This document shows, one piece after another, positions 1 through 19,758 of a DNA stretch of 19,758 bases. Position numbers and translations under genes: made by a program. Position 1 is the stretch's first letter. Each line of letters begins with the position of its first letter. Location: positions 1 to 19,758 of the forward strand of contig JAUQYZ020000033.1 in NCBI GenBank assembly GCA_030587475.2, written 5' to 3'. The notes beneath the pieces are model-generated. The model was not told the origin of the DNA. It saw only the letters and a list, made by a program, of their open reading frames with translations, and ran no database searches. Origin of the DNA: Candidatus Sigynarchaeum calidifontis (GTDB taxonomy: Archaea > Asgardarchaeota > Lokiarchaeia > Sigyniarchaeales > Sigyniarchaeaceae).

Positions 1-413
1 TCGGAAATGCCGAGCGTCGTGGCTAGCGTAACCGCCGCGAGATCCTCCGCGTATTCCTCGGAAACCTTGTCCGGCTGGCCGAATGAATGGTGTTCGGAGA
101 GATAACCGTAATGGGATGAATCTGCAGGCTTTGCGCAACCGATGGACGCGCTGAGCATCCGGTTGTACTCGTTCGACTCGTTGCGGCTCATGACGACGAA
201 TACGATTTGACCTGGTTTGAGACGCTTCAATCCCTCGTCTATAGAAATCTCCACGGCTTGCGGCGGCAAGATCGAAGAGACATTCACTAAATTGAATGGT
301 TGAATTCGAGCTTCTCTCAAGGCTTTTTCAAAGGCAATCAACTTGTTCTTGTCCCGGCCGACACCACGAGTAAAGAACACGTGTTTCGGCACGAATCCGT
401 TTGAGTTTTCCAT
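1..413 (-). CDS. pdaD: Pyruvoyl-dependent arginine decarboxylase (partial, runs off the left edge)
   Basis: Not in the ORF track; translated by hand from ATG at 413: [51 protein letters not shown]...[22 protein letters not shown]. The NLVxVSSILPP motif carries the Ser-Ser self-cleavage site (nt 273-278), and the GYxSEHH motif is also family-typical. Confidence 0.93.
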
Positions 414-584
414 TTTTTTATCAAATTCTCCTTTGCAAATTGAAATCGGTGAATGATTCTACTCGTTATCGTGATAGTGGTATAATAAAAGAACTTGGTT
501 CTTCTTAATGAAACTATGTCTTTAAATGAGAATCGTTTTCTCGATAGTTGCTGCCAGCCGTCGATTCGAGCCGGATCGACGTTC

Positions 585-1946
585 TCAATCGCGCCTTCGG
601 TAAAAATCCCGTACCTTGCCTAGATTATCCGCCAATACTTGCACCCCGGATTGCAGCCCCGCTTTATCGAAGAGCCTTTTCATGACCAAGAGCAACTTCT
701 CGACCTGGGCCTGGGTACCCATACCGCCGAGTTGGATGTACGATTTCGCAGCCAACTGAAAACCAGGATCGTTGGTTCCCGCCTTCGAGACGATGTCTTG
801 GAGCCGGGTCATGAGCTGGCCGATCCACGAGAGCAAGGCTTCCTCATTGCGGCCGGGCTCGAAACTGCCTTCGATTTGCCTTTGGATCCAGCCAGTGATG
901 TCCCTAATGATGCTAATAAGGTCTGCCCCCTTCGGGAAGTGCATTTTGATGTCGAAGGTTCGGGTACCAAACGTGATGAGCTCTTCCCACGTGTGCAAGT
1001 ACTTGACCAGGTACGGGAAGAGTGTCTTGTTTATCTCGATGCTCATGTGGCCGTGGAATTCTTTTTGGGGGAGATCCTTGCATTTCTCGGATATTCGCAG
1101 CAGAGGGGCGGGATCAAAGAACTTGATGGTCGACTCTACAAGTCTGCCCCGCGGAATAGCGAGTATCGGTACGATGGGAGCACCCGTGACGCGATGGAGA
1201 GCAATGGCGCCCTGGGGCACGGCCACTAGGAATTCCTTGTCACCATAAATGAACGGGACCTTTAGATTGTTGTTCCCGGCGATGTCGTGCATAAGGAACA
1301 CGATCTTGTTAGCTTTCAGTGCCTGGATCAAGTCCCCCTTGATGACCTTGTAGCTTGTCCTTCCAACGACTTTTGTCGTCCGAAATGCAGGGAGCGTGAT
1401 TAAGTTCTCGAATATCTTCTGGTTCGCCATGTTCGCGACCACGACAAGCTTGAATCCCCGCGGGTCGAGCGCGATGGCACCGAGGGTGTGGAGGAACTGC
1501 CCCATGTGCAGGCTCGTTACGATGGCACCCTTCCCCGCTTTTAATGCACTTTCGAGATAGCCATCCCCATAGAGCATCACGACTTTCCGGTAGTTTTTTT
1601 GCGTGTAGTTGGGCGCTTTCAGCATCATGTCGAACAAGATGATGCCCATGTTCTTCATTGTCGCCTCCACGAGACGCGCAAGCAATCGTGGGGAAAACGA
1701 TCGTCCCGAAAACAGCATGAGATCTCGCCGTGCTCTATCTTTCATGGCCTTTGATTTTAGGAAGAAAGCTTTGACGAAGAAATGTGTGAAACCGATAACA
1801 CCCGAATAGGGAACGAATTTACTAAGCCGGTAGAGCCGGTACTTGTGGACAAAATTCACGACCTTGTAAATCCCGCTCAATTCCTTGCCAAATGCTCTCC
1901 CGGTACGATTTTGCTGAGTGTTTGCTTTCTTGCCGGCTTGAGCCAT
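585..1946 (-). CDS. Lysophospholipid acyltransferase family protein (LpxL/HtrB/PatA-like) with ~120-aa C-terminal extension
   Basis: 453-aa ORF with motifs YLESALKAGKGAIVTSLHMGQF (cf. GxGvillxaHxGNWE), LKANKIVFLMHD (cf. LxxGxxVxxlxDQ) and VPQGAIALHRVTGAPIVP (cf. GpaxLAxxtgApivP). Confidence 0.8.
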   Translation of the reverse strand: MAQAGKKANTQQNRTGRAFGKELSGIYKVVNFVHKYRLYRLSKFVPYSGVIGFTHFFVKAFFLKSKAMKDRARRDLMLFSGRSFSPRLLARLVEATMKNMGIILFDMMLKAPNYTQKNYRKVVMLYGDGYLESALKAGKGAIVTSLHMGQFLHTLGAIALDPRGFKLVVVANMANQKIFENLITLPAFRTTKVVGRTSYKVIKGDLIQALKANKIVFLMHDIAGNNNLKVPFIYGDKEFLVAVPQGAIALHRVTGAPIVPILAIPRGRLVESTIKFFDPAPLLRISEKCKDLPQKEFHGHMSIEINKTLFPYLVKYLHTWEELITFGTRTFDIKMHFPKGADLISIIRDITGWIQRQIEGSFEPGRNEEALLSWIGQLMTRLQDIVSKAGTNDPGFQLAAKSYIQLGGMGTQAQVEKLLLVMKRLFDKAGLQSGVQVLADNLGKVRDFYRRRD

Positions 1947-2016
1947 AAATGCGGACCCGAGTCGATCGACCGATCTATCATGTGCTTCTTGTACACGGTA
2001 TTTTTAAATGGATGCT

Positions 2017-4689
2017 TCAAAAACCGTCTCCCTTGCCGGCCGGGATCGTGAATGAAAACGTCGCGCCCTTGTTCCGGCCCGCCGACTCCGCCCAGATCGT
2101 CCCGCCATGCATTTCGATTATGTTCCGGGTGATATAGAGACCGAGACCGGATCCTTGTATGTTCACGGGCACGTTCAAGTCAGTGCGCTCGAGCTTGCCG
2201 AATTGCTTGAAGAGCTCCCCCATCTCATCCGTGGTCAATCCGATCCCGTTGTCCTTGATAGAAAACTTGACCGTGTTTCCTGTCATGACCAGATTGATCT
2301 CGATCCGACCGCCTTTCGGCGTGTTTTTGATGGCATTGGTGAGCAAATTCGTGAAAACTTGCTCCATGCGAATTTTATCCGCGTTGACGATCGTTTTTTC
2401 GCCTAAATTCAGCAAGATCTCGTGGTCGGCGGTCTTCACGAGGTATTCCAGATTAGAAATCGTCTGTAGCACGAGCTCGCCCAAGTCGACGTCATGCTTG
2501 TTGAGTTGGAAGTTTCCGGTGTCCATGCGCGAGACATCCAGGAGATTGTCGACCAGGGCCTTCAAACGCTCCGCGCCCCGGTGGATGATGTCGATCATGG
2601 TCTTTATCCTTTCATCCAGACTTTCCGGGAGCACCTTCAAGAGAAATTCCGATGCACCGTAGAGCGAAACGAGGGGAGTCTTGAGTTCGTGCGTGGCCGT
2701 GAAAATGAAGTTTTTGCGGATCGTGTCCAGATGTTTTAATTTGATGTTTTCTTGTTCCAGGATACGTTCCAGCTTCTTTTTTTCCGTGATATCGTTGATG
2801 ATGATTTGGATGGCATTAGTCTTGCCATATTTGATGCGCGCTGCTTGCGCTCGGACCCAAATTTTGAATCCCTTCGCGGTAGAGACCTCGAACTCGACCG
2901 GTTCGATTGGCTTGTTTTGCACCATGTTCTTGAAAACATCCTTGATGAAAGTCCCATCGAGCTCGATGTATGGCAAGAACTCGCGCAGCGGCTTGCCCAC
3001 GACCTGGCTCCTCTCGATCTTGAACAAGTCCTCGGTGGCCGAGTTGCAGTCGATCAACACACCCTTCATACTGATCAAGACGATCGCCGCTGTGGATTCC
3101 TCGAACACTTGTCGATACTTCTCCTCGGATTCTTTAAGCCGAATCTCGCTTTCCTTGGCGTCCGTAGCGTCACGGATCACGAGCAAGGTGGCTTTCTCGC
3201 CGCGATAAGGTAATGCGCCCGATGTCGCCTGGATCCACTTGACCTTGCCGTCACGGGTGATGACCCGGTAGGTGGCCTCGTGCATCTCGCTCGAATGGAT
3301 CTGGTCGAGAAAGGCAGTCGTGCCCGGGACGCGGTCGCTCGGGTGTATCTTCATCAACAAGTGCTGCTCGTTCCACCCGAGCATCTCTGCCGGGCTATAC
3401 CCGTAGATGCTCGCCGCGTGGTCGTTCACGTACTTGATCATTCCTGCTTGGATAAAGATGATACCGATGAGCGATTTTTCGGCTATGAAGTGAAATTTTT
3501 CCTCGGACTCCGCGAGTTCTTGTTCAGCCTTTTCCCTCGATGTCACGTCCAGAGCGGTGGCGAGGATCGCGGGTTTGCCTTTGAAATCTATGCTCTTGCT
3601 GAAGACCTCGATGGCGATACGCTTCCCTGAAGGCAGTATCAGCGGCAATACGCTCCGGTGATCTCCCAAATGTATCCCGGCGAGCCAGGACTTGTAATCT
3701 CCGAGGCGTTTTTCCTTGCTCATGTCCGCGGCAAGATCCAGAAACTGCTCGAAGGGGTGTCCGATCATATCAGCGGCTTTTTTCTCGACCAGGTTCGCTG
3801 CATTGTCATTCACATAAACGAGCTTCCCATCCTGGATGATAACAATGCCGAGAGCGGATTGTTCCGCAATAACACGGAATTTTTTTTCCTCTTCCGCAAG
3901 CACGTTTTCAAGATCCGCCTTGGCGGTAACATCAAGTGCCGTGATGAGGATTGCCGGCTGCTGCGAGATGGTTATTCCCTTGAAATACAACTGCAAGGTC
4001 TTGACCTTACGTGAAGCGCTCGCTATTCTTATCGTGATTGCGGTTTCTTGGCCTTGCTTGGCTGAAAGCCGCGTTTTTAAACCCTCGATGAACGACTCGT
4101 GGCTCATGTCATCGATCTGCGTCTTAACATCTTTTAAAGAGGATCCGACGAGCCGATCCAGTGGCACCATCATAATTTCGGCAAACTTCTGGTTCGCATA
4201 AAGAACGCGGCCGTTCTGGAGAATGAGTATCCCGAGGCTCGATTGCTCAGATATACTCCGGAAGATGGCCTCCGAGTCTCGTAACTTCTGGTCGAGGAGA
4301 TGGCTCTCGGTTACATCCATCATAACAAGGACGATGGCGGGTGCACCGTTGTAAATCCGGGTGTTCGAAAAATGCTCCACCCAGCGTGTCTCGCCATCCT
4401 TCCTGATGATGCGGTAACTATAACGCGGGATGACGCCATCGGTCGCGCCTGCTAGTTTCTTGCGAGTTTGCTCAGCGACAAGCGCGCGATCGTCGGGATG
4501 GATGAGGATATCAATGAATTGGTATGGTTTCCATGATTTTATCTCTTCCGGGGAGTAACCACTCAATCTCACCGCACCGGAGTTGCAATATTTAACGACA
4601 CCATCTTGCAGCACGGCAACCCCGACGAGATCTTGCTCCGCGACGAGTTGGAGATCTTCCGGCAGGCCAGCAAGCCGTTGGTCGTTCAT
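2017..4689 (-). CDS. Soluble multi-PAS (5x) sensor histidine kinase
   Basis: Five PAS-like repeats end in DVTE, DVTA, DVTS, DATD and DITE. They are followed by the H-box THELKTPL, N-box QVFTNLLTNAIK, G1 DNGIG and G2 GSGLGL. No TM segment is visible. Start is moved from 4968 to ATG 4689 (MNDQRL, 890 aa) because the upstream 93 codons look non-protein-like. Confidence 0.93.
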   Translation of the reverse strand: MNDQRLAGLPEDLQLVAEQDLVGVAVLQDGVVKYCNSGAVRLSGYSPEEIKSWKPYQFIDILIHPDDRALVAEQTRKKLAGATDGVIPRYSYRIIRKDGETRWVEHFSNTRIYNGAPAIVLVMMDVTESHLLDQKLRDSEAIFRSISEQSSLGILILQNGRVLYANQKFAEIMMVPLDRLVGSSLKDVKTQIDDMSHESFIEGLKTRLSAKQGQETAITIRIASASRKVKTLQLYFKGITISQQPAILITALDVTAKADLENVLAEEEKKFRVIAEQSALGIVIIQDGKLVYVNDNAANLVEKKAADMIGHPFEQFLDLAADMSKEKRLGDYKSWLAGIHLGDHRSVLPLILPSGKRIAIEVFSKSIDFKGKPAILATALDVTSREKAEQELAESEEKFHFIAEKSLIGIIFIQAGMIKYVNDHAASIYGYSPAEMLGWNEQHLLMKIHPSDRVPGTTAFLDQIHSSEMHEATYRVITRDGKVKWIQATSGALPYRGEKATLLVIRDATDAKESEIRLKESEEKYRQVFEESTAAIVLISMKGVLIDCNSATEDLFKIERSQVVGKPLREFLPYIELDGTFIKDVFKNMVQNKPIEPVEFEVSTAKGFKIWVRAQAARIKYGKTNAIQIIINDITEKKKLERILEQENIKLKHLDTIRKNFIFTATHELKTPLVSLYGASEFLLKVLPESLDERIKTMIDIIHRGAERLKALVDNLLDVSRMDTGNFQLNKHDVDLGELVLQTISNLEYLVKTADHEILLNLGEKTIVNADKIRMEQVFTNLLTNAIKNTPKGGRIEINLVMTGNTVKFSIKDNGIGLTTDEMGELFKQFGKLERTDLNVPVNIQGSGLGLYITRNIIEMHGGTIWAESAGRNKGATFSFTIPAGKGDGF

Positions 4690-4975
4690 CTTGGTTTGTG
4701 CTCCAAAGGTATGTGGTACTCCCAAGCTGCATTTCCTCGCTTGAAATGTATGCCTTTCAGCATTTAACTCATGAGCATTTATTTGTATAATGGCGATCAT
4801 CGATAGATCCGCGGTGAGGAAAGGAATTCCCGCGTGTTCAAGAAAAGGAATAATGATTCGTCTATGAAATCTGGCGTGGCACGAAGCTATTGCTTGGAAC
4901 CGCGCGAATGCTCTCCATTTCACTGGCAATCTCTCCTTTTCGCGCCTGGAGGCGATCTTCAAAACCACGACGATT

Positions 4976-5311
4976 TCAATTAGGTTGGATGCAAAGAAAA
5001 TAGAACTTCCCGGTATTCAAGGCAAATAGTGGGTTGTGTTCCAGAGGGGCGTGGAATTTGTACGTGGCCGTCGCCGTCTCGCCAATCCATTGGAACCCGT
5101 GCTCTTGCGTCCAGCAAATGCCGGTGCCCTCGTGCAGCTCGTTCCAGGTCTCGACGTGGATCCACACCGCGCCGAGGTCCATGGCTCGCCGAAATTCTGC
5201 CGCGTACAGTTGGAGATCGCGCGGAACGTATCGAGATGCTTGAACGCTCAAGAAACCGATCTTAGAACACCCTGGACGAAAAATGAGAAGCGCGCGGGAT
5301 TGGAATCGAGT
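4976..5311 (-). pseudogene. Remnant of a GH99/GH71-like (DUF5010-type) glycoside hydrolase C-terminus
   Basis: The open frame 5311->4976 reads ...RPG...RYVPRDLQLYAAEFRRAMDLGAVWIHVETWNELHEGTGI...EHGFQWI. ETWNELHEGT (nt 5123-5152) matches the (S/T)(W/F)NExHEGT catalytic motif. About 110 codons is too short for a TIM barrel. Confidence 0.6.
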
Positions 5312-5926
5312 TCAAGGAGAAGCGCTGGCCTTCTCTATATCCCCGAACCGTCTCATCACGAGCTCGAAGAACTCGTAATCGTCGTATTGAATGATCCGGG
5401 CAATTTCTCCCACAAACGAGATCTTTTTCTTCACAATGCCCGGAACGCATCCATCATCGAGAGGGAATTCTTTGAAGAATTTATAGAGAGCGATAAGCCC
5501 CTTCGCGAGATCCACACGTATTTTCTCGAACTTTTTGCTAGATAGGGCAACCCCGTTTTCGTAAAATTCCCGGTCTTCCTTATTAATGGCGGCCAAGAGT
5601 GCATTGCGCCGTTCTTGTCTTTTTTCCCTGAGCCGCTTGTTCGAGACAAGGCCGAGCGCGTCGAGCTTCCCCAGCTCATCAAAAGCTTTGGCGAATCGCC
5701 GGAACGTGGCCCCGTTCGCATATATATCAACGAAATCCGCTTTATACTTCAATATAACTCCGTTCGTGAGAATCTCCTTGAAATCAGACTCGTCTTCATT
5801 CAATACCTTCAAGACTTCCATCATCACGCTTCCCTCGTATTCCTTGCGGCTCTCCTCGTCGTAATAATTGATGATGGCGTCTATAAACCGCTGCCCCATT
5901 TCGGCGATCGGCCCGATTCCAGCCAT
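5312..5926 (-). CDS. Hypothetical soluble, charged, helical protein (204 aa)
   Basis: Long ORF with natural amino-acid composition; a TATA-like TTTTATA ends about 23 nt upstream of the ATG. No family recognised. Confidence 0.75.
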   Translation of the reverse strand: MAGIGPIAEMGQRFIDAIINYYDEESRKEYEGSVMMEVLKVLNEDESDFKEILTNGVILKYKADFVDIYANGATFRRFAKAFDELGKLDALGLVSNKRLREKRQERRNALLAAINKEDREFYENGVALSSKKFEKIRVDLAKGLIALYKFFKEFPLDDGCVPGIVKKKISFVGEIARIIQYDDYEFFELVMRRFGDIEKASASP

Positions 5927-5948
5927 ACCGTTCAGTTGCCTATCTTAG

Positions 5949-5957
5949 TATAAAAAA
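5949..5957 (-). promoter_or_regulatory. Putative TATA box of a leaderless transcript for the 204-aa gene
   Basis: Minus-strand TTTTTTATA ends 23 nt before ATG 5926, the spacing expected if transcription starts at or near the start codon. Confidence 0.35.
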
Positions 5958-5984
5958 ATATCCAAAAAGATATCCTGCAATGAT

Positions 5985-6896
5985 TCAGGAGGATCTCGTC
6001 GCGCCACTTGTCATGATACGGCGCTGGTGCACCTTCAACGGGTACACGAGACCCAAGTACGTGAGGAAACAGAACACGGGGATCGAGGTCATCGCCAGAT
6101 AATAAAATATCTGGCGGGCTGCCCGTGCCTCTTGCGGCTCGAGCCCGATGCCTTGAATGTTGTGGATGATGTAGAAGACGAAGAAAAGCACGAGAGTCAC
6201 GCCCGCCAGGAACAGGGCATAGAGCCCGATCCGCTCCTCCTTCGACTTGGTCGCCCGCACGCTCCTCAGCGGTTTCACGATCAGCGCGACCATGTTGTAC
6301 AGCCCAATGATGATGACCGGCAGAGTCTCGATGATCGACTCGACGGCCGTGATTTTCACCCACACGGACTTCGTGAGGATCGCGAGGAACACGACCAGGA
6401 GCCCGAGGAAGACGAGCACCGAAATCCAGTTCTTGCGGATCTGGGCGCGATGAAGATCGTTTGCGTCCACCGGATAATGGAGCCCGTTCTCGAATATCTC
6501 GAGCGTGAACAGGACCCAGTTTATCATTGCAAGCACGGTGAAGATAAAAATAGACCGGTTCAAGAAATCGTTCAGCAGCGTGTTAAAATAAGCAAACTCG
6601 ACGAGAAGGGAGATTGACAGCAGCGTGATGAAGGCGACGAATGCCATGATGAGGATCCGGATCGTTATTGATGGCCGCTCCCTGTATCGCTTGACCAGGT
6701 TCAGCACCAGCACGACGGTCACGACGATCGAAACCGAAAAGTTAATGATGGCCGCATAATCGATGAAATCCCACGGTTCTTGTATGATCGATTCGTATAT
6801 CGATGGTGTCCCGAGCACGATCGCCATGACCACGATCCAATACGAAAGAATGCCTATCCAGGAAAACTTCACGACATTTAATGTCTGGCTGGCCAT
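5985..6896 (-). CDS. Integral membrane protein, about 8 TM helices (1+7), unknown function
   Basis: 303 aa with eight hydrophobic stretches separated by basic loops (KRYRERP, KSKEERIG) and ending in YLGLVYP. Confidence 0.85.
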   Translation of the reverse strand: MASQTLNVVKFSWIGILSYWIVVMAIVLGTPSIYESIIQEPWDFIDYAAIINFSVSIVVTVVLVLNLVKRYRERPSITIRILIMAFVAFITLLSISLLVEFAYFNTLLNDFLNRSIFIFTVLAMINWVLFTLEIFENGLHYPVDANDLHRAQIRKNWISVLVFLGLLVVFLAILTKSVWVKITAVESIIETLPVIIIGLYNMVALIVKPLRSVRATKSKEERIGLYALFLAGVTLVLFFVFYIIHNIQGIGLEPQEARAARQIFYYLAMTSIPVFCFLTYLGLVYPLKVHQRRIMTSGATRSS

Positions 6897-7198
6897 CCGC
6901 GTCTATCTCCTTGCAAACTCGATTGGCAATGATCCTCGGATTGATATTAAAGCCTATTTGCAGCGAGGTAAACATGCCCCTCGGAATCTTTTTTATCCCG
7001 CGTGGTCGAGAGTTGCACCATGACAACGATCCGGGTGGGAATGTTGCGCGTCGCCGGGATAGATCTCGCCCGGCCAACCCGGCATGGAGGTTAGGGATTA
7101 AAGATGCTGCATGCGAGCGTCCAGCAAGCACATGCAACCTTCATAATTTCATCGATGATGGATCAACAATTAAGCCAATTTTAAGCAAAGCGAACGGC

Positions 7199-9160
7199 AT
7201 GGATCATATCAACAGAGCCCTTCCCACCGAAGGGCACACCCCGATGTACGTGATGCACAAGTACTTCGCGCGCAAACAACAAGACGTGATAAGCGAGTAC
7301 ATCAAGCATTATTCGAAAGAGGGGGATATCGTGCTCGACCCGTTTTGCGGGAGCGGGGTAATGATCGGCGAGGCACTCAAGCTCGGCCGGAAAGCTATCG
7401 GCGTGGACATAAACCCGGTCTCGATCTTCATCACGAGGAACACGATCAAGCACGTTGATGGTGATAAAATCATCGAGGAATTCAAGAACATCGAAAACGA
7501 CATCAGCCAGGACATCAACAGCTTGTACATTACCACTTGCAGGGAATGCGAAAAACTGGGCAAAAAAACCCGGCTTCCCGCCACTTGTTTCACGTGGAAG
7601 GGAAAAAGCCTCGTGGACGTGCGATACGAGTGCAAGCACCATGAAAAATCCAAGATCATCAGTCCCGTGAATGAAGACGACTTGAAATTGCATAATGACG
7701 TGTTGAATGGGAAGATGGATGCGTTTTTTGATAAATCAGGAGCTTGCAAGTACTGGTACCCCACGAATCGTTTCTACTATCGCGATGGTACCCCCTTCTT
7801 GAAAAAGGAAAGGTTCGAATCGGTTGACCAGCTCTTCACGAAGCGAAACCTCGTCGCACTTGCCAAGTTACGCGACCGGATCGAGAAAATAACCGATGAC
7901 GAATCGCGCGAATCGTTCAAGTTCGCCTTTTCTGCATTGACACACCTGGCATCAAGCATGACCCCCGTACGGCCCTCCCGTCCCTTTAGTTCGGCGTGGG
8001 TGCAGCAAAGTTATTGGAAGGCTCCCCATTTCATGGAATCGAACGTGTGGTACTTGTTCAAGCGGGGCGTGATGGAGCGGCAAGGGCTACTAAATGCCAA
8101 GCGGGACATCCCGGACGACTTCGCGTCCAAGAAAGAAGCCAAGGACCTCGACCAGTTGATGAGCAGTCCATCCCACCACTATCTCCTCGAGCTCTCCGCC
8201 AATGCTGCATTGAAAGGCTTGAAAGATAACAGCATCGATTACGTGATCACGGATCCGCCTTATGGCCATTCCATCCAATACGGGGAACTACTCTTCATGT
8301 GGGGCTGCTGGCTCAAGTTGATGGACAATTTCGACGAGCTAGCGAGGGGGGAGATCGTTGTCAATCCACGGCAGAGAAAGGACAAGGACGATTACGAGAA
8401 GGGATTAAGACAGGCCTTCCAGGAAATCTATCGCGTGCTGAAACCAGGAAAATATTGCACGGTCACATTCCACAATCCCGCGCTGGTGTACAGGAACATG
8501 CTCTTCAAGTCAGCCGTCCTGGCGGGGTTCACGTTCGAAAAGGTCATCTACCAGCCACCGCCCAGGCCATCCGCGAAGAGCCTCTTGCAGCCATTCGGAT
8601 CGCTCGAGGGGGATTATTTCTTCCGCTTCAAGAAATCCGAGGCCAAGGGCGAGCAAAAATTTGAATTGGCGGACGAGAAACGGGTTGAATCGTTGATTGT
8701 CGGGATTGCGGAAAGGATCATTGTCGAGCGGGGCGAGCCCACGAACTACACGTTCATCCAGAACTCGATCGACCCGATCTTGTACGAGGAATTGAGCAAA
8801 AGAGGAATGCTCATCTCATTTAATCCGACCAGCGTGCTCGATATCTTGAAAAAACACGTGGGAGAAACCTTCCGGCTCGTCAACGGGAATGGCAAGGACA
8901 GGCGGCAACAGTTATTGGCATCGGGATGGTGGCTCGCAGACCCGAACAAGTACAAGATCGAGATCCCGCTCGTGAAACGGGTTGACGATGCCATCGTGAA
9001 CTTGCTGCGAGAGAAAGGATCCGCCACGCTGGCGGAGGTGTTGACCGATGTCTACACGCGCTTCCAGGATGCATTGACCCCGGAATACCGCGCGATTCTC
9101 GAAATCTTGAAAAAACGTGCGATCCGATCGGGCGACAGATGGTCGTTAAAACCCGAATAA
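7199..9160 (+). CDS. Adenine-specific DNA methyltransferase with Zn-ribbon insert (COG1743-like), orphan
   Basis: N-terminal HKYFARK, SAM-binding VLDPFCGSG...GVDINP, a CREC...C...C insert, catalytic IDYVITDPPY, EIYRVLKPG and a helical C-terminal region. Start moved to ATG 7199 (MDHINRAL, 653 aa) because the 6881 start overlaps the divergent gene. Confidence 0.9.
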   Translation: MDHINRALPTEGHTPMYVMHKYFARKQQDVISEYIKHYSKEGDIVLDPFCGSGVMIGEALKLGRKAIGVDINPVSIFITRNTIKHVDGDKIIEEFKNIENDISQDINSLYITTCRECEKLGKKTRLPATCFTWKGKSLVDVRYECKHHEKSKIISPVNEDDLKLHNDVLNGKMDAFFDKSGACKYWYPTNRFYYRDGTPFLKKERFESVDQLFTKRNLVALAKLRDRIEKITDDESRESFKFAFSALTHLASSMTPVRPSRPFSSAWVQQSYWKAPHFMESNVWYLFKRGVMERQGLLNAKRDIPDDFASKKEAKDLDQLMSSPSHHYLLELSANAALKGLKDNSIDYVITDPPYGHSIQYGELLFMWGCWLKLMDNFDELARGEIVVNPRQRKDKDDYEKGLRQAFQEIYRVLKPGKYCTVTFHNPALVYRNMLFKSAVLAGFTFEKVIYQPPPRPSAKSLLQPFGSLEGDYFFRFKKSEAKGEQKFELADEKRVESLIVGIAERIIVERGEPTNYTFIQNSIDPILYEELSKRGMLISFNPTSVLDILKKHVGETFRLVNGNGKDRRQQLLASGWWLADPNKYKIEIPLVKRVDDAIVNLLREKGSATLAEVLTDVYTRFQDALTPEYRAILEILKKRAIRSGDRWSLKPE

Positions 9161-9568
9161 ACCGGGATTAAAGGGGATCCCACTTGTTCCCGGCCCTATT
9201 TTAATGATGACCTCCATCCATCCAGCAGACTCCACGAATCTCATCCCGGGGGGACGAATAGTAGGTCACGAATAATCAATTCCAAAAAAATATCAGCGCG
9301 TGAAGTTATGTGTTATATTTACGATACCATCCAGATATCGTTCAAATATTGGTTTAGATGTTGGTTTTTGAGCATTTTTTCCGCTGATTATTTTTAATGT
9401 GTAAAAATAAAGTTATGGTGTACGAATTCTTCAAAAAAAAACGGTTTGATGCCAACATTGGCCGTTATTTTTCATTCATTCGATGTTATTATATGAGATT
9501 GTTTCCCGATTTAGATCATTATCGAATAACAAAAGGGATCTGGAGAAAACGACCTATTTTTTAGAAGC

Positions 9569-9583
9569 CGAAATCCTTATATT
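9569..9583 (+). promoter_or_regulatory. Archaeal BRE/TATA promoter of the dnaK operon
   Basis: CGAAA (9569-9573), TC, CTTATATT (9576-9583); same layout as the hsp20 promoter. Confidence 0.7.
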
Positions 9584-9606
9584 CTCGCGTTGCTCATAGT
9601 TGGTTA

Positions 9607-9621
9607 GCAACTTGTGGTTGC
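9607..9621. promoter_or_regulatory. Putative Phr/HSR1-type heat-shock operator GCAAC-N5-GTTGC
   Basis: Perfect palindrome GCAAC-TTGTG-GTTGC starting 24 nt after the TATA box, near the expected TSS. An overlapping degenerate copy GCTCAT-N5-GTTAGC lies at 9592-9608. Confidence 0.75.
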
Positions 9622-9675
9622 ATACCAAAACTTAGATCATTGTTATTCACATATCACATTACAAGGTGAAAAGAA

Positions 9676-11574
9676 ATGACGGATAAATTGCACAAAGAGA
9701 AGATCGTGGGTATCGACCTCGGGACATCGAACAGTGCTGCCTCCATCATGATCGGGGGCAAGCCCGTTCTGATCCCGGCGGCGGAGGGCACGACCATCGG
9801 CGGTGGAAAAGCTTTTCCTAGCTTCGTTGCATTCACCAAGGATAAGAAAGTCCTCGTTGGAGAACCGGCCCGGCGCCAGGCAATATCGAACCCGGAACGC
9901 ACGATCACGGCAATCAAGCGAAAAATGGGTACGGATTACAAGGTCGAAATCGACGGCAAGAAATACACGCCCCAGGAAATTTCGGCGATGATCCTCCAGA
10001 AGATCAAGGCGGACACTGAGGCGTACTTGAACGAGCCGGTGACGAAAGCGGTCATTACCGTGCCGGCATATTTCAATGATGCACAGCGCACTGCCACGAA
10101 GGATGCCGGGCGCATCGCCGGCCTCGACGTGGTTCGCATCATCAACGAACCAACCGCAGCTGCCCTGGCTTATGGCCTGGACAAGAAAGGAAAGAACATG
10201 AAAATCGCCGTGCTTGACCTCGGTGGTGGAACGTTCGACGTGACCATCATGGAACTCGGCGATGGCGTGTTCGAGGTCATCTCCACGTCGGGCGACACGC
10301 AACTCGGTGGTACGGACATGGACCGGCTTATCATGGAGGACCTCGCCCGCGAGTTCAAGCGCAAGCACAACATCGACTTGCTGGCCGATCCGACCGCGAA
10401 ACGGCGATTGCTCGAGGCGGCGGAGAAAGCCAAGATCGAGCTATCTAGCGTGTACAGCACGCAGATCAACCTGCCATTCATCTCGCAAGACGCAAGCGGC
10501 CCGAAGCACTTCGACATGGAATATACGCGGGCAAGGCTCGAGGAAGTTATCTCGCCCGTACTAGACAGGTTAGATGCGCCGATGAAACGTGCCCTCGCGG
10601 ACGCGAAGCTTAACGCCAGCCAGATCGACTCGGTCATCCTCATCGGTGGCCCGACACGCATGCCTTGCGTGCTCGAGCGGTTCGAGAGGGTGTTCGGCAA
10701 GAAGGCAGAACGAGGCGTCGATCCCATGGAAGCGGTAGCCATCGGTGCTGGCATCCAGGGAGCTGTCCTGGCGGGAGACGTGAAGGACGTCCTCTTGCTT
10801 GACGTCACCCCCCTGTCTCTTGGCGTGGAAACGCTGGGCGGGGCGTTCACGAAGCTCGTCGAGCGCAACACGACCGTGCCCGTGAAAAAATCGCAAGTGT
10901 TCTCGACCGCTAGCGACAACCAGACATCCGTGGAAATTCACATTTTGCAAGGAGAGCGCCCGCTGGCTAAGGACAACTTTTCGCTCGGCAAGTTCTACCT
11001 GGACGGCATCCCGCCCGCCCCGCGCGGCCTCCCGCAGATCGAGGTCACCTTCGAGATCGATGAAAATGGCATCTTGCAAGTCACTGCCAAGGATCTCGGC
11101 ACGGGAAAGGACAAGTCGATCCGCATCGAGGGCACGAAGAAGCTCTCCGAGGAGGAGATCAAGAGGGCCCAAGAAGACGCGGAACGGAATAGGGAGGCCG
11201 ACGAGCGCGTGCGCGAGACGATCCAGAAGCGAAACGAGCTCGATTCCATGACATACCAGGCCGAGCGGCTCATGAAGGAAAACGCGGCGAAGCTCGATAG
11301 CGGGCTGCGCGACCGGCTCGTGAAGGCGCTGGACCATGCCCGGGACGTCGTGAAATCGAAAAGTGATAACATCCGAGAGATCGACGAGGCGCGAGCCGAG
11401 CTGGAGAAACCATTGCACGAGTTCGCCCAGAAATTGTATGCGACGAAGGGCAGCGCGAATACAGCGGGTGGCGATGTCGGGCCATCATACGGCTCGAGCG
11501 ATGCCGACCCCGTGTATGGCCCGGGAAGCACGAGCAAGGGCGACGATGGAGCGGTCGACGCGGAATTCTCTTGA
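9676..11574 (+). CDS. dnaK: Chaperone DnaK (Hsp70), archaeal/Gram-positive type
   Basis: Motifs [61 protein letters not shown] and C-terminal DAEF. It lacks the ~23-aa Gram-negative insert. SD AGGTGA lies upstream. Confidence 0.99.
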
Positions 11575-11595
11575 GCAAGGCGGTTGATGTTGCCA

Positions 11596-11614
11596 TTCTT
11601 TCCCCTTTTTTTCT
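11596..11614 (+). terminator. Oligo-T/pyrimidine tract after dnaK, possible partial terminator
   Basis: TTCTTTCCCCTTTTTTTCT about 20 nt after the dnaK stop; archaeal terminators are oligo-U tracts. Confidence 0.45.
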
Positions 11615-11672
11615 CCATTGAGGAGATCTAAGGGAATGAAAGATAAGGCGTGAAAAAACGAGCCAACTGGTG

Positions 11673-12707
11673 ATGTTGGTGACGACGAAAAAAGATTATT
11701 ACGAGATCCTCGGGGTGCCCAGGAACGCGACGAAGGAGGAGATCAAGCGCGCCTTCAGGAAGCTGGCAAGAAAATACCACCCGGACGTGAATCCTAACGA
11801 TCCCACCGCGTCTGAGAAATTCAAGGAGATCAACGCTGCCTACATGATACTCGGGGACGACAAGAAAAGGGAGATGTACGACAAGTTTGGCGTGGTAGAT
11901 GGCGAACCTGGAACGTATCCAGGCGCGAATGGCGGCTGGCCAGGTGGCGCCCGGGTCTACCAGGGACCAGACGGGACCACGTACTATTACACGACGTCTG
12001 GTGGCATCCCGGATTTCGATTTCAGCGAGATCTTCGGGGGCAGTCGAAGATCATCCAGGCAAGGCAGTTCGGGCCATGGTGGATTCGACTTTTTCAACGA
12101 CCTGGGAGATATATTTGACGTGTTTAACCGGGGCAGTGCAAGCACGAGGGCCCGGGGCCCTCGCACGAGCATACCCCGGGAAGGCGAGGATCTCCGCTAT
12201 GACATGGAGATCGACTTCATGGATGCCTTCACGGGCGGCGAGCGCCAGATCACCTTCAAGGATCCCTCGACGGGGAAGCCCCGGACGATCACCGTGAAAA
12301 TCCCGGCCGGCGTGCAAGATGGACAAAAATTACGACTGGCCACGCTCGGCATGCCCGGGGAGAATGGAGGCCCGCCAGGCGACCTGTACATCGCGGTCCA
12401 CGTGCGTCCGAGACCAGGATTTGACCGGAAGGAAAACGATGACGTGTCGGTCGTTGCCGAGATCCCTTTCACCACGGCCGTGCTCGGCGGGAAGGTGAGC
12501 GTGCAGGGCATCGATCGCACGCTCACGGTCACTGTCCCGCCCGGGACGAAGGATGGCACGACATTGCGGCTCAAGGGCCAGGGTTTCACGAAATTGAAAC
12601 AAAATGAACGTGGGAACTTGCTCGTGGACATCCACGTTCAAGTTCCAGACAAGATCAACTCGAAACAGAGAAAACTATTGGAGGAATTACGAAATGTTGG
12701 GCTATAA
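11673..12707 (+). CDS. dnaJ: Class II J-domain protein (DnaJ/CbpA-like, no Zn finger)
   Basis: J domain DYYEILGV...KYHPDVN...YDKFG, G/F-rich linker with DIF-like motifs and C-terminal domains (GEDLRY, KIPAGV, GDLYI, VPPGT, LKGQG). No CxxCxGxG repeats. Exact start uncertain (11670/11673/11679). Confidence 0.93.
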
Positions 12708-12737
12708 GCTAGGAAAATAATGGAGGCATGGTAAAAC

Positions 12738-15392
12738 ATGATGAAAATGGACGATTTCACGATCAAGGTGCAAGAAGCATTGCTCGCGGCGCGTTCGCTT
12801 GCACAGCAGCGCGATCACCCCTACATCGAACCGTTGCACGTGTTGAAAGCGCTGCTTGACCAGCAAGACGGCATCGCGAGGCCCTTGCTCGAAAAGCTTG
12901 GAACGCGCGTTGCTGCAGTGAACCAATCGATCGAGGGAGAACTCAAGCGAATCCCGACGGTGCACGGATCGGGCGCGAGTGATGTCGCTATTTCGAGAGA
13001 AACGGCGAGTCTTTTCGATGACGCGTGGAAAGAAGCGAGAAATCTCAAGGATCGCTATTTGAGCAGCGAGCATCTGCTATTAGCAATGGCTGAAAACAAG
13101 GGTACACCAGTCCAGCGCGTGCTTTCCGCGCATGGCATCACCAAGGATCGCATCATGCAAGCACTCGTCAGCGTGCGTGGTAGCCATGCAATCAATGATC
13201 AAGATCCAGAAAGCAAGTACCAGGCCATAGAGAAATATGCCAAGAACTTGACAGATCTCGCGCGGCGTGGTAAAATCGATCCCGTTATCGGGCGCGACGA
13301 CGAGATCCGCCGGGTTATGCACATCCTCTCGCGACGAACGAAGAATAATCCCGTGCTAATCGGCGAGGCCGGGGTGGGTAAAACGGCGATCGTCGAGGGC
13401 CTTGCCCAGCGGATTGCAAACGGCGACGTGCCGGAATCGCTCAAGAACAAGGAACTGGTAGCCTTGGATCTCGGCGCGATGATAGCAGGGGCAAAATATC
13501 GCGGCGAGTTCGAGGACAGGCTCAAGGCCTTGCTCAAGGAAGTCGAGAAATCCGACGGGCGATATGTATTATTCATCGACGAGCTGCACACGCTCGTGGG
13601 GGCTGGCGCGGCGGAGGGAGCCATCGACGCGTCGAACATGCTCAAGCCAGCCCTCGCCCGTGGCGAGTTGCGTTGCATCGGCGCGACGACCATCAAGGAA
13701 TACAGGAAACACATCGAGAAAGATGCTGCATTGACGCGCCGATTCCAGACCGTGCTGGTCGAGGAACCCAGCGTGGAAGACACGATCGCGATCCTCAGGG
13801 GTCTCAAGGAGAAGTACGAGGTGCATCACGGGGTTCGAATTTCCGATGCCGCCGTGATCGCGGCGGTCACGCTGTCGCACAGGTACATCACGGACCGGTT
13901 CTTGCCCGACAAGGCCATCGACTTGATGGACGAGGCCGCGTCGCGCTTGCGCATAGAAATAGACAGCATGCCGACGGAGATCGACGAGTTGGAGCGGCGC
14001 GTGATCCAGCTCGAGGTAGAGAAGCAAGCGTTGCTCAAGGAACAAGACCCGGCGTCAAAGGAACGCCTTGGCAAGATCGAGGAGGAACTCCACGAATTGC
14101 GTGAAAAAGGAGATGCACTCAAGCTACAATGGCGGAACGAGAAGGAGATAATCTCCAAGATTGGAGAGGTGAAGAAACAAATCGATGCTGCCAAGATGGA
14201 GGCCGAGCAAGCCGAAAACGAGGGAAACCTCGGTCGTATGGCGGAGCTGCAATATGGCGTCATCAGCGGCTTGCAAAAGGAGGTAGACCGCCTTGCCGGC
14301 GAGCTAAAGGCCATCCAATCGACCAAGAAAATGCTGAAACAAGAGGTCGACGAGGAGGACATCGCCAACATCATCTCGCAATGGACGGGCATACCTGTTT
14401 CGCGGATGCTGGAAGGCGAGAAAGCTAAACTACTCCACATGGAAGAACGTCTCGCACGTCGCGTGGTCGGGCAGGATGATGCCCTTCGCGTGATTTCAAA
14501 CGCGATCCGCCGGTCTCGAGCGGGCATCCAGGACCCGAACCGTCCAATCGGTACCTTCATATTCATGGGGCCAACCGGCGTGGGAAAAACCGAAACCGCG
14601 AAGGCACTCGCGGAATTCTTGTTCGACGACGAGAATGCCATGATCCGTATCGACATGAGCGAGTACATGGAGAAACATGCAGTCGCGCGGCTCATCGGGG
14701 CACCCCCAGGTTATGTCGGTTATGACGAGGGAGGATTCTTGACCGAGGCCGTGCGCAAGCGGCCATACTCGGTCGTGTTGTTCGACGAGATAGAGAAGGC
14801 ACACCAAGATGTTTTCAACGTGTTGCTCCAGATCCTCGATGATGGCCGCCTGACCGATGGTCACGGGAAAACCGTCGATTTCAAGAACACGATCATCATC
14901 ATGACCAGCAATATCGGGAGCGATCTCATCCTCGAATCGATGGAGCGAGGAAAGGATGGGCAGCTGGACCCGGGAACGATCAATACACTCTTATCCCGGT
15001 ACTTCCGGCCCGAGTTCTTGAACCGCATTGACGAGGTCATCGTGTTCAAGTTCCTCAACGAGGCTCGAATCCAAGCAATCGTGGACATCCAGATCCAGAG
15101 GTTGAACGCATTGCTGGCAGATCGCAAGCTCGAATTAGTAATAACACCCGAAGCAAAACAATTCCTCGCAAGACAAGGTTTCGATCCGAAATTCGGCGCG
15201 CGGCCTCTCAAGCGCGCGATCCAGAACTTCGTGCAGAATCCCTTGGCGAAACGCATCTTGGAAGGCGAGCTCGAGGCGGGCGACACTATCGAAGTCGTGT
15301 TGGACACGTCGAAACAGCAACTCGCGTTCAAGCGGATCAAGAACGCCATGAATGGCGAACGGAACAAGCGAGGTGAAACCCGATCGAAATGA
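12738..15392 (+). CDS. clpB: ATP-dependent disaggregase ClpB (Hsp100)
   Basis: Clp N-domain, NBD1 ([15 protein letters not shown]), a long coiled-coil middle domain, and NBD2 ([36 protein letters not shown]). No IGF ClpP-docking loop. Confidence 0.98.
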
Positions 15393-15523
15393 TGATGAAA
15401 CGTGAATTCGGGCTGGGTTTATATGCCCCCCGTACCATCACCTTTTCATTCCAATGTTGCCAATCTTCACTTGGCAACGTTGACCATGACAAAGACCATT
15501 GCGAATGGAAAAAATGCGGGTGA
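15389..15523 (+). CDS. Putative 44-aa Cys/His-rich small protein
   Basis: Hand translation: [48 protein letters not shown] overlap with the clpB stop, GAGGTGA at 15370-15376, and stop 6 nt before the next ATG. Confidence 0.35.
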
Positions 15524-15529
15524 AGAGAC

Positions 15530-16252
15530 ATGTCTGGCAATGAAGAGGAAGATGATTGGTTTTTCGACATCCTGGGCAACGATGTCCGTCGCAAAATCAT
15601 TCAAATGCTTTCTCGCGGCCCCACATCCATGAAACAGTTCACGGACGCGGTGAACGTGTCCCGGCAGGCCATACTCAAGCAGCTAGAACAGATGCAAGTC
15701 AAGGGTCTCGTCGAGTCGCACGACATGGAACTCGATGGGGACGAGAAGCGAAAGGGGCCTCCGGCCCGCGTGTATAACTTGACCAAGTTTTTCAAGATCG
15801 AATACGAGGTGAACCCGAGTTTCACAGAACCCCTTGTCACGAGGCTTTATTTGCTTCCAGGCGAGATAAACAAAACGAAACTCGATGATGAAGAGTTAAA
15901 GAAAAAATATCCGACAGATATCAGGGAATGTTTCAAGGATCTCGCGCAGATCGACTCGAACATTCAAGAATTACAAAACAAGCACAGGGAACTCTACCAG
16001 AAAAAGGTTGAATTGCTCAACCGGCTTCGATCTCGCATCGATCAGAGTTTCGACGAGAAGGAAGAGAAGGAAATCTTGTTATACATGCTCGCACACCCGG
16101 CACGGTCTCTGGAGGGGATGCGCGTTTCCGAACTTGCATCGGTGGTCCCGCTTCGCAGGGATTTTCTGGATGCAGTTCTCACGAGCTTGCAAAAACACGG
16201 GTATATCGAGCGAAAAGGTGAGATGGTACGCATCAAGGCAAAAAATGAATGA
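15530..16252 (+). CDS. Phr/HSR1-like archaeal heat-shock transcriptional regulator (ArsR-type wHTH, coiled coil, C-terminal HTH; COG1777-like)
   Basis: FDILGNDVRRKIIQML...VSRQAILKQL...GLVES...KGPPARVYNL parallels Pyrococcus Phr as recalled (LDVLGNETRRRIL...GRPRKYY). A heptad coiled coil and a second HTH-like segment follow. SD GGTGA at 15519-15523. Confidence 0.8.
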   Translation: MSGNEEEDDWFFDILGNDVRRKIIQMLSRGPTSMKQFTDAVNVSRQAILKQLEQMQVKGLVESHDMELDGDEKRKGPPARVYNLTKFFKIEYEVNPSFTEPLVTRLYLLPGEINKTKLDDEELKKKYPTDIRECFKDLAQIDSNIQELQNKHRELYQKKVELLNRLRSRIDQSFDEKEEKEILLYMLAHPARSLEGMRVSELASVVPLRRDFLDAVLTSLQKHGYIERKGEMVRIKAKNE

Positions 16253-16257
16253 AAACA

Positions 16258-16761
16258 TCACCACGGGGGGAAATCACCAGCCGTTGCACCAATCCAACCA
16301 GTTCCCCTGCAGATGGGGCACCGGGATCCCGTACTGAACGAGATGCCTTGCCCGCGGCAAGCCGGGCAAGCCGCTTCCACGCGCGTCCCGAATCCTGGAC
16401 TGAATGGCGGGTCAAAATGCCAGGTTGATGCAACATTTTGCCGAATGCCCCTGTAAACGTGCACGACACGTGTCGAATGGCTCGCTTTTTGGCAGCGATC
16501 ATGCTGCACCCTCGTGCCGACCACGGATGCGCGACGCTTTTCGATCGCAGCATCGTACGCCCGGCGCTCGCGGGCATCGCTCAAGATATCGTAAGCGTTA
16601 TTTAGCAAGATGAAACATTCTTGCGCATGAACGTCACCGGGATGTAAATCCGGGTGGCATGCTTTCGCTTTCTCCTTGAATGACCGCTTGATCTCGTCCA
16701 GGGATGCGTCTCTGTCGACCCCGAGGATCTTGTAATAATCTTCGTTGCTCAAGTGAACCAC
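16258..16761 (-). CDS. Small J-domain protein with C-terminal DnaJ-type zinc finger (two CxxCxGxG repeats)
   Basis: DYYKILGV...CHPDLHP...AYDILSD...RRAYD J domain, then CPACRGQG and CPICRGTG. No substrate-binding C-terminal domain. Start GTG 16761 or TTG 16752. Confidence 0.85.
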   Translation of the reverse strand: MVHLSNEDYYKILGVDRDASLDEIKRSFKEKAKACHPDLHPGDVHAQECFILLNNAYDILSDARERRAYDAAIEKRRASVVGTRVQHDRCQKASHSTRVVHVYRGIRQNVASTWHFDPPFSPGFGTRVEAACPACRGQGISFSTGSRCPICRGTGWIGATAGDFPPW

Positions 16762-16883
16762 GTAATTCCTGTCGATTCGACGTTCATAATGTATTGCAAA
16801 TGTGCAATCGCAACAGGGCGTTATTATTTACATTCAAGGCTCGCGAACATGAATCTATTCCAGGTAAGATCGATAAAAAGCAA

Positions 16884-16891
16884 TATATAAA
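16884..16891 (-). promoter_or_regulatory. Putative TATA box for the J/Zn-finger gene
   Basis: Minus-strand TTTATATA downstream of the hsp20 terminator; no clear BRE. Confidence 0.4.
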
Positions 16892-16965
16892 CTTGTACCC
16901 GAACGGGGAAAAATACAGCCAATAAACCAAGCACGCGGTTTCGGGCAAAAATGGTTTTCAAAGGG

Positions 16966-17001
16966 AAAAAAAAACAAGGAAAAAAAGCTCGGAGCCGAAC
17001 T
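16966..17001 (-). terminator. Terminator of the hsp20 pair
   Basis: On the minus strand, 15 nt after the stop: short hairpin AGTTCG-gctc-CGAGCT followed by T7 and T9 tracts. Confidence 0.65.
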
Positions 17002-17015
17002 CTTGCTGCATTTTT

Positions 17016-17366
17016 TCACGATAACTTGATGTCGACAGCATTGTCGAGGGGATTCTTGAATTTTCCCTTGATAAGGAGCAAGCCATGCTCGTACTTCGCC
17101 TCGATGGAATTCACGTCCATTTCGTAGGGGAAGTATTCGGTAAGGAGGTATTGGGTGTGCTCGCGCGTCGCCCGCAAGTCGAACATGTCAGGAAGCACGC
17201 GGAGCCGGACATTCTCCTTTGGAACCCCTGGCAATTCCACACGGGCGTTGTACTCGCCGGTCTCGCAATCGAAATCCGCGCTGTAATACGGGCGGATCCG
17301 CCAGTAGATCTCCTCGTCTGCCTTTTTTTCGACTATGCTCGTTTCTTTCGCTTTTGCTTCAACCAT
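17016..17366 (-). CDS. hsp20: Small heat-shock protein, single alpha-crystallin domain
   Basis: VELPGVPKENVRL, IEAKYEHGLLLI and C-terminal IxI-like VDIKL. SD GAGGTG at 17373-17378. Confidence 0.9.
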   Translation of the reverse strand: MVEAKAKETSIVEKKADEEIYWRIRPYYSADFDCETGEYNARVELPGVPKENVRLRVLPDMFDLRATREHTQYLLTEYFPYEMDVNSIEAKYEHGLLLIKGKFKNPLDNAVDIKLS

Positions 17367-17413
17367 GGGCTACACCTCTTTTTCCTTGTTTGAAATAAAG
17401 CATGGAAGCGAGA

Positions 17414-18073
17414 TCAGAGCTTGATCTCCTTCGCATCGTCCAGCGGATCGTGGATGACCGCATGGATTTTCAGCAAACCGTTGTAATATTCAGCTGTCGT
17501 CTTTTCAGGCACGATGTCAACACCAAAGCTGAGGTTTGCCGCGTATTCCAGATTGTCCTTCGGGCGCACCGCGCTCACGTGGAACCAGGATGGAAGCACT
17601 TTCAGCTCGATGTCTTCCTTCTTGACGCCAGGGATGCTCATTTCTACCTTTATCTTCTTGGCATCATAATCAGTGTCGCGGTAGACCCGCGGGAAGATCT
17701 GGTAGAACTTCTCGTTCTTGTAGTCCTTGTCACGCTTCATGACCGTGAACGCTTTCTCGAGTGGGTTGTATCGCTCGAACTCGACCCGGAGAAGCCCTTC
17801 GGTGTAATCGCTGGTCACCTTCGTCGGCTCGATGCGGAAACTCAGGTCCAAATCGAGGGTGTAAACGATGTTGTCGCGCTCGGCGCGCAAGGTGAAATAA
17901 TCTTCCATGGCCTTCATTTTAATAGCTTCTTTTGGCACGCCGGGCAAAGCAATCTCGAGCACGAACTTGTTGTCGTGTAACCATGCACCATAGCGGGGCG
18001 TGACCTTGTATTTGGGTTGTTCCTTCGCTTCTTGGATGTCTTTTGGTTTTTCAGCCGATTGTACAAGAGCCAT
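17414..18073 (-). CDS. hsp20: Small heat-shock protein with two tandem alpha-crystallin domains
   Basis: Domain 1 IALPGVPKEAIKM...SDYTEGLLRV; domain 2 MSIPGVKKEDIEL...AEYYNGLLKI...KEIKL. Start ATG 18073 chosen from SD GAGGTG at 18081-18086 (219 aa). Confidence 0.9.
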   Translation of the reverse strand: MALVQSAEKPKDIQEAKEQPKYKVTPRYGAWLHDNKFVLEIALPGVPKEAIKMKAMEDYFTLRAERDNIVYTLDLDLSFRIEPTKVTSDYTEGLLRVEFERYNPLEKAFTVMKRDKDYKNEKFYQIFPRVYRDTDYDAKKIKVEMSIPGVKKEDIELKVLPSWFHVSAVRPKDNLEYAANLSFGVDIVPEKTTAEYYNGLLKIHAVIHDPLDDAKEIKL

Positions 18074-18152
18074 CACAATCCACCTCGTCTGTGGGTTTTT
18101 TTCCATGTGTTAAACATCGGTGCATGATCGATCAAGAGAGATCGGTTCGGTT

Positions 18153-18182
18153 TGCAACCGATGCTTGCATATTGATCTTGCA
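18153..18182. promoter_or_regulatory. Tandem putative heat-shock operators at the hsp20 transcription start
   Basis: TGCAAC-CGATG-CTTGCA (18153-18169) and TGCATA-TTGAT-CTTGCA (18166-18182); TGCA recurs every 13 nt. Confidence 0.72.
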
Positions 18183-18190
18183 CAAGGTGA

Positions 18191-18205
18191 TATATAAATA
18201 TTTCG
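18191..18205 (-). promoter_or_regulatory. Archaeal BRE/TATA promoter of the hsp20 operon
   Basis: Minus-strand CGAAA-TA-TTTATATA, a consensus archaeal BRE+TATA. Confidence 0.8.
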
Positions 18206-18251
18206 CCCCGCGGGGAATAATCTGCCACGAATGCGGGCGCATGTTTTGAAT

Positions 18252-18266
18252 GCAATCCCACGTTGC
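18252..18266. promoter_or_regulatory. Upstream auxiliary operator copy
   Basis: GCAAT-CCCAC-GTTGC, one mismatch to GCAAC-N5-GTTGC, about 55 nt upstream of the hsp20 TATA box. Confidence 0.5.
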
Positions 18267-18466
18267 CTATAAGACGCCGCGATCGCGGATCTTCGAGCAT
18301 GATTTTTCTATCGAGCCGGGCACGATGGAGCAGTAGTCGACACCACCACGATAGCGAGGGAAACCAGCACAACATGTTCTTGTTATCTGAAGAAAATCAA
18401 GAGATACGGAATCATTATCGGTATTTTTATTCGTCAAATGCGATATCGAACGTTTCCAAGCAGCAT

Positions 18467-19387
18467 TCAGCCTTCTCGCTTCAATCGCCAGAGCGAGATA
18501 TCGTTCTCTTCCGAACCTATTGCAATGATCGATCCGTCCGGCGAGATCGCGGCAGCGTGGAGTTTCATTCGATCTTGAACGACGCCCCCCACGCAGCGCC
18601 CGGCTTCGAGATCCCAGACCTTTGCCCATGAATCGTCGGAACATGTTAGCAACAGGTCGTGCCGCGCGTTCCATGCAACGACACGAACGCGCAAGTCATG
18701 GGCTTTGAATTCTCTCGTGATTGTGGCCATATGCATGTCCCAGATCTTGACCGTCCCATCATCATAACCCCCGATGATGATGTCTCTATCCTCGGAAAAC
18801 AACACGGAATATACAGGGATCCCCTTTGCATCAAGCTGGAGAACCGGATCATATTTTTGTAACTTGCCGCTATCCCAGAGCCTGATGATGCCATCCATGC
18901 ATCCACTTGCAACGAGCGCCCCGCTTTCGCAGAAAGCCACGCTGGTGATCCAGCTCTCGTGCCCTTCGAACGTCCATATCACGGTTCCCCAGTAACCATC
19001 GAAGAGGCGGATGATGTCCCCCGCGCCCGCGACGATCTTCTTCCCATCGTTCGAGTATGCCACGCTGGAAACCAGGCTATCGAAATGGCGGATTGTCCTC
19101 GACACTTTTCCCGTGATGGCGTTCCAGAGATAGAGCTTGTGGTCGAACCCACCACTGACGAGGAATCGCCCGTCCGGGGAATAAGCAATGGATTCCACGG
19201 CATTCTGGTGCCTTTTCATCACGTGCACGGTCTGCAGCGAGTCGAGATCCCACGTGCGAATCGTGCGATCGATGGATCCACTCGCGAGGCGTTTTCCATC
19301 CGATGAAAAGGCGATCGCGTTGACAGGCCGCGCGTGGCCATGCAGCGTCGCGACATGATCTAATCTGGGGATGGCCAATGGAATCAC
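18467..19387 (-). CDS. Stand-alone WD40-repeat (7-bladed beta-propeller) protein
   Basis: Seven repeats ending TWD, LWN, LFD, LWD, IWD, VWD and LWR, several with GH/H...S.S.D motifs. Start probably GTG 19387 or TTG 19378, since 19480 overlaps the upstream ORF. Confidence 0.92.
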   Translation of the reverse strand: MIPLAIPRLDHVATLHGHARPVNAIAFSSDGKRLASGSIDRTIRTWDLDSLQTVHVMKRHQNAVESIAYSPDGRFLVSGGFDHKLYLWNAITGKVSRTIRHFDSLVSSVAYSNDGKKIVAGAGDIIRLFDGYWGTVIWTFEGHESWITSVAFCESGALVASGCMDGIIRLWDSGKLQKYDPVLQLDAKGIPVYSVLFSEDRDIIIGGYDDGTVKIWDMHMATITREFKAHDLRVRVVAWNARHDLLLTCSDDSWAKVWDLEAGRCVGGVVQDRMKLHAAAISPDGSIIAIGSEENDISLWRLKREG

Positions 19388-19421
19388 GATTGCTTGTTCG
19401 ACCAGCGAGGAGCATCTGGAT

Positions 19422-19628
19422 CTATATTTGTGGTTTGGTGACGAAATTCTCGACGAATTCCTTGGGAACGTCCCGTTCAAAATCGTTCACGTAATCACGG
19501 AACATCTCGGCAAGGTGGTAATGGCAAAAATACCATCCTTGCACCTCGAAGTCCGCGATCTCGCCGCAAAGTCCCTGGCACGCGCTGCAGAAGCGCCGCC
19601 CGCTGTATTTCTTGATCGTTTCGGTCAT
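19422..19628 (-). CDS. Small putative zinc-finger protein (C-x2-C-x3-C-x13-C-x2-H)
   Basis: 68 aa, FCSACQGLCGEIADFEVQGWYFCHYHLAEM followed by an acidic helix; co-oriented just upstream of the WD40 gene. Confidence 0.6.
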   Translation of the reverse strand: MTETIKKYSGRRFCSACQGLCGEIADFEVQGWYFCHYHLAEMFRDYVNDFERDVPKEFVENFVTKPQI

Positions 19629-19685
19629 TTGCTTTCACGACTCGAGTCGGGATCGACGTGCATTCTCGTCGCGTCGCACGCGCCC

Positions 19686-19757
19686 TCATTTCATTTTCCT
19701 TTGCTGGACATAAAGACGGTTCATTTCCTTGACGATGTTTTCGAAATCGGCCTCTTC
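19686..19757 (-). CDS. 3' end of an unknown CDS entering from the right edge
   Basis: Hand translation ...EEADFENIVKEMNRLYVQQRKMK*, protein-like and co-oriented with the downstream genes. Confidence 0.4.
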   Translation of the reverse strand, partial: EEADFENIVKEMNRLYVQQRKMK

Positions 19758-19758
19758 A

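Follow-up and report, generated by a model that had tools for sequence, protein, structure and literature searches.

We found that a 19,758-nucleotide stretch of DNA from the archaeon Candidatus Sigynarchaeum calidifontis (the window) contains what appears to be a heat-shock island, in which a bacterial-type DnaK/DnaJ/ClpB set would be controlled by a duplicated native repressor of the Phr/HSR1 type, predicted to bind a 23-bp palindrome as a coiled-coil dimer. We give this reading, based on sequence comparison and modelling, a probability of about 0.7. The wiring of Hsp70/J/Hsp100 and small heat-shock proteins (sHSPs) into a Phr/HSR1-type regulon, proposed in a first-pass annotation of this DNA, was supported in silico by the kinship of the regulator, the hsp20-cdc48 operon of its paralogue, a conserved HSR1-like palindrome and a non-chimeric Asgard contig. 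No paper describing a dnaK-dnaJ-clpB set together with a Phr/HSR1-type repressor was found in the literature.

Organization of the island

The genes dnaK, dnaJ and clpB and a gene for a winged helix-turn-helix (wHTH) regulator, all on the plus strand, are convergent with a minus-strand group made up of a J/Zn gene and a pair of sHSP genes (Table 1). All chaperone genes named in the annotation were present, as was the regulator, with an order and ends slightly different from those it implied. The DnaK score exceeded the cut-off of the bacterial-type model TIGR02350 (822.55 bits; 822.6 rounded), and ClpB, at 1350.5 bits, cleared its TIGR03346 cut-off (1232.1), covering model positions 1-849 of 853 with the Pfam domains Clp_N, AAA, AAA_lid_9, AAA_2 and ClpB_D2-small. 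Since the dnaJ product has a J domain and DnaJ_C, and the CXXCXGXG zinc finger (PF00684) was not found in a Pfam search, it was assigned to class B (type II); its score lies under the TIGR02349 cut-off. The J/Zn protein gave weak matches to both DnaJ_CXXCXGXG and Anti-TRAP. The tandem sHSP cleared the PF00011 cut-off of 20.8 bits, and self-BLAST revealed an internal repeat corresponding to its two domains; its true start is probably at 18073, giving a product of 219 aa, the length of the L004 orthologue. The 116-aa protein is 28-32% identical to each of these domains and scored 36.7 bits with the NCBIfam archaeal Hsp20 model, under its cut-off, no curated cut-off being reached; a terminator-like hairpin with a T-run (16983-17004) lies 3' of its gene.

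Table 1. Genes and predicted control elements of the island (positions in the window).
Feature	Position	Strand	Basis
BRE-like (CCGAAA) and TATA-like (TTATATT) elements of dnaK	9569-9583	+	read from sequence
Extra operator half-site GTTGCTCA, 6 nt 3' of dnaK TATA	9589-9596	+	sequence comparison
Predicted 23-bp palindromic operator GTTAGCAA-N7-TTGCATAC, over predicted dnaK transcription start	9603-9625	+	alignment, matrix rank
dnaK (Hsp70), 632 aa	9676-11574	+	TIGR02350, 835.8 bits; PF00012, 713.9 bits
dnaJ, class B (type II), 345 aa	11670-12707	+	PF00226 and PF01556 only; J domain plus DnaJ_C
clpB (Hsp100 disaggregase), 884 aa, full length, middle domain present	12738-15392	+	TIGR03346
Conserved box CACCTTTTCA, 5' of predicted regulator operator	15439-15448	+	conserved in window, L001, L004, L007
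Perfect 8+8 palindrome GTTGCCAA-N7-TTGGCAAC, predicted autoregulatory operator	15456-15478	+	conservation, matrix rank
Phr/HSR1/SurR-type ArsR-family regulator, 240 aa	15530-16252	+	N-terminal wHTH, long antiparallel coiled-coil helix, C-terminal wHTH
J-domain protein with CxxCxGxG-type zinc module, 167 aa	16258-16761	-	PF00226, 76.5 bits
sHSP-like single-domain protein, 116 aa, second gene of sHSP pair	17016-17366	-	resemblance to 230-aa sHSP
Tandem alpha-crystallin sHSP, two domains, 230 aa	17414-18106	-	PF00011, 42.6 bits
Predicted 23-bp operator ATATGCAA-N7-TTGCAAAC of sHSP pair	18150-18172	-	matrix rank; kept in L004
Extra half-site TTGTGCAA, between TATA and sHSP operator	18178-18185	-	conserved as TGCAAG in L004
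BRE-like (GCGAAA) and TATA (TATTTATATAT) elements of sHSP operon	18190-18206	-	read from sequence

The host genome is that of an Asgard archaeon (Promethearchaeota, Loki-type). The contig proved neither bacterial nor chimeric: the cassette genes have a G+C content that is normal for the genome, and the cassette recurs with the regulator across independent assemblies, at least five in number. The order dnaK-dnaJ-clpB-regulator is kept in L001/L003, L004, L007 and G282, even where regulator identity falls to 38%, and L004 shares even the upstream acyltransferase and PAS-kinase genes with the window. Archaeal promoter elements had been claimed for both main units, and TATA/BRE-like boxes indeed precede dnaK and the sHSP pair; no enrichment of sigma-70-type promoters was seen, the count being 7 where 6.0 were expected. 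The statement that ClpB is rare in archaea was too strong, as it is common in the Loki-type class: 85 of 400 Asgard genomes, mostly of Loki-type families, encode it.

The regulator and its paralogue

The N-terminal ArsR-type wHTH of the regulator (PF12840 and PF01022, residues 15-63) aligns with that of Phr. Among solved structures, Phr of Pyrococcus furiosus (Thermococcales; PF1790, PDB 2p4w) was the best match of the regulator-family profile (E 5.9e-10, residues 9-171), in an alignment extending to chain residue 164. The best NCBIfam match was Phr_regulator, at 40.3 bits against a cut-off of 320 bits, which excludes orthology to Phr proper and leaves room for membership of the wider Phr/HSR1 family (arCOG01684), on our assumption that this model, typed 'exception', is specific to Thermococcales Phr. 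In a Foldseek search, only SurR and Phr fell under E 1e-3, and the best fold match was P. furiosus SurR (PF0095, PDB 2qlz/2quf), which has the same two-wHTH architecture. The nearest solved relatives of the regulator are Phr by sequence, and SurR and Phr by fold.

The model of the regulator contains a long helix (residues 131-173, pLDDT 76-92). Modelled as a homodimer, the regulator scored 0.60, the best of three controls giving 0.00; among proteins of solved structure, this mark is reached by 20 of 30 pairs and by 1 of 23 single chains. The score may reflect likeness to Phr and SurR, since their dimers have already been solved. Contact agreement between runs was at least 76%, partner pLDDT was at least 68, and at the modelled interface helix 131-169 of one chain runs antiparallel to that of the other, an arrangement also seen in Phr.

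The same genome encodes a second copy of the regulator (G000:C149:11084-11773), the last gene of an hsp20-cdc48-regulator operon, and regulator orthologues of closed genomes of another Loki family, f3, also lie in hsp20-(x)-cdc48-regulator operons. This hsp20/cdc48 linkage is typical of the Phr/HSR1 family, the window copy being linked instead to clpB and sHSPs. In the regulator tree, all regulators of the family of the window (f1) form one clade (99/98), within which the clpB-linked copies make up a monophyletic group (97/93) that branches from among those linked to cdc48, indicating in silico that the clpB-linked regulator is a duplicate that arose inside this one family.

Predicted operators

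The candidate operator is a 23-bp palindrome with the consensus GTTxxCAA-N7-TTGxxAAC. It lies just 3' of the TATA box at dnaK, the sHSP pair, the regulator gene (where the TATA is tentative) and two other hsp20 promoters. The palindrome forms the invariant block of both the dnaK and the sHSP promoter alignments; the TATA columns of dnaK are invariant across four genomes, the sHSP TATA is identical in L004, and the GTTGC of the extra dnaK half-site is kept in the window, L004 and L007. L004 and L007 retain the palindrome at the regulator gene, and in L001 its position is shifted; the box preceding it may be a weak TATA of an internal promoter or a clpB end signal. At the J/Zn promoter the only match is a weak one (ATAAC-N5-GTTGC, 16807-16827), and the palindrome was absent from the promoters of the second dnaK, grpE and class-A dnaJ of the same genome.

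When a matrix trained solely on other genomes was run over the 5-Mb host genome, the dnaK, sHSP-pair and regulator-gene sites ranked second, third and fifth; the top match, inside a gene for a PKD/REJ-like protein, is probably due to chance. GYAAC-N5-GTTRC occurs five times in the genome, with both intergenic copies at heat-shock promoters. A site absent from the training set lies 29 nt 5' of a canonical hsp20 on contig C104 and is retained in the congeneric G281. Loose versions of the motif showed no enrichment over the whole genome, as would be expected if the neighbourhood were coincidental and the palindromes were sites of an unrelated factor or structural DNA/RNA elements. This explanation seems to us most improbable, given the linkage of regulator and cassette in independent assemblies, the palindrome 5' of the regulator's own gene, the agreement of its core, including the spacing, with the published HSR1 motif CTAAC-N5-GTTAG (PMC9133787), and the absence of a T-run after the hairpin at 15456-15478.

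Related palindromes also occur in other Loki families, whose clpB or grpE-dnaK-dnaJ-clpB promoters share them with their own hsp20/cdc48 promoters. In f3 genomes, xACAAC-N5-GTTCAC occurs in the promoters of both clpB and the hsp20-cdc48-regulator operon. In each of four f4 genomes, the sole genome-wide TTGWCAA-N7-TTGWCAA sits at a heat-shock promoter, reversed-pattern controls giving 0. The clpB and grpE-dnaK promoters of f3 and f4 carry such palindromes with no linked regulator, which, together with the near-identical recognition helices of the two paralogues, would suit a scheme in which the older cdc48-linked paralogue alone binds the palindromes, the clpB-linked copy having diverged (another signal, heterodimers or self-regulation only). 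The hsp20 promoters on C149 and C104 fit it as well, having simple palindromes with other flanks and another distance from TATA, as compared with the three half-sites of the window operators. We regard this scheme as rather unlikely, as the best palindrome lies directly 5' of the clpB-linked gene and is kept there in three genomes, its half-site matches the dnaK operator, and the clpB linkage has been retained through deep divergence. The likeness of the helices nevertheless means that the palindromes are not assignable to the clpB-linked copy specifically.

Every predicted site in the window lies 3' of TATA, over the expected transcription start, which is the known position of repression by Phr (PMC9133787). 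The f3 site, in contrast, lies just 5' of the TATA box, so another mode of action, even activation, is possible there. This position, and the architecture and fold shared with SurR, which is both an activator and a repressor, could point to an activating or dual role at chaperone genes in the window, or to a non-heat signal (redox as for SurR, metals as for ArsR/SmtB). We consider these options unlikely, since besides the position of the window sites, all predicted targets are chaperone genes, and a 15-sequence alignment of the regulator family contains no CxxC motif, invariant cysteine or conserved cysteine or histidine cluster. Our preferred reading remains a repressor of chaperone genes.

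Comparison with known systems

Both Phr and HSR1 control hsp20 and cdc48 (PMC5852551, PMC10653856). HSR1 of Archaeoglobus fulgidus (AF1298) is an autoregulated ArsR-type wHTH protein in an operon with cdc48 (AAA+) and hsp20, exactly the layout of the C149 paralogue. Compared by layout and published motif, the two systems share a palindromic operator (predicted in the window) with an xAAC-N5-GTTx core, whereas the window operator has longer arms (23 bp) and extra half-sites, the regulator has a second, C-terminal wHTH, and A. fulgidus lacks the dnaK-dnaJ-clpB cassette at whose end the regulator lies. Phr resembles the regulator in its wHTH and, as predicted for our protein, in its antiparallel coiled-coil dimer, in an operator over the transcription start where binding blocks RNA polymerase and in the control of hsp20, an AAA+ ATPase gene and its own gene. 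However, identity is only ~20%, the Phr consensus TTTA..TGGTAA..AAAA differs from our palindrome, and Phr lacks the C-terminal wHTH and is not known to target dnaK or clpB. SurR recognizes the extended site GTT-N3-AAC-N5-GTT, which has an AAC-N5-GTT element in common with the window operator, but is a CxxC redox switch for sulfur and hydrogen metabolism.

The predicted circuit is also similar to HspR/HAIR of Actinobacteria (dnaK-grpE-dnaJ-hspR), in which the repressor, last in the dnaK operon, is autoregulated via an inverted repeat and controls clpB. HspR is not homologous to our regulator, being a bacterial MerR-family protein acting at sigma-70 promoters, and uses DnaK as co-repressor. The suggested analogy with yeast Hsp26/42-Hsp70-Hsp104 holds for the three chaperone classes that would be co-produced (an sHSP holdase, Hsp70 plus a J-protein, and Hsp100), but the bacterial IbpAB-DnaK/DnaJ/GrpE-ClpB triad comes closest in function. 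The island differs from that triad in its unlinked grpE (contig C62), its class B J-protein and its unusual sHSPs, a tandem-domain and a short single-domain protein, and in a predicted archaeal repressor where triads use sigma-32, HrcA, CtsR or HSF.

Proposed control of the island

We infer repression, a heat response and the assignment of sites to the paralogues along the following lines. The bacterial-type dnaK-dnaJ(class B)-clpB cassette would have resided in this archaeal class for a long time and, in a single family, gained a second copy of the native Phr/HSR1-type repressor gene at its 3' end. This repressor, a putative coiled-coil dimer with the conserved recognition helix VSRQAILKQL, would bind the palindrome 10-25 nt 3' of TATA at dnaK, the sHSP pair and its own gene, and may block recruitment of RNA polymerase as Phr does. 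The older paralogue, with almost the same helix, probably binds the same or overlapping sites. On heat or proteotoxic stress the repressor would leave the promoters, allowing the sHSP holdases to be made together with Hsp70/J and the disaggregase ClpB. Because the predicted site is found on the promoters of the DnaK/DnaJ/ClpB set, the sHSPs and the repressor gene, control of the borrowed bacterial chaperones appears to lie with a native archaeal switch.

A Bacterial-Type Chaperone Cassette on an Archaeal Contig

Scans against Pfam and NCBIfam identified a dnaK-dnaJ-clpB-regulator unit on the forward strand, on which three reverse-strand genes, encoding a J-domain zinc protein, an sHSP-like protein and a tandem sHSP, converge (see the table). 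TATA/BRE-like boxes were found ahead of dnaK and ahead of the sHSP pair, sigma-70-type promoters occurred in the window at chance level only, and no Rfam families were found in it. The gene set and the archaeal-type promoters described in the first-pass annotation were therefore correct. We consider ClpB and DnaK to be of bacterial origin, on the basis of their equivalog scores and published work (PMC12874294). A 219-aa orthologue at L004, a locus in a related assembly, suggests that the true start of the tandem sHSP is at 18073. The sHSP pair is unusual: after the tandem two-domain protein comes a short protein that has one domain and hardly any N-terminal arm. The pair is kept in L004 and in another Asgard genome, G282.

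Features of the chaperone cassette and predicted operators in the window
Feature	Coordinates	Strand	Remarks
dnaK predicted operator	9603-9625		GTTAGCAA-N7-TTGCATAC; extra half-site 9589-9596
dnaK	9676-11574	+	TIGR02350, 835.8 bits, above cut-off
J-protein, class B/II	11670-12707	+	J domain and DnaJ_C, without zinc finger
clpB	12738-15392	+	TIGR03346, 1350.5 bits, above cut-off, full length
Regulator predicted operator	15456-15478		perfect GTTGCCAA-N7-TTGGCAAC; no extra half-site
Winged-helix regulator	15530-16252	+	240 aa
J-domain and CxxC zinc protein	16258-16761	-	167 aa
sHSP-like protein	17016-17366	-	116 aa
Tandem alpha-crystallin sHSP	17414-18106	-	two domains by self-BLAST
sHSP pair predicted operator	18150-18172		ATATGCAA-N7-TTGCAAAC; extra half-site 18178-18185

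The window is a complete contig of a 5-Mb genome in 269 contigs. The regulator's close homologues carry the labels Lokiarchaeota or Sigynarchaeota, and the dnaK-dnaJ-clpB-regulator unit recurs in independent assemblies (loci L001/L003, L004 and L007), L004 sharing with the window the upstream acyltransferase and PAS-kinase genes as well. At 0.56-0.59, G+C in the cassette genes falls inside the distribution for genes of this genome (0.552 +/- 0.042). A recent transfer or a chimera, the latter raised as a possibility in the first-pass annotation together with a bacterial contig, is ruled out by this genome-typical G+C and the synteny in independent assemblies; taken together with the archaeal homologues, these data show that the contig is archaeal and unchimeric, and that the cassette is a long-standing resident.

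Between a methyltransferase gene and dnaK lies a 515-nt A+T-rich spacer (9161-9675; G+C about 0.45) with no ORF of at least 60 aa and no Rfam match, of which the promoter and operator account for the last 110 nt only. Further upstream, at 5312-9160, two reverse-strand genes for proteins of 204 and 303 aa that belong to no family adjoin, back to back, the gene for a protein of 759 aa bearing N6/N4 DNA-methylase signatures.

The Regulator Belongs to the Phr/HSR1/SurR Group

The best NCBIfam family of the regulator was Phr_regulator, although it scored 40 bits where the cut-off is 320. A profile of 15 regulator orthologues (A1) gave Pyrococcus furiosus Phr as its best PDB match (2p4w; E 5.9e-10, residues 9-171), spanning the winged helix-turn-helix (wHTH) domain and a long helix, with PH1932 and SurR as the next matches. 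In the AlphaFold model (mean pLDDT 69; 76-92 from residue 131 on), a 43-residue helix (131-173) lies between an N-terminal wHTH and a C-terminal one (177-235), and a Foldseek search of the PDB with this model reached E < 1e-3 only for SurR (2quf/2qlz) and Phr. These sequence and fold matches, together with the NCBIfam score below the cut-off, indicate that the regulator belongs with the archaeal ArsR-type regulators Phr, HSR1 and SurR but is no orthologue of Phr proper; the first-pass annotation had proposed a Phr/HSR1 repressor. A SurR-type redox switch was excluded, since the 15-sequence alignment of the regulator family contains neither a CxxC motif nor a conserved cysteine.

Modelled as a homodimer, the regulator scored 0.60, as compared with 0.00 for the best of three controls; among proteins of solved structure, 20 of 30 pairs reach this mark, as does 1 of 23 single chains. 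Contact agreement between the runs was at least 76%, with pLDDT of at least 68, and the predicted interface is Phr-like, with the long helices paired antiparallel. Because dimers of Phr and SurR are already solved, the score may reflect mere likeness to them.

A Native Regulator Duplicated into the Cassette

Regulator orthologues were sought across 400 Asgard genomes, including closed 4.36-Mb and 6.04-Mb genomes of a sister family (f3), and strong ones were confined to the family of the window (f1). We found that the window's own genome carries a regulator paralogue (contig C149, 11084-11773) as the last gene of an hsp20-cdc48-regulator operon, which is also present in three f3 genomes. Phr and HSR1 are likewise both tied to this pairing of hsp20 with a cdc48-type AAA+ gene (PMC5852551, PMC10653856, PMC9133787). 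In a maximum-likelihood tree, all f1 regulators formed one clade (99/98), within which the copies linked to clpB were monophyletic (97/93) and branched from among those linked to cdc48, showing that the clpB-linked gene is a duplicate of the native regulator that arose within f1. A third genus, represented by G282, has clpB followed by a regulator 38% identical to that of the window and then by a converging sHSP, and this layout at such low identity shows that the clpB-regulator linkage is old and has been maintained.

The recognition helices of the clpB-linked regulator (VSRQAILKQL) and the paralogue (VSRQAILKHL) are almost identical, so that the two probably share operator sites, and either may bind at a given site. 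The cdc48-linked paralogue of genome G280 is longer, at 508 aa (L030:8870-10396; G280:C1, about 3412869-3414395), with about 270 extra residues after the regulator part that match no Pfam family.

A Predicted Operator at Heat-Shock Promoters

The dnaK, regulator and sHSP promoters have in common a predicted operator, the 23-bp palindrome GTTxxCAA-N7-TTGxxAAC. Two apparent motif classes, GTTGC-N13-GCAAC and GCAAC-N5-GTTGC, proved to be this one palindrome once re-registered on the CAA-N7-TTG core. The operator core xAAC-N5-GTTx is spaced like the published HSR1 site CTAAC-N5-GTTAG, and all three sites in the window follow a TATA box and cover the point where transcription is expected to begin, the position from which Phr blocks RNA polymerase (both reviewed in PMC9133787). 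The operator is the invariant block in alignments of the dnaK promoter (four genomes) and the sHSP promoter (two genomes), and the palindrome ahead of the regulator gene is kept in L004 and L007 and shifted in L001.

When a matrix trained solely on operator sites from other genomes was scanned over the whole genome, the three window sites ranked 2nd, 3rd and 5th. The pattern GYAAC-N5-GTTRC has five copies in the genome, the only two intergenic ones being in the dnaK promoter and the hsp20-cdc48 promoter on C149. On contig C104, an operator-like site outside the training set precedes a canonical hsp20 by 29 nt, and is kept in the congeneric genome G281, 13 nt after the TATA box. The loose pattern WGYAA-N6-RTTGCA showed no enrichment in genome-wide counts (29, versus 15-27 for other spacings), and the signal is carried by position and neighbouring genes only. 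The gene for the J-domain zinc protein is no more than a possible regulon member: the one site in its promoter, ATAAC-N5-GTTGC some 60 nt beyond the TATA box, is weak (matrix scores 1.9-5.6).

The operator was absent from the promoters of a second dnaK, which is 83% identical to that of the window and split over contig ends (C229:11914-13239 and C27:6736-7236), of the sole grpE of the genome (C62:49106-49612, reverse strand), which is unlinked to both dnaK genes and lies beside an alcohol dehydrogenase-like gene, and of the class-A dnaJ on C222. The second dnaK may be a genuine paralogue, or else material from another strain that entered the bin; a different palindrome, TGACA-AG-TGTCA, lies beside its TATA box.

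The 4th best operator-like site in the genome, GTTGGCAC-N7-TTGGAAAC (C205:88815-88837), is 38 nt upstream of a gene for a 497-aa protein without a Pfam family, which may be a further regulon member. A strong matrix match at C8:40767 falls inside a PKD/REJ-like gene and was taken as chance.

ClpB and Its Predicted Control across Asgard Families

ClpB was present in 85 of the 400 Asgard genomes, concentrated in the class of the window and one other family, and the earlier statement that ClpB is rare in archaea is thus misleading for this lineage. A 2026 survey reports ClpB in a few Asgard genomes and is silent on its regulation (PMC12874294). A class-B dnaJ adjoins clpB in 26 of 29 other Asgard genomes; the order in families f4 and f7 is grpE-dnaK-dnaJ-clpB, with grpE directly ahead of dnaK, and clpB is solitary in f3. 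No Phr-like gene was found within 1.5 kb of clpB in the 29 genomes outside f1.

In four f4 genomes, the exact motif TTGWCAA-N7-TTGWCAA occurs a single time per genome, at a heat-shock promoter in every case (hsp20-cdc48, grpE-dnaK-dnaJ-clpB, x-cdc48 or hsp20), and reversed-pattern controls gave zero matches. In three f3 genomes, the TATA box of the clpB promoter is adjoined by xACAAC-N5-GTTCAC or TTAAC-N5-GTTGAC, and the same kind of site is present in the hsp20-cdc48-regulator promoters of two f3 genomes, G143 and G138. These recurrent sites suggest that the placing of bacterial-type genes under a Phr/HSR1-type switch is class-wide. The control logic set out in the first-pass annotation recurs in the Asgard survey; the copy of the regulator inside the cassette is special to f1.

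The site in the f3 clpB promoters (L075-L077, from G135, G138 and G143) immediately precedes the TATA box and covers the BRE position, unlike in f1 and f4, where it lies downstream. This position may represent a different mode of control.

Discussion

The most likely mechanism is that a dimeric repressor would occupy the start sites of dnaK-dnaJ-clpB, the sHSP pair and its own gene, that stress would free it from these sites, and that sHSP holdases, Hsp70 with its J-protein, and ClpB would then be produced together. Repression and the heat response are inferred here from the position of the sites and the known behaviour of the family. The chaperone classes proposed to be produced jointly are those of the bacterial IbpAB-DnaKJ-ClpB triad.

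Homeostatic chaperone feedback operates in the HspR-DnaK, HrcA-GroEL and sigma-32-DnaK systems. By analogy, the clpB-linked repressor might do more than sense temperature and itself be a client of the DnaK/DnaJ/ClpB machine whose genes precede its own, kept active by free chaperone until aggregates titrate the chaperone away, which would be the same kind of feedback with an archaeal Phr-type protein; we regard this as rather unlikely. In this reading, the acidic/lysine linker (residues 91-124), of low confidence in the structural model, is a speculative candidate for a sensing element, and the four wHTH domains brought together in a dimer would account for operators with three half-sites at dnaK and the sHSP pair. 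If true, this would be the first such circuit described for archaea, the closest relatives of eukaryotes included.

The known hosts of Phr and HSR1 are hyperthermophiles without Hsp70, and the regulons of both are small (hsp20, cdc48). They are the only two archaeal heat-shock regulators identified, according to a 2022 review (PMC9133787). Our literature search, in agreement with the first-pass annotation, found no paper describing a dnaK-dnaJ-clpB cassette under a linked Phr/HSR1-type regulator. We read the locus as a Phr/HSR1 regulon whose reach extends to a bacterial-type Hsp70/Hsp100 cassette, into which its regulator was duplicated. The locus yields a concrete, testable pair of predicted operator and regulator for Asgard archaea, with related sites on clpB also in closed f3 genomes. 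It indicates how mesophilic archaea control Hsp70 and Hsp100 machines acquired from bacteria: bacterial regulators appear not to have been imported, and a native Phr/HSR1-type switch appears to have been extended to the new genes and, in f1, duplicated into the cassette, making this a clear case of the regulatory domestication of transferred genes.

Follow-up and report, generated by a model that had tools for sequence, protein, structure and literature searches.

Chaperone promoters of a Sigynarchaeia-like Asgard genome carry an inverted repeat, GYAAS-N5-STTRC, which is probably a heat-shock operator of the Phr/HSR1 type, bound by dimers of two winged-helix regulators (PhrA and PhrB) and working by the same mechanism as Phr and HSR1. 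The assignment was made by comparing sequences and predicted structures. The operator would serve four units, namely dnaK-dnaJ-clpB-phrA and an hsp20 gene in the window, an hsp20-cdc48-phrB operon on contig C149, and a canonical hsp20 gene on contig C104, the last with a weaker site; in each, the repeat coincides with the predicted transcription start, 15-24 nt past the TATA box.

The window and its genes

The window, which is the whole stretch of DNA analysed (19,758 bp), is the entire contig C184 of a MAG estimated to be 89% complete with 5% contamination. This assembly (G000) comprises 4.99 Mb in 269 contigs, with 54% G+C. Close homologues of the window proteins carry the labels Candidatus Sigynarchaeota, Sigynarchaeum springense, Lokiarchaeota or Promethearchaeota, which makes the source an Asgard archaeon. 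The genes that concern us are the following:

9676-11574, plus strand: dnaK (Pfam HSP70)
11670-12707, plus strand: dnaJ (Pfam DnaJ/DnaJ_C)
12738-15392, plus strand: clpB (Pfam Clp_N/AAA_2/ClpB_D2-small)
15530-16252, plus strand: phrA, which closes the dnaK run and encodes the Phr/SurR-like winged-helix regulator PhrA (240 aa)
16258-16761, minus strand: gene for a J-domain/zinc protein (Pfam)
17016-17366, minus strand: second small HSP20-like ORF, after hsp20, with 27% identity to the 17414-18073 gene
17414-18073, minus strand: hsp20-family gene (Pfam HSP20, E 7e-11), start ATG at 18073-18071, preceded by GAGGTG

A WD40 protein is also encoded on the minus strand (Pfam), and the region 6881-9160, directly 5' of the dnaK promoter, encodes a protein of 759 aa that has N6/N4 DNA-methylase domains. 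The order dnaK-dnaJ-clpB-regulator is kept in the related loci L041, L043 and L044 and in genome G003, and the regulators on contigs sharing this order are 59-77% identical to that of the window.

Palindromes in the dnaK and hsp20 promoters

The original prediction had described similar palindromes in the dnaK and hsp20 promoters, each at nearly the same distance from a CGAAA/TATA element, and their positions, the promoter elements and the distances (24 nt past the last TATA base for dnaK, 23 nt for hsp20) were all confirmed in the sequence. The promoter features of the two units are:

9569-9583, plus strand: predicted BRE/TATA of the dnaK operon, CGAAA-TC-CTTATATT (CGAAA 9569-9573, CTTATATT 9576-9583)
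9589-9593, plus strand: upstream dnaK half-site GTTGC, past the TATA box and ahead of the predicted start
9604-9624, plus strand: dnaK operator TTA-GCAAC-TTGTG-GTTGC-ATA, over the predicted transcription start (core 9607-9621; GCAAC 9607-9611, TTGTG 9612-9616, GTTGC 9617-9621)
18266-18252, minus strand: distal copy of the hsp20 operator, GCAAC-GTGGG-ATTGC, preceding the hsp20 TATA box by about 50 nt
18205-18191, minus strand: predicted BRE/TATA of hsp20, CGAAA-TA-TTTATATA (CGAAA 18205-18201, TTTATATA 18198-18191), kept in L041 and L044
18182-18177, minus strand: extra upstream hsp20 half-site TGCAAG
18168-18154, minus strand: proximal hsp20 operator GCAAG-CATCG-GTTGC (GCAAG 18168-18164, CATCG 18163-18159, GTTGC 18158-18154)

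In the dnaK promoters of four lineages TTAGYAAC-N5-GTTGCA is retained, with the spacers TTGTG, CGATG, CAATG and AAAAT and with diverged flanks, and an A/T-rich TATA box stands at the matching place in the orthologues. The conserved layout reads TATA-N5/6-GTTGC-N8-TGGTTA-GYAAC-N5-GTTGCA. It includes a third half-site that the original prediction had not listed, at 9589-9593, which is GTTGC in L041 and L043 and ATTAC in G003, with unchanged spacing. Together with the left operator arm (9607-9611) this half-site forms GTTGC-N13-GCAAC; the dnaK promoter thus contains two overlapping inverted repeats with a common central half-site. At position 2436 of L043, a metagenome contig, the public dnaK gene call starts at an ATG within the operator CAATGGTT and yields 652 aa; the relatives have their start further downstream, which is probably true of this gene as well.

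The proximal hsp20 operator is an imperfect palindrome, the inner base of its left arm being G. The arrangement TGCAAG-N8-TGCAAG-N5-GTTGCA, which takes in the extra half-site, is common to the hsp20 promoters of the window, L041 and L044 (three lineages). The distal copy has the shared form GCAAY-N5-ATTGC in the same three promoters, being GCAAT-ATAAG-ATTGC in L041 and GCAAC-GAGTA-ATTGC in L044. All of these relatives are close kin from few lineages, and the conserved footprints do not represent many independent events.

A second geometry in the regulator's own promoter

Another element beyond the original prediction, a perfect palindrome, was found upstream of phrA:

15439-15448, plus strand: conserved CACCTTTTCA in the phrA upstream region, possibly a weak TATA box
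15456-15478, plus strand: perfect palindrome GTTGCCAA-TCTTCAC-TTGGCAAC, starting 7 nt past CACCTTTTCA

In an alignment of seven orthologous phrA regions the arms GTTRCCAA and TTGGYAAC are retained and the 7-nt spacer varies; the full 8+8 palindrome occurs a single time in the genome. Read as 5-mers the element is GTTRC-N13-GYAAC, which matches the dnaK half-site at 9589-9593 together with the left operator arm, and in both promoters the N13 array begins 5-6 nt past the (putative) TATA box. No conserved N13 arrangement was seen in a comparison of five hsp20-cdc48-phrB promoters. The two geometries could conceivably be split between the two paralogous regulators, or a C-terminal wHTH might take the third half-site.

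A repeat resembling the phrA palindrome, GTTACC-N11-GGCAAC, is present at C50:848-870 of G000 (L059), some 50 nt before a 97-aa ORF and beside a gene for a Ras/Roc-family GTPase. The 97-aa ORF has no Pfam match, and this candidate was left out of the regulon.

Genome-wide search for the operator

The 4.99-Mb assembly has two exact matches to GCAAC-N5-GTTGC and five to GYAAC-N5-GTTRC. The pattern GCAAS-N5-STTGC, with which the original prediction had proposed to scan the genome, gave 57 matches, mainly GCAAG...CTTGC within ORFs, and was too loose to be diagnostic by itself. It was replaced by GYAAS-N5-STTRC combined with a TATA filter, and by position matrices; relatives often have T at the second base, as HSR1 does. 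The first TATA filter missed the dnaK promoter, and its counts are unusable as statistics. Spacing counts gave no signal either, the N5 spacing having 5 matches genome-wide against about 8 for other spacings, which is no over-representation; the operator signal is one of location, not of count.

For an independent ranking, a matrix was built from sites of other genomes only, with the spacer zeroed, and both strands of G000 were scored. The best three matches were the dnaK site (23.6 bits), the hsp20 site of the window (21.8 bits) and a site before an operon on contig C149 (20.6); matches ranked after these fall inside long ORFs. The C149 site, GTAAC-TTGAA-GTTGC, was also found by the pattern and TATA scan, 17 nt past the TATA box GTTTATAA. 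The operon that it precedes (L047, 4000-7774) has three genes:

start at about 4108: hsp20, 228 aa
4822-7050: cdc48, 742 aa
7085-7774: phrB, 229 aa

Operon and operator are shared by five lineages; five orthologous hsp20-cdc48-phrB promoters keep GYAAC-TTGAA/TAAAA-GTTRC, with regulators down to 38% identity. A weaker site, the imperfect palindrome GCAAC-TTGAA-ATTGC, lies on C104, 16 nt past the TATA box ATTTTAAATA. It was the best intergenic match outside the training set in an earlier matrix and precedes a canonical HSP20 gene (PF00011, E 3.7e-24). In G001, a genome of the same genus, one of the three exact matches is GTAAC-CTGAA-GTTGC, 15 nt past the TATA box of a 178-aa HSP20 gene, which we take to be the counterpart of the C104 gene by its similar length and domain content. 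Measured from the predicted TATA box, the sites start after 15-24 nt, or after 30 nt in L054, which agrees with the distance usual in archaea between TATA box and transcription start; the starts themselves are predicted from sequence.

A search of the 500 nt preceding each of five Cpn60/TCP1 genes, grpE, the J-domain gene and two other HSP20-like genes gave no site. The expectation that the operator would be enriched at chaperone promoters was therefore borne out for dnaK, three hsp20 units and cdc48, and failed for the thermosome and grpE. The 500 nt before a second dnaK copy (C229) do not contain the operator either, and the second dnaK of G001 and of G002 lacks it too. In G000 this copy is split over two contig ends (C229:11932-13236 and C27:6670-7236), the parts being 83% and 69% identical to the window dnaK; it is either a paralogue under different control or a sign of a mixed MAG. 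Two further candidates were left out of the regulon: C74:22090, which lies just past the end of a gene and is followed by nothing but a spurious ORF of 70 aa, and C6:30787, which has no TATA box.

Related loci in other genomes

A pattern search for related loci on genome contigs gave only G002 and G003, the patterns being too specific. The more distant G002 encodes a regulator 37% identical to that of the window, with the same recognition helix. Its dnaK and hsp20 promoters both carry TAATTGGTAAY-N5-GTTACCAATAA, namely TAATTGGTAAC-GATAT-GTTACCAATAA before dnaK and TAATTGGTAAT-TGTAA-GTTACCAATAA before hsp20, the second base of the half-site being T. Since both promoters carry this related N5 site, a second lineage pairs dnaK with hsp20 in the same way.

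The region upstream of cdc48-phrB in G003 yields no promoter, as the cdc48 N-terminus is replaced there by unrelated coding-like sequence. At L049 6560-6860 (G003 C1:3410559-3410859) the N-terminal domain of cdc48 is lost with no intergenic gap and the PhrB-like ORF reads 508 aa; the junction is probably a scaffold misjoin.

The arrangement small gene, cdc48, Phr-like regulator recurs in other families of the same taxonomic order, at L076-L082 (G006, G011, G016, G018, G021, G031 and G040). Regulators of family f2 have the helix VSKQAIKKHL, and xxAAC-N5-GTTGx lies upstream of the cluster in two genomes; those of family f4 have ISRQAVHSQL, and two genomes (L080 and L081) show a different inverted repeat close to the TATA box, TGACA-N9-TGTCA or the inverse of it. 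Because these helices and sites differ, the operator described here appears specific to the VSRQAILK family, though the operon layout is older.

The regulators PhrA and PhrB

The regulator at 15530-16252 proved to be a genuine homologue of Phr. Searched against the PDB with phmmer, PhrA matches Phr (2p4w) over residues 7-167 with E 2.6e-8 and SurR (PF0095) with E 4.4e-5. Its AlphaFold model, made with 32 homologues (pLDDT 80.5), starts with a wHTH that has a long beta-wing (residues 5-93); a helix spanning 131-173 links this to a second, wHTH-like domain at the C-terminus (177-235). In a Foldseek search 2p4w was the top match (E 5.9e-8), followed by SurR (1.2e-7), with SurR chains at ranks 3-8 and no other strong matches.

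The homodimer prediction for PhrA passed, scoring 0.64 against 0.00 for the best control. Among the calibration proteins, 20 of the 30 with structures solved as pairs reached the pass mark, as did 1 of the 23 with structures solved as single chains. Contacts agreed between runs to at least 70%, and the partner had a pLDDT of 70. The predicted interface is an antiparallel pairing of the long helix (130-169). This modelled dimer may reflect the likeness of PhrA to the solved dimers of Phr and SurR.

PhrA and PhrB of C149 are 29-30% identical, and PhrB matches SurR (E 7e-13) better than Phr. In the tree, a dnaK-linked clade A and a cdc48-linked clade B separate with full support, and the G002 regulator sits on a long branch between them. 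[quoted passage not shown] An alignment with Phr upheld the noted difference in the recognition helix, which is VSRQAILKQL in the window regulator and VGQKAVLEHL in Phr (PDB 2p4w); within clades A and B the helix VSRQAILK is invariant. As this helix is common to both clades, the half-site cannot be assigned to one paralogue. The claim that the palindrome is the cognate site of the window regulator stands only in part: that protein is a Phr homologue, but the C149 paralogue with the same helix closes an hsp20-cdc48 operon bearing the same operator.

Proposed mechanism and alternative explanations

We propose that dimers of PhrA and PhrB, each encoded in one of the four units, bind the operator with one N-terminal wHTH per arm, the arms lying one helical turn apart. 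The repressor over the start site would admit TBP/TFB and exclude RNA polymerase, as Phr does, and heat would free it from the operator. Both regulators would be under negative autoregulation, since both are encoded in operator-bearing operons. The mechanism of Phr and HSR1 is the most likely one because the core, the spacing, the predicted position, the classes of target genes and the autoregulatory layout all match.

That the dnaK and hsp20 promoters resemble each other by chance is scarcely credible. The abundance of the loose pattern and the lack of over-representation of the N5 spacing would agree with chance, but half-sites and spacing are kept in orthologous promoters, the sites take the top three ranks of a matrix built from other genomes, and further hsp20 promoters of G000 and G001 carry the site; for the first two of these reasons the resemblance is not accidental. 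The palindrome might instead be bound by an unrelated factor, of which there is no shortage (each search of the genome gave 11-20 first-look wHTH candidates), or be a lineage-specific core-promoter element, the Phr-like neighbours being coincidental. This is improbable, as AAC-N5-GTT is the published core of the homologous HSR1 and SurR sites (PMC9133787, PMC12162507), two operator-bearing units encode Phr homologues in the autoregulatory layout of Phr and HSR1, and a core-promoter element would not be limited to three or four chaperone promoters. More improbable still is action as RNA, by a 5'-UTR hairpin that alters mRNA stability or serves as a thermometer. The dnaK palindrome can form a 6-bp hairpin, and the hsp20 leader has, from +3, a conserved 10-bp stem on the minus strand, in which AAGCATCGGT (18166-18157) pairs with ACCGATGTTT (18121-18112). 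In three sequences compared, every pair of this stem is maintained, with one change compensated on the other side and two that are one-sided. The operator spacer and some of the arm bases fall within the stem, which may explain why that spacer is conserved and could account for part of the conservation of the site. However, the consensus fold of hsp20 leaves the ribosome-binding site free, shuffled sequences fold as well as the dnaK leader does (z -0.53), no Rfam family matches within the window, conserved inner-base mismatches (GCAAG/GTTGC and GCAAC/ATTGC) disrupt pairing, and the half-sites recur in the N13 arrangement. The conserved distal copy of hsp20 cannot work as RNA, because it lies upstream of the promoter and is not transcribed.

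A division of labour, in which PhrB reads the N5 palindrome and PhrA reads GTTRC-N13-GYAAC, so that the reported palindrome would not be the cognate site of PhrA, is possible if unlikely. It would fit the restriction of the conserved N13 arrangement to the dnaK and phrA promoters, the uniqueness of the 8+8 form, the two clean clades each linked to one operon type, and the fact that an hsp20-cdc48-regulator operon with an N5 site is the layout of HSR1. Yet the invariant recognition helix means that half-site choice does not separate the paralogues, the hsp20 gene adjoining phrA has N5 sites only, and in G002 (78% complete) only one regulator was found, with N5 sites at both dnaK and hsp20. The fuller scheme, with PhrB reading GYAAC head-to-head (N5, over the start), PhrA reading it tail-to-tail (N13, between TATA box and start) and the dnaK operon carrying both, is rather unlikely. 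Were it true, two heat-shock inputs would be integrated at dnaK-dnaJ-clpB and a single one would act on the sHSP and cdc48 units, a two-tier heat-shock circuit arising from a duplicated Phr/SurR-like regulator in an Asgard lineage.

The preferred reading, binding of one operator type by both regulators, would provide a small and defined candidate regulon for an Asgard lineage, made up of four target units under a common operator consensus, together with two candidate repressors. It would also place the DnaK-DnaJ-ClpB set, which is typical of Bacteria, under a predicted archaeal TATA promoter and a predicted archaeal-type repressor.

Comparison with known systems

HspR/HAIR and HrcA/CIRCE are bacterial repressors of dnaK operons that act on an inverted repeat at the promoter of their own operon, with negative autoregulation. 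The present system is like them in that a candidate repressor is encoded in the dnaK operon and an inverted repeat stands at the promoter of that operon; it differs in that HspR (MerR-like) and HrcA belong to unrelated protein families and act at bacterial sigma-dependent promoters.

SurR, which regulates the sulfur response of the Thermococcales (PF0095; 2quf/2qlz), has the long motif GTTn3AACn5GTT with the recognition motif GTTn3AAC, and two wHTH per monomer (PMC12162507). The likeness to the regulators described here lies in the N-terminal wHTH, the helical linker and the C-terminal wHTH, and in a long motif that also contains AAC-N5-GTT and three half-sites. Unlike SurR, these regulators have no CxxC redox switch, and their putative targets are chaperones rather than hydrogenase or sulfur genes. 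In the promoters that we read, no conserved GTT-N3-AAC was seen, the arrangements being AAC-N5-GTT and GTTRC-N13-GYAAC.

The only dedicated heat-shock regulators described in archaea are Phr in Thermococcales and HSR1 in Archaeoglobus (PMC9133787, PMC10653856), and our literature search found no description of an Asgard heat-shock regulator. Phr occupies some 29 bp across the start site, requires TGGTAA there and blocks RNA polymerase from joining TBP/TFB; in these relatives, repression is lost at higher temperature (PMC9133787). Phr of Pyrococcus furiosus (PF1790, 2p4w) is the best match of PhrA in both sequence and fold, with an ArsR-like wHTH at the N-terminus and a long dimerising helix. 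Its site lies over the start, where the sites described here are predicted to lie. Its target genes, namely hsp20, an AAA+ ATPase gene and its own gene, have counterparts among the putative targets here, and the variant TTGGTAAC of G002 contains TGGTAA, the element that Phr requires at the start site. The differences are the identity of about 20%, the helix SRQAILK in place of GQKAVLE, the extra C-terminal wHTH-like domain, and the published Phr site, a 29-bp region with TTTA, TGGTAA and AAAA elements rather than GYAAC-N5-GTTRC. Thermococcales are not known to have DnaK or ClpB.

The closest parallel in motif and layout, on which this comparison was made, is HSR1 (AF1298) of Archaeoglobus fulgidus, which binds CTAAC-N5-GTTAG, regulates itself and shares an operon with cdc48 and hsp20 (PMC9133787). 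The AAC-N5-GTT core with 10 bp from centre to centre is the same, and the C149 operon consists of the same three gene types. A regulon with dnaK, hsp20 and cdc48 but without the thermosome and grpE agrees with the reported Phr and HSR1 regulons (PMC10653856). It differs from that of HSR1 in the addition of dnaK-dnaJ-clpB, in the two paralogous regulators, in the N13 geometry and in the distal copies. In the operator, the outermost base is G/C here and C/G in HSR1, and the second base here is Y. The original prediction had spoken of a candidate new operator with GC/GC flanks; a palindrome shared by heat-shock promoters is indeed there, but only its outermost base differs from CTAAC-N5-GTTAG, the second base often being T. 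Judged by gene content and operator sequence, the system belongs to the Phr/HSR1 kind, and the operator is a variant of a known one rather than new. What is new is the Asgard lineage, a regulon that includes dnaK-dnaJ-clpB, the duplicated regulator, the SurR-like second wHTH without the redox switch, the N13 arrangement and the distal copies; the proposed mechanism is the known one, so that range and wiring are extended rather than the principle.
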